Program-made: the position numbers and the translations under genes
Part shown: piece by piece, positions 1-64,000 of the stretch
Numbering within the stretch: the first letter of the stretch is position 1
Layout of the letters: each line of letters opens with the position of its first letter
Notes under the pieces: model-generated
Databases searched by the model: none
Seen by the model: the letters and a program-made list of their open reading frames with translations, nothing else
Told to the model about the DNA's origin: nothing
Origin: Escherichia phage vB_EcoM_E9
Strand: one strand, 5' to 3'
Sequence record: PP886229
Length of the DNA: 64,000 nucleotides

Positions 1-401
1 TCCTCTGCACAGACACCAATAATGATGAAATTCTTATTGAGCAGTCTGTGCTAGAGTGGTTCTATCTAGAATCTGGAAAGGATGAAAAGAAAGCAGCCAT
101 CAAAGCTCTTAAATATTTACTCTTTCAAGTAGCCAAGATGGGAGATGAGAAGGTTGGTGGTGTTTATTTACGTAACTCTTCCAGATTCAAATCTCTGAAA
201 GCTGTTTATGACGACCTTGTTAAAAGCTCTGTTTCAGGACTACCCTATGCAGGTGGTATTAATCAGTGCGACATTGACATGCGTCGTCAAAATCCTTGCT
301 CTGTCAAGAAATACACAGAATATGGTGATGCTGCCAGATACGAAGGCAGAGATTACTGCAACCGTGTTAATGGCGTATTTATTATCGAGCGAGATGAATA
401 A
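1..401 (+). CDS. hypothetical virion-module protein, 5' end outside window
   Basis: Frame of the 48..401 ORF stays open back to position 3, so the gene begins upstream; first gene of the co-oriented morphogenesis block. Confidence 0.4.
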   Translation, partial: LCTDTNNDEILIEQSVLEWFYLESGKDEKKAAIKALKYLLFQVAKMGDEKVGGVYLRNSSRFKSLKAVYDDLVKSSVSGLPYAGGINQCDIDMRRQNPCSVKKYTEYGDAARYEGRDYCNRVNGVFIIERDE

Positions 402-883
402 TGGTTAAAAGGGTTATTCACCCCGCTAGAGCAAAATTAGTCGGGGCTATGAAGAACTTGCAAACGGCTAATGCTCAAGTTGGGTATTTTCAAGAACAAG
501 GTCAACATAGCTCTGGTTTTTCTTATCCTGCTTTAATGTATTTACAAGAAGTTATTGGGGTTCCTTCAGCTTCTGGTAAAGTATATCGTAGGTTGTTTGA
601 AATCACTATGATGCTAAACAGACAGACCTTGTTAGAGCAGACTAAGAAGAATCTATATAAGCAACTTAGCAGTCTCAACACAGACCCTTCAAATACCTTA
701 GAAGCATTTGCAAAGAATGCTCAGAAGGCAATTAAAAGAGGTTTTGGTAATTCTGCTATCCTCCCCCCTAACGCACCTTCCACAGTCAAGAAAAAAGGCT
801 TTAATGCACCTCTTGTTGAGACAGGTGACTTAAGGGAGAACCTTGCTTATAAAATTTCTACTAAGAAGGGTATTAAAAAATGA
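401..883 (+). CDS. hypothetical head-tail joining/neck module protein
   Basis: 160 aa ORF, start overlaps upstream stop (ATGA), position upstream of sheath/tube genes; no motif recognised. Confidence 0.35.
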   Translation: MVKRVIHPARAKLVGAMKNLQTANAQVGYFQEQGQHSSGFSYPALMYLQEVIGVPSASGKVYRRLFEITMMLNRQTLLEQTKKNLYKQLSSLNTDPSNTLEAFAKNAQKAIKRGFGNSAILPPNAPSTVKKKGFNAPLVETGDLRENLAYKISTKKGIKK

Positions 884-1281
884 GACTCTTAAACAGACAC
901 AGCTTTGTAGTAAAGCGTAAAGTCTCTGAAGACGGTTATTATAATGATGATGGTGATTGGGTAGCTTCACAAGATATTGTAGAGGTTAACTGTAAAGGTA
1001 ATATCCAGCCATACATCAAAGGTTCTGTAAAGAACGGTACACAGATTGCTTTACCAGAAGGTATTAGACTCACTGATACGAGAATCTTGTATACCACATA
1101 TAAACTTAGAACTTCAGATGATGTAGAGTGGAATGAGTCTGACATTGTTATGATTGATGGTCATGAGTATGAAGTATTTATGACTATGGATTGGTCACAA
1201 CAATTAGCCCATACGTCCCATTATGAATATATCATTATTAGAAGGGATAAAATGAATGCAGTTAGAAACAGCAGAACTTGA
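880..1281 (+). CDS. hypothetical neck/tail completion module protein
   Basis: 133 aa ORF translationally coupled to neighbours; function by position only. Confidence 0.35.
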   Translation: MRLLNRHSFVVKRKVSEDGYYNDDGDWVASQDIVEVNCKGNIQPYIKGSVKNGTQIALPEGIRLTDTRILYTTYKLRTSDDVEWNESDIVMIDGHEYEVFMTMDWSQQLAHTSHYEYIIIRRDKMNAVRNSRT

Positions 1282-1855
1282 AAAAGGTCTAGTTAGAACC
1301 TTAGTGGATGTTATTGGTCACAGACTAGCTCGTGATAAAAATAATAGACCAAATGTAATTAGAGCTTACCCTTCTGATAACTCAAATGACAAAGGTTTAA
1401 AACCTGACCAACCATTTATTACCGTATATTGTCAAGATGCTGCAACACCTTATGGTTGGGTTCTTGATAAGTTTGTTGAGGATGATGTAGTTTGCTACAG
1501 AATTGCTTTTCAGATTCCTGTACTGATTACGGTAAATGGTAAAGGTGCTCACAGTATTATGCTGGAGCTTAAACAACGATTAGAGATGAGTTCAGTCAGA
1601 GATTTAATTCTTGAAGAGACAGGAGCTACAGTTTTAGACACTGGAGCTATCCCAAATGACTATACTTATCTTAATACAGATTTCGAAAATTCTGCACCTC
1701 TTGTTGTAACTCTTGTAAAAAATTCAGTCCTGAAAGATGAACGTGGAGGTATTATTGAACGTGTCATCATTGATGGTGGATTAGTTTACGAAGAAGGACA
1801 AGAGCCACCAGAATATACTATCCATCTAGATGTAGACTCCAAAGGGGTAAAATAA
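1256..1855 (+). CDS. hypothetical tail completion/sheath-proximal protein
   Basis: 199 aa ORF immediately upstream of putative sheath gene. Confidence 0.35.
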   Translation: MQLETAELEKGLVRTLVDVIGHRLARDKNNRPNVIRAYPSDNSNDKGLKPDQPFITVYCQDAATPYGWVLDKFVEDDVVCYRIAFQIPVLITVNGKGAHSIMLELKQRLEMSSVRDLILEETGATVLDTGAIPNDYTYLNTDFENSAPLVVTLVKNSVLKDERGGIIERVIIDGGLVYEEGQEPPEYTIHLDVDSKGVK

Positions 1856-3208
1856 ATGTGGAATCCAATTGTTAATGTAGATATTACATTGAACACCGCA
1901 GGAACTACAAGAGAAGGTTTTGGGCTACCACTATTTTTAGCTTCAACAGATAACTTTGAAGAAAGAGTCCGTGGTTACACTTCCTTAACTGAAGTTGCTG
2001 AAGATTTCGATGAAAATTCTGCTGCATATAAGGCTGCTAAACAACTTTGGAGTCAGACTCCTAAAGTAACCCAGCTTTATATTGGTAGACGTGCTATGCA
2101 GTACACTGTATCAATTCCTGACTCTGTTACTGAAAGTACAGATTACTCTTTAACTGTAGCTGTGAGCGGTGGAATCTCTCAGCCATTCCAGTACACTTCA
2201 CAGGCATCAGATACCGCTGAGAAGGTGCTACAGCAGCTTAAAACACAGATTGAAGCAGAACCTTCTGTAAAAGACCTTGTTACTGTCAATGTAACTGGTG
2301 CTGGCGGTTCAGCAACAATGGTAATCACCAAAGCTGGCGACAATGACTTCGTGAAGGTTACTACTACAGCACAAACAGTGTCAATTGCAAGCACAACTGC
2401 TGACACAGCATCGACTGCTCTGGCAGCTATTGAAGCTTATTCAACTGACTGGTATTTCATTGCAGCAGAAGACAGAACTCAACAGTTTGTCTTAGCAATG
2501 GCTTCTGAGATTCAAGCTCGTAAGAAGATTTTCTTTACAGCTAACTCTGATGTAGCAGCACTGCAAGGTACAGAATTAGCCAGTGCAAATGACGTTCCAG
2601 CACAACTTGCTAAGAATAAGTACACTCGTACAGTTTGCTTGTGGCATCACACAGCAGCAGAAGATTATCCAGAAATGGCATACATCGCTTATGGTGCTCC
2701 ATATGATGCAGGTTCAATTGCTTGGGGTAACGCACAGTTAACTGGTGTAGCTGCTTCTCTACAGCCATCTAATCAGAGACCTCTGACAAGTATTCAGAAG
2801 TCAGCTTTAGATGCACGTCACTGTAACTTTATTGACCTTGATGGTGGTGTTCCAGTGGTTCGTAGAGGGATTACTTCTGGTGGGGAATGGATTGATATCA
2901 TCCGTGGTGTTGACTGGTTAGAATCAGACCTGAAAACTTCTCTGAGAGACTTGCTAATTAACCAGAAGGGTGGTAAGATTACTTATGATGATACTGGTAT
3001 TACCCGTATTCGTCAAGTCATTGAAACCTCTCTGCAAAGAGCAGTCAACAGAAACTTCCTGTCATCTTACACAGTTAATGTTCCTAAAGCCTCTCAAGTT
3101 GCTTTGGCAGACAAGAAAGCTCGCATCCTGAAAGATGTTACCTTCGCAGGTATCTTAGCAGGGGCTATCTTGGATGTTGACTTGAAAGGTACAGTGGCTT
3201 ACGAATAA
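1856..3208 (+). CDS. putative tail sheath protein
   Basis: 450 aa ORF followed by a 148 aa ORF, a strong terminator, a frameshift-capable chaperone pair and the tape measure gene (P2/Mu-like order sheath-tube-G/GT-TMP); assignment by synteny only. Confidence 0.5.
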   Translation: MWNPIVNVDITLNTAGTTREGFGLPLFLASTDNFEERVRGYTSLTEVAEDFDENSAAYKAAKQLWSQTPKVTQLYIGRRAMQYTVSIPDSVTESTDYSLTVAVSGGISQPFQYTSQASDTAEKVLQQLKTQIEAEPSVKDLVTVNVTGAGGSATMVITKAGDNDFVKVTTTAQTVSIASTTADTASTALAAIEAYSTDWYFIAAEDRTQQFVLAMASEIQARKKIFFTANSDVAALQGTELASANDVPAQLAKNKYTRTVCLWHHTAAEDYPEMAYIAYGAPYDAGSIAWGNAQLTGVAASLQPSNQRPLTSIQKSALDARHCNFIDLDGGVPVVRRGITSGGEWIDIIRGVDWLESDLKTSLRDLLINQKGGKITYDDTGITRIRQVIETSLQRAVNRNFLSSYTVNVPKASQVALADKKARILKDVTFAGILAGAILDVDLKGTVAYE

Positions 3209-3223
3209 TAGAGGTAAATTGGA

Positions 3224-3670
3224 ATGGCTATGTATCAGCAATATTCCCCTAAAGACGTTGTGTGTAGCTGGAATGGTATTGCCATTGAAGGCTTTGCCCC
3301 AGACTCATTCTTACGTCTACAGAGAACATCACCACTTGTGACACCAGTTGTAGGTGCAGGTGGTCAAGTTGCTCTGACAAGAAATGCAGACAAGACAGGT
3401 ACTATTGAGATTGAGTTAATGCAGACTTCTCTCTCTAATCAGATGCTTTCTGCAATTCAAGCTAAACAAGACAATATGGAACTTGAAGAAGATATCTCTT
3501 CTAACTTCGTAATCTACGACCCATCAGGCTCTGTTCTGGCAACCGGTATTAATGCTTGGTTGCAGGAATTACCACAGATTGAACTTGGTCGTGACCAGAA
3601 CTCTAAAACTTGGATTTTTGGTTGTGAGAAGCTAGACTACACTTCTACAATTCCAGCGTCAAGTGTTTAA
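3224..3670 (+). CDS. putative tail tube protein
   Basis: 148 aa ORF between putative sheath and chaperone genes, followed by a strong rho-independent terminator. Confidence 0.5.
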   Translation: MAMYQQYSPKDVVCSWNGIAIEGFAPDSFLRLQRTSPLVTPVVGAGGQVALTRNADKTGTIEIELMQTSLSNQMLSAIQAKQDNMELEEDISSNFVIYDPSGSVLATGINAWLQELPQIELGRDQNSKTWIFGCEKLDYTSTIPASSV

Positions 3671-3682
3671 TAAATCCTATAA

Positions 3683-3716
3683 GGGGGAGACTTTAAAAGG
3701 TCTTCCCCTTTTTTGT
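3683..3716 (+). terminator. rho-independent terminator after tube gene
   Basis: GGGGGAGAC-tttaaaag-GTCTTCCCC stem-loop followed by TTTTTTG. Confidence 0.6.
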
Positions 3717-3743
3717 TTCTTTTAAAAGTATTAAGGAATCACA

Positions 3744-4142
3744 ATGAAAACAGAATCTAGAGTAATTAATGGTAAGAAAGTAAATATCGTTCTGCTTGGG
3801 GCAAGAGATGGTATTAAGATGTCTATGAAGTTGGGTAAAATTGTTGTTCCAACATTTGCACAGATGCTGTCAAGCCTGACTGATAAAGATAAGAAAGAAG
3901 CTCCGATGGTTCCGTTTAAAGAACTTGTTGAAGCTTGTTTTGACAGAATTGAAGAAATTAACCTTGAAGAAATGGCTACCCTGTTATTTCAAGGGGCAAC
4001 TGTTGATGACTTCCCACTTAATATTGATACATACTTCCAAGCAAACTATGGTGAATTTATTGATTACTTAGCATTTGCGCTGGAGGCAAACTTCGGAAGT
4101 TTTTTCGAAGCAAGCATTTTCAAAAGCCTAACTTCTCAGTAA
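3744..4142 (+). CDS. tail assembly chaperone (gpG-like, short form)
   Basis: 132 aa ORF directly upstream of tape measure gene; -1 frame open over its 3' end and continuous with the next ORF. Confidence 0.5.
   Translation: MKTESRVINGKKVNIVLLGARDGIKMSMKLGKIVVPTFAQMLSSLTDKDKKEAPMVPFKELVEACFDRIEEINLEEMATLLFQGATVDDFPLNIDTYFQANYGEFIDYLAFALEANFGSFFEASIFKSLTSQ
4099..4106 (+). other. candidate -1 programmed frameshift slippery site (T TTT TTC)
   Basis: Heptamer TTTTTTC in zero frame (..agt ttt ttc..) about 40 nt before the stop of 3744..4142; -1 frame open from about 4068 to 4384. Confidence 0.4.
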
Positions 4143-4144
4143 AC

Positions 4145-4383
4145 ATGGGTAATACTCTACAGACACCACTGACTGATGCTGCTGTAGAGGCAACCTATGA
4201 AGAAGCAGACGAGATGAAATTTGTGCTTGCTATTTATGGTATGGAAGGGTGTAAAGAAACACTTGACCAACTCTTTGCTATGACATTCTCTGATTTATTA
4301 TCATTGAGACAATTTCTTGAAATTCAGAGGTCGTATAAAGAGGAAATTGCTTACAACGAACTTAGAAGAGCAGGAAAAATGTA

Positions 4384-4384
<1 letters not shown>
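4145..4384 (+). CDS. tail assembly chaperone frameshift extension (gpGT-like C-terminal part)
   Basis: 79 aa ORF in -1 frame relative to 3744..4142; its stop overlaps the tape measure ATG (TAATG). Confidence 0.45.
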
Positions 4385-9768
<5,384 letters not shown>

Positions 9769-9769
<1 letters not shown>

Positions 9770-11238
9770 TGGCAGGACTAACTACAACAGGATTACAAAC
9801 TCTAAGATATCAGGAGATTTTTGATAATATCAAATCAAGACTTCTTAGAGATATTTCACCAAACCTTGACGTTTCTGAAGATAGTCAATTAGGACTCTTC
9901 CTAGCTTCAATTGCAAGGTCTTTAGCAGATACTCATGAGATTCTATCAGAAGTCTACGATGGGGGTACAATTGATAAGGCTGAAGGCTTTAACCTTGATG
10001 ATATTACAGCTTTAAATGCGGTATACAGATATGTTGCTCAGGCAACAAGAGGTCAAGTTGAGTTTACTGGAACGACTGGTGCTACCATTCCTTCAACAAC
10101 AAGATTAAGAAGTACTGCCGGAAACATCTTTTATCCAGTTAATAATATTACCCTTACTCCATCATATTGTGTTGAAGCTGTCCTTGAAGTTAACTCTTTA
10201 CGAACTGATGCAGATTATGTTATTATTATTGATAACGTCATTTTCTCATATAAACCAACCTCATCAGACACAATCACCACACTTCTAACAAAATTAGCAG
10301 AAGCTATTAATGGTGGTATTGTAGCAAAAGCAGAAGTTATTAATGATGGAGCCGCACTAAGAGTCTATAAAGACGAGGGTGATATCATTGCAAGAACAAA
10401 CCCTATGGTTGTCACTGCAACAACATTTCTGACCTTTACAAAAATTACAACTATTTCAGATGTAGTAGCTGAAGAGGTTGGTGCTACCCCTGCTTTGGCT
10501 GGTACGCTTATTGAGATTGAGACAACTGTTGATGGTCTTGACAGTATTTATAACAGGTATGACTTAACAACTGGTAGAAACGAAGAAACTGACACAGAAC
10601 TTAGACAGAGATATTTAGAGTCTTTAGCAGTTACTGGTGTAGGGACTTTGGATGCAATTGTAGCTGCTGTTAAAAGAGTTCAAGGTGTCTCAGATGCTTC
10701 AGGTGTTGAGAATGATACTGAAGAGACAAGCTCAGAAGGTCTTCCACCAAAATCTTTTAAGATTGTTGTAGTTGGTGGTCAAAATGATAATGTTGCTCAA
10801 GCAATCTGGGATACAAAACCTGCTGGTATTAGGGCTTATGGCTCAATTTTTGGTACAGCCCATGATTTAGGTGGTTTGGCACATAATATTTATTTTAGCA
10901 GACCAACACCAAAATACGCATTTGTTAAAGTCTCTTACTCTTTATATGATGAAGAAAGCTTGACAATCCCTGAAGAGGATATCAGAGACAGCATTGTACA
11001 AGGTATTAATGCCTACGGAAGAACTCTTAAGGTTGGTAATGATGTTATCCCTAACAGAATCTATGGACATATCTATGACGTAATTAAAGGTATTGAGATT
11101 AATGAAGTTAAAGTAGCATTATCAAATAGCCAATCAGTTCCACCTAGTGACGGGCAGTATACTACAGCAAGAATTACTGTTGACGGTGACCAATATACTG
11201 TTTGGGAAAGCAGTCAGTATACCATCACTAAGGAGTAA
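9769..11238 (+). CDS. putative baseplate J-like protein
   Basis: 489 aa ORF in the W-J-I-fibre positional series. Confidence 0.35.
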
Positions 11239-11240
11239 TA

Positions 11241-12095
11241 ATGTTTGAAAAGATTGATAGTGTTTATTACAAAACACTTGATGAAAGGACTGTAACACAG
11301 TTTAAAGATAAATTTATCTATACAAGTATCTTGAAAGCAATCACTGATGAGTTACAAACTCTAGAGGATGTTTGCTGGCAGATGCACACAGAGAGAAATA
11401 TCAGGACGTCAGTAGGCCAACAACTGGATAATATTGGCTCACTGATTAAAGTTCCTAGACCTTTAGGTGCAGATGATGAAACATATAGAGCTATGCTTTA
11501 TATCCAAATCTTCCTAAGACGCTCTGACACCACCCCAACATTCTTGCAAAAAGCAATTATGACACTATATGGTGCAACTTTCTCTCAGATTTTTGAGCAT
11601 ATTACTCCTAAGACTGGTGGTATCGTTATCCGTATCAACACTAGGAAAAGCGTTCTAGATGCTGCATATACACTGTCAAAGATTTCTGCAACAACTACTG
11701 GCTCCGCTGTTATCTTAAGAGATGTTACTTTAAAAGGAACTGCTTGGACTCCTGTAGAGGTTGCTGATTCATCACTTGCTATTGTTGATGATAAAGAGAA
11801 CTGGTTTGTAACTGACGCTAACAGAGGTCTTGTCACAAATAACACTGGTGGCTCTCTGGAGTCCAACCTAGTAGGGAGCCTTGCAGATGCTGGTGTTATT
11901 GATGGTTACTTTAAGGTTGACAGAACAGCAAACTCACAGAGTGATGATTATATGACTGTAGATAGGTCTAATAACAGTGGATATTTCATCGTTGGTAAAG
12001 AAGCTATCGCAGGTGGTGCATACGGAATCATGGCTGAGGTTGCACAAATTGTCAAAGGCAGAAAAGATAAATCACAACAAGAAGGAAATTCTTAA
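11241..12095 (+). CDS. putative baseplate/tail fibre attachment protein
   Basis: 284 aa ORF between J-like gene and tail fibre genes. Confidence 0.3.
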
Positions 12096-12397
12096 TGGCA
12101 GTTTTAAATTGGTCTACAAATGAAGTAGATACTGATGGTAACCAGTTAAAAGTTTTACCACCACCGGAAGTTCAAGAGACAGGTCTTTTAAAGGGTGAGC
12201 CTATGGGTAGACAGTGGTTCAACTATATTATCAACTACCTGCTTAATAAAGTAAACGGCACTGTTGGTGAAGTTCGCTCATATGCAACTGAGCAACCAGA
12301 TTTAGTGGCTAATGGCTGGAATCTGATTAAGTCTGAGACAGGGACTGCATCAACAAGTACAAGAAACCTTTACACATATGAATATGTAGGAGCTTAA
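12095..12397 (+). CDS. hypothetical tail protein
   Basis: 100 aa ORF, coupled to neighbours. Confidence 0.3.
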
Positions 12398-12399
12398 TA

Positions 12400-13575
12400 A
12401 TGGCAGTAGGTGAAATTCAAATCAGTGCCTTGCCACAAGCGGCCTTACCAGTTGATTTAAGTGATATCTTCCATCTTAAGCAAGGTGTTGAGGATAAAAG
12501 ATGTACGCTTGAACAGTTGTTAGCACCTCACGCATCTCTGAGGAATAACCCTCATGGTGTAACCAAATCACAAGTGGGTCTTGATAATGTTATTAACTCT
12601 CTTCAATTAGTTGCAGCTAATAACTTATCAGATATTGTGAATGTTGCTGAGGCAAGAGCAAATCTACAAATTATGTCGTCAGAGGAAGTGAATAACTTAA
12701 TTCAGCAACATATTGACGATAAAAGTAACCCACACAATACAACGAAAGCACAAGTTGGATTAAGTAATGTTCAGAACTGGACAACATCTAATCTGTACAA
12801 TGAAGATGCTGATAAGTATGCTACCGCGAAAGCAGTTAATAATTTATACAAAGCTATCCAAGCGTCATATCCAGTAGGGACTATTCATCTATCTGTTAAC
12901 TCTGCTAACCCATCCACTTACTTGCTTTGTGGAGGTACTTGGGAGTTAGTTTCTAAAGGTAGAGCACTAGTTGGTTATGATACAGATTCTAGACCTGTTG
13001 GTTCAACGTTTGGTTCTCAGACTGTAGCATTAACAAATAATAATTTACCAGCACATACCCACTCTATCTATCTAACAGGTGGTGGTCATACACACTCTGC
13101 AAGTGTATCTATCTCTAGTTTTGATTATGGTTCAAAAAGTACATCAACTTTTGATTACGGTACAAAAACGACTAATAGTGCTGGTGCTCACACTCACACG
13201 TTTAGTGGCACAACAAGTAATGCTGGTAACCACAACCATAGAGTCCCTATGAGGGGTAATGATAGGGGTGGCACAAACGCTATTACTGCATCTGCTGATG
13301 CTGGTGTTGGTAATGCTATGTATACTGATTTAGCTGGTGCTCACACCCATAGCTTCTCAGGTACAACTGCATCATCTGGTGCTCATAGCCATACTGTCGC
13401 AATTGGTGCTCACAGCCACACTGTTAATATTGGTTCGCACAGTCATACAGGAACTGTTACTGTTTCTAGCTCTGAGCATACACACTCAGGGACATCTGGT
13501 TCTGTTGGTGGTGGTCAAGCTTTCAGTGTTGAGCAGCCATCTTTTGTAGTGTATGTGTGGCAGAGAACAGCTTAA
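12400..13575 (+). CDS. tail fibre protein with His-x-His repeat tip
   Basis: 391 aa; repeated NPH..TK.QVGL.NV.N motifs N-terminally and many H-x-H motifs C-terminally (AHTHS, GHTHSAS, GAHTHTFSGTT, GNHNHRV, GAHSHTV x2, GSHSHTG), as in T4 gp37/gp12-type fibre tips. Confidence 0.65.
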   Translation: MAVGEIQISALPQAALPVDLSDIFHLKQGVEDKRCTLEQLLAPHASLRNNPHGVTKSQVGLDNVINSLQLVAANNLSDIVNVAEARANLQIMSSEEVNNLIQQHIDDKSNPHNTTKAQVGLSNVQNWTTSNLYNEDADKYATAKAVNNLYKAIQASYPVGTIHLSVNSANPSTYLLCGGTWELVSKGRALVGYDTDSRPVGSTFGSQTVALTNNNLPAHTHSIYLTGGGHTHSASVSISSFDYGSKSTSTFDYGTKTTNSAGAHTHTFSGTTSNAGNHNHRVPMRGNDRGGTNAITASADAGVGNAMYTDLAGAHTHSFSGTTASSGAHSHTVAIGAHSHTVNIGSHSHTGTVTVSSSEHTHSGTSGSVGGGQAFSVEQPSFVVYVWQRTA

Positions 13576-13585
13576 TTTCTTTACA

Positions 13586-13606
13586 GGGGCTATAAAGCCC
13601 CTTTTA
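13586..13606 (+). terminator. hairpin attenuator between the two tail fibre genes
   Basis: GGGGC-tataaa-GCCCC followed by TTTT, then RBS and ATG of the next fibre gene. Confidence 0.4.
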
Positions 13607-13621
13607 AGAGGAAAATTTATA

Positions 13622-16171
13622 ATGGCAGATTACAAATTGAGTCAATTAAACTCAATCGACACAATTCGTTCAGAAGACCTATTGCACATCAGAGTTAAGA
13701 AAAGACCTGAAATGTTGGGTGACGAAGACCGTAGAATGACCTATCAAGACTTCTTAGCTTCTTTCAAACTTGAAAGATTTGTTCAGATTGCTGGTAGTAC
13801 TATGACAGGTGACTTAGGTATTGTTAAGTTACTTTATGGTGGTAAGGCAGTATTTGACCCAACAGGCTCTTCTGAGGTTACTATTGGGGATGTTTTAAAG
13901 ACTTTTAAAATTAACGCAAATGGTCTTAAACTAGCTATTGCAGATGCTTCAAGGTCAGCAACTGTTTATCATACTCTGAATAAACCAAGTCCTAATGAGC
14001 TTGGGATGAGAACTAATGAAGAGAATGATGAAAGATATGCAAGGCTTGCTATCACAAATAACTTCAGCATTAGGCAAGCAATCGTAACTGATGGTGAGCA
14101 GTTAACTCTTAAGAAGGCAACCAATGCAGGTGCTTCATATATTCAAGGTAGAGATGCTAATAACCAGCAAACTTGGTATGTTGGACAGGGAAATGCAAAC
14201 AGCAATAATGTTTATTTGTACAATCATACTACTGGTGCAATGTTAACCCTTGATGCAACAGCAGCATTTAATAAGTCACTTAGAATTGCTGGTCAAGTTC
14301 AACCTTCGGATTTCTCTAACTTAGATGCCAGATACTTTACTCAGACAGTTGCTAATCAGAGATTTGCACAGTTAGCTGGTAATAACACTTTTACAGGTGC
14401 TAATACATTTAGGACTATGAGTATTATCTCAAATGCTGCTGCTATCACACTACAATGTGCATCAGCAAACGAATCCCTGTATCTACTTGCAAAAGATTAT
14501 CAAGGTGGTAACTTATGGTATGTTGGTAAAGGTAGCTCAGGTGATGGTGTAACTATCTACAACTATACCACTAACACCTCTTTGGTCTTAGATGCTGCTG
14601 GAGTATCAGCAAATAAAAATGTCAGAATCACTGGACAAGTTCAACCTTCAGATTGGGCTAACATTGACTCTAGATATATTCCGGCAGCAACATTAAGTAC
14701 AATTGCAAGAACTAATGCAAGGAATACTTTTAATGGTGTACAGACAGTTGTTACGGATAATGAAGGTCTGATTGTTAAAAACTCTACTCAGAATAGACCA
14801 TTATATATTCGTGGTGTGGACACTACTAATGTATCAAGATGGTGGATTGGTGTTGGTGGTGCTGATACGAATGATGTTACCCTAAATAACAGTTATTCTG
14901 GAACCCAATTGGTTCTCGGGAATACAACATCATACATTAACAAAACATTGACTATTGCTGGACAAGTTCAACCTTCAGATTTCTCTAACTTAGATGCTAG
15001 ATACTTTACGCAAAGTGCTAGTGATAGCAGATACCTAAGAATCAGAAGCACTAGCTTCAATGTGGGAAACACTGATAAGTGGGCTAAAATTGCCACTGTT
15101 GTTATGCCACAATCAGCATCCACTGCTGTTATTGAGGTATTTGGTGGGTCAGGTTTTAATATTAATACACCAAACCAAGCAGGTAAATGTGAAATTGTTC
15201 TGCGAACTTCAAATAACAACCCAAAGGGCTTAAATGTTGTTGCTTGGAGAACATCAGATAACACCATTGTCAGGGATATTGGTTATGTGAATACTTCTGG
15301 AGACACCTATGATATTTACTATCTTGCTGGTACGTATCAAAACGGCACAACGACAAGGGTTCAGTCTTCTAGTAATGCAAGTGTACAGTTGTTTGAAGTC
15401 CCACAGACATTTGATGATGCTCCACAAGGTATTGTGAAGGGTACAATTGCAAAATACTACACAAGTTTGCAAAAACCAACCCCTTCAGATATTGGTGCAT
15501 ACACTAAAGCAGAGACTGACCAGAAAATTGCAGATGCAATTAGTGACTCTACAGACCTGAATAAAATCTACCCAGTAGGTATTGTAACGTGGTTTAACAG
15601 CAATGTTAACCCTAATACAGCACTTCCTGGGTTAACTTGGACGTACCTGAACAATGGTGTGGGTAGAACTATTAGAATTGCAGCAGCAAATGGTTCAGAT
15701 GTTGCTACAACTGGTGGTTCAGACTCTGTAACGTTATCTGTTGGTAACTTACCTTCACACACGCATAGCTTCTCTGCTACCACTTCATCATTTGATTATG
15801 GTACTAAGACTTCTAGCACAACTGGTAACCATAACCACAACAGGGGGACTATGGAGATTACTGGTACAGTAGGTTACTTCAGAAGTGATTCTAGCAGCTT
15901 CTACACAGCAAGTGGTGCATTCACACTTGGTAGTTCAACTGCTTCTAAAGGTTTTACTGGTTCTAACTTCACTTATGGTATCCCTGCTAACTTCAATGCG
16001 TCAAGAACTTGGTCTGGTGTAACGAATACAACAGGTAACCACAGCCACACTGTTGGTATTGGTGCTCACAGCCACACAGTTAGCGGTAACACAGGTGGTA
16101 CTGGTTCTGGTTCAGCATTTAGTGTTACTAACCAGTTCTACAAGTTAATGGCTTGGGTAAGAACTGCTTAA
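13622..16171 (+). CDS. large tail fibre protein
   Basis: Start moved to ATG at 13622 (after hairpin, with RBS); internal triplicated segment (..IAGQVQPSDFSNLDARYFTQ.. x2, ..ITGQVQPSDWANIDSRYIP..); C-terminal H-x-H motifs and tail AFSVTNQFYKLMAWVRTA resembling the upstream fibre's AFSVEQPSFVVYVWQRTA. Confidence 0.65.
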   Translation: MADYKLSQLNSIDTIRSEDLLHIRVKKRPEMLGDEDRRMTYQDFLASFKLERFVQIAGSTMTGDLGIVKLLYGGKAVFDPTGSSEVTIGDVLKTFKINANGLKLAIADASRSATVYHTLNKPSPNELGMRTNEENDERYARLAITNNFSIRQAIVTDGEQLTLKKATNAGASYIQGRDANNQQTWYVGQGNANSNNVYLYNHTTGAMLTLDATAAFNKSLRIAGQVQPSDFSNLDARYFTQTVANQRFAQLAGNNTFTGANTFRTMSIISNAAAITLQCASANESLYLLAKDYQGGNLWYVGKGSSGDGVTIYNYTTNTSLVLDAAGVSANKNVRITGQVQPSDWANIDSRYIPAATLSTIARTNARNTFNGVQTVVTDNEGLIVKNSTQNRPLYIRGVDTTNVSRWWIGVGGADTNDVTLNNSYSGTQLVLGNTTSYINKTLTIAGQVQPSDFSNLDARYFTQSASDSRYLRIRSTSFNVGNTDKWAKIATVVMPQSASTAVIEVFGGSGFNINTPNQAGKCEIVLRTSNNNPKGLNVVAWRTSDNTIVRDIGYVNTSGDTYDIYYLAGTYQNGTTTRVQSSSNASVQLFEVPQTFDDAPQGIVKGTIAKYYTSLQKPTPSDIGAYTKAETDQKIADAISDSTDLNKIYPVGIVTWFNSNVNPNTALPGLTWTYLNNGVGRTIRIAAANGSDVATTGGSDSVTLSVGNLPSHTHSFSATTSSFDYGTKTSSTTGNHNHNRGTMEITGTVGYFRSDSSSFYTASGAFTLGSSTASKGFTGSNFTYGIPANFNASRTWSGVTNTTGNHSHTVGIGAHSHTVSGNTGGTGSGSAFSVTNQFYKLMAWVRTA

Positions 16172-16177
16172 TCACTT

Positions 16178-16206
16178 GTTGACTGATTGTTAAGATGGTG
16201 TTAATA
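16178..16206 (+). promoter_or_regulatory. sigma70-like promoter (TTGACT-N17-TAATAT)
   Basis: Hexamers with 17 nt spacer about 45 nt upstream of ORF 16251. Confidence 0.35.
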
Positions 16207-16250
16207 TTCTTTATGGGTATTCTCACCATCTTGGCTGATGAGGTGATTAA

Positions 16251-16448
16251 ATGCCTACAATCCTAGCAATTCTTCTAAAAAATCTAGGTAGCTTCTTCTG
16301 GAAACTCATTTTATCCCTTCTAAGTGAATACATGATTGAGAAAGTGTTCTTTAGGCTTGCAAGATACCTTGCGAGTAAAACAGACACACCTATTGATGAT
16401 GAGTTCGTAGATAACTTAGAAAAAGCTTTTAAGGGGGAAAATAAATGA
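16251..16448 (+). CDS. small hydrophobic protein
   Basis: 65 aa, hydrophobic N-terminal segment (ILAILLKNLGSFFWKLILSLL). Confidence 0.3.
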   Translation: MPTILAILLKNLGSFFWKLILSLLSEYMIEKVFFRLARYLASKTDTPIDDEFVDNLEKAFKGENK

Positions 16449-16816
16449 AGTGGCTAGAGGAAGCTTTTAAAAATAATATTGGTGCAATTGTAGTTGGTAT
16501 TTTTAGTGTTATTGGGATGTATACCACCATGCAAGTTTCAAGTGGTAAACAAGAAGTGTCTGTCACAACAAAGTTACAGCAGCTAGATAACTATTCCAAA
16601 AGTAATTATTCAGCTATTCGTGATTTACAGTCTGACATGAGATTGATTCAGCTAGGGATGGAGAACCAGAAAGTTCAGTTAGAGAATGTTAAGGGTGAGA
16701 ATGCAAAACTTACCAAAACTCTTGATAAGTTCTCTGATAGTGTGAACAATCTGGCTCAGTCAGTATCAGCCTTGCAAGCTATTACTGAAAAGAACACAAA
16801 GAATACTGAAAAATAA
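16445..16816 (+). CDS. membrane-anchored coiled-coil protein
   Basis: 123 aa, single N-terminal TM segment (IGAIVVGIFSVIGMY) then Gln/Leu-rich helical region. Confidence 0.35.
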   Translation: MKWLEEAFKNNIGAIVVGIFSVIGMYTTMQVSSGKQEVSVTTKLQQLDNYSKSNYSAIRDLQSDMRLIQLGMENQKVQLENVKGENAKLTKTLDKFSDSVNNLAQSVSALQAITEKNTKNTEK

Positions 16817-16823
16817 AATTTTA

Positions 16824-16852
16824 AGGCTCCTTTTTACGGGAGCCTTTTTTGT
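16824..16852. terminator. bidirectional rho-independent terminator at strand switch
   Basis: GGCTCC-tttttac-GGGAGCC flanked by T-runs on both strands, between convergent genes. Confidence 0.6.
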
Positions 16853-16853
16853 T

Positions 16854-17753
16854 TTATTTACCTACTGACAGAGGTGCTTCAATCTTTCCTGCATGTTGGT
16901 AGTTGTTAATGCCACCAACAAAGTCACTTGCAGTGAGATGTTTTAAGTCACTTAAAGTGTTAAGTGGGATACCAATCTCAAAAGTAGGTGCATGGAACTC
17001 TTCATTGTTCAGTAGTTCATAAACCTGTTTCATGTGGTTCTGATAAATCTGGGTATCTCCAAAGACACCTATCAAGTACCGTGGAGTGTATCCAGTCATC
17101 TTACAAAGAACTTCCAGAATAAAGCCATAAGATGCAATATTAAACGGAAGTCCTAAAAAGGTGTCTACAGAACGCTGATACCATTGTAAGTCAACTTCAC
17201 CCTCGTTAGTGATATAAATCTGAAACAGAACATGACAAGGTGCTAAAGCCATTGAGTTTGCTGCAATATCTGCTGCATTCCAAGCATTAACAAGCATGTA
17301 ACGGTCTGTGATATCACCCTTCATCTTTGTTACTAAGGTCTCTAACTGGTCTACAACACAACCATTATGACCTTCAAAGTTTCTCCACTGAACCCCGTAG
17401 ATTCTTCCACCTGCATCTTCTAACCAATCTTGTTCAGAAGAGTAATTAGAGCTTAACCAGCGTTTAAAATCATCTGACCAGATTGTCCAACGTTCTCCAT
17501 CATTTTCACCCCAAGTGCGGTAACGGAGTTCACCCAGCTTATTCTCACCATTCAGGAACCATAAAGCTTCCCCAATAACTTGCCGTGTAAACACCTGTTT
17601 AGATGTTAAGAGTGGGAAACCAGTTCGCATATCAAAACGAAACTTAGGTGGAGCAAATGCAGAGATAACATCTCCAGTTCGTGTAGTACGCAGTTCACCA
17701 ACGGATAAAACATGGTTCAGGATATTTTTGTAACTTGAGTCTGCTTGTGACAT
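16854..17753 (-). CDS. thyA: thymidylate synthase
   Basis: 299 aa with catalytic motif ..ALAPCHVLFQIY..; adjacent to DHFR. Confidence 0.85.
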   Translation of the reverse strand: MSQADSSYKNILNHVLSVGELRTTRTGDVISAFAPPKFRFDMRTGFPLLTSKQVFTRQVIGEALWFLNGENKLGELRYRTWGENDGERWTIWSDDFKRWLSSNYSSEQDWLEDAGGRIYGVQWRNFEGHNGCVVDQLETLVTKMKGDITDRYMLVNAWNAADIAANSMALAPCHVLFQIYITNEGEVDLQWYQRSVDTFLGLPFNIASYGFILEVLCKMTGYTPRYLIGVFGDTQIYQNHMKQVYELLNNEEFHAPTFEIGIPLNTLSDLKHLTASDFVGGINNYQHAGKIEAPLSVGK

Positions 17754-17754
17754 A

Positions 17755-18300
17755 TCAAAAGTGTCCTTTTACTTGTGGTGTATAGATATCAAAAGTTGCT
17801 TTTCCATCTGCTGATGGTCTTGACTGAATCTTAGCAAAAATTTTACGGTCATGCAACTTGTCAAAGAAGTTCTCAAAAGGTAGATACACAGTTGCCTCTT
17901 CAGTCACTTCATGGAAAACTGTATGAAACACTACATCAGCATACGGTAAAGCACTGACAAGAATACCTGCACCACCAATTACGAAAACATCTTCTTCAAT
18001 ATTACTGTCAAGATACTTTAAAAATGCTCCAAAAGAGTCTTGATGAGCTTTAGCAAACATAACATCATCTTTACTAAAATCTATACCATAATAAGGCACA
18101 GAGTTTGTTAAGATAAGGTTTTCACGTTCAGGTAAAGGATTACTTCCCAGAGTCTTGAAAGTCTCGTTACCCATTACTACTAAGTTATCTTTAGTGAGTC
18201 TCTTAAACTCTTGCATGTCCTCTTTATGTCGAGGCCACGGCATACCAGTTGGAGTACCAAACTCCCCATTTTCACCACTTGCAAAGATTAACTTAATCAT
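17755..18300 (-). CDS. folA: dihydrofolate reductase
   Basis: 181 aa, N-terminus MIKLIFASGENGEFGTPTGMPWP matches DHFR signature; coupled to thymidylate synthase. Confidence 0.75.
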   Translation of the reverse strand: MIKLIFASGENGEFGTPTGMPWPRHKEDMQEFKRLTKDNLVVMGNETFKTLGSNPLPERENLILTNSVPYYGIDFSKDDVMFAKAHQDSFGAFLKYLDSNIEEDVFVIGGAGILVSALPYADVVFHTVFHEVTEEATVYLPFENFFDKLHDRKIFAKIQSRPSADGKATFDIYTPQVKGHF

Positions 18301-18557
18301 TTTGTAAATCCTCTCTTAATGAACCAGTTGATAACATTCTTCACAGCTTTATTGCTATGGTAGATTAAGTGTGGGGTAGGTTGGTATGAACCATAAGCCC
18401 AGAAAGCAATAATTTCACTACACCCTGTACACCTTGTACTCTCTTCGGCAATATGACCGTTGACTATTTCACTCACCTCACCTTGTAAGTCTGTACACCC
18501 ACAATGTGGACAACGGATAGGTGTTCCATCAGACTCATAGCAGTGTTCAATTTTCAT
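18297..18557 (-). CDS. small Cys-rich (zinc-ribbon-like) protein
   Basis: 86 aa with CPHCGC...CTGC. Confidence 0.35.
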   Translation of the reverse strand: MKIEHCYESDGTPIRCPHCGCTDLQGEVSEIVNGHIAEESTRCTGCSEIIAFWAYGSYQPTPHLIYHSNKAVKNVINWFIKRGFTK

Positions 18558-19073
18558 TTATTTAACCTCAAAAACTGGCTCAAGAACCAATATAAAGTCT
18601 ACACAGTCATCTTCTTCATCCAGAATACCATCAAAGTTCTTAGGAACGAAGTCGAAGAGGCTCATAACAAAACAGTCAGAAGTAACCCTAATAGTGCCTC
18701 CCATATTCTCTACAGTCAACACTGTACGACTTTCTTTTACCTCTCGCAGAAGATTGTTCACAAAGTCATCTAAGAAGTGCTTCATCAGTGACTTAAAGCC
18801 TTTAGGGTAATCTGTACCAGAGTATGTTTCAATCTGGGGCACAAGCTTAACATTTATACTAGTCTTTGTTAAGAACGTGCTAGAGAACATACTATCAGGT
18901 AACTTACAAACAATCTTTCCAGTACCTTCATGTTCAATCTCAACAAAACCAGCTTCATCGCCACATGTAACTATTTTAAAAGATGCTTCATTCTCATACT
19001 GTGAAGCCATAAACTTTTTAAGCATTTCTTTAAGGAAATCTGCATGAGCATCTTGTAAGTAGATATCAATCAT
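18558..19073 (-). CDS. hypothetical protein
   Basis: 171 aa ORF in co-oriented block. Confidence 0.35.
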   Translation of the reverse strand: MIDIYLQDAHADFLKEMLKKFMASQYENEASFKIVTCGDEAGFVEIEHEGTGKIVCKLPDSMFSSTFLTKTSINVKLVPQIETYSGTDYPKGFKSLMKHFLDDFVNNLLREVKESRTVLTVENMGGTIRVTSDCFVMSLFDFVPKNFDGILDEEDDCVDFILVLEPVFEVK

Positions 19074-19086
19074 AATTCATCACCTA

Positions 19087-19446
19087 TTATGGGAACAGAC
19101 ACTTAATGTCATCGTTTTTGAAAACGAAGCTTGTGTAGTTGTGACCGTCAACATCCAGCCAAACAGCCTGAACATCTACACCATCAAGATTGTGGTAAAG
19201 CTCTTTGATGAAGTGGTCTTTCACAATCTGGCTGCTAGTTGTTTCCAGCTTAATGTTTGAGATTGCTGAACCTACAGCCATATAACCCATTACACGTTTC
19301 TTCTCAGTATGCTTAATCTTACCATCTTTGTAAGCCATAATGAGATTGGAAAGAATCTTCACACCATAATACTTTTCAAGGTGAGTAGGTACACCATAAA
19401 AGCCTAATGCGAAGTTTTCAGAGTGGATAATGTTTTCACGTTTCAT
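19087..19446 (-). CDS. hypothetical protein
   Basis: 119 aa ORF. Confidence 0.35.
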   Translation of the reverse strand: MKRENIIHSENFALGFYGVPTHLEKYYGVKILSNLIMAYKDGKIKHTEKKRVMGYMAVGSAISNIKLETTSSQIVKDHFIKELYHNLDGVDVQAVWLDVDGHNYTSFVFKNDDIKCLFP

Positions 19447-19447
19447 A

Positions 19448-19777
19448 TTAATCTGCCAGCCTTAAATTAAAGTTAACACCAAATTTTTCACATACTTCCA
19501 ACATAAACTCAAGGGAGACATTACCAGTGAGATTGATTATGTTGGATACACGAGCCTGAGAGATACCACAAATTTTAGCAACTTGCTCTTGAGAAAGACC
19601 TCTGGATTTAATCTCTCTCTTAAAACGATGTGCAACGAAGTCTCTCATTTCGTCTACATCCATTGGACAAATATAACTCTCCATTTCAGCTTCTCTGTCA
19701 GCCTCCCAATCATCTTGTGGAGCATAAGGGTCAAAAACCTCATTCATCTTTCTTCTTCCGTTTGCGTGAAGTGTCAA
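19448..19777 (-). CDS. HTH (XRE/Cro-like) DNA-binding protein
   Basis: ..RGLSQEQVAKICGISQARVSNIIN.. helix-turn-helix signature. Confidence 0.45.
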   Translation of the reverse strand: MTLHANGRRKMNEVFDPYAPQDDWEADREAEMESYICPMDVDEMRDFVAHRFKREIKSRGLSQEQVAKICGISQARVSNIINLTGNVSLEFMLEVCEKFGVNFNLRLAD

Positions 19778-19953
19778 TCAATGAATCTATGTTTGTAGCC
19801 CTAACCTTTTCACGTTCATCGTTAAGATAATCATCGAGAATCTTTTCAATCTGTGAATCATCTTGACAGATGACTGTAAAGACTGTAAAGCCGTCTGTAT
19901 CATCAATTATCTTACCATAACCGCTTCTGGGATGTAACTTTTTAAGAGCCATA

Positions 19954-20337
19954 TCAAATACCTGTGCAGCTTCTGTTTTCTAAGAAATACTCAACACCAT
20001 ACATAGCTTTTTGCATCAAATCTTCTTTAAACTGAATACGATGATTAAGCATAACCTGTACATCAATATCATCATGGTGCTTCTCTTTAATATTTGCAGA
20101 TTGCAGGAAATACTCTGCAAGAACACGATACTGATAGTCAGTTACCTTATCCGTCATCTCTGTCAAAGACTCTTCAGAGATTGGTTTAAGCAACTCACCA
20201 TTAGATAGAGCAACACCTTTAACAATCTGACAAGTGTCTTCTGGAACACCTGATAAGTCCACATTTGGAAGTTCTGTTGCATTGACTGGTAAATTTATTG
20301 CCATAACCATTGCAGCAGCTAATAAAATCTTTTTCAT
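19954..20337 (-). CDS. secreted/periplasmic protein
   Basis: N-terminal signal peptide MKKILLAAAMVMAINLPVNA. Confidence 0.4.
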   Translation of the reverse strand: MKKILLAAAMVMAINLPVNATELPNVDLSGVPEDTCQIVKGVALSNGELLKPISEESLTEMTDKVTDYQYRVLAEYFLQSANIKEKHHDDIDVQVMLNHRIQFKEDLMQKAMYGVEYFLENRSCTGI

Positions 20338-20445
20338 AATGACCTCAAAGTTATATTAAATTTTGTATTACGTTGAGTATAAAAATAAGCTATAACACCT
20401 GACTTGTCAACAGATTTTATAGCTTATTTGGCAGATTTTTTATAA

Positions 20446-20697
20446 GGCTACTGCCATCCTTCCATACATTACCTCACCTGACCTGACCTGACCCTACCTA
20501 ACATTACCGTGCCACACCTCACTTAAAAACCCTCTTAAAAGACTCTTAAGTGATGTAATCGAATTTTTATGTAGCTCCGATTAACTACCCATACCTCACC
20601 TCATCCAACCATACCATGCCTTACCAGACCGCACCTTACCTTACTAAAAGACCCTGTTTAAAGACCTTTTAAAAAGGAGCCTCCGAAGAGGCTACCT
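20446..20697. repeat. composite G-depleted pentamer-periodic repeat, copy pair 1
   Basis: Two tandem units of about 110 nt, each with a 50-60 nt (ACCNN)n-like tract almost devoid of G on the + strand, joined by a hairpin linker; ends in conserved ..aaaaccctcttaaaagactcttaagtgatg / ..aaagaccttttaaaaagg. Confidence 0.7.
20676..20697 (-). terminator. hairpin terminator after gene 20705..21145
   Basis: AGCCTC-ttcg-GAGGCT hairpin directly downstream (minus strand) of the stop codon. Confidence 0.45.
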
Positions 20698-20704
20698 AGT
20701 CAAC

Positions 20705-21145
20705 TTAGAAAGGTTTTCTACGTTGCTTGTTAATGTTAGCTTTCATAGCAGCTAAATGGTTTTGCTGTTCAATCAGTCGTGAACGTTCTTGATGACTAAG
20801 TGCCATAGTGTTCACATTCTCAATCGCTTGAGTGGCTTGCTTTAAAGCTCGACCAATCTTGCCAGACATTTTACGTTTTGCAATAGTTGCTTGATGCTTA
20901 GGTTCAACCACACGATAACCAACACCCATTGAAGCAACCAGATAAATCTTCTCTTCTTTAAGAAGCTTCTCAATAAACTTCTCAAGTCGGTTTAGACGTG
21001 TAAGCGCATAAGCCTTCATTTCATCTTCGTACTTAACAATGTCACCTTGATAAGTTGGCTTCACAATACCTAAGAAGGTATCCATCTCAGAATGTGATAC
21101 AGTGTCACCGTAACTAAACTTTGCTGCTAATGCTTTTGTATTCAT
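20705..21145 (-). CDS. hypothetical protein in repeat-flanked module
   Basis: 146 aa ORF, basic C-terminus; no motif recognised. Confidence 0.45.
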   Translation of the reverse strand: MNTKALAAKFSYGDTVSHSEMDTFLGIVKPTYQGDIVKYEDEMKAYALTRLNRLEKFIEKLLKEEKIYLVASMGVGYRVVEPKHQATIAKRKMSGKIGRALKQATQAIENVNTMALSHQERSRLIEQQNHLAAMKANINKQRRKPF

Positions 21146-21147
21146 AA

Positions 21148-21753
<606 letters not shown>

Positions 21754-21827
21754 TTAGTTGATTGTTAAGTTGTTTGTAAAGAACCCTCAACAGAAGACTC
21801 TTTAGAAACTTGGTAGATTTTTAATGT

Positions 21828-22095
21828 GGCTACTACCATCCACCCATACCTCACAACACCATGCCATACCCGACCGGACAAGACCAGACCCTACCGCGCC
21901 AGACCTCATTAAAAGACCCTCTTTAAAGACCTTTTAAAAAGGTAAGTCTCATTTTAATGTAGCTGAGACTAACTACCCATACCCTACTTTACCTTACCGT
22001 ACCGTACTTTACCCGACCGTACCGGACAATACTTAACCCTACCTCACCCGACCGGACATCACTTAAAAACCCTCTTAAAAGACTCTTAAGTGATG
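21828..22095. repeat. composite G-depleted pentamer-periodic repeat, copy pair 2
   Basis: Second tandem pair of the same family with (NNACC)n-like tracts (..taccgtaccgtactttacccgaccgtaccggac..), linker hairpin with compensatory stem changes, same conserved ends. Confidence 0.7.
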
Positions 22096-22125
22096 CTGGT
22101 GAGTACCCGTTGGTTTATGCTGCTC

Positions 22126-22153
22126 AGTATACTCACCAAATTTTCTATGTCAA
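22126..22153 (-). promoter_or_regulatory. sigma70-like promoter reading into the repeat region (minus strand)
   Basis: Minus-strand TTGACA-N16-TATACT just downstream of the ligase stop; transcript would carry the G-rich repeat as a leader of about 350 nt. Confidence 0.4.
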
Positions 22154-22159
22154 CAACTT

Positions 22160-23263
22160 TTATTCATAATCTCGTATAACCAGCCCAACAGGGAACTGTA
22201 AAGACCCCTTACGAGTCATCTTCTGGAACTGAACCGTTAAAGGCTTCCCGATAAACTCTTCAGGATGCTCAGCAAGATACTGTTTCTTCTCATGAGTAGT
22301 CTTCCATGAGACATCTACAAAGACGTTAGGAAGAGTCTCTACAACGAACTTGCCATGACCACGTTTATCGGTCTTTACACCAGTCACTTTAAACTCTTCA
22401 GTGTGCATCTTCTTGTGTTTAATCAAGAAGTATGAACGGTGACAACACTCGTAGAAGGAGTCTTCAGAGATTGAACGGTACATTGCACCTTCAAACTTAG
22501 CTTCAACCCACTTATCATGAGCTTCATCGAACTCTTCCCAAGAATTTACACGACGAGACTTAACAGGGACAACTTTACAGCCATCTCTAAAGTCATTCAA
22601 TGGTGAAGTCTCAATAATATCTCTACGCTCAGGCCACGTCTTAGTACTGTCACAGATATCGTACCAGTAAAACTTGAGCAAGTGTCTGTCAGGATTGTCT
22701 TCATTTTTAATCATAGAGACAATATCTTCTAAGTCCCACCCATGAGCATAAATCTCTCCATCAAATTCATCAACATCTTTGTGGAGCCTTAACATTGCCA
22801 TAATGTCAGGTATTAGTTCAGTAGGGATTTTGTAAACAGTATTTTCACGAGAATATGCTGTGAATACACTGCCAATACTTAAGTGCCTTGAAATCCTACA
22901 ACGGACACCATCAAGTTTCGGTTGAGCATCAGCAGGGAACTTCAGATACTTCGCATGACTAACCTTTGCAGCATCATGAGCAAGCTGTACACCTACCTTC
23001 TCAGTATTCTGTGCAGACTCTTTTGTGTAAGCATAACCTTTGCGGTCAACTTGTTTTTTATACTTAGCAGCAACTTCAAAGAGAGCTTGCTGTTCAGCGT
23101 TACGCTCGTTCTTTTTACCGATGTTTTTAGGTTCTGCTGTATACTCTTCAAACATCATCTTGCCATTTTCTTTACCGTAGGTTGTAATAACTTTGTCACC
23201 TACAGCGACACATGACCAGACGTTAAAAGAGCCATCTTTATTTTGTTTGTATAGAGTTGTCAT
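22160..23263 (-). CDS. ATP-dependent DNA ligase
   Basis: Adenylation motif ..PKLDGVRCRI.. (KxDG); start set to internal ATG at 23263 with RBS agagga, overlapping the upstream stop. Confidence 0.75.
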   Translation of the reverse strand: MTTLYKQNKDGSFNVWSCVAVGDKVITTYGKENGKMMFEEYTAEPKNIGKKNERNAEQQALFEVAAKYKKQVDRKGYAYTKESAQNTEKVGVQLAHDAAKVSHAKYLKFPADAQPKLDGVRCRISRHLSIGSVFTAYSRENTVYKIPTELIPDIMAMLRLHKDVDEFDGEIYAHGWDLEDIVSMIKNEDNPDRHLLKFYWYDICDSTKTWPERRDIIETSPLNDFRDGCKVVPVKSRRVNSWEEFDEAHDKWVEAKFEGAMYRSISEDSFYECCHRSYFLIKHKKMHTEEFKVTGVKTDKRGHGKFVVETLPNVFVDVSWKTTHEKKQYLAEHPEEFIGKPLTVQFQKMTRKGSLQFPVGLVIRDYE

Positions 23264-23264
23264 T

Positions 23265-23456
23265 TTATTCCTCTGAGTGATACCAAGTGTTGCAAGCATT
23301 ACATGCGTAAAGCTCTAAGTCATTTTTATCTGGTTTATGAAAACAGTTTGCTCCGCAGTGGCAACGAAACGGCTTTCCACCAACTGTCAGGATGAAAGAT
23401 TGAACCTTTCCATCAGGAGTTCGTACAGCATTTTTATGCTTATCTTCTTTGTTCAT
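23265..23456 (-). CDS. small zinc-ribbon protein
   Basis: 63 aa with CHC...C and CNAC Cys pairs. Confidence 0.35.
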   Translation of the reverse strand: MNKEDKHKNAVRTPDGKVQSFILTVGGKPFRCHCGANCFHKPDKNDLELYACNACNTWYHSEE

Positions 23457-23659
23457 TTTCTCTTACCACCAATCTCTACGTCAATAACCTGAACATCACC
23501 AGCAACATCAAACTTGTGAATGATGCTTTCCACAGTGTAAGTCCAACCATCGATGCGAACCAATTCACCTTCTCGTGGGACTATTGGGTTACGTTGAGCT
23601 ACGGTTGTAGTGGAGTGAACAACATCATAACAATAGGTATAGTTTACTAGGACTTCCAT
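23453..23659 (-). CDS. hypothetical protein
   Basis: Start trimmed to ATG at 23659 (RBS gagg) so it follows rather than overlaps the lipoprotein gene. Confidence 0.3.
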   Translation of the reverse strand: MEVLVNYTYCYDVVHSTTTVAQRNPIVPREGELVRIDGWTYTVESIIHKFDVAGDVQVIDVEIGGKRK

Positions 23660-23669
23660 CGTGAAAACC

Positions 23670-23906
23670 TCACTCAATAACCGTAGTATGTGATTGACCA
23701 TTTTTGCCATAGCTATAAGATGTTGTTGTTTGAGAGTTTGGACATCTGACAACAACAATATCTCTGCTTATGGCATCGCCATGTAACTTGTAGACTTTGC
23801 AATCTTGCATCTCTGGTGGGAGGCTATAAGAAGCATTTTTATCCTCGTAAGAGGGATTGCAGCCAGCTAGAAAAATAACACCAAGCACAATTACTGCTTT
23901 CCACAT
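23670..23906 (-). CDS. putative lipoprotein
   Basis: N-terminus MWKAVIVLGVIFLAGC: signal peptide with lipobox LAGC. Confidence 0.4.
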   Translation of the reverse strand: MWKAVIVLGVIFLAGCNPSYEDKNASYSLPPEMQDCKVYKLHGDAISRDIVVVRCPNSQTTTSYSYGKNGQSHTTVIE

Positions 23907-24093
23907 AGCACTTCTCCTATTTACTGTTCACGATGTTCTACTTCTCTATATGTACGCCGGTAGTATATGATGAGCTGTGCTAATTCGCTACTTTTAACAT
24001 CTGAGCGTAACAGTTGCCAATCAAAACCTTTACCGACCCTTCCATATAAACTAAAGAATTTTACTTTGCGTTTCATTTTGGTGTTCCCAATAC

Positions 24094-24321
24094 TCAGAGG
24101 TCAATGCTAATACGTTCACCCTTAAGGACTCCTGTACGGTCTCTTGCAATCTTACCGTCAACAATAAGGATATGCGCAGACTTTAAAGATTCACTATTAA
24201 AACCTTTTACGAACTTACTAGGCATCACCACAATAAGCATCTCTTGAATCAACTCTGGAGTGTAGCAATTATCGTGAAGTTGCTGAATAACGTCTGAAAG
24301 TGTCATTTTTGATGTCTCCAA
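24094..24321 (-). CDS. hypothetical protein
   Basis: 75 aa ORF in co-oriented block. Confidence 0.3.
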   Translation of the reverse strand: METSKMTLSDVIQQLHDNCYTPELIQEMLIVVMPSKFVKGFNSESLKSAHILIVDGKIARDRTGVLKGERISIDL

Positions 24322-24512
24322 TACTCAATATCAATAAGTTCTTGTGCAATACTTTTCATATTACCTTTCAAGAAAACCTTCTCAGAACCTGAAAGAGATG
24401 AATTGTCAATCAACCTGTTTATTCTCTCAAACAACTTCTGCTTACGATTCTTGATAGTTTCCTTTGAAGCACCTTTCATCATTGCTGCATGGGTTCTTCC
24501 ACGGTGGCTCAT
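24303..24512 (-). CDS. hypothetical small basic protein
   Basis: 69 aa ORF. Confidence 0.3.
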   Translation of the reverse strand: MSHRGRTHAAMMKGASKETIKNRKQKLFERINRLIDNSSLSGSEKVFLKGNMKSIAQELIDIEYWRHQK

Positions 24513-24573
24513 AATCGCTCCTATATAAGATATTGTATAAGGTACTCTTCCATGAGCACCTTGTCAATACTAA

Positions 24574-27273
24574 TTAGTGAACCTCAAGCCAGCTTTTACC
24601 AACCTTACCAGTACCTGTAACAAGTGTTTCTTTCTTAAGACCTAAGTTCTTAGAAGCTTGTCCATAATACCAGTCAGTAACTGCTTTCACTTCTGCCGTC
24701 ATACTTTCTGGACATTCCCAGCTTGTTTCATCGTGATATGCGCAGAGCAAACGAGCACCAATAGCTGGTTGACGACCATTCAACTTCATCAAACCTTCGT
24801 CAATCATACGACGACAAGCAAGGTTAATTGCCTCGTTTTGAATCTGAGCCTCCGAACCCATAAGCAAATAATTCAATAGCTTATGTGGAGATTTACACCA
24901 TAACCAAGCTCCAGCAACCTTTACAAAACCCCCTTTAGAGATTGCAGCAGTCTTACCAAAAACCTCTTCAAGTGCCTTTTTAGTCGCTTTGTAGTCAGCT
25001 TCTAAGTCATCCAGCAGCTTCTTAATTTTAGGCAAACGAATAAAGTAAGTCTGTTTGGTCAGTGCACCTTCCTGAGTAGTTGCAGCTTTAATCGTCTTAG
25101 CAAACTTCTCATCACCTGCACCGAACAGCAGTGCATAGATACCATTCTTAGCTTTCTTACGACCCTTACTAATCTCATGAAGAAGATTCTCATCCTGAGT
25201 AGCTCGGCAAGTCAAGATATCCTGCTCATCATTCAAGCTAAAGTAAATACTGTTCAGTGTGTGTGCATCAGTCCCTGAATAGACAACGTAAAGGTCATTC
25301 TCAGAGTCATAGCGTAGGTACTTATCAATCTCTGGATTGAGGTACTCATCAAAGTGTTTGCAGTAATAGCATCCATCTTCTTGACGAATAAACTCAATCT
25401 CTTCTTTACCTTGCGTTACCGCTTTGGTGAAGTCTTTGTCACCCATAAAGTTACAAAGAAGAACTAGCTGGGCTGAGTTCATGTCTACAGAGACAACGTT
25501 AGTACCTTCTTCACAAATCCACACTGCCCTCATTGGTTCCCCATAGACAGCAGCACCAGACGGTACGTTTACAATACCATACTGTGTCATACGTCCAGTT
25601 GAAGTACCAAATACCATTGCACCAGCACTAAGGCGACCATCAGGACGAATCTGGTTCAGCCAACCTTTTTCATCATCCTTTGAGTTCTCAATAGTTCTGC
25701 GTCGGTGCATCAAAGTATAGTACTTAGCAATCTTCTGTCCAAGCTCACCTTCAATCGTATCATAAGATGATTCAGTAAGTTTTGGTGAAGTACGGATTAA
25801 GCAAGGCTCAAGCAAATCTGTGTACTTCTTCACAGACCAGTTATGTTCAATGTACTGGACACCTTCATGTTCAACATAACTCAAACCACACCGTTCCACC
25901 ATCTCATCCCACTTAGGATGTTTTGTAATCATCTTTTTGTTGTCTTTGAAGCGACAAACCTTAACAGGACGACCATCAGAGTCTTTCTTATAGTTCCAGT
26001 CATCTGGAATCCAACCAACTGATTTCAAGTAGTCTTTAACAACTGCTACCTGAGTCATACGAGAAACTTCGAACTCAATTGGTGTATATGGTGCATCAAT
26101 CAAACCTGTGTAGCGACTTGACTCAAGCTTAAAGTGGTTAACAACATGACTGTTATAGTACTTCACAGTTTTAACTGTTTTTACTGGCTTCCAGTCTTTG
26201 CACTTCTTACCAATCTTTGCATTCAACTCATTGCAAATTGCACGAGCATCCTTCATTGCTACAAAGCCTTCCTTGTGCTCTTCGCCAGTTACAGAGTTGG
26301 TTGGTGTATAGCAATTCCGCTTTTCAATGTTAAAAATCTTTGTAGTTGGCTTACCAAATGGCTTGATTTCATATGTCTGCATCTCACCGTTACGTACCTG
26401 CTGACGATACTTTGTCTTAGGGTACTTGGTAATTCTCTTCAGTCCATCTGCATGACCTAATGCTTCAACATACTCATTCCAAGCTTTTGCAAATTCTTCT
26501 CCAGTGACTTTACCTTTGGTCTTAATAGTTGGAGGAAGATGTGGTTCAACTTCTGAAGCAAGCTCATTAGTCAACTTGTCAAGTTCCTTTACATGGAACT
26601 CCATAAGTTCTTTATCAGCTTTCCAACCATTGATAGCTTGTTGACTCATCCAGAAAGATGTTTCTTTAGCTCGCATGTAGGTTTCATAAGTATCTACGCC
26701 ACACTTCTTCAGCTTGAGATATTCATTATCCAGTGCGCGTTTAGTTTTGGCGTTAATACGGATATCTTCCACAACACGAGTGAAGATTTCTGCATTCCAC
26801 ACACCCCAATGTTCAATCTCTGGTTTACGTACACCAACACGAGCACCCCATGCAGCCAAGCCATGAGCACCTTTATAACCTTTTGGAGTTGGTCTATCCA
26901 TCCACTGAACACGGGACTGGATAAGAGAATCCTGAAAGAAATTACTCCACGGCTTACACTTTGGATTATCAAAGTTCCACAAATCAGGTGCAATGTGATT
27001 GAAAACCCACCAGTCATACCCTAGACCATTATGGATGCAAAGCCGTTTTGCCTTTAACGCAAACTCAACACCTTCACGCAAACCACCCTTAATGTACTTG
27101 GTATACTTGTGACCGAGGATAGGCTCATCTGTAAAGACCCATACAGGTGGCTCTTCATCGTCAGATTTATAGTCTGCGAAAGCCATTACGTGTACTTTAG
27201 TGAACTCAAGGAGTAAACCATCAGTTTCTGTATCACCAACTAAATGTAAGTTTTTAAAATCTACGTTTTCCAT
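24574..27273 (-). CDS. DNA polymerase (family A)
   Basis: N-terminal exonuclease-type motif ..VGDTETDGLL..; polymerase motifs ..VDMNSAQL.. (A), ..KNGIYALLFGAG.. (B), ..AYHDE.. (C); start set to ATG 27273 with RBS gggag. Confidence 0.8.
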   Translation of the reverse strand: MENVDFKNLHLVGDTETDGLLLEFTKVHVMAFADYKSDDEEPPVWVFTDEPILGHKYTKYIKGGLREGVEFALKAKRLCIHNGLGYDWWVFNHIAPDLWNFDNPKCKPWSNFFQDSLIQSRVQWMDRPTPKGYKGAHGLAAWGARVGVRKPEIEHWGVWNAEIFTRVVEDIRINAKTKRALDNEYLKLKKCGVDTYETYMRAKETSFWMSQQAINGWKADKELMEFHVKELDKLTNELASEVEPHLPPTIKTKGKVTGEEFAKAWNEYVEALGHADGLKRITKYPKTKYRQQVRNGEMQTYEIKPFGKPTTKIFNIEKRNCYTPTNSVTGEEHKEGFVAMKDARAICNELNAKIGKKCKDWKPVKTVKTVKYYNSHVVNHFKLESSRYTGLIDAPYTPIEFEVSRMTQVAVVKDYLKSVGWIPDDWNYKKDSDGRPVKVCRFKDNKKMITKHPKWDEMVERCGLSYVEHEGVQYIEHNWSVKKYTDLLEPCLIRTSPKLTESSYDTIEGELGQKIAKYYTLMHRRRTIENSKDDEKGWLNQIRPDGRLSAGAMVFGTSTGRMTQYGIVNVPSGAAVYGEPMRAVWICEEGTNVVSVDMNSAQLVLLCNFMGDKDFTKAVTQGKEEIEFIRQEDGCYYCKHFDEYLNPEIDKYLRYDSENDLYVVYSGTDAHTLNSIYFSLNDEQDILTCRATQDENLLHEISKGRKKAKNGIYALLFGAGDEKFAKTIKAATTQEGALTKQTYFIRLPKIKKLLDDLEADYKATKKALEEVFGKTAAISKGGFVKVAGAWLWCKSPHKLLNYLLMGSEAQIQNEAINLACRRMIDEGLMKLNGRQPAIGARLLCAYHDETSWECPESMTAEVKAVTDWYYGQASKNLGLKKETLVTGTGKVGKSWLEVH

Positions 27274-27303
27274 TTTTACTCCCTCTAAAATCATTAACCT
27301 CAT

Positions 27304-27530
27304 ACATTACTGCAAAAAATTATAAAAAGCAAGTTGACAATGTACTTGACAAGGTGTTAATCTTTGCGAAGTGGGTTTTTACTTAAAAGGTTACTTAACA
27401 GTTTAACTATACAGATACTTTAAAACTCTTAAAAGATTATTTAATAGCTTTTAAAAAGCTTTAAAGTATAACGTATAGAATACGTTAAGATAAAAGATTA
27501 AAACTTAATAGTTACTTAAAAGAGGCTTAC
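27304..27530. promoter_or_regulatory. divergent AT-rich promoter region
   Basis: 227 nt intergenic between divergently transcribed blocks; TTGACA-like hexamers (..caagttgacaatgtacttgacaagg..) and AT-rich tract. Confidence 0.35.
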
Positions 27531-27953
27531 ATGCAGAAAATGTTTGTTCACCCAGACATAGCTGACTTTGTTAGGGCTTTGCAGAAGTTGGAAGAACTTG
27601 ACATTGCTGCTCAACGGGAATATGCTCACCATCACAGGAGAATGGTTGATATACAACATGAAATAGAGTTGTCTGAAAACTATGAAGATGACTTAAAATG
27701 CTCTGTATTTGAGCATATGAAAGATGTTGCTACAGCGAGACGTAAAGCTAAAGATACAGTTGCTTTACTAGATTCTCTTAAAAAGAGGTTGCAAAGTGGT
27801 ACAGACCTGTGTAATCTAGCGTCACTGATTAACGATGTTGAAACTTCTTGGGATAGACATTACTATCCACGTTCTGAAAAGACACTTGACTTTTCTTCAT
27901 CAGAAAACTTAAAATATTCTAGAAAGAAACTTAACCAACTGAGAGAGAAATAA
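27531..27953 (+). CDS. hypothetical protein
   Basis: 140 aa ORF, first gene of the + strand block. Confidence 0.35.
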   Translation: MQKMFVHPDIADFVRALQKLEELDIAAQREYAHHHRRMVDIQHEIELSENYEDDLKCSVFEHMKDVATARRKAKDTVALLDSLKKRLQSGTDLCNLASLINDVETSWDRHYYPRSEKTLDFSSSENLKYSRKKLNQLREK

Positions 27954-27954
27954 T

Positions 27955-28767
27955 ATGAATACTACTGTAGACCAGATGCTTGAAGAAAAAGGTATTGACG
28001 AAGCATTCTTAATCAATGCCGTAGAAAGCATGGCTATGATTCTTCGTGGAAACAACTACACAGAACAGTTTATGCCTGCAAGCTATAACTTGCCTAAAGA
28101 CAAGTCTGATAACGGTGCTTTTGCAGAACAGGTTAATATGATGCTGTGTGACAAAACGCTTGCTTTAGCATCTATCGTTGTAGGTGTTGATGCTCTTGCA
28201 GAGTTAATTTTTTATGAGATGCAGAAAAATGACTATATTGCCATGACCTCTGAAGAAAAAGACTCGCTACTGCTCTTAGATAATAATGAGCTAGTTGACC
28301 TGTTAATTTCGTCAACGAGTGCTGTTATGGCTGCTCTTGAGAAGCGCATGGAAGAGAAGCTGTCACGATATGAAAAACTTGATTGGGGTGTAGAAGAGTT
28401 AAACCCACGAATCAAAGAGATTATCCAGCAAACTAAAGACTCTTTAGCAGAAGCTGTGAAAGATGATTCTGTAGCTGATGTAGAACCACTACAGGTGAAG
28501 GTCGCTCTGATGATTCCAGCTATTTCTACAATGATGAATATCGTTGCACTAATCCAACTTTCTCAGATGTTGGGTGTCACCATTGAGTTCGTTGAGGAGA
28601 TGACTGGTGGTGTAAGTATGCAAGCAATCAATGATGTTTTGGTAAACATTGGTGCTTCAATCATTGAAGAGAAGCTGCGTATTAACTTCGGTGATGATTT
28701 TGTGAAGCAAATCTCAGCTATGGCTGAAAAAGAACACTCACAGATTAATACTGACCGACTGCACTAA
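27955..28767 (+). CDS. hypothetical protein
   Basis: 270 aa ORF. Confidence 0.35.
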   Translation: MNTTVDQMLEEKGIDEAFLINAVESMAMILRGNNYTEQFMPASYNLPKDKSDNGAFAEQVNMMLCDKTLALASIVVGVDALAELIFYEMQKNDYIAMTSEEKDSLLLLDNNELVDLLISSTSAVMAALEKRMEEKLSRYEKLDWGVEELNPRIKEIIQQTKDSLAEAVKDDSVADVEPLQVKVALMIPAISTMMNIVALIQLSQMLGVTIEFVEEMTGGVSMQAINDVLVNIGASIIEEKLRINFGDDFVKQISAMAEKEHSQINTDRLH

Positions 28768-28828
28768 GTCTTTATAAACCTTACAAGCCTCCTTAGTTGG
28801 GGGCTTTTTAGTAATTAAGGGAGACAAA

Positions 28829-29572
28829 ATGAGTAATATTATTGCATTTACTGGAAAGGCACGTTCTGGAAAAGACACCTCATGTTCTATTGTTAAGAAT
28901 ATCTTAGAAGATGAGTATGGCTACAATGTTGCAGTAATGGCATATGCAGACAACCTTAAGCTATCTGCATCAAAGATATTTGACCTGACTTGGAATGACC
29001 TATACGGTGAAACTAAAGAGACTCCACAGGTTTTTGATTTATCATACTCTGAACTAATGTTCAAAGTTACAGAAGCTATGGAGTTCACCTTCAGAGATGA
29101 ACGTTACCATATGGACTTTAAGCTTATGTCGGAGTTAACCGGACGATTAATCATGGAACTTAAGAAGGTCGCTAAACCGACTCTATTGACACGTCTGGGG
29201 TTTAGTAAAAAGTATAAATTCTCATCAAGGCAAATTCAACAGATTTGGGGCACTGAAGTTATCCGTAAAGTTATGGGTGACAAATTCTGGGCTAAAGACC
29301 TCGAAACACGGATGGTTCGCTTCTTTGAATCTTGTTCACTAAGGAATCAAGAGGGTGTTGTTTTAATCAGTGACTTAAGGTTTGACTCTGAAGCTGAGTG
29401 GCTGAGTAGATTTGCACACCAAACTATTGAAGTAAAAAGAGACAATGTGGATAAGGTTTCATCACATGTTTCAGAAAATGGGATTTCTACCAAATATGCG
29501 CGTGACATTATCCATAATAATGGTACTCTTGAAGACCTTGAAAGCAAGCTAAGAGCTATCCTGAAAATTTAA
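28829..29572 (+). CDS. deoxynucleoside monophosphate kinase
   Basis: P-loop at N-terminus ..IIAFTGKARSGKDTS.. and C-terminal similarity to T4 gp1 dNMP kinase (recollection). Confidence 0.65.
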   Translation: MSNIIAFTGKARSGKDTSCSIVKNILEDEYGYNVAVMAYADNLKLSASKIFDLTWNDLYGETKETPQVFDLSYSELMFKVTEAMEFTFRDERYHMDFKLMSELTGRLIMELKKVAKPTLLTRLGFSKKYKFSSRQIQQIWGTEVIRKVMGDKFWAKDLETRMVRFFESCSLRNQEGVVLISDLRFDSEAEWLSRFAHQTIEVKRDNVDKVSSHVSENGISTKYARDIIHNNGTLEDLESKLRAILKI

Positions 29573-29580
29573 AATGGAGA

Positions 29581-29781
29581 ATGAAGATGAGAGTAAAAGA
29601 TAATTTTAAGGTTATTGACCATCGTTTAGTGGAACTCTCATCTCTTTCCAATGAGGTAATGATTGAACGTCTTAAGAGAGTTGAATCACGAAGGAAAGAG
29701 ATTGCAGATGAGATTCATGAACTGGACAAGATTGAAAATGGATTGAAGGCAGAACTACAACGAAGAGGTGCTAATGTCTAA
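29581..29781 (+). CDS. hypothetical small coiled-coil protein
   Basis: 66 aa ORF. Confidence 0.3.
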   Translation: MKMRVKDNFKVIDHRLVELSSLSNEVMIERLKRVESRRKEIADEIHELDKIENGLKAELQRRGANV

Positions 29782-31759
29782 AGGTCGTAAATTGAAAGAG
29801 GCTGGTCAGTTTATTGGTCATTGTGCATGTCCACGTTGTGGTTCATCAGATGCTGGTTCAATCTACCATCATGACGATGATTCTTATTCGATGACTTGCT
29901 TTAGTTGTAACAAAGGTTTCCCAGAGTGGGATTTTGATAAAGGACAAATCGTGAGCACTTATTCTACCGGTTCAGATAATAAAAACCGTACTTTCCGTGG
30001 AATGGATTTAGATGACGTAAAAGAAAACCTAGAAGCAATGGACTTGAAAGACAGGAAGATTCCTGCAAAAGTCCTTGAACGTTTGGGTATCAAGGTTGAC
30101 ATTGACAGTGATGGTGAAATTGACGCACATTTCTACCCAACTTACAAACGTAATGAAGATGGCAAGCTAGAACATGTTGGCTACCGTGTTCGTCACCGTT
30201 ACCCAGAAGACCACCCAAAAGAACACCTACGTGGTAAGCTAAAAGACTTTTCAGGTGGTGTTGGAGATATTAAAGGCGAACTGGCAATGTTCGGTTCATG
30301 GATTGCTCCAGAAGGTGGGAACAGACTGTTCATCTGGGAAGGTGAGATGGAATGTGCGACAGCTATCTACATGACTTCTTTGGCGATTAAAGATAAGTCT
30401 CGTCGTAAGAATTACTGTCACGTATCTGTTCCATCAGGTGCAAACATTAAGTCTATTAAGGACAACTATCAGTACATCACATCATTTGATGAGATTTACT
30501 TGTGCTTTGATAACGATGAAGCAGGTGCTAAAGCTACCAAAGAGGCTGCTGGTATCCTACCTATTGAGAAGGTTCGTTTGTTCCAGTATCCAGAAGGTGT
30601 AAAAGACCTTAACGAATGGTGGACAAAGTTCTATAAAGAGAAAGACACAGTTCTGGAAGGATTTAAACAGCGTATCTACAACGCACCTCGTTACTGCCCT
30701 GCTGGTATCAAGAACTTCGCAGATGGTTTTGAGGCAATGAAGAATCGTGGTCAGATTCCATTGATTCCTTTCCCAGAATCTTTCGGGGATTTGAATAGGT
30801 TGACTTATGGTGGTTACGGTTTAGGTGAGATTACAACTCTGGCAGCACCATCTTCAGTAGGTAAATCAGCATACACCCGTGAAATGATTTACACTGCTTG
30901 GAAGGAAACCGATTACAATATTGGTGTAATTCCAGTTGAAGATACCTATGAAGAGTTGATGGAGATGCTATGTGCAATCCACCTGAGCAAGCAGATTTCT
31001 GAGATTCCTTATGACGAACGTGATTGGGATGAATTAAAGGAAGCACACGCAGAACTATCTAAAGGTCGTCGTATCCACATCGTAGACCATCAAGGGGCAA
31101 TTGACCAAGATAACCTGCTGGAATTTGTTGACTATCTTGTTAACAGTTTAGACTGTAAGATTATTATTCTTGACCCTATTACGTTGGCTCTGTCACGTTC
31201 AGATACGGATGAAGAGGAAGTTTTGTCTGAACTATTGCGTCGTTGCAAACGCTATCAGTATGCACAGGTTAACGTCTGTCACGTTCGTAAGAGTGCAGGT
31301 GGTCAGAAAGCCAACTCTGAAGGTGGAGATATCTCTGAAGAGGATATTAAGGGTTCTGGTGCATACTTCCAGATTTCCATGAACAACATTCTGTTAATGC
31401 GTAACAAGGTTGACCCAGACCCTGTTAAGAAAAACTTGACAAAAATCAAGTTAACTAAGTGTCGTCGTCATGGTAAGTCAACAGGTATTGCTGGTCATAC
31501 TTGGTACAATCCAGACACAGGACGTCTTATCAAAGCTTCTGGGTGTGGTGTTGACATTGATGGTGCAGCAGAAAATATTCGTCAACAGTTTGGTATTGGT
31601 GAAGCTGAAGACCATTATGATGACTCTTTACCTCATTATGAGGATGAAGTGTTTGACCGTGAGGCTGGTGAAGTTTATACTGAAGAACAGCGTCAAAGCT
31701 CAACGATTCCACCTGTATTAAGTGAGGATGCAGATGACTGCCCGTTTGAAACTGAGTGA
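29774..31759 (+). CDS. DNA primase-helicase (T7 gp4-like)
   Basis: N-terminal zinc ribbon CACPRCG...CFSCNKG, TOPRIM-like acidic motifs, Walker A ..APSSVGKSAYT.., Walker B ..IIILDPITL..; start at ATG 29774 with RBS. Confidence 0.8.
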   Translation: MSKGRKLKEAGQFIGHCACPRCGSSDAGSIYHHDDDSYSMTCFSCNKGFPEWDFDKGQIVSTYSTGSDNKNRTFRGMDLDDVKENLEAMDLKDRKIPAKVLERLGIKVDIDSDGEIDAHFYPTYKRNEDGKLEHVGYRVRHRYPEDHPKEHLRGKLKDFSGGVGDIKGELAMFGSWIAPEGGNRLFIWEGEMECATAIYMTSLAIKDKSRRKNYCHVSVPSGANIKSIKDNYQYITSFDEIYLCFDNDEAGAKATKEAAGILPIEKVRLFQYPEGVKDLNEWWTKFYKEKDTVLEGFKQRIYNAPRYCPAGIKNFADGFEAMKNRGQIPLIPFPESFGDLNRLTYGGYGLGEITTLAAPSSVGKSAYTREMIYTAWKETDYNIGVIPVEDTYEELMEMLCAIHLSKQISEIPYDERDWDELKEAHAELSKGRRIHIVDHQGAIDQDNLLEFVDYLVNSLDCKIIILDPITLALSRSDTDEEEVLSELLRRCKRYQYAQVNVCHVRKSAGGQKANSEGGDISEEDIKGSGAYFQISMNNILLMRNKVDPDPVKKNLTKIKLTKCRRHGKSTGIAGHTWYNPDTGRLIKASGCGVDIDGAAENIRQQFGIGEAEDHYDDSLPHYEDEVFDREAGEVYTEEQRQSSTIPPVLSEDADDCPFETE

Positions 31760-31828
31760 TAGTTATAAAAGAGAGGGGTTCATACCCTTCTTTGAAGAAA
31801 AAAGTTTAAATAAATTTCAGGAAGAGTG

Positions 31829-31857
31829 TTTGACAAAGATTGATAGGTTCTATAGAA
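31829..31857 (+). promoter_or_regulatory. sigma70-like promoter (TTGACA-N17-TAGAAT)
   Basis: Canonical hexamers with 17 nt spacer downstream of primase-helicase stop. Confidence 0.45.
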
Positions 31858-32011
31858 TGCTCTACATGAAATGTGATGGAGGCGTTGAGGTAGAAGAAAA
31901 GTTCCATCACAGTATGATAACAGTCACTATTACTATACCTCGACATAATATTGGTTGGTTGTTTATAATTAAAGAAAATGTGTTTGAATATCAAGTATAT
32001 CGGAGAATATC

Positions 32012-32161
32012 ATGAAACACTCTAAAGCATTTGAAAAAGTTTTTGGGGATTCCTTAAAAGCCACTGCTGGCAAACCAGCAAAATACTATGAAGAGAAGCG
32101 TGTAAGAACTGGAAAAACTGCACGTAAAGCAGCTTCTAAAGATAAGCACAACTTCCAGTAA
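32012..32161 (+). CDS. small Lys-rich basic protein (49 aa)
   Basis: ORF below the 60 aa track cut-off, RBS ggag 8 nt upstream; MKHSKAFEKVFGDSLKATAGKPAKYYEEKRVRTGKTARKAASKDKHNFQ. Confidence 0.3.
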   Translation: MKHSKAFEKVFGDSLKATAGKPAKYYEEKRVRTGKTARKAASKDKHNFQ

Positions 32162-32168
32162 TTAATGT

Positions 32169-32197
32169 TTGACAATAGAGTATCAACAAATTAGAAT
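32169..32197 (+). promoter_or_regulatory. sigma70-like promoter (TTGACA-N17-TAGAAT)
   Basis: Canonical hexamers about 40 nt upstream of the SSB-like gene. Confidence 0.45.
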
Positions 32198-32233
32198 TGG
32201 TACTCTTCATAAATTGAGATAGAGGTTTAAATA

Positions 32234-33091
32234 ATGTCTAAAGTTGTTAAAATGAAAGCTCCGGTAGAGAAGTACAATGGTACTGAACGTCAAACTCTGC
32301 GTTACCTGCTGAAAGATGTCTGGTTTTATTACCTGAACACTTCACCACGTCCGGGAAAAGGTAAATCAATTGATAAGAAATTCCCAGGAAAAGACTGCAA
32401 CTACAGTGTTTCAATTCTGGCAGAAGATGGTAACAAGCTGTTTAAAGAGTTCACTAAGTCTAAGAAAAACCCAGAAGGTTGGGATAAAGTTACTACTGAA
32501 GCAGTTGATGCAGATGACTTCGAAGAGAAGTTTGGTTGCAAACCACCATTTGAAGCAGATACTTACTACATCTTGAAAGTAAGTCGCGCAGCAGCTTATA
32601 AGGATGGTGCTGTGTGGACAGCTAAACAGTCATTCCCTGTAATGCTGATTGAAGAAGTAAATGGTAAACGTGTAGCTGTTAAACAGCCGATGAAGAAAAT
32701 CAAAGCTCAAGCATCTGACAAACACGAAGATGACAAGAACTATGATGTAATCCATCCAGATATTGCAGTCGGTAACGGTTCTTTTGGTAGTGTGATTCTT
32801 TCTACTCACTTCTACACTTTTGAAAACAATGTTCTGACAAAACCTATTCAGGAACAGTTTATCATTGATACTCTTGTACCTTACACTGGTGGTAACGGTG
32901 CTAATGGCGAACCTGAACTGGATGAAGACGAACTGGCTATGCTTGGTCTTGACGGTGTCGAAGATAACGGTGAAATCACTGAAGAAGACGCAAAAGACCA
33001 CAAACCTTCGAATGATTCTGATGATGGTGACGATGAAGACTTGCCAGACCCAGATGACGAAGGAGATGAAGACTTCGATACAGAAGACTAA
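32234..33091 (+). CDS. putative single-stranded DNA-binding protein with acidic C-terminal tail
   Basis: 285 aa, extremely acidic C-terminus (..DDGDDEDLPDPDDEGDEDFDTED) as in T7 gp2.5-type SSBs; own promoter and terminator. Confidence 0.45.
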   Translation: MSKVVKMKAPVEKYNGTERQTLRYLLKDVWFYYLNTSPRPGKGKSIDKKFPGKDCNYSVSILAEDGNKLFKEFTKSKKNPEGWDKVTTEAVDADDFEEKFGCKPPFEADTYYILKVSRAAAYKDGAVWTAKQSFPVMLIEEVNGKRVAVKQPMKKIKAQASDKHEDDKNYDVIHPDIAVGNGSFGSVILSTHFYTFENNVLTKPIQEQFIIDTLVPYTGGNGANGEPELDEDELAMLGLDGVEDNGEITEEDAKDHKPSNDSDDGDDEDLPDPDDEGDEDFDTED

Positions 33092-33110
33092 TCTCTAAAA
33101 GTTACTTTAA

Positions 33111-33135
33111 AGCCCTGTACTTAGTATGGGGCTTT
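33111..33135 (+). terminator. rho-independent terminator
   Basis: AGCCC...GGGGCT hairpin followed by TTTTT. Confidence 0.45.
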
Positions 33136-33153
33136 TTCATATGGAGAGTCACA

Positions 33154-34194
33154 ATGGAGAAGTATACGCTAACAAAACTTCCCGATTCAGTTACACATGT
33201 CTTTATTGACTCTGATAGTATTGCCTATAAAGGTGCTTGTGTAGTTGAGAAAGCAAAATATAAATATGTCAATAAACTCACAGCAGAAGAATCTGAACCA
33301 TTTGATAATGCAAAAGACGCTGCAAGATGGTTAGCAGACCAGAGAATCTTTGTGGAAGAACTTGGCCTGACATTTGATGAAGATGAATGGGAAAGACAGA
33401 CTTGGAAAGAAGCTAAGAGTGAAAAAGAAGCTATCATGGCTACTCAGCAGGTTCTTCAGGAATGGCTTAAGGTTGTTGGTAAAGAAAGAACTTGGGTAGG
33501 TTATCTAACAGAGAAGGGTGTACATAAACATAAAGACATTAAAGGTCTTGAGCACCAATATCAAGGTAACCGTAAAGAGGCTGTCACACCAACACACTTA
33601 GTCGCTTGTCGTGAATATCTTTTATCCAGACCAGAGTTCAAACTCTTAAAGGGTGGCTTCGAAGCAGACTCAATCGTAATTGCTAAAGCTGAAAAGATGG
33701 GTAAGAAGGCTGCTCTTATGAGTATTGACAAAGACCTTCGACAAGCTGAAGGGACTTATTGTATTGATATGACTTATGAAAAGTCACCACTAATTTTTAT
33801 TGCTGACAATAATGTTGGTAATATCTGGGATTGTCCTATCAAATCAAAACCAAAAGCTGCAAAAACAGTTGGTGTAGGTTTTAAATTTTTGTGCTATCAG
33901 GCTGTTGCTGGAGACAATGCAGACAACTACTTCGGACTTAAAGGTGCTGGCAAAGTAGCTGTGATGAATGCTTTAGATGGTAAAGAGACATACAAAGAGT
34001 GTCTTGATGCTATCTATGAACTCTATGCTAAAAAAGACTCTTATACCTATGTGTCATGGGATGGACAGACCGTTACAAAGACACCGTTAGAGTTAATGGA
34101 ACAGCATTTCTGGATAGCATATCAAGAGAGAAATCCAAAAGATAATTTCTCTTTTAAGAAATATAATTGGGAGCCGTGTATGAATGAAGATTAA
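33154..34194 (+). CDS. 5'-3' exonuclease / RNase H (FEN family)
   Basis: N-terminal acidic motif ..VFIDSDSIAYKGA.. and ..YQGNRKE.. resembling the YKGNR motif of T5 D15/T4 RNase H (recollection). Confidence 0.5.
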   Translation: MEKYTLTKLPDSVTHVFIDSDSIAYKGACVVEKAKYKYVNKLTAEESEPFDNAKDAARWLADQRIFVEELGLTFDEDEWERQTWKEAKSEKEAIMATQQVLQEWLKVVGKERTWVGYLTEKGVHKHKDIKGLEHQYQGNRKEAVTPTHLVACREYLLSRPEFKLLKGGFEADSIVIAKAEKMGKKAALMSIDKDLRQAEGTYCIDMTYEKSPLIFIADNNVGNIWDCPIKSKPKAAKTVGVGFKFLCYQAVAGDNADNYFGLKGAGKVAVMNALDGKETYKECLDAIYELYAKKDSYTYVSWDGQTVTKTPLELMEQHFWIAYQERNPKDNFSFKKYNWEPCMNED

Positions 34195-34681
34195 AGGATT
34201 TGGCAATTGTCCTACCTATGGTCATTGGGTATCTTTATGTGGGGAAGTTGACCCCACTAAACATTTTGGTTTTGTCTATTTAGTACACTGTAAGAAAACC
34301 GGACAATATTATATTGGAAAGAAACAGCTTAATAGCGTGACCAAAAGAAAAGTTGCTGGCAAGACTCGGAAGAAGGTAGTCACTAAGGAGAGTGATTGGA
34401 TGACTTATGAGACTTCTTCTGAGTATATTAAAAAAGATATTGAGAGCTTTGGAAAAGAATTTTTTGACTTTTACATTATCCAAACCTACTACACGAAAGG
34501 TGGTCTAGTTTATGGTGAAGCAAACCTCCAACATAAATTCGATGTAATGACAAAAAGGATTGACTCTAAGCTCAGACTCTTCTACAATGCCAATATTGCA
34601 GCAATTAAGTTTATCACTAAAGAAACTTATGAAGATGCTGAAAAAAGAATCCATAAGGTAATGAAAGCAAATTGTGCTTGA
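34184..34681 (+). CDS. GIY-YIG domain nuclease (possible homing endonuclease)
   Basis: ..FVYLVHCKKTGQYYIGKK.. fits the GIY-(9-11)-YIG pattern. Confidence 0.4.
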   Translation: MKIKGFGNCPTYGHWVSLCGEVDPTKHFGFVYLVHCKKTGQYYIGKKQLNSVTKRKVAGKTRKKVVTKESDWMTYETSSEYIKKDIESFGKEFFDFYIIQTYYTKGGLVYGEANLQHKFDVMTKRIDSKLRLFYNANIAAIKFITKETYEDAEKRIHKVMKANCA

Positions 34682-34687
34682 TAACTA

Positions 34688-34933
34688 TTGAGAGAGAATA
34701 AAATGTTTAACAAAAGTAAAGCTGTGAGTCATGTAGCAAAGGTTGACAGCAAGATTGAAGAACTTGAGCGCATTCTTGCAAATGCCAGAGAGTCAATAAT
34801 TAAAGAAGTTGAAGCTGTTGAATCTCAAATGCAGCACCTAATGCTTAAACGTCAAGAGTTACGTGAGCATCTGGAATATATTGAAACACGAGAGCTAAAA
34901 GTTAACAGATTTTTAAGGAGTCCGAATGTTTAA
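34688..34933 (+). CDS. hypothetical coiled-coil protein
   Basis: 81 aa ORF. Confidence 0.3.
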   Translation: MRENKMFNKSKAVSHVAKVDSKIEELERILANARESIIKEVEAVESQMQHLMLKRQELREHLEYIETRELKVNRFLRSPNV

Positions 34934-35681
34934 CTCAAGAGAATCAGTAAAAAACTGGAATCTTCGTTGCGGAAACACCCAAAAGCAACCTTACAGTGAT
35001 GAGTATTGGGAATCTTTGAAATCCCAGTCTCTGTGTATGCTTGAAGAAGCAAAAGAGCTTGTAAAAGCAATTGAAGAGAAAGACCCCATTGAGACACTGG
35101 ATGCTCAGGCAGATTTGCAATATGTTCTTGACGGTCTAATTTATCTGTCACAACATGACCACAATGGCGCTATGGAAGCTGTTTGCCATAATAATGACCT
35201 GAAGTATACAGACGACTATGAAGAAGCTTTAAAGCGTCTTGCAGATGTTGAGAAGCGTACTGGTCAAGAGTGTATTATCAGAATGTCAGTGGTTGATGGT
35301 AAAGAGTGGTATGCGATTGTCCGTGCAGCCGATGGGAAGATTATGAAGCAATCAAATCTCCCTAAAGTTCAACTTGGTGAATACATTGTAGAACTTGAAA
35401 GCCAAGAACTTTTTGTGGTAGTATCTGAGACATGCGTTATCTGCAAAGGTATTGTAGGTAGCTTAAAGGATTTGGGTGTAGATGGTTTTGTAGAAGTTAA
35501 TCCAATTACCTCTAAAGCAGATAAAGATTTCTGTAAAGAGAATGGACTATGGATTGCAGATATTGTCTACTACGATGGTGAGCAGTTCCATGTAACCTCA
35601 TACCCGAAACTGAATTATGATGCTAATAACCTGAAGTGCTGGTTAAAAGGGGTTGGTTATAATGGATTCACAGAACATTAA
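34926..35681 (+). CDS. hypothetical protein with MazG-like acidic helix motif
   Basis: ..LEEAKELVKAIEEKDPIETLDAQADLQYVLDGL.. resembles the EExxE...ExxD motif of all-alpha NTP pyrophosphohydrolases; weak. Confidence 0.3.
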   Translation: MFNSRESVKNWNLRCGNTQKQPYSDEYWESLKSQSLCMLEEAKELVKAIEEKDPIETLDAQADLQYVLDGLIYLSQHDHNGAMEAVCHNNDLKYTDDYEEALKRLADVEKRTGQECIIRMSVVDGKEWYAIVRAADGKIMKQSNLPKVQLGEYIVELESQELFVVVSETCVICKGIVGSLKDLGVDGFVEVNPITSKADKDFCKENGLWIADIVYYDGEQFHVTSYPKLNYDANNLKCWLKGVGYNGFTEH

Positions 35682-35985
35682 TAAAGAAGGTGTGGCTCAG
35701 AAGAGCCACTTCTCAAACTACAATATTTCTATGACGGTGTTTATGAATGACCCGTTACTTGAGAAGTATGGTGAGACTCCAGATACACTTCTGGATAATG
35801 AACAAGTTTTAAAAGCAGTCCTGTACAAATATGGGATTGATATTGAGAAAGAGTATTCCTTTGAAATCTGCCAACACAGAAATACTTTTGGTAAAGTTGT
35901 GATGGCTCCACTCTTCATGGGTGTAGAAAGAACCGACTATGGTTGGTTATATCTAAAAAGAAACTTGGAGAAATACCGTGTCTAA
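35653..35985 (+). CDS. hypothetical protein
   Basis: 110 aa ORF. Confidence 0.3.
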   Translation: MVIMDSQNINKEGVAQKSHFSNYNISMTVFMNDPLLEKYGETPDTLLDNEQVLKAVLYKYGIDIEKEYSFEICQHRNTFGKVVMAPLFMGVERTDYGWLYLKRNLEKYRV

Positions 35986-36313
35986 AGCAAAAAAGTTATC
36001 TTATGATGACATTATCTCAGGTACTAAGTTAGGTGTTGACAGTATCGGACAAGACGTTAAGCACGGTGACACAGTTATGTACTGTGACGACCGAAGAGGC
36101 AGAAGTGCAATCTTGTTTGGAAGAATTGTTTGCAAAATGCGAGGCAATTACGTTGTTGCAGACATGGATGTGAACGTTACACAAAAACTTGAAACAATTA
36201 TGGATACTAGTACACCATCATGGTTCCTGAATTGTATGCACACTTCTTCAGTCACAAAAGTAAGTGATAAGTTTTACGATATGTGGCAGAATGAGCAAAT
36301 TTTCAAGATTTAA
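35978..36313 (+). CDS. hypothetical protein
   Basis: 111 aa ORF. Confidence 0.3.
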   Translation: MSKAKKLSYDDIISGTKLGVDSIGQDVKHGDTVMYCDDRRGRSAILFGRIVCKMRGNYVVADMDVNVTQKLETIMDTSTPSWFLNCMHTSSVTKVSDKFYDMWQNEQIFKI

Positions 36314-36317
36314 ACTA

Positions 36318-36343
36318 GGGAGCCTCTTCGGAGGCTCTTTTCA
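36318..36343 (+). terminator. rho-independent terminator
   Basis: GGGAGCCTC-ttcg-GAGGCTC followed by TTTT. Confidence 0.6.
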
Positions 36344-36359
36344 TCTGTAGGATTTAAAA

Positions 36360-38594
36360 ATGATTAAGACAATTAAAAAATCAAACGGTACAGTAGTAAA
36401 CTTTGACCCAGAAAGACTGAATAAGTGGGCATCATGGGCAGACAAGCGTGGAATTATCTGGTCAGAAGTCACTATGGAAGCCATGAAGCGTGTCTATGAG
36501 GGTTGCACTACAAAAGAGATGCACCAAGCCATGATTGATGTTTGTGTTGATAAACAAACTCAAGAGTACTCAGATATGGCTGGACGGCTACTTCTAGGAA
36601 TTATCTACAAAGAAGCCTTTGGAGGCTTTACTAAGGTTCCTACGCTGGTTACCTTCGTTAAAAATATGGAGAGAGCAGGACTTTGGGAGAAGATGGACTA
36701 TTCTCAGGAAGAGCTTGAATACCTGCAAGGGTACATTGTGCACTCAAAAGATATCTCTTACGGTTATGCAGTCCTGAAACAGTTTAGAGACAAGTATGGT
36801 ATCCGTGATATTAAAACGGGAAGACTTTTTGAGTCACCGCAGTTTATGTTTATGGGTATGGCTATGAAAGCCTTCGAGAAGCAACCAAAGCACCGTAGAC
36901 TGCAAGATGTTATCAAGCTGTACACTTACCTATCTGACCTGAAGATTAATGCTCCTACGCCTTATCTGAATGGTTTAAGAGCTACTAAATCAGGTTATGC
37001 GTCATGCTGTTTGATTAAGGCAAATGATACTGCTGAATCACTTGGTATTGCTGCAAAGGTTGCTTATGATATGACTACAAAGCAAGCTGGTATTGGGATG
37101 CTGATGGAGACTCGTACTATTGGTGATGGTATCCGTCAAAATACTATTGAGCACATGGGTAAACTACCTTATTACAAGCTTGTACGTTCATCTGTAGAGG
37201 CAAACAAACAGAAGAGTCGTGGTGGTTCAGCTAACAACTTCTACACCGCTCTAGACCCGCAGATTGAAGATTTACTGCGTTTGAAGCACCCTACAACGGT
37301 TCCTTCGAAACGTATTAACGAGATGGACTACTCATTTGGTACAAATGATTATTTCTGGCAGTGTGTTCAATATGATACAGACTGGTTGCTATTCTCTTAC
37401 AAGGATGCGCCAAAACTCTATGACATGTTCTACACAGCATCTGCTGATGAGTTTGCTATGGCAGTTGGTCACGCAGTACATTCAGGTGTTAAGCACAGAC
37501 GAGTAAAGGCTCGTGAAATTGCTAAACTGTTTATCCAGCAGCGTTATGCAACAGGTCGTGTGTATCCATTCTTCACAAATAATGCAAACACACATACACC
37601 ATTTAAAGAGCCTTTGAAGATGTCAAATCTTTGTATGGAAATTGTGTTGCCAGTGTACGGCTTTGAGAAAGAGACAGACCTTTACAGAGATGATGCTGTG
37701 AAAGAGGATGGTGAGGTAGCTCTTTGCTTCCTAGCTAGTTTGGTTGCAGGGAGAATTTCAGAAGATGAATACGCTGACGTTGCTTATTATGCTCTTGCAA
37801 TGGTTGACTCCGTTATTGACCTTATGGATTATCCGTATCCGTCGATGCGTAACCATGTTCAGAAGCGTCGTTCTGTTGGTATTGGCCTTACAAATGTGGC
37901 TCATTACCTTGCAAAAAATTACGTGAACTACTCTTCAAGAGCAGGTAAGACGAAGCTTCATGAGCTTGCTGAAATGCACTCTTACTACTTACACGAAGCT
38001 TCTTTAAGACTTGCTAAAGAACGTGGTGTACCTGAGTATATGCAGTTCACTAAGTATCCTGAAGGTTGGGTTCCTCCGAAGACAGCTAACAGGAAGATTG
38101 ATGAGAAGCATGATGCAAAACTTCGTTATGATTGGGATGACTTAGCACAACGTATTAAAGAAAATGGTGGAATCCGTAACTCTGTATTAGAAGCTTACAT
38201 GCCTAATGAGAGTTCTTCACTGGCAACTAATACGACAAACGGCTTGTACCCAATTCGTGACTTTATTTTAACTAAAAAGTCTGCAACTGGTAACGTACTG
38301 TTTATTGTTCCAGATTACGAAGAGTTGAAGTATGTCTATGAAATTGCTTGGGATATTGATACCTTTGACCTGATTGATTGTTATGCAATTGTTCAAAAGT
38401 TCACTGGTCAAGCTATCTCTTCAGATTTCTATGTTGACTACGCAAAAGCTAAGAAGGTATCATTGTCTCAAGCTTTGAAGTACATGATTTATGCCAACTC
38501 AGTAGGTATGAAAACCATGTATTACCTTAACAGTCGCATTGGTGTAGGTAAATCTGCACTGCAAGATGCTTATTGCGAGGGTTGTGGTGTTTAG
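36360..38594 (+). CDS. nrdA: ribonucleotide reductase class Ia large subunit
   Basis: 744 aa; N-terminal ATP-cone-like region, active-site motif ..SNLCMEI.., C-terminal Cys pair ..CEGCGV. Confidence 0.85.
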   Translation: MIKTIKKSNGTVVNFDPERLNKWASWADKRGIIWSEVTMEAMKRVYEGCTTKEMHQAMIDVCVDKQTQEYSDMAGRLLLGIIYKEAFGGFTKVPTLVTFVKNMERAGLWEKMDYSQEELEYLQGYIVHSKDISYGYAVLKQFRDKYGIRDIKTGRLFESPQFMFMGMAMKAFEKQPKHRRLQDVIKLYTYLSDLKINAPTPYLNGLRATKSGYASCCLIKANDTAESLGIAAKVAYDMTTKQAGIGMLMETRTIGDGIRQNTIEHMGKLPYYKLVRSSVEANKQKSRGGSANNFYTALDPQIEDLLRLKHPTTVPSKRINEMDYSFGTNDYFWQCVQYDTDWLLFSYKDAPKLYDMFYTASADEFAMAVGHAVHSGVKHRRVKAREIAKLFIQQRYATGRVYPFFTNNANTHTPFKEPLKMSNLCMEIVLPVYGFEKETDLYRDDAVKEDGEVALCFLASLVAGRISEDEYADVAYYALAMVDSVIDLMDYPYPSMRNHVQKRRSVGIGLTNVAHYLAKNYVNYSSRAGKTKLHELAEMHSYYLHEASLRLAKERGVPEYMQFTKYPEGWVPPKTANRKIDEKHDAKLRYDWDDLAQRIKENGGIRNSVLEAYMPNESSSLATNTTNGLYPIRDFILTKKSATGNVLFIVPDYEELKYVYEIAWDIDTFDLIDCYAIVQKFTGQAISSDFYVDYAKAKKVSLSQALKYMIYANSVGMKTMYYLNSRIGVGKSALQDAYCEGCGV

Positions 38595-38649
38595 TTTTAA
38601 TAACTATGAGGGTCGTAAAAGACCCTCTAAAATTAACTTTGGAGGGTCT

Positions 38650-38919
38650 ATGAAAGATTTAATCAGAGAAGCAAGAAAGCAATTTGACAGCCCTTTGTAC
38701 TTACTATATAAACCACGCAACACCCTGTACTACATTAACAACTCACCAATAATGGTTAAACAGCCAGATGGTTCTTGGTCTGAAGGACTTCATTATATTG
38801 ATGTGAGAGATGGTAAAAATTATGTAAGGCCATTTGACCTGTTTAAAAAAGAAAAATGGGAAGTGCTTGGTAAGCCACAAGCCTTAGAGATGATAAAGAA
38901 AGGAGAAATCACACTATGA
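38650..38919 (+). CDS. hypothetical small protein
   Basis: Start trimmed to ATG 38650 (MKDLIRE..) downstream of nrdA stop. Confidence 0.3.
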   Translation: MKDLIREARKQFDSPLYLLYKPRNTLYYINNSPIMVKQPDGSWSEGLHYIDVRDGKNYVRPFDLFKKEKWEVLGKPQALEMIKKGEITL

Positions 38920-39989
38920 TTAACCAACACCCAATCTTTTTAGGTGGTGAGAGAAAGACGTTTGACTCACTTAATAAACACTACCCAAAAATCTTTGAAC
39001 TATATAAACAACAAAAAGCACAAGACTGGTCAGAAGATGAGTTCCCTTTTGAACAATCACGTCTTGATTTTGAGAGTGTACCAGCATCAATGTCAGGTGT
39101 AATGCTTGAGATTCTTAAGTGGCAGTGGGAAGCAGATACCCAAGTTGCTAAGAGTTTAGCATTTTCCTTTGCACCATTCATCTCTGATGACATTTATGCA
39201 ACTGCAATTGTGAAGCAGACTGAGATTGAAAACCTACACGCTCTCACTTACTCGGAGATTGTAAGGCAATGTATTAAAAATCCTGAAACAATCTTAGATG
39301 AGATTAACCAGAACATTGCTGTACAAGACCGATTAAAAACTGTGAACCGTGTTCTTGAAGAATTGCTGGACGAAGGTATAAACTATCGGCTGAGTTATGT
39401 CCGTGACTCACTTCTGGATAAAGACCCTTTACACTTCCATAAAGTAATTCTAAAAGGTCTATTTGCAGTTACTGCACTTGAAGGTATTTCTTTTATGGCA
39501 TCCTTTGCATGTACTTTTGCACTTGATGCTCAAGATAAATTTCAAGGTATTGCTCAAGCTGTCCAGAAAATTATGCTTGATGAAATCCTTCACACTAAAA
39601 TTGATATTGAAGTTTTAAAAGAAACTTTAAGAGATGATGGGTGGCAAAAAGCTTTCCAACAAATTCTTCCAGAGATTAAAGTAATCTTAGATGAAGTAGT
39701 TGAAAGTGAAGAGAAATGGTCGTATTATATCTTCTCCGAAGGACGTGCTGTAGTTGGGTTAAATACAAAGCTTCTTCATGAGTGGGTTTACTATAATGCT
39801 GCCCCACTGTATGATATGTTTGGCATTCCCAGAGATTTTGTAGCTCCTAAAGAACCACCTTTGAAGTATATGATTAAGAAGATGGAAATTGATAAAGAGC
39901 AGAATGCTAATCAGGAGCAACAGAACGGTGCGTATTTATTGAATACTGTTGTAGATGATTTGAATAGTGGATTTTTAGAGGTTCATTAA
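38916..39989 (+). CDS. nrdB: ribonucleotide reductase class Ia small subunit
   Basis: 357 aa ORF in nrdA-nrdB-glutaredoxin synteny; motifs not individually verified. Confidence 0.7.
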   Translation: MINQHPIFLGGERKTFDSLNKHYPKIFELYKQQKAQDWSEDEFPFEQSRLDFESVPASMSGVMLEILKWQWEADTQVAKSLAFSFAPFISDDIYATAIVKQTEIENLHALTYSEIVRQCIKNPETILDEINQNIAVQDRLKTVNRVLEELLDEGINYRLSYVRDSLLDKDPLHFHKVILKGLFAVTALEGISFMASFACTFALDAQDKFQGIAQAVQKIMLDEILHTKIDIEVLKETLRDDGWQKAFQQILPEIKVILDEVVESEEKWSYYIFSEGRAVVGLNTKLLHEWVYYNAAPLYDMFGIPRDFVAPKEPPLKYMIKKMEIDKEQNANQEQQNGAYLLNTVVDDLNSGFLEVH

Positions 39990-40231
39990 TGACTTATGTA
40001 ATTTACTCCAAAACTGGATGCCCTCAGTGTGAGACTGCAAAGAATTTTGCGAAAGCTCGTGGTATTGACCATGTTGTGAGAATGTTAGGGCAGGATTATG
40101 AACTGTCAGACCTGATGGATATTGCACAGATGCCAGTTCGTCAGATGCCATTCATCATGAAAACTGACGGTCAAAACCTAAAACCTGTTGGAACGCTACA
40201 GAATTTTATGGCAGAGGTGAACAATGCTTAA
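39989..40231 (+). CDS. glutaredoxin/NrdH-like redoxin
   Basis: 80 aa with CPQC active-site motif near N-terminus, coupled to nrdB. Confidence 0.6.
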   Translation: MTYVIYSKTGCPQCETAKNFAKARGIDHVVRMLGQDYELSDLMDIAQMPVRQMPFIMKTDGQNLKPVGTLQNFMAEVNNA

Positions 40232-40430
40232 ACGCCTTTGGGAAGGTTTGGTTGTTGATGCACCAGCTATTGTGATTGGTATGCTTGTTGTTAACCTATT
40301 TACTGATTTTGAACAAGGTTCATTGTTTGGAGCCATGTTACTATGGGTTATCTTTGAAATATTAGAGATACAGCTAGGCATTACTGAAAAACTAAGAAAA
40401 CTTGTTTCGAAGTTTTCTAAAAAGATTTAA
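40224..40430 (+). CDS. small membrane protein
   Basis: 68 aa, two hydrophobic segments. Confidence 0.3.
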   Translation: MLKRLWEGLVVDAPAIVIGMLVVNLFTDFEQGSLFGAMLLWVIFEILEIQLGITEKLRKLVSKFSKKI

Positions 40431-40437
40431 AATGAAA

Positions 40438-40460
40438 GGGTCTCTTCGGAGACCTTTTTA
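40438..40460 (+). terminator. rho-independent terminator
   Basis: GGGTCTC-ttcg-GAGACC followed by TTTTT. Confidence 0.6.
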
Positions 40461-40478
40461 GCATGTAAAGGGGCAATA

Positions 40479-42623
40479 ATGAACAAAGTACAGATTATTA
40501 AAAAGAATGGCTCACTTGAAGAACCTGATATCAAAAAAGTTTTAGCAGCAGTAACTAAGTCAGCTAACAGGGTTGGATATAAAGAACTCCCACCAGATGT
40601 TACCCAAGCTCTTGAGTCAGCATTTATGAGGATTCTGGTAAAGTCCACTAAGCAGAATAATTTGCTCATCTCGGTAAATGATATTCACAGCATCGTTGAA
40701 GGTGCTTTGGCAGAAGTTAATCACGAGATTTATGAGTCTTACTCAACATACAGAAATTACCGTAAAGAGGTTGCTCAAAATTGGGATGAGCTTTACCAAA
40801 AGACCAGAGACACACTCTTCTTAGGTGACCGTGAAAATGCTAACTTTGACAGTAGTTTAATTTCTACAAAAGGTTCAATTATTCGTGGTTATCTGACTAA
40901 AGAAATCTTTAAACAGTACCATTTAACACCAGAGGAACTCGAAGCCATTGAAAAAGGGTTTATCTACATACATGACTTAAGAGACCTAATTTTTGGTGGG
41001 ATTAACTGTTGCCTGTTTGACATTGGTAAAGTACTGAAAGGCGGCTTTGAAATGTCTGGCATCGAATACTGTGAACCAAAATCTGTACTGTCAGCCTTAC
41101 AAGTTATTGGTGATGTAGTTCTTTCAGCAACTGCACAGCAATTTGGTGGTTTTACTTTAGCAGAGATTGATAAGGTGCTTGTACCGTATGCTAAGAAGTC
41201 TCTACGCTATCATGCTGAGAAAGCAGCATCTTATGGTATTCCTAAAGAACATTACCATAACTATGTCATGGAGCAGCTACAGATTGAATTAACTCAAGGC
41301 TTCCAGTCACTAGAGATGAAACTAAATACTGTACCTTGCAGCCGTGGTGATTTTGCATTCACAACTTTAACATTTGGTTTACTTGACTCAGACATGTCTA
41401 ATGAAGACAACCGACTACAATACATGATTGCAAACACTATTCTTGATGTTCGCATGAATGGACAAGGTAAGAGTAAGAAGCCTGTTGTATTCCCTAAGCT
41501 GGTTTATATTCATGACCAGAAGAGACACGATGAGAATATCTGTCAAGGTCAACTGTACAGTAAAGCTATTGAGTGTTGCTCTAAAGCTATGTATCCAGAT
41601 TTCTTAAGTGTATCTGGTCATGGTGCTGTAGCAGAGGCTTTTGAGCGTTCTGGCAAGGTAATTTCACCGATGGGTTGCAGAGCTTTCTTATCCCCATATC
41701 TTAACGAGAATGGAGAAGAGTTCTACGTTGGTCGTGCTAACATTGGTGCTGTATCTTTGAACTTACCAATGATTTACCAGTATTCTAAAGAGAATGGCTT
41801 AGATTTCTGGAAAGAGCTTGATAAGTACCTAGAGATGATTCGCAGCTTCCACAAGAAACGCTACGAAATGATTGCTAATATGCCAGCAAGCTCTAACCCT
41901 CTTGCATTCACACAAGGTGGTCTGTACAAAGGGACTAAGAAACCTACTGACAAGGTTGGCTGGGATATTGTGAAGTCTTTCACAGCTTCTTTTGGGGTTA
42001 CTGCGCTTGATGAGTTATCTGTTCTTGCTGAGGGTAAACGACTTCATGAAGCTGGAAGCTATAGTTTTGCATACGATGTTCTGGCATACATTAACATGAA
42101 AACTGAAGAGTTTAAAAATGAAGATGGCTTCTTATATGCTGTCTATGGTACTCCAGCAGAATCACTTTGTGGAACTCAGCTAAAACAGTTCAGAGATATG
42201 TTTGGCGTTATTAAAGGCGTTTCTGACAAGGAATACTTTACAAACAGTTTCCACATGAATGTTGCAGCAGACATCTCACCATTTGAGAAGCAGGACTTAG
42301 AAGAGCCATTCTTCCATATCTGTAGAGGCGGTAGAATCCAGTATGTAAGGGTAGCTAACCCAGAAAACTTAACAGCACTTAAAAGTTGTATTACAAGAGG
42401 GATGTTGAAAGGTTTTTATCAGGGACTTAACTTTGACTTAGCAATCTGTGAACATTGTGGTAACAGACCAAAGGCTGATGTTGAAGAATGTGAGGTTTGC
42501 CATTCACATGATATCTCTGTGATTAACAGGGTGTGTGGGTATCTTGGATGGACTAAGATTAAAGGCGAATCCCGAATGAACGATGCAAAAATTGCTGAGA
42601 TTCGTGACAGAGTTTCTATGTAA
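40479..42623 (+). CDS. nrdD: anaerobic ribonucleoside-triphosphate reductase
   Basis: 714 aa; C-terminal zinc ribbon CEHCG...CEVCHS and glycyl-radical motif ..RVCGYLG.. Confidence 0.85.
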   Translation: MNKVQIIKKNGSLEEPDIKKVLAAVTKSANRVGYKELPPDVTQALESAFMRILVKSTKQNNLLISVNDIHSIVEGALAEVNHEIYESYSTYRNYRKEVAQNWDELYQKTRDTLFLGDRENANFDSSLISTKGSIIRGYLTKEIFKQYHLTPEELEAIEKGFIYIHDLRDLIFGGINCCLFDIGKVLKGGFEMSGIEYCEPKSVLSALQVIGDVVLSATAQQFGGFTLAEIDKVLVPYAKKSLRYHAEKAASYGIPKEHYHNYVMEQLQIELTQGFQSLEMKLNTVPCSRGDFAFTTLTFGLLDSDMSNEDNRLQYMIANTILDVRMNGQGKSKKPVVFPKLVYIHDQKRHDENICQGQLYSKAIECCSKAMYPDFLSVSGHGAVAEAFERSGKVISPMGCRAFLSPYLNENGEEFYVGRANIGAVSLNLPMIYQYSKENGLDFWKELDKYLEMIRSFHKKRYEMIANMPASSNPLAFTQGGLYKGTKKPTDKVGWDIVKSFTASFGVTALDELSVLAEGKRLHEAGSYSFAYDVLAYINMKTEEFKNEDGFLYAVYGTPAESLCGTQLKQFRDMFGVIKGVSDKEYFTNSFHMNVAADISPFEKQDLEEPFFHICRGGRIQYVRVANPENLTALKSCITRGMLKGFYQGLNFDLAICEHCGNRPKADVEECEVCHSHDISVINRVCGYLGWTKIKGESRMNDAKIAEIRDRVSM

Positions 42624-42631
42624 AACTTGAC

Positions 42632-42680
42632 AAGGTGATGTGGGTCTTGATAGGCTTACATCACCTTTTTTTATTGGATG
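42632..42680 (+). terminator. rho-independent terminator after nrdD
   Basis: AAGGTGATGTG...ACATCACCTT stem followed by TTTTTTT. Confidence 0.6.
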
Positions 42681-42778
42681 TTAGACATGGCAGAGAGTAT
42701 TATTGGGTTGTTCATAGGTTCTGTCTTACTAGGGTTCTTTTTAGGACTCTCTTATTGTGGATTGAGAGATAAGTTAAA

Positions 42779-42979
42779 ATGTTTAAAATACCAAAAACGT
42801 TGATATACATACTCCATATTCTAATCTTCTTCTTTGGGGTTAGTGTTATGGTATGGGGTTTTTCAGACCCACAATGGGGTTTCTCATATCATGGTCAGAT
42901 GGATTTATGGTCATGCTTCAAACCATTTTTAGGGTTAGCTATAGCATTCAGCGCATTGCCAACTAAGGTGAAATTATGA
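42779..42979 (+). CDS. small membrane protein
   Basis: 66 aa with hydrophobic helices (IYILHILIFFFGVSVMVWGF). Confidence 0.3.
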   Translation: MFKIPKTLIYILHILIFFFGVSVMVWGFSDPQWGFSYHGQMDLWSCFKPFLGLAIAFSALPTKVKL

Positions 42980-43371
42980 TTAAGTTGAACCAAAAACAGT
43001 TAGAGTGGATTAAAGATTACGCTTCAGAGTGTGGCTCTTGTGAAAAGAATCACGTAAGATACTCAACATTCCGCACGACCTTTACATTGTACATCAGTGA
43101 CAACGTTCTAAGTGATTCCGTAGAAGATGGTGCAGCGTTGCCTAATGAGTTGCTTGACAAATTAGTTGTAGTCACTGGAACCTGGTCTGAAGAAGACGGT
43201 CACGAATTATCTAACGATGTTGTCTTCTACAGTATTGAAAACATTATGAATCCAGAGTACATTATGTTAATGACTTGTGCACAAGACTGTGTGCCATTGC
43301 AAAACTTCATTAAAGAGCACTGTGAAGAGTTTATTACTAAACTGGTTCCTTATCAGGTGGTGTTTGAATGA
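42976..43371 (+). CDS. hypothetical protein
   Basis: 131 aa ORF between nrdD and nrdG. Confidence 0.3.
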   Translation: MIKLNQKQLEWIKDYASECGSCEKNHVRYSTFRTTFTLYISDNVLSDSVEDGAALPNELLDKLVVVTGTWSEEDGHELSNDVVFYSIENIMNPEYIMLMTCAQDCVPLQNFIKEHCEEFITKLVPYQVVFE

Positions 43372-43430
43372 GTAAAACAATTCGAAGAAAAGGTTTAAAT
43401 AATATTTATATGTATTGGTGAGGTGACTAG

Positions 43431-43916
43431 ATGAATTACATGGAGATTAGACCATTTGACACAGCCAATGGCGAAGGGGTTCGTGTAAGCCTCTTTGTAG
43501 CTGGTTGTAAGCATCACTGTGAAGGCTGCTTTAACAGGGAGTCTTGGAAGTTTAATGCTGGTAAAGTGTTTACTTATGCAAACCTCTACGGCATTATTAA
43601 GTTAATGGATGATGAGGCCATCAGTGGGTTGTCAATACTTGGTGGAGAACCTCTGGATGATAGAAATATTCAAGAGGTTACCAACATATGCAAACGTATT
43701 AAAACTGTTTACCCAGAAAAATCTATCTGGCTCTGGACAGGTTTTCAGTTACACGAAAAAATCCACCTAGATGTGATGAAATATGTTGACGTGGTGGTTG
43801 ATGGTAAGTATGATTCATCTAAACCAACAGTTAAACCATATCGTGGTTCTGATAACCAAAACCTCTGGAGAAAAGAGTATGGGTGGCAAGGTGATTGTCA
43901 ATGGCGAGCAGAATAA
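43431..43916 (+). CDS. nrdG: anaerobic ribonucleotide reductase activating protein (radical SAM)
   Basis: ..GCKHHCEGCFN.. Cys cluster near N-terminus, 161 aa, downstream of nrdD. Confidence 0.8.
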   Translation: MNYMEIRPFDTANGEGVRVSLFVAGCKHHCEGCFNRESWKFNAGKVFTYANLYGIIKLMDDEAISGLSILGGEPLDDRNIQEVTNICKRIKTVYPEKSIWLWTGFQLHEKIHLDVMKYVDVVVDGKYDSSKPTVKPYRGSDNQNLWRKEYGWQGDCQWRAE

Positions 43917-43953
43917 ATCTCGCCGTAAAATTGGCTACGGAAAAGGTGAGATA

Positions 43954-44247
43954 ATGATTATCTCTTTCAACAGTGCCCTATTAGGCACTTATAAGGTTAA
44001 GACCGAACTCCTTGATGAGTGGAAAAAGTATACAAACTCACTCTTCGGTAATGTTGGAATGGAAGCCTTAGCAGAGATTGAGAAGGCTGGAACATTTGAA
44101 GTGATTGGTAAAGGCCACTTTACAATGTTCTATAGAACAAATTTAAACGTTGGTGACAGTGTTGTTGGTGTCACTGAAGAAGAACTTAAAACATTTTGTG
44201 AAAAGATTGAGAGAGAGATAAGAAATGGGAATCTGGAACAGTTTTAA
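43954..44247 (+). CDS. hypothetical protein
   Basis: Track ORF 43783..44247 overlaps nrdG; start trimmed to ATG 43954 with RBS aaggtgag. Confidence 0.3.
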   Translation: MIISFNSALLGTYKVKTELLDEWKKYTNSLFGNVGMEALAEIEKAGTFEVIGKGHFTMFYRTNLNVGDSVVGVTEEELKTFCEKIEREIRNGNLEQF

Positions 44248-44482
44248 ATCAAAAGTAAAAGCAGCACTGGCATCACTAGGTATGCTCACTGGTGTTGATG
44301 TGACTCATCTCATGCAGAACTTCAAGATGGATGAGAAGTTGGCTAATGAGATTATGAAAAGTATCTATGTAGGCCGTGGTAAAGGTGGTAAGAAACAAGC
44401 ACATCGACCAACTGGTGCAGCAGCTATTAAACGGGCAGCTAAAAAAGCTCGTAACCGTAAACGTAATAAGAAGGCTAAATAA
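44225..44482 (+). CDS. small protein with Lys/Arg-rich C-terminal tail
   Basis: 85 aa ending ..GKGGKKQAHRPTGAAAIKRAAKKARNRKRNKKAK. Confidence 0.35.
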   Translation: MGIWNSFKSKVKAALASLGMLTGVDVTHLMQNFKMDEKLANEIMKSIYVGRGKGGKKQAHRPTGAAAIKRAAKKARNRKRNKKAK

Positions 44483-44484
44483 TC

Positions 44485-44805
44485 ATGAGCAAAGTTTATA
44501 ACACTCGTAAATTACAAATTTTCGTACTGTGCCAGTTTATGGCTAAAGAGTATAACTACTACTACTGTGGTACAGGGTTCATTAGTGACAATGACGGCTC
44601 ATATCTACCATTCAAAGAGGCTGTAAAACTCTTCAATGAAGAAGTAAGCTCTAAGAAAGATATCGAAAAGGTTAAGCTAACCTACAGTAAGAAAGATAAG
44701 AAGATTATCTGCCTAGATAACTTTGTAAAAGTTACTGGAGAAGCAAAAGAGTTTATGGATGAGAGTGAGATTTCATTCACAAGCATCTTGAAAGTAGCTC
44801 AGTAA
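44485..44805 (+). CDS. hypothetical protein
   Basis: 106 aa ORF followed by a terminator. Confidence 0.3.
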   Translation: MSKVYNTRKLQIFVLCQFMAKEYNYYYCGTGFISDNDGSYLPFKEAVKLFNEEVSSKKDIEKVKLTYSKKDKKIICLDNFVKVTGEAKEFMDESEISFTSILKVAQ

Positions 44806-44817
44806 ACAGATACTATA

Positions 44818-44842
44818 AGGGAACTGTAAAGGTTCCCTTTTT
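44818..44842 (+). terminator. rho-independent terminator
   Basis: GGGAAC-tgtaaa-GGTTCCC followed by TTTTT. Confidence 0.6.
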
Positions 44843-44856
44843 ATTTTGGAGATAAC

Positions 44857-45372
44857 ATGTATCTGTCAAATCTGAAACGTTCGGCTACAATGTCAGTGCT
44901 AAGACTCAGCTTTGAGGAACGTCAAGAGTTCATTGACTCCCACCAATACGACCCTTCTAACTCCAATCACATGATTCTCTGGAATCGTGATAGTACTCGT
45001 GAAAGAGCACTATTCCTCTATTACCCACACTACACCATAGACAACCTGTATGAATGTTTTGTTGTGAAGAACACCATTACAGTGCTCAATAAACTTTGTA
45101 GATACACAGGTAACCAGTCCTTCACATTAGGTCACCACAAACCTGTTACAAAAGGTGGCGAACATCACTGCGCAAACTGGTTTATCCAGACTAAACTTGA
45201 TAACCAGAAGCAAGGCGATAGTCTTCTAAGTACTCCTAAGATGACCTATGAAGAGCAAGAGAGATATATCAAAAATAATATGCCAGATGTGCTTGACAAC
45301 AACTATACAGATTTGGCAATATCTCTCCTGTTGAAGTTCGAGACAGTTTATAGGGCAACTTACAATGGCTAA
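44857..45372 (+). CDS. putative HNH endonuclease
   Basis: ..LGHHKPVTKGGEHHCANWFIQTKLDNQKQG.. fits an HNH beta-beta-alpha core (His pair, GG, Asn). Confidence 0.4.
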   Translation: MYLSNLKRSATMSVLRLSFEERQEFIDSHQYDPSNSNHMILWNRDSTRERALFLYYPHYTIDNLYECFVVKNTITVLNKLCRYTGNQSFTLGHHKPVTKGGEHHCANWFIQTKLDNQKQGDSLLSTPKMTYEEQERYIKNNMPDVLDNNYTDLAISLLLKFETVYRATYNG

Positions 45373-45643
45373 AGAGAAGTGGGAGATTTTACCACTAGTC
45401 AGTGAGGGTGGTAATGGTTGTGAAATGTACATGATACGTGGTCATGTCCCAGAACCAATTGCACTTGAGATGGTGAACAATTTTACAGATGGCTCTTACA
45501 AAGACTTAGGAGAACCAACTGTCAAGCAACAATGGGTTAAACCTGTACCAGACAGCACAGGTAACTGTAGTGTACTTTATCACGTTGTAGACCCTGCAAA
45601 ATGCAAATCTGCAATGGCAGTAACAAACGTAACTTTTGATTGA
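45365..45643 (+). CDS. hypothetical protein
   Basis: 92 aa ORF. Confidence 0.3.
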   Translation: MAKEKWEILPLVSEGGNGCEMYMIRGHVPEPIALEMVNNFTDGSYKDLGEPTVKQQWVKPVPDSTGNCSVLYHVVDPAKCKSAMAVTNVTFD

Positions 45644-46536
45644 GAGAGAAAATTATGAAAACTATTATTGAAGCCGTTGTCACCGCACAAGAGAAATTCT
45701 TCCACACAGAAAAATTTAATATCATCCAATTTCCATCTGGAGAAATTGGTGGAAACTTCTCTGAAGACTTTGTTAAGTTTACTGAGCGTAATGCTGGTAA
45801 GATTGACAATGTTATATTGACTGTGCAGGGATATGATAAAGATACACTGTTTGCATTAGCTTTGGCTAAGGATGCCGTTGACAGTCTTGTTCCATACAAA
45901 TCAGCGATGAAAACCGTTGTTTTCGGGTTCTTACCAAATGCTCGATATGACCGACATATGTTCAAAGGTGATTCAGCAGCACTGAAAGCTTTTGCCAACC
46001 TCGTTAATGCAATGGGCTTTGATGCAGTGTGTGCTCTTGACCCTCACAGTAATGTGGCAGAAAACTTATTCAAGTGCTTTCAGAGCATGAAGCAAAAAGA
46101 TGTAGCAGCACACTTTGCAAGTGACCCACGCATTGATTTCTTGGTAGCCCCAGATGCAGGTGCAGCTAAGAAGACTGAAGAGACTGCTAAAGAGGTAGAT
46201 AAGCCATACATCACAATGTCTAAAGTACGTAACCTTAAGACTGGTGAAATTACTGGTATGCGAATCCTTGATGATGTTGATTTGACAGATAAAACCGTCA
46301 TGATTCTTGATGATATTTGCGATGGGGGCCGAACCTTCATAGAAGCAGCTAAACATCTTCGTGAAGCAGGTGCAAAACGTGTGGAACTCTATGTAACTCA
46401 TGGTATTTTCTCTAAAGGTGTTGAAAGCTTACTTGACAATGGTATTGACCATATCTACACTACAAACACTTTAGGTGAAGCTAAAGACCGTGGCTTAACA
46501 CATTATGGTCAGGTTACTGTAGCAACAATTGATTAA
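45640..46536 (+). CDS. ribose-phosphate pyrophosphokinase family protein (Prs-like; candidate ADP-ribose pyrophosphokinase)
   Basis: 298 aa with phosphoribosyl-binding loop ..VMILDDICDGGRTF..; immediately upstream of a NAMPT-like gene. Confidence 0.65.
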   Translation: MREKIMKTIIEAVVTAQEKFFHTEKFNIIQFPSGEIGGNFSEDFVKFTERNAGKIDNVILTVQGYDKDTLFALALAKDAVDSLVPYKSAMKTVVFGFLPNARYDRHMFKGDSAALKAFANLVNAMGFDAVCALDPHSNVAENLFKCFQSMKQKDVAAHFASDPRIDFLVAPDAGAAKKTEETAKEVDKPYITMSKVRNLKTGEITGMRILDDVDLTDKTVMILDDICDGGRTFIEAAKHLREAGAKRVELYVTHGIFSKGVESLLDNGIDHIYTTNTLGEAKDRGLTHYGQVTVATID

Positions 46537-46545
46537 AACTTTATA

Positions 46546-46568
46546 GGGGCTTGTAAGCCCCATTTTGA
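46546..46568 (+). terminator. hairpin terminator/attenuator
   Basis: GGGGCTT-gt-AAGCCCC followed by ATTTTG. Confidence 0.4.
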
Positions 46569-46581
46569 GAGAGATTAAAAG

Positions 46582-48363
46582 ATGACTAAATCACTTTATG
46601 CAGTACCAGCAGGTTTAAACGCAGATGCTTACAAATCTGGTCACATCTACCAGTATCCTAGCGCAACAGAGTACTTGATGTTCAACCTGACACCACGTAG
46701 TGACAAATGGTTTAACAGCCCCTTAGCAATTGATGGTGTAGTTGCTTTCGGTATTCAACGTTTTGTTAAAGATTACCTGATAGACCACTGGAACGCCACA
46801 TTCTTCGAACGTGACAAAAAAGAAGCAATTGACGAAATCTTAGAAGTCATGAACGGTGTTCTGGGTAAAGATGCTATTGGTCGAGAACATTGGGAAGCAC
46901 TCCACGACTTAGGTTATCTACCAGTCGAAGTCTACGCTGTAGAAGAAGGTACAGTTGTCCCTATGCGTGTGCCAATGATTGTCTTCCAGAACACTGTTTC
47001 AGGTTTCCATTGGGTAGCGGGGTATCTGGAAGATGCTTTCTCTGCTGAGATTTGGAAGGCTTGTACCATTGCAACTATTGCATTGCACTACAAACGTATC
47101 TGTAAGAAGTGGGCTGACCTTACTTGTGACAACGACTTGCATTTACCTTATCAGTGCCATGACTTTGCTATGCGTGGTATGTCTGGCTTTACTGATGACG
47201 CATTTAACGCTGTAGGCCACTTAACCAGCTTTAAAGGGACTGATAGCTTCCCTGCTGTGTATACAGCTAAACGCATCTATGGACAGTCCTACCCAATCTC
47301 TGATATTGGTAGTTCTGTACCAGCCACTGAACATTCTGTAATGTGTGCAAACATTGCTTGGGAAGGTGGTAACGAGTTGATTGAAGAAGAAAGACGCTTT
47401 AAAGGTGAGTTACAAACCTTCCGTCGTTTCTTAACAGAAACTTACCCAACTGGTATTGCAAGTGTTGTTTCAGATACTTATAACTTCTGGAGAACTGTAT
47501 CAGTCATATTGCCAGAACTCCGTAAAGAGATTATGGAACGTGATGGCAAACTGGTAATTCGTCCTGATTCTGGAGACCCTGTACATATTGTCACAGGATA
47601 CAAAGCAATCCATTTAGAGTGTGCTAAAAAGGCTTATTACGAACACCTAAGTAAGCTGGAAGCCAGCGACACAATGCTGAATGCTGTTCTGAACATGAAG
47701 CTTGAAAACATCAATTATGGTATTGCTGGATGGCTACTGTCAGAAGGTTACGAAATGGTTGTTGACAGAGAAGACTTTGAAGTTGCTGATACAGTGCTGT
47801 TGAAAAATGCTTATGTGGTTGGTTCTGCAAACGTTGTAACACGTCCTGTAGCGGAGATTGATGGAGCTATCAAGACACTGTATAACATCTTTGGAGGAAC
47901 TATCAACTCTAAAGGTTTTAAAGTACTGGATGAGCACATTGGCCTTATTTATGGTGACTCTATCACGTTGGAACGTGCAAACGAAATCCTAAAGCGTTTG
48001 TATGAAATGGGTTTTGCAAGCTCTAACGTAGTGTTTGGTGTAGGTTCTTACACTTACCAGTACATGACTCGTGACACCTTTGCATTTGCTGTCAAAGCAA
48101 CTCTTGCAAGCATTGGTGGTAAAGAGATTATGCTCGCAAAAGACCCTAAAACAGATAGTGGTGTTAAGAAGTCTGCTTTTGGTGGTGTAGCACCTATGTG
48201 GGATGGTGAAAATCTGAAAGCTGTAGATGGCTATGGGTTCCAGAGCTTTGCAGATGCACTTGAACACCCAGCTTGTGCTTTACGCCTAGTCTTTAGTGAC
48301 TCTGAGCAGTTCGGCTACACAACTCTTGGTGATATTCGAAATAATATTGACAAGCAGCTTTAA
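46582..48363 (+). CDS. nicotinamide phosphoribosyltransferase family protein (NAMPT-like)
   Basis: 593 aa; N-terminal ..DAYKSGHIYQYP.. resembles the NAMPT DSYK.THY.QYP motif (recollection). Confidence 0.75.
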   Translation: MTKSLYAVPAGLNADAYKSGHIYQYPSATEYLMFNLTPRSDKWFNSPLAIDGVVAFGIQRFVKDYLIDHWNATFFERDKKEAIDEILEVMNGVLGKDAIGREHWEALHDLGYLPVEVYAVEEGTVVPMRVPMIVFQNTVSGFHWVAGYLEDAFSAEIWKACTIATIALHYKRICKKWADLTCDNDLHLPYQCHDFAMRGMSGFTDDAFNAVGHLTSFKGTDSFPAVYTAKRIYGQSYPISDIGSSVPATEHSVMCANIAWEGGNELIEEERRFKGELQTFRRFLTETYPTGIASVVSDTYNFWRTVSVILPELRKEIMERDGKLVIRPDSGDPVHIVTGYKAIHLECAKKAYYEHLSKLEASDTMLNAVLNMKLENINYGIAGWLLSEGYEMVVDREDFEVADTVLLKNAYVVGSANVVTRPVAEIDGAIKTLYNIFGGTINSKGFKVLDEHIGLIYGDSITLERANEILKRLYEMGFASSNVVFGVGSYTYQYMTRDTFAFAVKATLASIGGKEIMLAKDPKTDSGVKKSAFGGVAPMWDGENLKAVDGYGFQSFADALEHPACALRLVFSDSEQFGYTTLGDIRNNIDKQL

Positions 48364-48378
48364 AAGTATATGATAAGA

Positions 48379-48399
48379 GGCTCCTACGGGAGCCTTTTT
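48379..48399 (+). terminator. rho-independent terminator
   Basis: GGCTCC-tac-GGGAGCC followed by TTTTT. Confidence 0.6.
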
Positions 48400-48416
48400 A
48401 ATTTCTGGAGAAGATT

Positions 48417-48752
48417 ATGAAAATCAAAGAGATGAACATCAACATTGTCTTAGAAGAACGTTGGGAGAACATCAAGAAGCCTGAAAATGGTCATAAGTTC
48501 CTCAACAAAATCTTAGTAGCAGCTAAAGAAGAACTGACTGGCAAGATTGCAGCAGCAATCACAATAAAGGTCTGTGTAAAAGGTCTTCCAGACAATCACC
48601 AATTTGCACTTGACGAGTTTAAAGAAAGCTTCTACAATCCAAACAAACAGATGCTTGAAAGTAACTTTGCAGTATCTACAAGTATCGTCCATGACAGAAG
48701 CTTTATCCTTTACAAGAATATGAGAGGTGAGTCATGCAAGCATATTGGATAG
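48417..48752 (+). CDS. hypothetical protein
   Basis: 111 aa ORF. Confidence 0.3.
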   Translation: MKIKEMNINIVLEERWENIKKPENGHKFLNKILVAAKEELTGKIAAAITIKVCVKGLPDNHQFALDEFKESFYNPNKQMLESNFAVSTSIVHDRSFILYKNMRGESCKHIG

Positions 48753-48910
48753 AAATTTTACTGTCACTTGGTAGTGTAGCAGTATTTGTTTACCTTCTTT
48801 GCAAGTACTATGCAGAGCACAAAAAATGTGACTACTGTAATGGGGAAGGTTATACAAGAGCAGGTTGTTGCCCTATGTGTGGCGGTTCTGGTAAAATGTT
48901 TAATAAGTAA
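48734..48910 (+). CDS. small membrane-anchored zinc-finger protein (58 aa, absent from ORF track)
   Basis: ATG 48734 with RBS gaggtg; MQAYWIEILLSLGSVAVFVYLLCKYYAEHKKCDYCNGEGYTRAGCCPMCGGSGKMFNK: one TM helix plus two CxxCxGxG motifs. Confidence 0.4.
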   Translation: MQAYWIEILLSLGSVAVFVYLLCKYYAEHKKCDYCNGEGYTRAGCCPMCGGSGKMFNK

Positions 48911-48938
48911 TTTAACAGTAAACTAAGAGGAAAGTATT

Positions 48939-51305
48939 ATGCGCATGGTAAACGACCACGCAGAAGTGATTAAGAGTTCAACTTCTTTAGAGACGTCTCA
49001 AGCACAGATTACAATGACACCCGAAATGTTCAGCCTTTTGAGTTCTGGTGTATATACCTTTAAAGAAAGGGCAGTGATTCGTGAACTGTCATGTAACGCA
49101 GTAGATGCTCAGAAAGAAGCTGGAAAAGAGAACATCCCGTTCCATGTGCATTTACCTACTCGTTTTGAGCCTTACTTTGAAGTCCGTGATTTTGGAACTG
49201 GATTGACTCATGATAAAGTTATGAGTTTGTACCTAAACTACGGGGCTTCTACGAAGAATGACTCTAATGACTACATTGGTGCAATGGGTATCGGCTCAAA
49301 ATCCCCATTTGCAATTGCTCAGTCATTCACAGTGTCTAGTTATGTTGATGGTGTTGTTAATAAGTACTCTGTTTACCTTGAGAATGGTATCCCTCAAGTA
49401 ACTAAGCTAACCACCAACCCAACGAATGAACCTAATGGTTTAGCTGTACGTGTAGCAGTTGCTGACCATCGTATTTCAAAGTTCTTTGAAGAGGCTGGTA
49501 ATGTATACTCATACTTTGCTGTAAAACCAGAAAGTAATATCGAGTATGACGATGTATTAGCAGATATGAACGTCATTGCCCGTGAAGAAGGTGTTTATGA
49601 TGCCATGATTCATAAGCAAAGCTGGCGTTCTAGTGGTAACAGGACAGAGTTTAATGTGGTGATGGGTAACATTGCCTACCCTGTTAACATGGAAGCATTA
49701 CTTGGTGATGATTTCTTCAAAGTATTGCCAGAATTTTTCCGTAGGAGCGTAGACCTTGTAAACATCTACATGCCTATTGGTTCAGTTGCTATTGCAGCTT
49801 CTCGTGAAGCATTGCAGATGAATGACACGACAAAAAATGTTATCATTGAGGCTACTAAAAAGATAACTGAAGCCATTACAAAGGATGTTATCAAGAAAGT
49901 TAATAGTCAACCTACACTCATGGATGCTGCACAGGCTTATGCTGAGTTACGTTTGAACTCACGAGAGATGTTTAATGCTGTGTGTCCAAAGCTAGAGTGG
50001 GGTGGTGTTAAGCTTGATTCTCTGGAAGAAGAATTACTAAACATTCGTCGTGGAATTATCTACGCAGAAGACGGCTCAGTCATTTACGAACGTGACGGTA
50101 AAGGTAATATTAAGGTTGATAGGAACGGGAACAATATCCCTAAAGTAGATTATCTTTATGACCCAGTTGCTTATGTCAAGTTCAACTCTTTAGAGAGTAA
50201 GATTCGTGCAACATCGCTTTCCTACACTCAAGAGGCAAGCATGTTCAATATCTTTGGCGCAATGCGTAAAAGTCAAATTGAACAGTTTTTGTTTGTTATA
50301 AATGACCGTCGAAATAAAAACGGTACTGAGAAGACTGTAGGACGCAACCAAATCTTGCGTGGTGCATGTCGAGACTATGCCAGTGAGTCAAGTCTGTTTC
50401 ACAGATACAATGGTATTGTCTTTGTATTCTCTACAGAGAAAGAGCTAGACGACTTAATCAATCTGCACAAACTTGATAAAAGCTTGTTAAAGATTGTGAA
50501 GATGTCTGATAAGGAACACCATTATCAGCGTAAAGAAGCTGTAAGAGGCGTTGTAAAACTTTGGAAAGCTGTTCCAGCAGAAGGTGTGGCTTCCTATAAA
50601 GAGGTTTCAGAGGACTTTGATACAATTGAAGAACCTCAGCTTTACATTAAGGCAGTCGGTGACACAGTTGATGGTGAATGTTTTTGCTCATCTCCAGAAG
50701 ATGTAGCTAAGTCAGTTGCTAATGTTACAGGTAAGACAGTCTATGTTTTCCGAAAAGCAAATTGGAAAAAGATACCAGAAGACTGGATTGAAGTAGATGA
50801 GAAACTCTTGAATGACAGCTTAACTGATGTTCATTGGATTAATCATAACAGGTATATGACACGTATCTATATGAATGGTGTCCTTGACCTTACAAGCAGT
50901 TGGATTATTGCCAGAAACTTTACGTTCAATAACAGGAAGATTTCTCGTGGCTATTGTTATTCACGGGATACAAACAAAACTATCTTCTTAGAAGGTAATG
51001 AAGATGCTGTAGAGGCAATGTTTGGTAAAATCCAATACGTTGCTGCACCGTTTGCATATACTTACACTATTAGTAGGCTGCAAACTTTGAAAGACTGCCT
51101 TGACAATGATACAAAGCTGTACAAGAAAATTAAGAAAGCTGGTGACCGCATGGTCATTAAGGTGACAAACTACCTTTCAAAAAGAAAACAAGAAAACTTC
51201 TTGCTTTCTCATTTAGATTGGAATAAAGTGTCACCCATCGAAGTGAGTAAGTTCTTAGGCTTTGATGTGAAGTGTGTTCCAGAAGGGACTACAATTTACG
51301 ATTAA
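48939..51305 (+). CDS. rIIA: rIIA-like protein
   Basis: 788 aa; N-terminal GHKL-type ATPase motifs ..RAVIRELSCNAVDA.., ..RDFGTGLT.., ..GAMGIGSKSPFAIA.., ..PIGSVAIAASREALQMNDTTKNVI.. closely paralleling T4 rIIA (recollection). Confidence 0.8.
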   Translation: MRMVNDHAEVIKSSTSLETSQAQITMTPEMFSLLSSGVYTFKERAVIRELSCNAVDAQKEAGKENIPFHVHLPTRFEPYFEVRDFGTGLTHDKVMSLYLNYGASTKNDSNDYIGAMGIGSKSPFAIAQSFTVSSYVDGVVNKYSVYLENGIPQVTKLTTNPTNEPNGLAVRVAVADHRISKFFEEAGNVYSYFAVKPESNIEYDDVLADMNVIAREEGVYDAMIHKQSWRSSGNRTEFNVVMGNIAYPVNMEALLGDDFFKVLPEFFRRSVDLVNIYMPIGSVAIAASREALQMNDTTKNVIIEATKKITEAITKDVIKKVNSQPTLMDAAQAYAELRLNSREMFNAVCPKLEWGGVKLDSLEEELLNIRRGIIYAEDGSVIYERDGKGNIKVDRNGNNIPKVDYLYDPVAYVKFNSLESKIRATSLSYTQEASMFNIFGAMRKSQIEQFLFVINDRRNKNGTEKTVGRNQILRGACRDYASESSLFHRYNGIVFVFSTEKELDDLINLHKLDKSLLKIVKMSDKEHHYQRKEAVRGVVKLWKAVPAEGVASYKEVSEDFDTIEEPQLYIKAVGDTVDGECFCSSPEDVAKSVANVTGKTVYVFRKANWKKIPEDWIEVDEKLLNDSLTDVHWINHNRYMTRIYMNGVLDLTSSWIIARNFTFNNRKISRGYCYSRDTNKTIFLEGNEDAVEAMFGKIQYVAAPFAYTYTISRLQTLKDCLDNDTKLYKKIKKAGDRMVIKVTNYLSKRKQENFLLSHLDWNKVSPIEVSKFLGFDVKCVPEGTTIYD

Positions 51306-51310
51306 AGTGT

Positions 51311-51340
51311 TTGACAAGGGGCTTTGAAGCCCCTTAGAAT
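51311..51340 (+). promoter_or_regulatory. sigma70-like promoter (TTGACA-N18-TAGAAT) overlapping a hairpin
   Basis: Hexamers flank GGGGCTTtgAAGCCCC hairpin between rIIA and rIIB. Confidence 0.35.
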
Positions 51341-51384
51341 AGCCTTACAAAATGATTTATTAACTAACAAGAGAGAGTAATAAG

Positions 51385-52494
51385 ATGACTACTAAAACTA
51401 AAGCACAGATTGACGCAGAAATTTACGAACTGGTTAAAGAAGGTAAGCTGACTAAAACAGCTATTGCACAGAAGTTCAATACTTCAACCCGTTCAGTTGG
51501 TCGTGCTGTAGAGCGTCATGAAGCAACCTTAAAAGGTAAGAAGAAGGCGACTTCTACACCAGCTAAGAAGACCCTAAAGCAAGTTGCTAAGTCAGTTAAA
51601 AAGAAAGCTGACAAACCAGTTGAAAAGGCCGTTAAAGACTCTGTACAGAAAGCTCCAGTAAATAAACTGCATGAAGCTATGCAGAAAGATGACAAGATTG
51701 AGTACATGATTACTGGTGACTCTGTAATTATGACTTACGGTTCAGAATCTGAAATTGTTGAGTCTACTCATCCGAACTATCAAGAGATTGTAGTTCATGT
51801 TGTGAAAGGTGAGTTCAAGAAAGCATTTGAACTGATGAACATTCGTAAGTCTATCGAAAACTTCACTCAGGGTGCTATCACAATCAAAGGTGACAAGCTC
51901 TTCTACGGTGCTGTTGAGATGCGTTCTACTCTGGTTGACCGTATTCTTCACATGATGAAAACTGGTGATAAAGGTTTTGAACGACTTGTAATGTTCTTCG
52001 AAAAACTGATGGAAAACCCATCTAAAGATTCTGTAGAACAACTTTGGGGATTTGTATCACACCTTGATGTTGAAATTGATGAAGAAGGCTACATCATTGG
52101 TTGGAAGAAAGTCTCTACTCGTGAAGGCAAGCTGGTTGACTCTCACACCTACAAAGTGCCTAATGATTTGGGTAACATTGTAGAGATGCCACGTTGGATG
52201 GTTGATAACAACCGTAACGTAACTTGCTCTCAAGGTCTTCATGTTGGTGCTTGGGATTATGTTCGTTGCTTCTCAGGTGATACCATCCTGAAGGTTCGTG
52301 TCCATCCACGAGATGTTGTATCTGTTCCAACTGATTACAACGATATGAAGATGCGTTCCTCTCGTTATGAAGTTGCAGCAATCGTTGATAATCAACGTAA
52401 AGTGCTGAAAGCATGGGATGGTAAGACTGAAGCTTTGCATGTCATCGTTGGTACTGCTGGTGAACTCATCTCTCAACGTAAACGTGAAATCTAA
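51385..52494 (+). CDS. rIIB: rIIB-like protein
   Basis: 369 aa; ..LFYGAVEMRSTLVDRIL.., ..CSQGLHVG.., ..VRVHPRDVVSVPTDYNDMKMRSSRYEV.. parallel T4 rIIB (recollection); directly after rIIA. Confidence 0.8.
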   Translation: MTTKTKAQIDAEIYELVKEGKLTKTAIAQKFNTSTRSVGRAVERHEATLKGKKKATSTPAKKTLKQVAKSVKKKADKPVEKAVKDSVQKAPVNKLHEAMQKDDKIEYMITGDSVIMTYGSESEIVESTHPNYQEIVVHVVKGEFKKAFELMNIRKSIENFTQGAITIKGDKLFYGAVEMRSTLVDRILHMMKTGDKGFERLVMFFEKLMENPSKDSVEQLWGFVSHLDVEIDEEGYIIGWKKVSTREGKLVDSHTYKVPNDLGNIVEMPRWMVDNNRNVTCSQGLHVGAWDYVRCFSGDTILKVRVHPRDVVSVPTDYNDMKMRSSRYEVAAIVDNQRKVLKAWDGKTEALHVIVGTAGELISQRKREI

Positions 52495-52508
52495 TAAGTA
52501 ATTTCTTA

Positions 52509-52534
52509 AAAGGCTGCTTCGGCGGCCTTTTTTA
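52509..52534 (+). terminator. rho-independent terminator
   Basis: GGCTGC-ttcg-GCGGCC followed by TTTTTT. Confidence 0.6.
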
Positions 52535-52594
52535 TTTGTATTTTGTGCAGAGTGCTGTATAATTGTTGTCACGATAAACTAAACAGGAGAACCA

Positions 52595-53143
52595 ATGAAG
52601 AAATTGATTCTAGGATTGTGCTTAATGTTTACAGCACATTTATCTTATGCAGTTGACTGCCCAGAGCTATCAATTAGCCAAAAAGTTAACATGTTAAAAG
52701 CTTACCAGTATGGTGAGAACAACATGGGGAAAGGCTGGGGTATTACTCTAGCAGCTATAGCCTTACAAGAGTCAGAGTTAGGTCTGAAGGTAGAGAATAA
52801 AAAGACCCATGACTATGGTATTTTCCAGAATCACTTGAAGACTGTTGTAAAGCGTAACAAAATTAGTCCTAATGTGGCTAAAAAGAAACTCTTAAAAGAT
52901 TTTGACTATGCAGCAAAAGAGACACATAAAGAGCTTGAGTTTTGGACTAAGGTACATGGTCACCCGAAGTCAAAGAAGACTTTACAAAAAGTTTTAGCAT
53001 CATATAATGCTGGGTATTCGTACAAAATTCCTAAAGCTAAGAAATACTCTCAAGATGTCTATAACAATATGAAAGTTATTGCTCAATGTGAATTTGCAAC
53101 AAACATTTCTAAGGTAAATCATGAAAAAATTAAGAAAGTCTGA
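52595..53143 (+). CDS. secreted lytic transglycosylase-like protein (endolysin candidate)
   Basis: Signal peptide MKKLILGLCLMFTAHLSYA then ..IALQESELG.. resembling the SLT-domain catalytic Glu-Ser motif. Confidence 0.4.
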   Translation: MKKLILGLCLMFTAHLSYAVDCPELSISQKVNMLKAYQYGENNMGKGWGITLAAIALQESELGLKVENKKTHDYGIFQNHLKTVVKRNKISPNVAKKKLLKDFDYAAKETHKELEFWTKVHGHPKSKKTLQKVLASYNAGYSYKIPKAKKYSQDVYNNMKVIAQCEFATNISKVNHEKIKKV

Positions 53144-53816
53144 TGAAGTCCTGTGCCACGCTTATGACTTGCATCCTCATGAGTTAGGTCTTGATTCCTG
53201 TGTATGGACTCCAGAACAGTGCAGGGATTTTGAAGACACTGCAAGAGAAGTTGTATGTTCACTTGAAGAGTTCCACACATCAGAACCAATTGTGAACGTT
53301 GTGGATAAAGAAACTGGACAAGCTATAGGTGTAAGTCGTGACAGTTTAGTCATAGTCAATAAAGACCTTGTAGAAAAAGGTAACCTCATCTTAGCAGATA
53401 TTGATGGTGTTCTTACAAATTTTAATCACGAAGATTGCTCAACGGAATTGACTGATGGGTCATTCTCACAATACACTAATCTTCTTGACTCTGTAAGAGC
53501 AAAACCAACATATGTTTTTAGTATTATTGATGCAATTGCTAATCATGCTGCCATTGGACTCTTGACAGCGAGAGGTGAATCTCAGAGAATACCTACTGAG
53601 ATGTTCTTAAGGCATAACATAGAGCATGACTACATGCTTTTTATGCGTGGTTTTGGAACTAACTCTATAAGTGCAGAAAGTTTGAAAGTGAGGATGATTC
53701 AGTCTTGCATTCTTCCTTATTTTAATATAGTATGCTTTATAGAAGATACAGAGAAGAATGTTCAGAAGGTTAACAGAATCCTTCCACACATTAAAACCAT
53801 GTTAGTTAAACATTGA
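53121..53816 (+). CDS. putative HAD-superfamily hydrolase
   Basis: ..ILADIDGVLTN.. resembles HAD motif I (DxDG[T/V]); weak. Confidence 0.3.
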   Translation: MKKLRKSDEVLCHAYDLHPHELGLDSCVWTPEQCRDFEDTAREVVCSLEEFHTSEPIVNVVDKETGQAIGVSRDSLVIVNKDLVEKGNLILADIDGVLTNFNHEDCSTELTDGSFSQYTNLLDSVRAKPTYVFSIIDAIANHAAIGLLTARGESQRIPTEMFLRHNIEHDYMLFMRGFGTNSISAESLKVRMIQSCILPYFNIVCFIEDTEKNVQKVNRILPHIKTMLVKH

Positions 53817-54292
53817 GAGAAAAACTTATGAACAATATCATTACGGTAGCACTGGACGATACGGCAAACAAATCTGAAGTAGTTCGTAAAATGATTCAAG
53901 GCAACTTTGAAGGTAAAATTTTCCGTGCTGTTAATGTAAAAGCTGATGGCAGCATTCGTGAATATCGTGCATTGTTGAATGTTAAAAAGCACGTAAAAGG
54001 TGCTGGTTCAACGACTGCACACAAAGAAAACCTGATGACTATCTACGATATGGGTAAGGCTTCAGAGTTAGGTGCTGAAGGTATCGTTAAAGAAGGTGCT
54101 CCGTATCGCTCTTTCAATCTGGAAACTACTCTTATGCTTTCCTTTACAAGTGGTTCTAAAACAATCACTTATCTCTTTACTGATGCTGCAACGGTATCTG
54201 CTATTAAGGATGGCACTGTCAAAGCTGGCGTAGTTGCTGCTGCAAAAGCTTCTTCGATGGCTGCGAATATCCTTGCTAAAGTCCTCAGTTAA
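53813..54292 (+). CDS. hypothetical protein
   Basis: 159 aa ORF followed by a terminator. Confidence 0.3.
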   Translation: MREKLMNNIITVALDDTANKSEVVRKMIQGNFEGKIFRAVNVKADGSIREYRALLNVKKHVKGAGSTTAHKENLMTIYDMGKASELGAEGIVKEGAPYRSFNLETTLMLSFTSGSKTITYLFTDAATVSAIKDGTVKAGVVAAAKASSMAANILAKVLS

Positions 54293-54304
54293 GGTTAAGA
54301 TACA

Positions 54305-54325
54305 GGCTCCTTCGGGAGCCTTTTT
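54305..54325 (+). terminator. rho-independent terminator
   Basis: GGCTCC-ttcg-GGAGCC followed by TTTTT. Confidence 0.6.
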
Positions 54326-54344
54326 CATTTCAGGAGATTGTTAA

Positions 54345-54692
54345 ATGACATTTAAAGAGTTCTGCCAAGCTACTTTCATAATTGTTTTCTTAGTTGGAGC
54401 AGGTGTCTGGGGAGGATACTCTTACAGAGACTACCAAGTTGCTGAGACTGAGCTAAATAATGAGAAACTAATAAGTGTTGCTAAAGATGCTTATCAGGAA
54501 GGTTTAGCCACACTCAGCACCAATTACAAAAATGATTTGAAAGATGTGCTTGCTAAGAATAAGCATACAAAAGAGGTACTAACATATGAAAAGACTAAGC
54601 CAGAGTTTTATAATGTTTGTGTTACTGATAATTATGTCAGGGTGTTCAACGAACAAAGCGAACAGTACATTCAAAAACTACCAAGTAAGTGA
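54345..54692 (+). CDS. i-spanin-like protein (Rz-like)
   Basis: 115 aa; N-terminal TM segment (FIIVFLVGAGVWGGY) then helical periplasmic region; 3' end overlaps a lipoprotein ORF in another frame. Confidence 0.4.
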   Translation: MTFKEFCQATFIIVFLVGAGVWGGYSYRDYQVAETELNNEKLISVAKDAYQEGLATLSTNYKNDLKDVLAKNKHTKEVLTYEKTKPEFYNVCVTDNYVRVFNEQSEQYIQKLPSK

Positions 54693-54855
54693 GAGTGACA
54701 AGTACACTCAAGAAGAATCAAGATTCACTGTCAAAGGTAATACTGGTAGTGATGTGGCAGCAGCCCTTGAATTTTATCGTGATGGTTTTTACCAGTGCAC
54801 AATAAAAGCTAATAACCTTATTGATATGATTTTATTAGGGAACAAACAGCAATGA
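54586..54855 (+). CDS. o-spanin-like lipoprotein (Rz1-like)
   Basis: 89 aa; MKRLSQSFIMFVLLIIMSGC signal peptide with lipobox; start embedded in the 3' end of the preceding gene. Confidence 0.4.
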   Translation: MKRLSQSFIMFVLLIIMSGCSTNKANSTFKNYQVSESDKYTQEESRFTVKGNTGSDVAAALEFYRDGFYQCTIKANNLIDMILLGNKQQ

Positions 54856-55121
54856 CAGAGAATGAAGATACTTTCTATGTAGAAGGGTACTTACTGCTAC
54901 CACGACCAAAAGAAACTTATATGCGGGTTGATTTCTCACCAACCATTATGGATAACGTGATGTGTCATATCTTTATGCAAGGTGTCACAGCACAGCTTAA
55001 GCATGTTGGTAAAGAGTGCAAAATAAAGGTTGACACTCATCCAGAAATCAAAGAGAATCACTACACATGGTTCTTACCAGACTCTAAAGAAATCTTAGCA
55101 GTTCTTAAAACGAGGAAATGA
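54852..55121 (+). CDS. hypothetical protein
   Basis: 89 aa ORF. Confidence 0.3.
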   Translation: MTENEDTFYVEGYLLLPRPKETYMRVDFSPTIMDNVMCHIFMQGVTAQLKHVGKECKIKVDTHPEIKENHYTWFLPDSKEILAVLKTRK

Positions 55122-55432
55122 TTATGCAATTCCAGCCAACAAATCGCGGATTTTCTTATGCAGAATTTAAAGATGCTAAAGGGGAAATTTGTACTTTACA
55201 AGAGAGTTCATCATATGAACCATGTATCTGGTTAGGTGCTAAAGAGGTCTCTGTTCAGTACCTAGATGGTGGCTGGAAAACACTTGATATCCCAGCATTA
55301 GTAGGCAAAGATTTTGTAGGTAACCAAAGAATGAAACTCAACCAAGAACAGGTGAAAGAGTTATTGCCATACCTTCAGTACTTTGCTGAAAATGGTGAAT
55401 TACCAACAGAGGAACTTACAAATGCAGATTAA
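55118..55432 (+). CDS. hypothetical protein
   Basis: 104 aa ORF. Confidence 0.3.
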   Translation: MIMQFQPTNRGFSYAEFKDAKGEICTLQESSSYEPCIWLGAKEVSVQYLDGGWKTLDIPALVGKDFVGNQRMKLNQEQVKELLPYLQYFAENGELPTEELTNAD

Positions 55433-55748
55433 TGGAAGAGACTTTGTAGCCGTTTACTACGAGAAAGATAAAGAAGTTGGCGTAGCACAAGTATCTTATG
55501 GTAATGGTAAGTGGTTATATGGCACAATCGCAGTAGTAGGAACAAGAAGTGATACAAAAACTTTTAAAGACTGTGTTGACCTTCTTGAAGAATCCATCCA
55601 CAATCATTGGTGTCTGATATGGATGACTGACAACGAAGTGATAGAACGCTTCAAAAAGATTGGTATCAACATTGATAGCATTGAGCATGTTGACTTGTAT
55701 GAGCTAACTGAGAAGGTAAATTATGAAAGTAATACTAGCCAGAGATAA
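55422..55748 (+). CDS. hypothetical protein
   Basis: Start trimmed to ATG 55422 (MQINGRDF..). Confidence 0.3.
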   Translation: MQINGRDFVAVYYEKDKEVGVAQVSYGNGKWLYGTIAVVGTRSDTKTFKDCVDLLEESIHNHWCLIWMTDNEVIERFKKIGINIDSIEHVDLYELTEKVNYESNTSQR

Positions 55749-55950
55749 AAAGACACGGAAAATTATCCGGTCAGCAGTATTCATTGGAAGAAATAAAGTG
55801 ATTCCATTTACAGCAAATGATGTGATAGCTTACCGGAAGAACTTAGTATTCACTGACTGTTTACGTGGCTTCATCTCTGAACCATTAGAAGACTTTAAAA
55901 GTCGTTGTGGTAAAGGTATCATCATTCAAGAGGCAATTATTCATGGCTGA
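55723..55950 (+). CDS. hypothetical protein
   Basis: 75 aa ORF. Confidence 0.3.
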   Translation: MKVILARDKKTRKIIRSAVFIGRNKVIPFTANDVIAYRKNLVFTDCLRGFISEPLEDFKSRCGKGIIIQEAIIHG

Positions 55951-56143
55951 CTTCTGTAAAGACTGTGCTATTGAAATGTTCGGACGTGATACAGGTGACT
56001 TAAAAGGTCTTATCACTGAAGATGACTTTAAAGCTGGCTATGCAATGCCAGTAATCTGTGAAGGTTGTGGATGTATCTGGGTAGACCATGAAGGACAGCG
56101 TGTAAAACCTTCAGAAGATAAAGAATCTTGGGAGAGATGCTAA
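55943..56143 (+). CDS. small Cys-rich protein
   Basis: Start trimmed to MADFCKDC..; Cys pairs CKDC and CEGCGC. Confidence 0.3.
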   Translation: MADFCKDCAIEMFGRDTGDLKGLITEDDFKAGYAMPVICEGCGCIWVDHEGQRVKPSEDKESWERC

Positions 56144-56929
56144 ATGGGTATTGTAAAAATCATCAATGGGGATATCTTCTCAGCATTTGATAAAGGTAAG
56201 TTTGATATTATTGGTCACGGTTGCAACTGTATGAACTTAATGGGTGCAGGTATCGCTGACAAGATTTCTAAACTTTACCCAAAAGCATATGAGACTGATA
56301 CAGAAGTTTATCTGTATGCAGGTGGTATAGGTCACAAACCCTGTGAAAATTTACTAGGTAATTTCTCTGTAGCACGTTTAAAACAAGGTCGTATAGCTAA
56401 TCTTTACACTCAGCTTAAGACTGGTAAAGATGCCCGATACAGTGCTTTAGAGTCATCTTTGAAACAGCTTAACAGATACTGTGAAGTCAATCAGTTGAAG
56501 AAAGTCGGGTTACCTATGATTGGTGCAGGTATCGGTGGGCTAGACCCTCAAGCCATCACAGTTATCATTAATCAGGTGATGAAGAGTGTAGATGTTTATC
56601 TGTATGTCTACGAAGGAGAGATGTACCACAAGTTACGCTCAGGTTGGAAGAACTACTGTGAGCCAGAATACTTTGCAGGTGTAGTAACGTTCACAGATGA
56701 TGCAGTTACCCTCTTCAGACGAAGAAAAGGTAAGATACATCAAAGTAACCCTCCGGTTGAGAAGATGTCTCTAAGTAACGCTCTAGTTACCCACATGTCG
56801 AAGGGCAATCACAGGATAGCCGTAACATTTGGCAGTGATGCAGATACATATATCTATGCAAGAACTGATGAGGATATCGAGGAAATTTTCTCATCATCAG
56901 AAGTTACCTTCTTAGACGCAAAGAGCTAA
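56144..56929 (+). CDS. macro-domain protein (ADP-ribose-binding/processing)
   Basis: ..INGDIFSAFDKGKFDIIGHGCNCMNLMGAGIADKI.. and ..KVGLPMIGAGIGGLD.. match the two glycine-rich macro-domain signatures (recollection). Confidence 0.5.
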   Translation: MGIVKIINGDIFSAFDKGKFDIIGHGCNCMNLMGAGIADKISKLYPKAYETDTEVYLYAGGIGHKPCENLLGNFSVARLKQGRIANLYTQLKTGKDARYSALESSLKQLNRYCEVNQLKKVGLPMIGAGIGGLDPQAITVIINQVMKSVDVYLYVYEGEMYHKLRSGWKNYCEPEYFAGVVTFTDDAVTLFRRRKGKIHQSNPPVEKMSLSNALVTHMSKGNHRIAVTFGSDADTYIYARTDEDIEEIFSSSEVTFLDAKS

Positions 56930-56995
56930 GAAACTCTGTAGAATATTCACAATAGGTTAAGCCTTTCTTATCTGGTAAATTTTTCAGGTAAGGAG

Positions 56996-57190
56996 GGCTT
57001 TTTCATTTCAGGATTGTGCAGGTAGAGTTCTGTAGAGAAATCTGTAGAGAGAATTTTGAACTCCAAAGAGAAAATTCATTTTCAAACTGTGCAGATAATC
57101 TCCAAAGAGCTTTTTCATTTTCAAAACGTGCAGACCCCGCTAAGGTCGGGCAAGAAAAATCATTTTCGAATTGTGCAGGTAGGTGGGTAC
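56996..57190. repeat. four direct iteron-like repeats (TTTTCATTTYCRAAAYTGTGCAG)
   Basis: Copies at about 56996, 57069, 57107 and 57155; ctccaaagag also duplicated; upstream of the first early promoter. Confidence 0.55.
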
Positions 57191-57356
57191 AGGTGGGAAT
57201 GTCGCCGTTTCTCACAAGGCTACCACATATGAAAAGAAAAGTCAACAGAAAAATTTGTAGCGGATTGAAAAATAATTCTTGATTGTAGTTCTGTTTTGTG
57301 GTAGTCGCGCGCCCGTTTCATTACAGTTTTTTGCAAAAATATTTTTAAAATTTTTC

Positions 57357-57445
57357 TTGACTCTCTGACTATGGTTATTTAATATTTGCATCAACGGGGG
57401 GCGATGACCTCCCAGCTAACTAACCTTAAACTAGGAGATTCAAAA
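57357..57445 (+). promoter_or_regulatory. early promoter plus conserved leader (type B variant)
   Basis: TTGACT-N17-TAATAT, leader hairpin GGGGGGCGATGACCTCCC, conserved RBS context ..ccttaaactaggagattcaaaaATG. Confidence 0.5.
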
Positions 57446-57826
57446 ATGGCTTATCGTGCACCTAAATTCATCAACAAAGACAACTTTCGCAACGTACTGG
57501 AGAAGGCACTTGATGAAAAATTTAACGGTAAAATAATTGTTGTTCATGCGTTCAATTTCAAGTATGATATCAACGGGAATAAAATCAACCATTACACGGC
57601 AACCATGTTAGATGGTACGCTATCAAGTGAAAAAGCCGTACTGAATGCACTGGCAGGACGCGGAAAAGTATTAGTAAGATGCGATAAGAGACGTTATCAG
57701 GGTGGCGCATATGGTTACGATGATGCTGTTTACCATCTTGAAAATATGGGCTATTCAGTGGAAAAAGCTGGAGCGTCTCAAATAATTGGCAGTGACGGCT
57801 ATGTGACAATTTTCAAAATTAACTGA
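57446..57826 (+). CDS. early small protein E1
   Basis: Start at ATG 57446 behind the conserved RBS; 126 aa. Confidence 0.5.
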   Translation: MAYRAPKFINKDNFRNVLEKALDEKFNGKIIVVHAFNFKYDINGNKINHYTATMLDGTLSSEKAVLNALAGRGKVLVRCDKRRYQGGAYGYDDAVYHLENMGYSVEKAGASQIIGSDGYVTIFKIN

Positions 57827-57991
57827 TAAAGTACTTTACAAGGGGCTTATAGTTCGATAAAGTAAGCCCCAGATAAAGAGCTTTACCACTCAATCCTAAA
57901 TTATAAAGTACTTTACAAGGGGCTTATAGTTCGATAAAGTAAGCCCCAGATAAAGAGCTTTACCACTCAATCCTAAATTGGAGATTCTAAA
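57827..57991 (+). promoter_or_regulatory. type A intercistronic element, tandem duplicate
   Basis: Two consecutive copies of aaagtactttacaaGGGGCTTAtagttcgataaagTAAGCCCCagataaagagctttaccactcaatcctaaatt, the second ending in RBS plus ATG. Confidence 0.55.
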
Positions 57992-58285
57992 ATGGCTATT
58001 ATCAAAAACGTTGTAATTACTGCAAAAACTCGCGATGACGCTCGCATCATGGCGAAAAAGTTAGGCGGGAAAGTTGTTGACAACGGAAAACAATCTGCTG
58101 TAAGATGGGGCGTGAAGACTGATAAACAGTTGAAGTTAAAAAATTCACCAATAAACCTTTTTACATGTGTAAACACTATCGGGAAGACAAATGTATACAC
58201 GAAAAAGGCATATATCAGACGCGTAGCCATGACATCACCTATTCGCACAATGAGAAGTCATGCAAAGCTGAAAATTAATCGTTAA
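57992..58285 (+). CDS. early small protein E2
   Basis: 97 aa, basic; conserved RBS. Confidence 0.5.
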   Translation: MAIIKNVVITAKTRDDARIMAKKLGGKVVDNGKQSAVRWGVKTDKQLKLKNSPINLFTCVNTIGKTNVYTKKAYIRRVAMTSPIRTMRSHAKLKINR

Positions 58286-58371
58286 AGTACTTTACAGGGG
58301 GCTTAAAAGCTGATATCTTAAGCCCCAGATAAAGAGCTTTACCACATTAATCCTAAACTGGAGATTCAAAA
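58286..58371 (+). promoter_or_regulatory. type A intercistronic element (covarying hairpin variant)
   Basis: Same flanks as other type A copies; hairpin is GGGGCTTAA-aagctgatatc-TTAAGCCCC, stem kept with a different loop. Confidence 0.55.
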
Positions 58372-58668
58372 ATGAAGTTAACAAATAAAGTCCGTGAAAA
58401 TTTAAGCAAGTTGCTCAACAAAATCAATTTTATTGAGACATCAAGAAATAGTCATGATGTTATGGAATGGTTACACGGAAAAATCAAAGGCCGTCGTGTA
58501 GTGATTTGCTTATGGAATAGTTGCAGGGAATATAAAAAACCTGTATTACAAGTCAATATCTATGATGATACTTTTAAAAGCCCTGTAAAGTCTAAAAGTG
58601 ATTTATTAGAATCCTATGAGATAACTGTAAATGGCAAAGTATCACGTAAAGAGGAAACACCATGTTAA
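58372..58668 (+). CDS. early small protein E3
   Basis: 98 aa. Confidence 0.5.
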   Translation: MKLTNKVRENLSKLLNKINFIETSRNSHDVMEWLHGKIKGRRVVICLWNSCREYKKPVLQVNIYDDTFKSPVKSKSDLLESYEITVNGKVSRKEETPC

Positions 58669-58994
58669 TGACTGGTATCACTGCAATCATTGCCATTTTC
58701 GCGCTATATAAGGCATATAAAGCCTATAATCTAGCAAATAAGGCAATCACACAGCAGGTTAGCAATAGCCTTGTAGAAAGCTTTCTAGGGCGTCTCAGTG
58801 ATGAGCAAATAAAGCGGTTAGAAATGAGCTTCAGATTCAAAGCGAAAACCTATCAGATAAGTGACATCTTCAAGGATGATTTCCAGTTAGTCGATGATTA
58901 TAATTCTCTGATAAATGCTTTAAATATCAGTGACTTAAAAGACTACTACGCTGTAATTGTTCAAGAATTGAGCAAACGAAAAAATTTCTCTTGA
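58662..58994 (+). CDS. early small membrane protein E4
   Basis: 110 aa, N-terminal TM helix (GITAIIAIFALYKAY); overlaps E3 stop. Confidence 0.45.
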   Translation: MLMTGITAIIAIFALYKAYKAYNLANKAITQQVSNSLVESFLGRLSDEQIKRLEMSFRFKAKTYQISDIFKDDFQLVDDYNSLINALNISDLKDYYAVIVQELSKRKNFS

Positions 58995-59084
58995 TTTTGG
59001 TTTTCAAAACAAGTAAATTACTAATCAACGGGGAGGGAATGACCTTCCCCACTAAGTAAAGTCCTTAAACTAGGAGATTCAAAA
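58991..59084 (+). promoter_or_regulatory. type B promoter-leader module
   Basis: TTGATT-N17-TAAATT (-35 overlaps the E4 stop codon), leader hairpin GGGAA-tgacc-TTCCC, conserved RBS context. Confidence 0.55.
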
Positions 59085-59357
59085 ATGTACACTACTAACA
59101 ACGGTCGCACCTTAAACGTAACACTGCGCCACTATGTGAACGGTGTAATGCACTTCGAGGATTTACAAGCTGAACAGCACATCTTAGATTGGCAACTTGC
59201 AGGACTCCAAAAAGCTGCTACCGGATACGGGAAAAAGATTCCAACTAGCTGGAAAGTATACTACGAAGGACGTTTGCGCAGAATTTATCAAGATGTATGC
59301 AGCAATAGCGCATCAAGTTACATCATAGTAAAAGGTAAAAAGCTGCATTTAGCATAA
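59085..59357 (+). CDS. early small protein E5
   Basis: 90 aa. Confidence 0.5.
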   Translation: MYTTNNGRTLNVTLRHYVNGVMHFEDLQAEQHILDWQLAGLQKAATGYGKKIPTSWKVYYEGRLRRIYQDVCSNSASSYIIVKGKKLHLA

Positions 59358-59442
59358 AGTACTTTACAAGGGGCTTATAGTTCGATAAAGTAAGCCCCAG
59401 ATAAAGAGCTTTACCACTCAATCCTAAATTGGAGATTCAAAA
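59358..59442 (+). promoter_or_regulatory. type A intercistronic element
   Basis: Identical to copy at 57827. Confidence 0.55.
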
Positions 59443-59847
59443 ATGACTATTAATAATCGTGAGTTATCAATCTTAAAAGCACGTTTGACCGTTAACCGGA
59501 TTAATGTTATTACATCATCAGCACCGGATGAGACATTGCACAACATTATCGGGAAGATTCAAAGTGTTATCTTAGACGTTGAAAGCGTAAAAAACTCACT
59601 GGCTGACGTTGCAGCAGGTATCACGCTAGACGGTGCACAATATGAAATGGCTGACATGTTAGGCAAATCTAAGGTAATGAATAAAGAGCTTGATTTAAAA
59701 ATGTTCCGCTTTGCCGTGAAAGTGTGGCTATCTGTCGAGTATGACGCAAATTTTGCAATCGCTGACTTTTTCGCAACATGGTTGCAACGTAATTTAACAA
59801 ATCATGATTTTCGTGATATCTGCGACGTAATTTACGCAGAACTTTAA
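59443..59847 (+). CDS. early small protein E6
   Basis: 134 aa. Confidence 0.5.
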   Translation: MTINNRELSILKARLTVNRINVITSSAPDETLHNIIGKIQSVILDVESVKNSLADVAAGITLDGAQYEMADMLGKSKVMNKELDLKMFRFAVKVWLSVEYDANFAIADFFATWLQRNLTNHDFRDICDVIYAEL

Positions 59848-59856
59848 AAATTTCTC

Positions 59857-59950
59857 TTGATTTTGGTTTTCAAAACAAGTAAATTACTAATCAACGGGGA
59901 GGGAATGACCTTCCCCACTAAGTAAAGTCCTTAAACTAGGAGATTCAAAA
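59857..59950 (+). promoter_or_regulatory. type B promoter-leader module
   Basis: Near-identical to 58991..59084. Confidence 0.55.
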
Positions 59951-60154
59951 ATGGCTACTATTAACGGCTTAAACATTGAAACTACTCACATCAAAGATAT
60001 CAAAGTTGGCGATATAGTCCTTTTTCACGGCGTAGAAAAAACCGTCACTGAAAAGGATATCAAGGAGGATTCATTCATGGGCCGGACTCTCTTCGGTGAT
60101 TCTTATTGCTTAGGTTACCTTGCAGTTTTAAAAGTTGTCAAAAATAACCGTTAA
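59951..60154 (+). CDS. early small protein E7
   Basis: 67 aa. Confidence 0.45.
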   Translation: MATINGLNIETTHIKDIKVGDIVLFHGVEKTVTEKDIKEDSFMGRTLFGDSYCLGYLAVLKVVKNNR

Positions 60155-60240
60155 AGTACTTTACAAGGGGCTTATAGTTCGATAAAGTAAGCCCCAGATA
60201 AAGAGCTTTACCACATTAATCCTAAACTGGAGATTCAAAA
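60155..60240 (+). promoter_or_regulatory. type A intercistronic element
   Basis: Same hairpin and flanks as 57827 copy, ..cacattaatcctaaactggagattcaaaaATG 3' end. Confidence 0.55.
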
Positions 60241-60783
60241 ATGAAATGCTTTCACGGTACTACTCAAGAAAACTTCGTCAACCTGATTAATAACGGTGAT
60301 AAACCATCAGGCGCATGGAATTGTTCGGATATGGATGGCAATTTTTACGTTTATCCAGAAAATAAAATCTATGGCGACGATGAGGAAGAAATAATCTCTG
60401 AAGGCATTCAACAAGCTTTAGGTAATGCCACTATAACGGCAGCTTTTCAGATGAAAACTCAAAACATTGTTATCTTGGAACTTGATATTCCAGAAGATGA
60501 GTTGAATGATGATTATTCTTGTGATAATATGTCGAGTGTGGCAAGTTTTACAGAGTATTTTGATATAAGCTGGATTAAAAAGGTTTATATCACTGAATTT
60601 AATGCTATGTTTTCACCTTTTTGTCTTCCTTCACTGGATAACCCGAACTTAAACTATCTTGATGAGTCTCTGGAACTTCTCGCTAAAAGTGTTCAGCAAT
60701 CGGACAGTATTCAGGTTTTTTGTGACATCATGGATACACTAACAGGAAACATTGCAGAAGAGGATTTGAAGAGTTTTTTCTAA
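60241..60783 (+). CDS. early acidic protein E8
   Basis: 180 aa, strongly acidic (..GDDEEEIISEG.., ..LDIPEDELNDDYSCDN..). Confidence 0.5.
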   Translation: MKCFHGTTQENFVNLINNGDKPSGAWNCSDMDGNFYVYPENKIYGDDEEEIISEGIQQALGNATITAAFQMKTQNIVILELDIPEDELNDDYSCDNMSSVASFTEYFDISWIKKVYITEFNAMFSPFCLPSLDNPNLNYLDESLELLAKSVQQSDSIQVFCDIMDTLTGNIAEEDLKSFF

Positions 60784-60849
60784 AAACCTATGCAATCACC
60801 TTATAAACACTGATTAGCCCCTCACAGGGGCTTTTAGGAGGCTTTAATC

Positions 60850-61083
60850 ATGCTTACAACCATTTACCTCATCCTTTCTATCTGTAATGGTCATTCGTGT
60901 GACTTTAAAGGGCTTGAAGAGTTTACAGGAAGTAAAGAAAATGCTATTCAAGTGTGCCAGATAGCAAGGCAAGACTATCCCGCCAGTGATGATATACAAT
61001 GTTACTTTAAGACAGAAGATGAAGACGGTGTCTATTTTGACAGCGTAGACGGTCAATATGAAATTATCATTGAAAAAGACTAG
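60850..61083 (+). CDS. early small protein E9
   Basis: 77 aa, preceded by hairpin AGCCCCtcacaGGGGCT and RBS aggagg. Confidence 0.45.
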   Translation: MLTTIYLILSICNGHSCDFKGLEEFTGSKENAIQVCQIARQDYPASDDIQCYFKTEDEDGVYFDSVDGQYEIIIEKD

Positions 61084-61172
61084 ACAAGCCTGATAAAAGT
61101 CTGTAAATTGTCAATCAACGGGAGGTAATAACCTCCCCACTAAGTAAAGTCCTTAAACTAGGAGATTCAAAA
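61081..61172 (+). promoter_or_regulatory. type B promoter-leader module (variant)
   Basis: TAGACA-N17-TAAATT; leader hairpin GGGAGG-taataa-CCTCCC (stem and loop differ, pairing kept). Confidence 0.5.
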
Positions 61173-61514
61173 ATGGCTTATGTAACCGTAATTACCGACA
61201 AAGCTGGCTCATCTTGGTCAACTCAAGTAAGCGATAAGATGTCACCTATGCAGTGCCTAAAATACTTTGAGCAATGGAACAAAGGCGAGGGTGTCAGCCC
61301 CTTTCAAGTGATGCAGATTATCCATACAGATAACGAAGGGAATAAAACTGTTTTGAATAGTGAGTACTACGCAACCAGATTTGAAACGAGATGTAAAGCG
61401 ATGAAGATATTACGCGAGTCTGGCTATTCTCATATTGCCTCACTAATCTGGGATGACCTGCTAAAAAATCAGCGTATCAGCTATGTAAAACCTGAAAAAA
61501 TATTCATCAGTTAA
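61173..61514 (+). CDS. early small protein E10
   Basis: 113 aa. Confidence 0.5.
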   Translation: MAYVTVITDKAGSSWSTQVSDKMSPMQCLKYFEQWNKGEGVSPFQVMQIIHTDNEGNKTVLNSEYYATRFETRCKAMKILRESGYSHIASLIWDDLLKNQRISYVKPEKIFIS

Positions 61515-61643
61515 TCAACAACTTACAAAAAACTTTTAAAAAGATGTTGACAATCCCTCTTGACATTGGTAACTTTGTTCGAGGGGGTTTATCTAAAAGG
61601 GATTAACTTAAAAGATTCTTTATAGATAAGCTTAAAAAATTGC

Positions 61644-61735
61644 TTGCAATCAGATATCAAAACAAGTAAATTACTAATCAACGGGGAGGGATGACCTCCC
61701 TACTAAATAAAGTCCTTAAACTAGGAGATTCAAAA
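61644..61735 (+). promoter_or_regulatory. type B promoter-leader module
   Basis: TTGCAA-N17-TAAATT, leader hairpin GGGAGG-gatga-CCTCCC; extra TTGACA hexamers and a hairpin in the 220 nt spacer upstream. Confidence 0.5.
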
Positions 61736-62266
61736 ATGAACAAGTTCAAAGCTATCAACTACATTCGCTCAAATAGTGTCATGTCTAAGCCTGTTAAGGA
61801 TACCTACGAATTCCGTTGCAATGGTGAACACTTTGCTACCATCACCAAATCAAACAACGGGGCTTATTATATCCATCGTCGTAATGTTTCTACGGTTGTA
61901 GTTTCTAACTTTATGCAAGCTGTAGCGGAACTCCTCCCGCTCTTCTTAGAAAAGTATGCCGTACAGTGTGAAAGTGTTCGTGAATGCACTAAAACAGTGT
62001 TAAACGGTTATCGTATGGCTTACGAGCGCTCTTTAAAGAGTCTCAATAAATACTACAAAGCACCGGAAGGCACTTCATCCACAGCCTACGGGGTAGGGGG
62101 CTTCAATGTCAGCCTTTACGAAGTGGAAGAAATCGAGCTTTATGACCATCGCCCAAATGGTTACGCTAAGACACTGGGAGAGGGGTTAATGCTGAATATC
62201 AAGAACTTAGAAAAAACTTTAAGAGAAATTGAAAAAGATATTGACGAGACAATCAAAAGTCTGTAA
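61736..62266 (+). CDS. early protein E11
   Basis: Start at ATG 61736 behind conserved RBS; 176 aa. Confidence 0.5.
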   Translation: MNKFKAINYIRSNSVMSKPVKDTYEFRCNGEHFATITKSNNGAYYIHRRNVSTVVVSNFMQAVAELLPLFLEKYAVQCESVRECTKTVLNGYRMAYERSLKSLNKYYKAPEGTSSTAYGVGGFNVSLYEVEEIELYDHRPNGYAKTLGEGLMLNIKNLEKTLREIEKDIDETIKSL

Positions 62267-62331
62267 ATTGTCAATCAACGGGGAGGGAATGACCTTCCCC
62301 ACTAAGTAAAGTCCTAAACTGGAGATTCAAA
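62241..62331 (+). promoter_or_regulatory. type B promoter-leader module embedded in the 3' end of E11
   Basis: TTGACG-N17-TAAATT with the -35 inside the E11 coding sequence; leader hairpin GGGAA-tgacc-TTCCC. Confidence 0.5.
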
Positions 62332-62595
62332 ATGGAACACGTAGAACTGACCACACTCTTACAAATCGCAACCGACAAGGAAGACGTAGCATTATTTCAC
62401 CGTATCGAAAGTGATTTGTTCAATGGTGAAATCATCAAAGAGTCTTACGAGGTTGTCGGATTCAAAGACGGTAAAGCATTTGGCTTTTTTGACCTCGACA
62501 AAAGCAAAGCGGTTACAAAGTACGATGTTCTATCTTGTGAGATTCTTACAAAATACAACGAAAAAAGGCTTGCAACATACGCCAACATGCAGTAA
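62332..62595 (+). CDS. early small protein E12
   Basis: 87 aa. Confidence 0.5.
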   Translation: MEHVELTTLLQIATDKEDVALFHRIESDLFNGEIIKESYEVVGFKDGKAFGFFDLDKSKAVTKYDVLSCEILTKYNEKRLATYANMQ

Positions 62596-62660
62596 ATTAC
62601 TAATCAACGGGGAGGGATGACCTCCCTACTAAATAAAACCTTAAACTAGGAGATTCTAAA
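62570..62660 (+). promoter_or_regulatory. type B promoter-leader module
   Basis: TTGCAA-N18-TAAATT overlapping E12 stop; leader hairpin GGGAGG-gatga-CCTCCC. Confidence 0.5.
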
Positions 62661-62909
62661 ATGGCTACTATCCGCGCAACTGTTAACGAATTCGGCTTTT
62701 GCTCTCTGGATGTTAAATTTGACCTTGTAGGTACTGATAACGCCTTTGAGATGGTGAAAGGTCTTATCAATCAGACCATAAAAGACTATAAACCTTCTGA
62801 TGAGTTCTGGGAGGAAACAAAACAGGAAGTTCTTACGCATGGTCACACTTATCACTATTGGGGAGAAAAAATCGTCTCCCTGTACTACGACAAAGAAGGC
62901 ACTAACTAA
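62661..62909 (+). CDS. early small protein E13
   Basis: 82 aa; last gene before a terminator and a long non-coding region. Confidence 0.5.
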   Translation: MATIRATVNEFGFCSLDVKFDLVGTDNAFEMVKGLINQTIKDYKPSDEFWEETKQEVLTHGHTYHYWGEKIVSLYYDKEGTN

Positions 62910-62947
62910 ACGCCGCAACGGGGCTAAATAGCCCCAGATACCTTTAC

Positions 62948-62972
62948 AGCCCCTTAAATGGGGCTTTTTTAC
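62948..62972 (+). terminator. rho-independent terminator closing the early gene array
   Basis: AGCCCC-ttaaat-GGGGCT followed by TTTTTT; preceded by hairpin GGGGCTaaatAGCCCC. Confidence 0.6.
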
Positions 62973-63009
62973 GTCTTATCAAAGCTCTATACAATCCCTT
63001 TCCTTCCCT

Positions 63010-63065
63010 TTCCAGAATCTATCCCACTAATTCGACAGAATCTATCCCACTAATTCGACAGAATC
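63010..63065. repeat. tandem direct repeat cagaatctatcccactaattcga (2.5 copies)
   Basis: Two perfect 25 nt units plus a partial third. Confidence 0.6.
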
Positions 63066-63359
63066 TATCTCGTACCTTAAAAGCAATAACTCTATAGCTT
63101 ACTCTATAGCCCCTTATCAAATCAACTTAAATAAAAGCCAATAACCCCCAGAAAGGGGATGGCCCATTTAAACGCTCTATAAAGCTCTATAACAGCCTTA
63201 TCAACCTAACTTAAGGGATTGCATTAACCCACTCTAAAAAGCCCTTTATAAAGCTTCCTATAGCCTCAAAAGAATCTTATAAGGGTGTAAGCTTTATCAT
63301 CTCGTTAGCTATCTTGTGAATAACTCAATAACCCTTGATAGTCTCTAAAAAGTATGTTA

Positions 63360-64000
63360 TAGGGGCTGTTAAGTTACTTTGAAGTTACGTAAAAGAGGCT
63401 ACAAAGTTACGTAAATGCTAGCCCCCTTAACATTCTCTTAACAATTTCTTAACAATCCCTACATAGTTATGCTTGTTAGAGACTTGTTAGCCCCTTGTTA
63501 AATCTCTGTTAAGACCACGTAAAAGCCTTGTAAGAGTCTTTAGCATAGCCTTTAAAGCCTCTGTAAAGCCCTATAAAGAGGTGTCTACATAGTTGGGGTG
63601 TAATTACTAGGAAGAGACTTAAAAGAGCTTACAAAGAGCTATAGAGAACTTTTAAGAGGTATGTTTAGAGAATCACTAAGAAAGAGAGGGAACTATAGAC
63701 CAAGAGATAGTGACCATGTTAATAGCTTGTTAAAAAGATTAAACACTTGTTAGGAATTTGTTAATTATCTTAACAAAATAACTCTTAAAAATTAACTTGT
63801 TAGCTCTTATTAGTCATCTGTTAAGACTCTGTAAAACCTATGTATCAACTGTTAAGAAACTGTTACACCCTTGTTAGCTCTGTTAAGAATCTGTTAAGAC
63901 CTCTGAAGAGATGTTAAGAGGTTGTAAGAACTGTTAAGAGATTGTTAAGGATATTTTAAAATTTTGCAAAGGGGATGTTACAGGGATGTTAAGGGCTACC
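63360..64000. repeat. array of YTGTTARG motifs, helically phased at the 3' end
   Basis: At least 15 copies of (c/t)tgtta(a/g)g(a); from about 63849 to 63945 ten copies recur every 9-11 bp; no ORF of 60 aa or more; array runs to the window edge. Confidence 0.6.

Follow-up and report, generated by a model that had tools for sequence, protein, structure and literature searches.

Escherichia phage vB_EcoM_E9 (record PP886229), of which a window of 64,000 nucleotides was analysed and assigned to Felixounavirus, carries a repeated unit of about 95 bases, here called the Type B module, in front of many of its small genes of unknown function. The promoter type of this repeat is conserved, its hairpin keeps a fixed position with lineage-specific sequences, and breakpoints of synteny between related phages lie within the modules. 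Judged by their parts, the Type B units appear to be PeSL-type cassettes, in architecture and not by descent. PeSLs are the promoter-early stem-loop cassettes of the T4-like phages RB49, phi1, PST and nt-1 (Arbiol et al. 2010, PMC2839356; Comeau et al. 2014, PMC4122927), and we found no report of such cassettes in Felix O1-like phages in the literature. We consider it rather probable that in this Felix O1-like phage the Type B modules act as regulatory cassettes of PeSL type, uniting a sigma70 promoter, a hairpin that protects the 5' end and homology for recombination.

Layout and promoters of the array

Seven Type B modules lie within 57357-62663, and all seven copies listed in the original prediction, the first at 57357, are present at their places. 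Together with five sister modules of Type A they amount to 12 modules in 5.6 kb, bounded on both sides by terminators:

56959-57010, + strand: canonical intrinsic terminator (Felix O1 t13), closing the upstream operon; left boundary of the array
57357-57448, + strand: Type B module 1, first promoter of the cluster; -35 TTGACT 57357-57362, -10 TAATAT 57380-57385, hairpin GGGGGGCGAUGACCUCCC 57396-57413, ATG 57446
57826-57994, + strand: tandem pair of Type A sister modules, 57826-57902 truncated and 57903-57994 complete
58282-58374, + strand: Type A sister module
58991-59087, + strand: Type B module 2; -35 TTGATT 58991-58996, -10 TAAATT 59014-59019, hairpin GGGGAGGGAAUGACCUUCCCC 59030-59050, ATG 59085
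59354-59445, + strand: Type A sister module
59857-59953, + strand: Type B module 3; -35 TTGATT, -10 59880-59885, hairpin 59896-59916, ATG 59951
60151-60243, + strand: Type A sister module
61081-61175, + strand: Type B module 4; -35 TAGACA 61081-61086, -10 61104-61109, hairpin GGGAGGUAAUAACCUCCC 61120-61137, ATG 61173
61644-61738, + strand: Type B module 5; -35 TTGCAA 61644-61649, -10 61667-61672, hairpin GGGGAGGGAUGACCUCCCU 61683-61701, ATG 61736
62241-62334, + strand: Type B module 6; -35 TTGACG 62241-62246, -10 TAAATT 62264-62269, hairpin 62280-62300, ATG 62332
62570-62663, + strand: Type B module 7; -35 TTGCAA 62570-62575, -10 62593-62598, hairpin 62609-62627, ATG 62661
62948-62975, + strand: canonical intrinsic terminator (Felix O1 t23); right boundary of the array

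The order of parts in Type B is -35, 17-nt spacer, -10, 10 nt ending in ATCAAC, GC hairpin, AU-rich leader, SD and ATG. Downstream of the hairpin the leader reads ...CCTTAAACTAGGAGATTCAAAAATG; its 22-nt end occurs six times in the window at up to 3 mismatches (0.00 expected from shuffles), the seventh copy having an indel there, and modules 2 and 3 are 97-100% identical. The tandem Type A pair is built differently, as TTTACA-N17-TAAAGT with an inverted repeat (GGGGCUUA..UAAGCCCC) that spans spacer and -10. All ten scanned proteins of the cluster, including all seven whose genes follow Type B modules, fall into PHROGs of unknown function. For Felix O1, ORFs 13, 16, 20, 21 and 22 have been described as reaching maximal expression 5 min after infection.

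The spacer is exactly 17 nt in all seven window copies, as originally proposed. The accompanying -35 motif, TTGAYN or TTGCAA, fails in module 4, where a weak TAGACA contains the stop codon TAG (61081-61083), and the -10 TAAATT holds for six copies, with TAATAT in module 1. The likeness to a sigma70 promoter held when 132 unique copies, drawn from three genera of Ounavirinae and with 72 distinct 17-nt spacers, were compared: the -35 T-T-G is retained in 129, 113 and 127 of the 132 (86-98%), and an A-tract lies 5-9 nt 5' of the -35 (-37..-33 counted from the end of the -10), with A in 65-95% of copies at five positions. Since TTG and the upstream A-tract are kept across 72 differing spacers, they form a sigma70 promoter signature, by which the Type B units appear to carry a host-type promoter. 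The transcription start, and with it the placing of the hairpin in the 5' UTR, is predicted from promoter geometry (near A59027 in module 2); no mapping of a transcription start or RNA end was found in the literature for any Felix O1-like phage.

Stop codons lie in or adjoin the -35, spacer or -10, and their positions confirm that the -35 elements at 58991, 62241 and 62570 fall within the preceding coding sequence or overlap its stop. In module 2, TGA (58992-58994) is embedded in the -35 TTGATT. In modules 6 and 7 the -10 TAAATT opens with the stop TAA (62264-62266 and 62593-62595), so that -35 and spacer are upstream coding sequence.

Position, sequence and folding of the hairpin

In 105 of 122 unique leaders exactly 10 nt separate the -10 from the first paired G. 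In the predicted transcript this spacing puts the start of the hairpin at about +4 and implies an unpaired tail of about 3 nt before the stem. At this one position we counted 54 unique hairpins with 30 distinct arm pairs, nearly all beginning with GGG and ending with CCC, and the arms are specific to lineages (GGGGAGGG..CCUUCCCC, GGGGC..GCCCC, GGGA..UCCC, GGGGAAG..CUUCCCC). Stems measure 4-8 bp. For the commonest window hairpin the original prediction had given a 5-bp stem, GGGAA/TTCCC, in place of which the best stem has 8 bp (GGGGAGGG/CCUUCCCC) with one G.U pair and the loop AAUGA. The loops (AAUGA, GAUGA, GAAA, GAGA, AAGCAA, AACA, AAAUCA) are 4-9 nt long, and their differences among copies suggest a generic rather than a protein-specific structure.

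Arms fold with their own partners at a mean of -9.9 kcal/mol, compared with -7.6 when swapped (0/5000 permutations). Paired cells reach 96.7% versus 86.1% in shuffles, and the covariation score is 0.247 versus 0.118 in shuffles (0/500) and lower in every slid register, in an alignment that was registered on individually predicted stems and is therefore biased towards structure, and over module copies that are related and homogenised within genomes and so represent few independent events. Stem pairs 4-6 take GC, AU, GU and CG types; the majority of stem pairs are invariant G-C. A selected stem-loop had been argued from compensatory changes among the window copies. The selection, as judged by between-genera covariation above controls and by the swap test, stands, and covariation appears to be present between genera but not truly among the window copies: their three variants are set apart by indels of a single base and by a U/C change that turns G.U into G-C, which amounts to a shift of register and not to compensation.

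Half of the unique hairpins (27/54) contain a G.U pair, equivalent to an A.C mismatch on the opposite strand. The G.U pairs render the + strand fold the more stable one, the commonest hairpin reaching -13.7 kcal/mol versus -10.3 for its reverse complement. The minimum-energy fold includes the hairpin in five of six leaders, and single leaders beat their shuffles modestly (z -0.7 to -2.0, a weak effect). The array's first promoter has no upstream cistron, and its hairpin is nevertheless found in all three genera in six differing sequences; its retention there, behind a canonical terminator (from 56959), supports a role in the cassette's own mRNA. The hairpin is dispensable, since it is missing from promoters resembling Type B that Mooglevirus and Suspvirus have at a single orthologous site, and from one module of HP1. 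A search of the whole window against Rfam 15 gave no match at gathering score, the sole match below E = 1, a miRNA hit within a Type A module, being due to chance.

Synteny breakpoints, distribution and likeness to PeSLs

We compared the window region with 23 relatives, taking the ends of BLAST blocks as breakpoints. Of 56 synteny breakpoints, 45 fall inside modules, which make up 21.7% of the region (P = 1.5e-20), a statistic that is inflated because block ends gather at junctions of repeat and gene. As a general tendency, BLAST block ends fall at junctions between conserved repeats and divergent genes. Whole genes between two module copies are missing in relatives: two related loci, FO1a among them, lack the three genes of 59956-61104 and retain one hybrid module, and five loci lack the single gene of 62338-62592. 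The proposal that a gene and its downstream promoter form a shuffled unit is borne out by the breakpoints within modules and by the way in which -35 and spacer are fused to the upstream gene at its 3' end. The modules thus appear to be sites of gene gain and loss between related phages, as known for T4-like phages, and recombination would be the cause of the indels. Overall, the three claims of the original prediction survive the tests on related genomes, although the evidence first cited for them was weaker than the conclusion. That prediction did not recognise an architecture already described under the name PeSL for T4-like phages.

By BLAST, the Type B module occurs at 1388 places in 247 phage records, nearly all named as Escherichia, Salmonella, Shigella or Citrobacter phages. 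The fetched module-bearing records with a complete lineage are all Ounavirinae; two others have an incomplete or wrong lineage. No T4-like record was matched by the Type B module at module length in the BLAST search.

Type B and PeSL nevertheless share their parts: an A/T-rich stretch holding the upstream stop, a promoter of sigma70 consensus, a stem-loop of the GGGG..CCCC kind that includes G.U pairs, and SD and ATG before a small gene of unknown function. Both form dense arrays in a variable region, and both bound indels, insertions and replacements between close relatives. The positional subclasses also correspond, Type A to PeSLs with the stem-loop 'between -35 and -10 / overlapping -10' and Type B to those with it 'downstream of the -10'. 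With RB49 the translation-initiation stretch GGAGAATCAAAAATG is shared exactly over 16-19 nt, ATCAAGAC after the -10 is similar to Type B, and the stem-loop of PeSL191/190 (GGGGAGGAUAACUCCCC) may be set beside a Moogle one (GGGGAGGGAAACUCCCC). The differences are that the felixounaviral carrier belongs to Ounavirinae, is about 88 kb and is not one of the Straboviridae; that homology of module length is lacking by BLAST, the stretches shared with RB49 covering only 16-19 nt; and that the Type B stem lies 10 nt past the -10, inside the predicted transcript and not immediately ahead of the start. The PeSLs of RB49 and phi1 have measured promoter activity, and the stem-loop of RB49 PeSL211/210 lowered lacZ expression as strongly as rrnB T1; the PeSL authors placed one mini-circle crossover in the loop and speculated on a protein binding GGGG..CCCC (PMC2839356; PMC4122927). 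The promoter, terminator and mini-circle activities are thus measurements on RB49, to which Type B is likened from sequence. In Type A and most RB49 PeSLs the equivalent GGGG..CCCC hairpin precedes the predicted start and cannot cap the cassette's own mRNA; as its position differs by class, a single common function would have to act on read-through RNA or on DNA.

Candidate functions of the hairpin

Protection of the mRNA 5' end appears to be the most likely function of the Type B hairpin. The hairpin of the ompA 5' UTR, in the 1992 work of Emory, Bouvet and Belasco, reportedly is a 5'-terminal stabiliser of E. coli mRNA. Type B would resemble this type of stabiliser in having a stable hairpin a few unpaired nucleotides from the predicted 5' end, followed by an AU-rich single-stranded leader, and in that the stem sequence would be unimportant provided that pairing holds. 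It differs in that its 5' end is a predicted one and in that the element is repeated on many phage genes instead of belonging to one long-lived mRNA. Intercistronic hairpins are also known to protect upstream mRNA segments, and the T7 early region contains RNase III sites; the likeness to these lies in hairpins between cistrons of a multi-promoter early region in a lytic coliphage, with a cuttable AU-rich stretch after them. RNase III itself needs a helix of roughly 20 bp. An RNase III processing site was rejected for Type B, with its stems of 4-8 bp and no consistent extended helix in the read-through context; a longer helix, with interruptions, forms in Type A only.

Termination or attenuation of polymerase arriving from upstream cassettes, with re-initiation at the promoter, is the interpretation given by the PeSL authors and by the annotators of ASO1A, whose GenBank record labels these modules 'promoter' immediately followed by 'rho-independent terminator (WebGeSTer)'. 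Like an intrinsic terminator, the Type B hairpin is short, G/C-rich and intergenic; the RB49 stem-loop equalled rrnB T1, the hairpins of Type A and RB49 can act only on read-through RNA because they precede the start, and the array has 12 promoters with at most one internal canonical terminator. We nevertheless consider termination unlikely for Type B. It lies downstream of a promoter, not at the end of a transcription unit, and lacks a U-tract: none of the 54 variants is followed by a T-run, the downstream sequence being ACTAAGTAAAG, AACAATCC or ACTTCC, and a consensus scan of intergenic + strand DNA flags only the two flanking terminators, at 56959-57000 and 62948-62965. An efficient terminator past the predicted start would moreover abort its own transcript, and the first module, with no upstream gene and behind a strong terminator, keeps the hairpin in all genera. 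Action of the inverted repeat in DNA, as a binding or crossover site for recombination proteins or as a cruciform driving cassette exchange, would make the RNA fold incidental. The concentration of breakpoints in modules, the PeSL crossover in the loop with its speculated GGGG..CCCC-binding protein, and the sharing of one hairpin type by RB49, Type A and Type B at differing promoter positions would fit; but a palindrome that is imperfect as duplex in half of the unique hairpins (G.U being A.C opposite), arms and loops too diverse by lineage to suit a sequence-specific DNA-binding protein, and about 75 nt of near-identity that suffices for ordinary homologous recombination make it quite improbable.

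There is little reason to regard the hairpin as a functionless passenger, spread by gene conversion and varied by slippage in its G- and C-runs. Copies within a genome do tend to share a hairpin type, suggesting concerted evolution, many variants differ only in the length of these runs, and modules without a hairpin are viable. Against this, unrelated hairpin sequences occupy the same position across lineages with the first paired base fixed 10 nt past the -10, loops are far more variable than stems, pairing is better between own arms than between swapped ones, and unrelated T4-like phages retain an equivalent element. The least credible reading, to which we assign only a very slight chance, is an operator for an RNA-binding regulator (a translational repressor, a nut/boxB-like antiterminator or a nuclease target) that switches the early set jointly. 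A common 5' element on many early mRNAs would indeed permit coordinated control. In lambda nut, boxB is a small G/C stem with a conserved loop recognised by an N-like protein, and the likeness extends to a purine-rich or GNRA-like loop near an early promoter (GAAA and GAGA on a G/C stem in Mooglevirus) and to a conserved linear motif before it, the invariant ATCAAC. However, Type B stems differ and loops of 4-9 nt have unrelated sequences across copies and genera, for which a nut/boxB-type antiterminator hairpin was rejected; the array lacks downstream terminators needing override; and ATCAAC overlaps the predicted start and may be promoter context, with a similar ATCAAGAC after the RB49 -10. 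No Rfam family matched, and among the ten scanned cluster proteins, all without known function, no N-like protein or other candidate partner was identified.

Under the favoured reading, protection of the 5' end within a PeSL-type cassette, host sigma70 would use an early promoter of A-tract, -35, 17-nt spacer and -10, with a transcribed leader of constant layout behind it. The start would be the A of TC-A-AC, 8 nt past the -10; the RNA would begin with about 3 unpaired nucleotides and then fold a G/C-rich hairpin of 4-8 bp, followed by an AU-rich stretch, the SD GGAG and ATG. As a generic RNA structure, the hairpin would shield its own mRNA from 5'-end-dependent decay (RppH, RNase E), and on read-through transcripts from upstream cassettes it may mark the border of the cistron. 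With one cassette per gene, each small accessory gene would have its own promoter and a standard 5' end. The same stretch from -10 to ATG, about 75 nt and near-identical between copies, would also provide homology for recombination, which may delete, insert and swap units of leader, gene and promoter between related phages.

Promoter-leader modules in a Felix O1-like gene cluster

Megablast of positions 57300-63000 returned 255 phage records, almost all named for Escherichia, Salmonella, Shigella or Citrobacter, with Escherichia phage vB_EcoM_I14.1 as the top match (93% identity); by similarity, these matches assign the window to Felixounavirus (Ounavirinae), a myovirus of ~88 kb. The GenBank lineage of vB_EcoM_I14.1 (PP892526.1) reads Demerecviridae; Tequintavirus, yet its genome is that of a Felix O1-like myovirus, and the lineage of vB_EcoM_D4 (PP886228.1) ends at Caudoviricetes; both look like database labelling errors. 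The stretch from 56959-57000 to 62948-62965, the counterpart of Felix O1 genes 14-23 (bounded by terminators t13 and t23), holds ~17 small genes, all on the + strand, of which the 10 whose proteins were scanned all belong to PHROG families of unknown function. Here, seven promoter-hairpin-leader units (Type B) alternate with five copies of a second family, Type A.

Features of the module array (window coordinates)
56959-57000, + strand: canonical terminator, left flank of the array
57357, 58991, 59857, 61081, 61644, 62241 and 62570, + strand: -35 starts of Type B copies 1 to 7
57826-57994, + strand: Type A modules, TTTACA-N17-TA...T promoters
58282-58374, + strand: Type A module, same promoter type
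59354-59445, + strand: Type A module, same promoter type
60151-60243, + strand: Type A module, same promoter type
62948-62965, + strand: canonical terminator, right flank of the array

Checked base by base, all seven Type B copies lie where the original prediction had placed them, and the stop codons it had seen overlapping -35 or -10 are correct. The -35 and -10 are exactly 17 nt apart in every copy; the -10 reads TAAATT in six and TAATAT in one, and is followed by 10 nt ending in ATCAAC, a G/C-rich hairpin, the leader (C)ACTAAGTAAAGTCCTTAAACTAGGAGATTCAAAA and ATG. The 22-nt end of this leader occurs six times, against 0.00 expected. The -35 of copy 4, TAGACA, departs from the TTGAYN or TTGCAA ascribed to all copies, and the commonest stem, described as GGGAA/TTCCC, is in fact an 8-bp GGGGAGGG/CCUUCCCC with one G.U pair. 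Since -35 and spacer vary and frequently fall in coding sequence, whereas the stretch from -10 to ATG is near-identical among copies, the physical unit is a gene plus its downstream promoter, with the shared leader as a homology stretch. The feature is real and conserved, and its initial interpretation is right in outline.

A 106-nt module query matched 1388 places in 247 records, nearly all from phages named for the same four hosts; the genera among the fetched records were Felixounavirus, Mooglevirus and Suspvirus. For comparison, we took the homologous cluster from 12 annotated genomes and from IMG/VR contigs and collected all leaders preceding the SD context that they share. Because the IMG/VR pattern scan gave many chance single matches in unrelated contigs, only multi-hit contigs of ~88 kb were kept.

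When 132 unique module copies were aligned on the -10, the T, T and G of the -35 were present in 129, 113 and 127 copies, respectively, at exactly 17-nt spacing. The hexamers enclose 72 different spacer sequences, and an A-tract, with A in 65-95% of copies, precedes the -35 by 5-9 nt. Such hexamers, conserved and constant in distance with free sequence between them, argue that the Type B unit is a sigma70 promoter under selection. By geometry, its predicted start is the A of TC-A-AC, 8 nt past the -10, so that position -1 is a pyrimidine and +1 a purine; for copies 1 to 7 the predicted positions are 57393, 59027, 59893, 61117, 61680, 62277 and 62606. We rejected a promoter that would lie beyond the hairpin and use the TAAAGT of the leader, since it has no -35 at a distance of 16-18 nt. 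In the Felix O1 paper, RT-PCR showed ORFs 13, 16, 20, 21 and 22 to be maximal at 5 min after infection; our literature search found no transcriptomes or start-site maps for Felix O1-like phages.

Several other elements lie in and around the array. The hairpin GCCCCUCACAGGGGC followed by UUUU at 60817-60835, directly before the SD of gene 60850-61083 (which is without its own module), is the sole canonical-looking terminator inside it. At 61540-61640, upstream of Type B copy 5, a promoter-like TTGACA-N17-TAACTT site precedes a strong stem-loop of ~18 bp, GGUUUAUCUA..UAGAUAAGC; this element (fold -27.5 kcal/mol, z = -3.86), conserved in sequence in Mooglevirus and Suspvirus, could be a small RNA or processing site. 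Between the left terminator and the first Type B promoter, TTTCATTTYNNNAYTGTGCAGR occurs four times (56996-57180) and may be a phage-specific promoter or regulator box; in FO1a and Moogle, the promoter that precedes rIIA likewise has GTGCAG close to its -35 position. The stretch 62980-64000 is gene-free over >1 kb and dense in short repeats of the TGTTAAGA / CTTGTTAG type, spaced ~10-11 or 31 nt apart, with CAGAATCTATC three times at 23-nt intervals (63013-63069; copies one and two extend to CAGAATCTATCCCACTAATTCGA). Its counterpart in the relatives HP1 and PC79-13 lies immediately before the annotated terminal repeat, and the repeats look like iterons or a packaging/replication site.

Pairing, strand and diversity of the hairpin

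The distance from the -10 to the first paired G is exactly 10 nt in 105 of 122 unique hairpin leaders and 11 nt in a further 11. At this position we found 54 unique hairpins, whose 30 distinct arm pairs fall into several classes unrelated to one another: GGGGAGG(G)..(C)CUUCCCC, GGGAGG..CCUCCC, GGGGC/GGGC/GGGGU..GCCC(C), GGGA-AACA-UCCC and GGGGAAG..CUUCCCC. Their loops (AAUGA, GAAA, GAGA, AAGCAA, AACA) are unrelated, and one stem pair varies between A-U (SUSP2), G.U (most copies) and G-C (the CCUCCC forms). Within the window, the covariation proposed earlier does not hold up, as what separates the variants is indels of one base and a switch from G.U to G-C, neither of them compensatory.

Across hairpins, an alignment-free partner-swap test, in which 3' halves were exchanged, weakened the mean fold from -9.9 to -7.6 kcal/mol, and none of 5000 permutations matched the native value. 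In a structure-registered alignment, N-padded and built from individually predicted stems and thus biased towards structure, 96.7% of cells pair (86.1% in shuffles) and covariation is 0.247 versus 0.118 shuffled (0/500), with two-sided changes at five pairs and lower scores for all slid registers. We take these comparisons to suggest selection on hairpin pairing; the support is real but moderate, because the alignment derives from predicted stems, the copies are not independent of one another and the three outer pairs hardly ever depart from G-C. No consensus structure emerged when MAFFT and RNAalifold were applied to 48 diverse leaders, as stem and loop indels were misaligned. When leaders were folded singly, the hairpin was part of the minimum-energy structure in five of six Type B leaders, at z-scores of only -0.7 to -2.0. 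Every leader fold also includes a small predicted hairpin, UCCU-uaaacu-AGGA (59063-59076, with an equivalent place in every module), in which an invariant upstream UCCU pairs with part of the SD; its sequence is invariant and so is evidence neither for nor against pairing.

Half the hairpins (27 of 54) contain G.U pairs, where the opposite strand would have A.C mismatches, and the commonest hairpin folds at -13.7 kcal/mol compared with -10.3 for its complement; this points to an RNA, or at least a + strand, structure and not a duplex-DNA palindrome. The element is dispensable, since promoters without a hairpin exist in a single HP1 module and, in Mooglevirus and Suspvirus, at one orthologous site. 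Rfam, searched at gathering score and at E <= 1, returned nothing relevant. We rejected a leader peptide starting at the loop ATG (ATGACC...), which follows an SD-like GGAGG at 2-3 nt, is missing from copy 4 and most other genera, and has no conserved frame. Mimicry of the 16S rRNA 3' end (GAUGACCUCCCUA vs GAUCACCUCCUUA) was set aside because a 5' arm resembling an SD necessarily brings with it a 3' arm resembling an anti-SD, and because the likeness is missing from the other hairpin classes. For Type B, no extended helix that could be an RNase III site forms consistently in read-through RNA, and the stems are too short for this enzyme.

Probable recombination between modules and likeness to PeSLs

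Megablast blocks chained between the window cluster and 23 related loci placed 45 of 56 breakpoints inside modules, which make up 21.7% of the region (binomial P = 1.5e-20). Many events carry a cassette-indel signature, namely a gene-sized gap in one genome and blocks overlapping by one module length. Three genes (59956-61104) are absent from two related loci including FO1a, where one hybrid Type B module remains; one gene (62338-62592) is absent from five loci, 61738-62592 and 61733-62263 from further ones, and other genomes hold additional genes at 59088, 59953 and 61173. The earlier proposal that a gene plus its downstream promoter is shuffled as a unit fits both these breakpoints and the often coding -35 and spacer. 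A cassette that unites promoter, standard leader and recombination joint is well supported.

In Type A, the inverted repeat GGGGYUUA..UAAGCCCC spans spacer and -10, with the predicted start just past the stem; interior pairs covary between genera (UUAUC/GAUAG, UUUAUA/UAUAAG, UUUAA/UUAAG), and the whole 93-nt module is predicted to fold into a long interrupted helix (-24.3 kcal/mol, z = -3.26). The Type A modules at 57826-57994 form a tandem partial duplication with a 77-nt offset, single-copy in 11 related loci, which looks like a recent product of recombination or slippage between modules.

The Felix O1 genome paper lists module sequences only as 39-bp and 57-bp direct repeats, not among promoters; in the wV8 record they appear as DR_1 to DR_9, the ASO1A record gives a promoter and immediately afterwards a "rho-independent terminator", and the wV8 and VpaE1 genome papers do not discuss the repeats. 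In T4-like phages, the promoter-early stem-loop cassettes (PeSLs) combine a strong sigma70 promoter, A/T-rich in its upstream region, with a stem-loop of the GGGG..CCCC type, and fall into five positional subclasses. Situated in hyperplastic regions, where they separate small genes of unknown function, they bring about modular shuffling and the formation of mini-circles. The architecture is the same here, Type B matching the "downstream of -10" and Type A the "spacer / overlapping -10" subclass. Read directly, the RB49 PeSLs (17098-23308, minus strand) have the layout of the Felix O1-like modules and share ATCAAGAC after the -10; in the translation-initiation stretch GGAGAATCAAAAATG, 16-19 nt are an exact match, with nothing comparable in a reversed control, and the PeSL191/190 stem-loop GGGGAGGAUAACUCCCC is nearly identical to a Moogle Type B hairpin, although in RB49 it sits in the spacer. 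This local likeness could reflect convergence or exchange between phage families. The module query found no module-length homology to T4-like phages, and Type B units are therefore PeSL members by architecture. The Ounavirinae modules are of the PeSL kind already described in T4-like phages, here in a new group; in the literature searched, we did not find the concept applied to Felix O1-like phages.

Role of the hairpin and meaning for phage cassettes

The reading we favour, and consider somewhat probable, is a PeSL-type cassette whose hairpin is an RNA structure that would protect the cassette's own mRNA at its 5' end and, in read-through RNA, delimit the cistrons. A role at the cassette's own 5' end would be consistent with a hairpin fixed at about +4 of the predicted transcript and generic in sequence, and with the array's first promoter, which follows a strong terminator without an upstream cistron and keeps a hairpin in every genus, in six different sequences. 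Against an exclusive 5' role, Type A modules (by prediction) and most RB49 PeSLs carry the equivalent hairpin before the start site, where it could therefore act only on read-through RNA or DNA.

That the hairpin is instead an attenuator or terminator is unlikely, and the terminator reading is weak for Type B: no hairpin variant is followed by a U-run, and a terminator just past the start site would abort its own transcript. A recombination site acting at the DNA level is less likely again, and we regard a passenger sequence as more doubtful still. At the low end stands a specific regulator site, as the unrelated loops speak against a loop-specific binding protein. We give an equally slim chance to a dedicated cassette-exchange system, common to the unrelated enterobacterial T4-like Krischvirus and Felix O1-like Ounavirinae, in which the GGGG..CCCC hairpin is the element for recognition or crossover. 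Such a system could explain the near-identical translation-initiation stretch and GGGGAGG..CUCCCC stem-loop of RB49 and Mooglevirus; if it existed, the hairpin would be a phage analogue of integron attC sites, and promoter-equipped gene cassettes would move between phage families during co-infection.

The PeSL-type reading corrects the database annotation of the hairpin as a terminator right behind a promoter and makes precise predictions: a start at the A 8 nt past TAAATT and a 5' hairpin with a 3-nt tail. With >50 natural hairpin variants on an otherwise constant promoter and leader, the series could be used to study effects of 5' structure on mRNA life and expression, or as standard expression parts. 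The PeSL principle, in which self-contained promoter-hairpin-leader cassettes serve both as expression units for accessory genes and as recombination joints, now reaches beyond T4-like phages to Felix O1, wV8, Bas63 and relatives, therapeutic and typing phages that form a second, unrelated group; this suggests a general way for lytic phages to organise and exchange their host-takeover genes.

Follow-up and report, generated by a model that had tools for sequence, protein, structure and literature searches.

The right arm of Escherichia phage vB_EcoM_E9 (record PP886229) carries, in the 64,000-nt stretch that was analyzed (hereafter the window), a perfect tandem repeat of a 23-nt unit at positions 63013-63069, present in 2.5 copies. 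With a probability of roughly 0.8, we consider this repeat to be a recent, strain-specific duplication of the 23-bp unit by slippage or unequal recombination, with a copy number that has no function. The anatomy of the repeat, its position in the genome and a series of alleles in relatives that differ by steps of 23 nt can be read directly from the aligned genomes, and from these we infer both the mechanism and the neutrality of the event. Because most relatives lack it, we regard the repeat as a length polymorphism of an ordinary kind rather than a conserved signal. Judged from sequence comparison, its copy number is most likely without function and the duplication probably neutral; at best, the repeat could help to mark strains of this phage lineage.

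Genomic position of the repeat and the right end of the genome

To place the window, its last 1.4 kb were compared with phage records. A total of 253 records matched with 85-90% identity, none of them identical, and almost all belong to Felixounavirus (Felix O1-like myoviruses of Escherichia, Salmonella, Shigella and Citrobacter). The window is the right arm of a Felixounavirus genome, that is, of a Felix O1-like myovirus. Of note, positions 135034-136463 of GU169904.1, a 147-kb record named "Staphylococcus phage SA1", are also Felix O1-like (88% identity to the end region of the window), and this record is probably a chimeric or mixed assembly.

From left to right, the region contains the last gene, its terminator, a pyrimidine tract, the repeat, conserved non-coding blocks, a minus-strand hairpin and a direct terminal repeat (DTR). 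The last right-arm gene is an ORF on the plus strand (62661-62909), followed on the same strand by a Rho-independent terminator consisting of a hairpin and a T-run (62948-62972). This terminator is annotated in phage Barry and is the homologue of terminator t23 of Felix O1, listed in Table 2 of the corresponding study (PMC3185647). The earlier note on this DNA, made from the letters only, had placed the repeat immediately 3' of a terminator and apart from the YTGTTARG array; both statements hold, the array starting at 63366. The pyrimidine tract on the plus strand (TCCCTTTCCT, 1.9 copies, 62995-63013; Tandem Repeats Finder and alignments) adjoins the repeat, and its length differs among relatives, for example CCCTTCCCTTTCCTTTCCTTTCC in genome L028, which fits a local slippage hot spot. 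On the other side, a terminator-like hairpin is found on the minus strand at 63144-63160, with a 6-bp stem and a weak T tail, identified as a consensus match only. The plus-strand terminator and this hairpin bracket the repeat, in a gap that is probably untranscribed. In the circularly collapsed records of Barry, allfine and Felix O1, the repeat locus lies within a gene-free stretch of about 1.65 kb, with plus-strand genes ending at its left and minus-strand genes running toward it and ending at its right.

The conservation of this region was profiled on an 11-genome alignment of 62895-64000 with BLAST-based anchoring. Among about seven indel hot spots, the bins covering 63020-63069 had the highest gap fraction (0.56-0.68). 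The blocks at 63070-63144 and 63170-63244, for their part, were 0.90-0.98 conserved across the 11 genomes, above the end of the adjacent gene. The repeat is thus located in variable filler, beside elements that look constrained. The two conserved blocks contain repeated CTCTATAR motifs and flank the minus-strand hairpin at 63144-63160; they may correspond to a small RNA or to a packaging or replication signal.

The window ends with ...GGGATGTTAAGGGCTACC, the homologous position at which three independent GenBank records end. The agreement is base for base with the ends of CRP22 and NBEco004, while MET-P1-301 ends at the equivalent point with a different sequence over its last ~20 nt. These three records carry exact or near-exact terminal duplications (CRP22, 579 nt; NBEco004, 628 nt; MET-P1-301, 544 nt), with an inner border common to CRP22 and NBEco004 and a copy that starts slightly inside it in MET-P1-301. 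In addition, the annotated 581-nt terminal repeat of Pr103Blw (the first 581 nt of that record) aligns to window positions 63421-64000; this "short direct terminal repeat" of 581 bp was found with PhageTerm (PMC8303462). By homology, base 64000 thus corresponds to the physical right end of the genome and 63421-64000 to the right copy of the DTR, of about 580 bp. This assignment draws on homology and on the coinciding ends; the left DTR copy lies outside the window. One positional by-product of the analysis is the identification of the end of the window as the true right terminus of a Felix O1-like genome, and another is the precise placement of its ~580-bp DTR.

The literature on phage UAB_Phi87 could appear to conflict with this placement. 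Its DTR was mapped to 608 bp by Bal31 digestion and run-off sequencing (PMC4837284), and the same study gave 87,669 bp as the genome size and 4322 and 2819 bp as the sizes of the Bal31-sensitive SpeI fragments. The record of this phage (JN225449) starts and stops inside the tRNA cluster, with an exact overlap of 542 nt. When the ends were set at the DTR borders (record positions about 15152-15765), the end fragments from in-silico SpeI digestion measured 4431 and 2751 bp, each differing by about 100 bp or less from its published counterpart, and the virion genome came to 87,675 bp. With the ends of the record itself, the SpeI end fragments are 1134 and 16,247 bp, and the published sizes are not reproduced. 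The UAB_Phi87 record is not opened at the physical ends, and the 542 nt are an assembly overlap. Since the digest with ends at the DTR borders fits the published fragments, the apparent conflict is resolved in silico, a further by-product of this work.

Between the terminator of the last gene and the DTR border, the DNA is unique and non-coding, and the repeat is located within this spacer, 351 nt away from the DTR and 931 nt away from the DNA end. The repeat was rejected as a part of the DTR because the DTR starts at 63421 and the repeat ends at 63069. Short perfect tandem repeats of this kind had been described in the earlier note as typical of protein-binding sites or of sequences at genome ends. 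The second suggestion is right as to location only, the window ending at the right terminus: the repeat is no part of the DTR, has no duplicate at the other end and lacks conservation.

Several other observations were made around the DTR. Its ends carry an inverted motif (63424-63443 versus 63976-63995; 20 nt, 80% complementary), reading CCCTTAACAT...TAACA at the left border and TGTTA...ATGTTAAGGG at the right border. The motif YTGTTARG has 34 occurrences in the window where 14.6 are expected, 12 of the 34 lying within 63366-63949, and the first three copies inside the DTR are oriented opposite to the rest. The inverted motif at the DTR ends and the YTGTTARG copies are candidates for recognition sites of the end-forming machinery. 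To the right of the DTR, a gene-free stretch of ~600 nt is found in Barry (L002, 4378-4990) and also in genomes L008, L010, L015 and L017; in the virion, it lies just inside the left DTR copy. When aligned, its first ~300 nt (AAGCAGATATACATCC...) are very strongly conserved among relatives, and the stretch also contains more YTGTTAG arrays. The conserved blocks and the YTGTTARG arrays, which are better candidates for packaging or replication signals, are now set apart from the variable filler that holds the repeat.

Anatomy of the repeat and copy-number alleles in relatives

Tandem Repeats Finder reported the repeat at 63013-63069 with a period of 23, 2.5 copies and 100% matches, and its score of 114 is the second-highest in the window. 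A separate repeat search gave the same result: two identical 23-nt copies followed by the 11-nt head of a third. The unit is CAGAATCTATCCCACTAATTCGA. On the plus strand, copy 1 occupies 63013-63035, the identical copy 2 occupies 63036-63058, and the partial third copy, found by the repeat search and in the alignments, is the head CAGAATCTATC at 63059-63069. This 11-nt head is therefore present three times, with starts at 63013, 63036 and 63059, and forms a direct repeat that brackets the 23-nt unit; the breakpoints fall on it. The chance of 34 matches at offset 23, with a probability of ~0.27 per position, was estimated at ~5e-20, and the expected number of such repeats over 64,000 starts and 500 periods is ~1e-12. 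The tandem repeat is therefore a true duplication and not a chance occurrence. A perfect tandem direct repeat of 25 nt had previously been noted at 63010-63065, with two exact copies and a partial third. The repeat is present with this very arrangement of copies, and the unit sequence quoted at the time is the correct 23-mer; the length of the unit had to be revised to 23 nt and the span to 63013-63069.

We then compared the alleles of the locus in a 10-genome alignment. The relatives form an in-register allelic series with exact steps of 23 nt, comprising 0.5, 1.5 and 2.5 copies. The 0.5-copy allele contains only a YAGAATCT(A)TC core and is the state of most relatives with a readable allele. 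In Felix O1, Barry and allfine, YAGAATCT is followed by TATCAGACC, and UAB_Phi87 also carries the core only. The 1.5-copy allele, CAGAATCTATC-CCACTAATTCGA-YAGAATCTATC, is found in KEP1, DE17, CRP22, BPS15Q2 and fBSPA4. Copy 2 of the window corresponds to the single full unit of these five relatives, whereas copy 1 is the extra copy, or the twin of the extra copy, and has no counterpart in any relative. The 2.5-copy allele is carried by the window only, in flanks identical to those of KEP1. A further variant was observed in NBEco004 (L005, ~3025-3055), where a 28-nt insert with an internal palindrome (TAGTGATTCAGGTAATGAATTACCTTCA) is present inside the 23-nt unit of a 1.5-copy form.

This distribution was also seen in larger collections. 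With the 57-nt repeat as the query, 38 Felixounavirus GenBank records (of ~250) were matched over 25-37 nt each, corresponding to at most 1.5 copies. Among 60 records sampled at even spacing from the 250 that match the 176-nt locus, about 13 had the 1.5-copy length, about 30 the single-core length and none the full length. Of 15 IMG/VR contigs with a readable locus, 14 carry a single core and one a degenerate 1.5-copy form. The junction between two full copies was absent from IMG/VR and JGI metagenomes, and no other genome with at least two full copies was found in the phage collection, IMG/VR or JGI metagenomes. The core YAGAATCT itself is kept in almost all relatives, one IMG/VR contig having CAGAACCT. 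Comparison of copy number across related genomes had been proposed in the earlier note, which took copy number varying freely, with no functional consequence, as evidence against a role. Viable isolates exist with every allele (0.5, 1.5 and 2.5 copies), which comes close to such free variation.

Slippage or unequal recombination could account for these alleles as follows. In a KEP1-like ancestor with 1.5 copies, the 11-bp direct repeats CAGAATCTATC, located 23 bp apart, would already have bracketed the unit. One unit would then have been gained, through either slipped-strand mispairing in the course of replication or unequal recombination within a concatemer, with CAGAATCTATC as the likely substrate for slippage or recombination. 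The event would be recent, because the copies are identical, and their 100% identity together with flanks matching KEP1 means that a single event without later substitutions suffices. Loss through the same direct repeats could generate single-core alleles of the ...TCTATCYCRTACC type.

Two single-core alleles, ending in ...TCTTAYYAGACC and ...TCTATCYCRTACC, and two 1.5-copy alleles with the same two tails are found, and they differ pairwise by exactly the 23-nt unit. The presence of the same two tails in both classes indicates that the unit was gained or lost more than once or was moved by recombination. About 10 nt of the 1.5-copy unit (CTAATTCGA) have no counterpart in the single-core alleles. 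If the single core were ancestral, the step from 0.5 to 1.5 copies would therefore not be a simple duplication. The alternatives are an ancestral 1.5-copy state or a first gain other than by simple duplication, and the difference between 0.5 and 1.5 copies would be explained more simply by loss of the unit, through deletion between the repeats.

Alternative explanations

The location of the repeat raises the possibility that the unit, or its YAGAATCT core, is a candidate binding site for a terminase or packaging factor, or for a replication initiator, in the DTR-proximal spacer, so that the duplication adds sites, as iterons or the repeats of pac sites do. The short distances to the inner DTR border (351 nt) and to the DNA end (931 nt) favor this reading, as does the 23-nt period, which nearly equals two helical turns. 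Nearly all relatives also have the core, and the non-coding blocks beside it are highly conserved, making a functional element at or next to the site possible. However, Felix O1 and most readable relatives have one core and no 23-nt unit, and the tandem arrangement is thus not required for any role of the core. The 2.5 copies are found in one genome only, and additional indels make the spacing between the repeat and the DTR border variable. Nor did the unit recur within the window: the 11-mer CAGAATCTATC, with one mismatch allowed, and the 12-mer CCACTAATTCGA were found nowhere else in the 64 kb beyond chance. A dispersed motif family was rejected on the same ground, both motifs occurring only at the repeat locus within the window.

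A partner at the other DTR border was also considered. In Barry, an inverted CAGAATCT is located ~90 nt right of the DTR. In an alignment of this side from which three misplaced genomes were left out, eight other genomes read AAATTCTG or AAATCTG at this position. The symmetric partner was therefore rejected as a coincidence, and the binding-site reading has no conserved counterpart beside the other border. The unconserved repeat argues against a terminase-recognition (pac-like) role; no small terminase has been identified in Felixounavirus (PMC4837284). Overall, we consider a binding site at the unit or its core unlikely. The protein-binding role put forward in the earlier note finds no support here: the tandem form is private, most relatives are without the unit and the motif occurs nowhere else in the window.

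The extra copy could also be an assembly or sequencing artefact. The same window contains a private, perfect tandem duplication of 77 nt (x 2.0) at 57826-57979, and a period of 77 nt is a default SPAdes k-mer, which suggests that the record is not fully curated. However, the 57-nt repeat is shorter than any current read, making collapse or expansion in assembly unlikely, and assemblers do not usually work with a k-mer of 23, the period of the repeat. Relatives have, moreover, the 1.5-copy repeat at exactly the place of the expansion, as true slippage predicts. An artefact is therefore quite improbable. Concerning the 77-nt duplication itself, a 241-nt query spanned 162-164 nt, that is, one copy, in the 15 best-matching relatives listed. 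This duplication may stem from the overlap of a circular contig that was not trimmed before the assembly was rotated, or it may be a second real duplication.

It is very doubtful that the YAGAATCT-centred unit is a recognition site of a packaging or replication factor acting on the spacer next to the right DTR copy, on its inner side, at which natural differences in copy number tune how efficiently concatemers are processed, with the locus changing rapidly under selection instead of drifting.

Other candidates at the level of RNA or protein were also rejected. The repeat showed no structure when its folding was compared with that of shuffled sequence (z -0.36 as DNA and -0.32 as RNA), and an Rfam search gave no match above noise, the only one being suhB (E = 0.57) over the neighboring hairpin. 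With a noise-level suhB match and a folding z of about -0.3, an RNA element was discarded. Two ORFs cross the repeat, at 62958-63053 on the plus strand and 63019-63120 on the minus strand. They encode only 31-33 aa and were rejected as genes, since the 23-nt indels of relatives would shift their frames. Finally, the repeat might be the 5' leader of a transcript with a regulatory role at the RNA level, made from the weak promoter-like site TTTACG-16-TACAAT (62968-62995; 9/12 matches), which overlaps the terminator tail and has a -10 element, TATACAAY, conserved in 9 of 10 genomes of the 10-genome alignment, but this is exceedingly improbable with promoter-like sites at chance level (5 found versus 3.3 expected), a promoter spacer of 15 to 18 nt among relatives, neither RNA structure nor Rfam family, and most relatives without the unit.

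Comparison with known systems

The repeat was set against four known types of sequence. Iterons are exemplified by the origin of phage lambda, where four 19-bp sites are bound by the O protein. The window repeat resembles them by a unit of about 20 bp and by tandem, helically phased copies. However, the number and sequence of iterons are conserved within a family, and they are located beside an initiator gene and an AT-rich unwinding region. The copy number of the window repeat is a private polymorphism with no linked initiator. Where iterons have three or more phased copies conserved across the family, this repeat reaches 2.5 copies at most, in one genome, and the allele seen most often is without the unit.

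A second comparison concerns the short repeat arrays SRL and SRR, which, according to Dunn and Studier (1983), reportedly flank the terminal repetition of phage T7. As in T7, short direct repeats are found here in non-coding DNA next to a short DTR, and the phage is likewise virulent and packages its DNA from concatemers. In T7, arrays of about a dozen copies directly adjoin the terminal repeat on each side, and they are also conserved in relatives such as T3. In contrast, the window repeat is found near one border only, at a distance of 351 nt, does not exceed 2.5 copies and does not occur in most relatives; there is no contact with the border, no partner at the other border and no conservation.

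The Felixounavirus DTR itself was the third comparison. The repeat is located in the same non-coding region, with the DTR being the last 580 nt of the window. Unlike the DTR, it ends at 63069, outside the segment duplicated at both virion ends, which starts at 63421, and it has no sequence in common with the YTGTTARG motifs.

The closest resemblance is to polymorphisms of the slipped-strand or VNTR type, for which slippage models are said to have been proposed by Streisinger and by Levinson and Gutman. Pierce, Kong and Masker (1991) reportedly described deletion between short direct repeats in phage T7, and both deletion and duplication between such repeats are well established in T7 and in bacteria. 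The window repeat differs from the VNTR type in that it ranges only from 0.5 to 2.5 copies, with no long array, and in that the step from 0.5 to 1.5 copies includes ~10 nt of unexplained origin unless read as a deletion. It agrees with this type in its head-to-tail identical copies, in the 11-nt direct repeat that brackets the unit and on which the breakpoints of whole-unit steps fall, in the unit-step variation among close relatives, and in a non-coding site where the unit is under no coding or structural constraint.

Follow-up and report, generated by a model that had tools for sequence, protein, structure and literature searches.

The window analysed here is a stretch of 64,000 nucleotides from Escherichia phage vB_EcoM_E9 (sequence record PP886229; one strand, 5' to 3'). 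At its right end the rightward genes give way to a non-coding junction region. The last rightward gene before the junction occupies 62661-62909, and after position 62931 the ORF list, which extends to base 64000, contains no ORF of at least 60 aa, the largest having 30-33 aa; the original prediction was right in this respect. Small 'hypothetical proteins' are annotated here in some records, but relatives differ in this region by indels of 10, 11 and 22 bp, which contradict them. A coding reading was rejected, because these indels disrupt any frame and no ORF exceeds 33 aa. The following features were recognised (DTR, direct terminal repeat; units and cores refer to the TGTTAAG motif described below).

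62948-62975, plus strand: rho-independent terminator with a 6-bp G+C-rich stem followed by a T-run; it ends the rightward gene array.
62976-63418: unique non-coding region before the DTR (pre-DTR), with a C-rich top strand, GC skew down to -0.48 and CTCTATA-type repeats.
63381-63417: two copies of AAGTTACGTAAA, 22 bp apart, immediately outside the left DTR edge, each containing the palindrome TTACGTAA.
63421-64000: predicted right-end copy of the DTR, 580 bp, boundaries accurate to +/- 2 nt.
63424-63455, minus strand: three inverted TGTTAAG units (CTTAACA on the plus strand), period 11, beginning 6 nt inside the left DTR edge.
63472-63514, plus strand: four forward units (TGTTAG, TGTTAG, TGTTAA, TGTTAAG), period 11.
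63520-63712: central part of the DTR, free of TGTTAAG cores and still periodic at about 11 bp, with AGAGCTTAnAA-type units.
63715-63780, plus strand: clustered cores, four of them forward and one inverted.
63796-63950, plus strand: main array, helically phased, with about 15 units of the consensus YTGTTAAGA and a period of 10.3-11 bp.
63950-63972: AT-rich tract followed by TTTTGCAAAGG (GATATTTTAAAATTTTGCAAAGG), conserved in three genera.
63973-64000, plus strand: the last two units (TGTTACA, TGTTAAG), with the right cut site, ...GGGCTACC.

In complete relatives, the junction forms a non-coding gap of about 1.65 kb with converging gene arrays on either side, each capped by a terminator. AYO145A carries an annotated terminator at the position matching window 62948-62975. 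The repeat family of the pre-DTR region depends on the genus, being CTCTATA in Felixounavirus and Suspvirus and CTTCTAA (at least 11 copies) in Kolesnikvirus, where the CTTCTAA stretch was seen before the DTR in M7 and phi63_307. The AAGTTACGTAAA pair is kept in Felixounavirus relatives (UAB_69 is short of one copy through an 11-bp deletion), and Kolesnikvirus M7 has TTTACGCTATGG at the matching place. TATAGAG, the reverse complement of CTCTATA, reappears after the DTR in AYO145A. Positions 63013-63069, within the pre-DTR region, consist of a 23-bp tandem duplication of CAGAATCTATCCCACTAATTCGA in 2.5 copies, 100% identical; it is probably of recent origin, since it was not found at the equivalent place in AYO145A, Felix O1 and SUSP1.

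The sole Rfam match (E = 0.57) lies outside the array and no credible structured RNA was found; sigma-70-like promoter matches were weak and at chance level (5 against 3.4 expected). Neither the IHF consensus nor Chi sites were found at the junction region, and the only exact match to a DnaA box, TTATTCACA at 63315, is located outside the array.

Next, we compared the junction with related records. More than 250 records of Felixounavirus (Felix O1-like) phages match the region with 80-95% identity. The record of vB_EcoM_D4 opens (bases 1-581) and closes with one and the same 581-bp sequence, which in both copies can be aligned to window 63421-64000 (93%), the alignment stopping precisely at the final base of the window, ...GGGCTACC. 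The D4 termini were determined as direct terminal repeats by PhageTerm (PMC11737134). In UAB_69, a repeat_region annotated as 'DTR' maps to window 63419-64000 plus 2 nt past the window. Four records (CRP22, NBEco005, NBSal004 and D4) start at GCCCCCTTAACA, the equivalent of window position 64000 is the end or the start of D4, I14.1, ECP2307, NBEco004, NBEco005, NBSal004 and GE_vB_7A, and many records start or stop within the junction gap. The features named 'repeat_region' in Danish phage records were considered as DTRs and rejected, being merely short local repeats.

By homology, the stretch 63421-64000 can be assigned with high confidence as the right-end copy of the Felixounavirus DTR, an identity that the original prediction had missed. 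Record ends and the repeats of D4 and UAB_69 coincide with the window edge, and therefore this edge is to be read as a genome end and not as an arbitrary cut; with high confidence, again by homology, the virion DNA is predicted to end physically, on the right, at the last base of the window. The coincidence of repeat boundaries with genome termini that marks a DTR in Ounavirinae would thus be carried over to the window from its homologues. Only one copy of the repeat is present in the window, which is what the final 64 kb of an ~88-kb genome should contain. In concatemers, a single copy would lie within the 1.65-kb gap, predicted to be transcriptionally silent, between the converging terminator-capped arrays.

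The DTR of Felix O1-like phages as such is already published and annotated. That of UAB_Phi87 (608 bp) was mapped by Bal31 digestion and run-off sequencing (PMC4837284) in the same laboratory as UAB_69, and that of Ro111lw has 613 bp (PMC6454146). Together with the repeats of D4 (581 bp) and M7 (444 bp), they are homologous to the repeat of the window, share its boundary bases and occupy the same position between two converging terminal gene arrays; we see no difference in kind. The papers reporting these repeats (PMC4837284, PMC6454146, PMC11737134) give the repeat length only and do not describe the heptamer array. A search of the Felix O1, Felixounavirus and Ounavirinae literature, and a motif search, likewise found no description of the array, of its orientation rule or of the conserved cut-site flanks.

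The repeat is densely filled with copies of a short core, TGTTA(A/G). Between 63360 and 64000 the core occurs 23 times (19 on the plus and 4 on the minus strand), that is 36 per kb compared to 2.0 per kb in the remaining window; 22 of the copies lie within 63421-64000 (38 per kb versus 2 per kb elsewhere), and, aligned with one another, they yield YTGTTAAGA as the consensus, the next T following after 11 nt. The longer motif YTGTTARG is less frequent than the original prediction had stated: instead of at least 15 copies, 63360-64000 contains 12 literal ones (9 on the plus and 3 on the minus strand). The whole window has 34, against 14.6 +/- 3.6 expected.

Ten units form a run, starting at 63850, 63861, 63872, 63881, 63892, 63902, 63912, 63922, 63932 and 63943, with spacings of 11, 11, 9, 11, 10, 10, 10, 10 and 11 bp. 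The predicted spacing of 9-11 bp is thereby borne out, but exact TGTTAAG is found in only six of the ten copies, the other four being degenerate (TGTTACA, TGTTAGC, TCTGAAG and TTGTAAG). Nor is the run confined to the last 100 bp, where it had been placed; it lies 50-150 bp from the window end, the 11-bp register is carried on via 63954, 63965, 63976 and 63987 up to the final base, and phasing spans the whole 580 bp. Tandem Repeats Finder reported 11-bp arrays at 63426-63457, 63472-63500, 63549-63578, 63612-63640, 63847-63949 and 63972-63995. The orientation of the units flips at about 63456-63472.

Autocorrelation of 63421-64000 gave z = 5.4 at lag 10 and z = 9.2 at lag 11, with more peaks at 20-22 and 31; a coding control displayed no such periodic signal, and the junction stretch has the top lag-10/11 autocorrelation of the whole window. 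The core positions themselves are best fitted by a period of 10.3 bp (R = 0.79; 99.9th percentile of random positions, 0.71). The helical phasing, from which cooperative binding on one face of DNA had been suggested, is evidently real.

The array is framed on the left by the predicted cut site TA/GCCCCC and on the right by GGGCTACC/AA-GCAGATATACA. In relatives, AA-GCAGATATACA comes next after the right cut and is retained from genus to genus; conservation also extends to the bases at each cut site and immediately outside it. Units start 6 nt inside the left cut and stop 7 nt inside the right one, the array adjoining the cleavage sites as would be expected of a terminase recognition site; the two edges differ by 4 nt in the spacing between core and cut. 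The ends of CRP22, NBEco005, NBSal004 and D4 correspond to G 63421 and C 64000, those of D4 alone being documented as read-based. The DTR annotation of UAB_69, a run-off-based source, and the ends of the M7 record, presumably run-off-sequenced, lie 2 nt further out at both edges (TAGCCCCC... and ...CTACCAA), and the record of Roscha1 starts 4 nt inside the M7 start. The 2-nt discrepancy may reflect short overhangs or an artefact of the methods.

The edges of the repeat form an imperfect inverted repeat in the window (63424-63443 versus 63976-63995, 80% complementary), with a mirror-symmetry score of 11, a value reached by one of 500 shuffles (3.3 +/- 1.5 in shuffles). We rejected mirror-symmetric cut sites as a conserved requirement, because the symmetry is significant in the window only, being weak in SUSP1 and absent in M7.

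We then compared the layout of the junction in Felixounavirus, Suspvirus (SUSP1) and Kolesnikvirus from Erwinia and Cronobacter hosts (M7, Roscha1 and phi63_307). A common order was found. The terminator is followed by the C-rich pre-DTR region (470-570 bp, with its genus-specific repeat), the left cut site, two or three inverted TTAACA units, forward TGTTAAG arrays and ATATTTTAAAATTTTGCAAAGG; then come about 28 bp with two more units, the right cut site, G(C/T)AGATATACA, an AT-rich 40-mer, more forward TGTTAAG clusters and, finally, the terminator of the leftward genes. M7, with an exact DTR of 444 bp, is laid out as in Felixounavirus. All three genera combine inverted units at the left edge with forward ones at the right, the inverted ones having been seen in SUSP1, M7, phi63_307 and Roscha1, and the whole AYO145A junction contains 26 forward versus 4 inverted units (p = 6e-5). 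In each of the three genera TGTTAA is the commonest hexamer of the DTR, whereas the flanking repeat motif depends on the genus; in M7, the DTR has 36 cores per kb compared to 0.3 per kb in its flanks.

Sequence conservation follows the cores. With BLAST, the region of Erwinia Kolesnikvirus phages is alignable to the window only over 63887-63972, that is the main array. In the alignment of the window with M7, core columns are 96% and spacer columns 45% identical (Fisher p = 3e-9), a difference inflated by the aligner, which anchors on the repeated cores. Indels within the arrays of relatives measure 10, 11 or 22 bp, as in 63472-63514, where whole units of 11 bp are inserted or deleted; the core-free centre of the DTR tolerates 1-bp indels and insertions of 49 or 71 bp. 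As a result of comparison among close relatives, DTR length was found to vary from 569 to 694 bp. Retention of the core across genera, orientation bias and unit-length indels are signals which suggest that the cores are under selection, although slippage alone, without selection, could yield the unit-length indels. A 22-bp insert carrying the palindrome AATTGGTATTGTTACCAATCCC was noticed in UAB_69, ekra, NBSal004 and humlepung, around window 63773-63798 and ~63856; its position in the humlepung array is unlike that in UAB_69.

What might the array be for? The interpretation we prefer, with a probability of roughly 55%, is that it is a pacB-like binding array which places the terminase for two staggered nicks, in the manner of T7. 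The cores would be bound by a phage protein that recognises DNA, be it the terminase itself or a so far overlooked equivalent of the small terminase, loading cooperatively along one face of the helix, and the array would take the role that pacB has in T3 and T7. The outward-pointing units (three inverted at the left; two plus about fifteen forward at the right) would direct the nuclease to two fixed positions. If it nicked opposite strands there, about 580 nt from one another, strand-displacement synthesis (3'-extension) would then duplicate the repeat, and each packaged genome would receive the repeat at both ends. A short-DTR scheme of this kind, in which nicks and extension duplicate the repeat, is summarised in PMC5557969.

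A packaging site was among the candidates of the original prediction, which might have failed if genome termini mapped elsewhere. In relatives the termini fall exactly on this stretch (63419/63421 and 64000), and this part of the proposal is supported; the small terminase that was to bind the site is not recognisable. PHROGs and Pfam were used to scan the five ORFs that precede the repeat and, in D4, the first ORF at the left end and two located upstream of the large terminase gene (TerL). Neither in the ORFs flanking the repeat nor in the two upstream of TerL was a small terminase (TerS) or DNA-binding family found, the output consisting of families of unknown function and DUF7217 only. Nor do the terminase genes lie downstream, where the original prediction had proposed to look for them; in D4, some 17 kb separate TerL from the left end. 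No small terminase has been recognised in the Felix O1-like group (PMC4837284).

The array had also been thought to continue possibly beyond the window edge. It does not do so in the mature molecule, where this edge is predicted to be the physical end of virion DNA, but more copies follow the repeat in the concatemer: about 600 bp after it are likewise built of units of ~10.3-11 bp with the core YTGTTAAGA. In its boldest form, the proposal would make the ~30 phased units over ~1.2 kb an undescribed kind of packaging signal for a group of myoviruses with no recognisable small terminase, coated by a phage protein into a one-face filament or solenoid which measures the two nicks ~580 bp apart, and this structure might also serve end protection or initiation of replication; we regard this extension as speculative and rather unlikely.

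The same array could instead be a replication origin, with the TGTTAAG units as iterons for a phage initiator and the flanking AT-rich tracts as sites of unwinding. Phased direct repeats do stand on both sides of AT-rich tracts, namely 63950-63965 and, in the concatemer, a 40-mer with 90% A+T about 70 bp past the repeat (AYO145A); the junction is transcriptionally silent, GC skew changes its sign at about 63450-63500, and there is the DnaA-box match at 63315. This match, however, is the sole one and falls outside the array, no IHF site accompanies it, and transcription converges at the junction instead of diverging from it. The units of 11 bp with a 7-bp core are shorter than classical iterons of 17-22 bp, and their orientation and position follow the two cut sites. 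No initiator, helicase or primase gene adjoins the junction, the flanking ORFs having no recognisable domain and belonging to PHROG families of unknown function only; replication genes are found elsewhere, e.g. the ligase at window 22160-23299, and it is there, in the replication module beside the ligase gene, that another repeat-rich gap sits. An origin at the junction is thus improbable. The third candidate put forward originally was a regulator or partition-like site. The array may be a regulator site; as to partition, the flanks contain no partition genes, and a ParR/parC-type centromere was rejected on this ground.

Two further explanations dispense with DNA cutting. The units may be a scaffold for some other DNA-binding protein, engaged in protection of ends from RecBCD, in control of DNA entry similar to the first-step transfer of T5, in silencing of the junction or in recombination between DTRs into concatemers. 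Conserved cores, phasing on one face and orientation bias imply a protein without saying which, and the arrays reach ~600 bp past the repeat at the left genome end, more than a cleavage signal needs. The PHROGs and Pfam scans of flanking ORFs gave no candidate for such a protein, though, Chi-like or known host-factor sites are absent, and inverted units at the left cut together with forward units at the right cut are explained most simply by formation of termini. We consider a scaffold of this sort unlikely, and the sequence by itself would not separate it from the packaging interpretation. The other explanation, a neutral minisatellite in which slippage has enlarged an 11-bp tandem repeat that lacks any sequence-specific role, within a spacer under no demand other than to stay non-coding, would account for the whole-unit indels and for the variation of DTR length from 569 to 694 bp among close relatives, and perfect 11-12-bp tandem arrays with TTAACA do occur in unrelated AT-rich viral contigs. 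Yet the 6-7-bp core has persisted in three genera with spacers and flanks so diverged that BLAST does not detect them, the units are degenerate outside the core, with no recent homogenisation, and their orientation relative to the termini is conserved. Because of the conservation of the core across genera, above all, we hold this explanation to be very unlikely.

The packaging interpretation invites comparison with known systems. The T7/T3 junction is reported to comprise the terminal repeat, pacB, mature-end sites and, flanking the T7 repeat, the arrays SRL and SRR. The E9 junction resembles it in fixed ends, in a short exact repeat made from a single concatemer copy, in a recognition element inside the repeat near its right end and in arrays of ~7-bp repeats beside the repeat. 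It differs in that the E9 phage belongs to the myoviruses and has an unrelated terminase, for which no small subunit was recognised. Furthermore, the repeat is here 3.6 times longer and itself composed of phased units, the heptamer sequence is different, and there is no sign of involvement of transcription or of a phage RNA polymerase.

Short repeated sites are used in other systems too. In the pac site of P1, seven TGATCA/G hexamers in two clusters flank the cut and are bound by PacA; P1 uses headful packaging, begun at a single imprecise cut, and Dam methylation of its hexamers acts as a switch. The E9 array shares with it short repeated cores clustered on either side of the region cut by terminase, whereas two precise cuts, ~30 units and absence of GATC set it apart. 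Lambda cosB (R1-R3 and IHF) and SPP1 pacL/pacR contain boxes for the small terminase, only 2-4 in number and 7-16 bp in length, beside a defined TerS gene, and give cohesive ends (lambda) or headful packaging (SPP1) with no DTR. The likeness lies in repeated phased boxes by the nicking site, which in those phages bend or wrap DNA. In parC of plasmid R1, ten 11-bp iterons are bound cooperatively by ParR. Here the direct repeats of 11 bp in clusters are similar, and parC forms a protein superstructure on one face; the E9 phage, in contrast, is lytic and has no par operon, and the likeness is architectural only.

The array leaves general principles unchanged. What it offers, a phased array spanning genera together with two conserved cut sites, is a testable candidate for a packaging signal; if confirmed, it could serve as a bait for the missing DNA-recognition protein and as a cis element for packageable vectors. 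Felix O1 is a classic phage of diagnostics and biocontrol, and several hundred of its relatives have been sequenced. For Felixounavirus assemblies, the cut sites provide a rule of orienting and trimming, with the start at GCCCCCTTAACA and the end at GGGCTACC.

Upon examination of the remaining window, a second repeat-rich gap was noticed. It spans about 410 bp (21750-22160) between two minus-strand ORFs, 21148-21750 of unknown function and 22160-23299, which encodes an ATP-dependent DNA ligase. The gap is dense with short C/A-rich repeats (CCATACC, TACCGTACC and three copies of CCGACCGGACA) bracketed by two copies of 'accctctt(t)aaaaga', and the lag-10/11 autocorrelation of windows starting at 21501-21801 is second only to that of the junction region. 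We regard this part of the replication module as a candidate for an origin or for a regulatory array. GATC does not occur in the whole window (0 sites compared to 180 +/- 12 expected), and its absence has already been reported for the genus, in VpaE1 (PMC4690856) and Alf5 (PMC5477317).

When viral contigs were scanned for three TGTTAA cores in phase, contigs of Ounavirinae turned up along with unrelated AT-rich contigs, which are uninformative unless set against a control. The latter (including IMGVR_UViG_3300028581_000120) bear perfect tandem arrays of 11-12 bp with a TTAACA/TGTTAA core; one has such an array at the very start of its sequence, and another has an AT-rich stretch of ~90 bp with forward and inverted arrays on its two sides. 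These arrays could be due to chance or could be analogous protein-binding arrays. Finally, a DTR junction of the Felix O1 type was found with 93.7% identity at 136315-136614 of GU169904.1, the 147-kb record of Staphylococcus phage SA1. Its occurrence in a record named after a Staphylococcus phage suggests that this record is a chimeric or mixed assembly.
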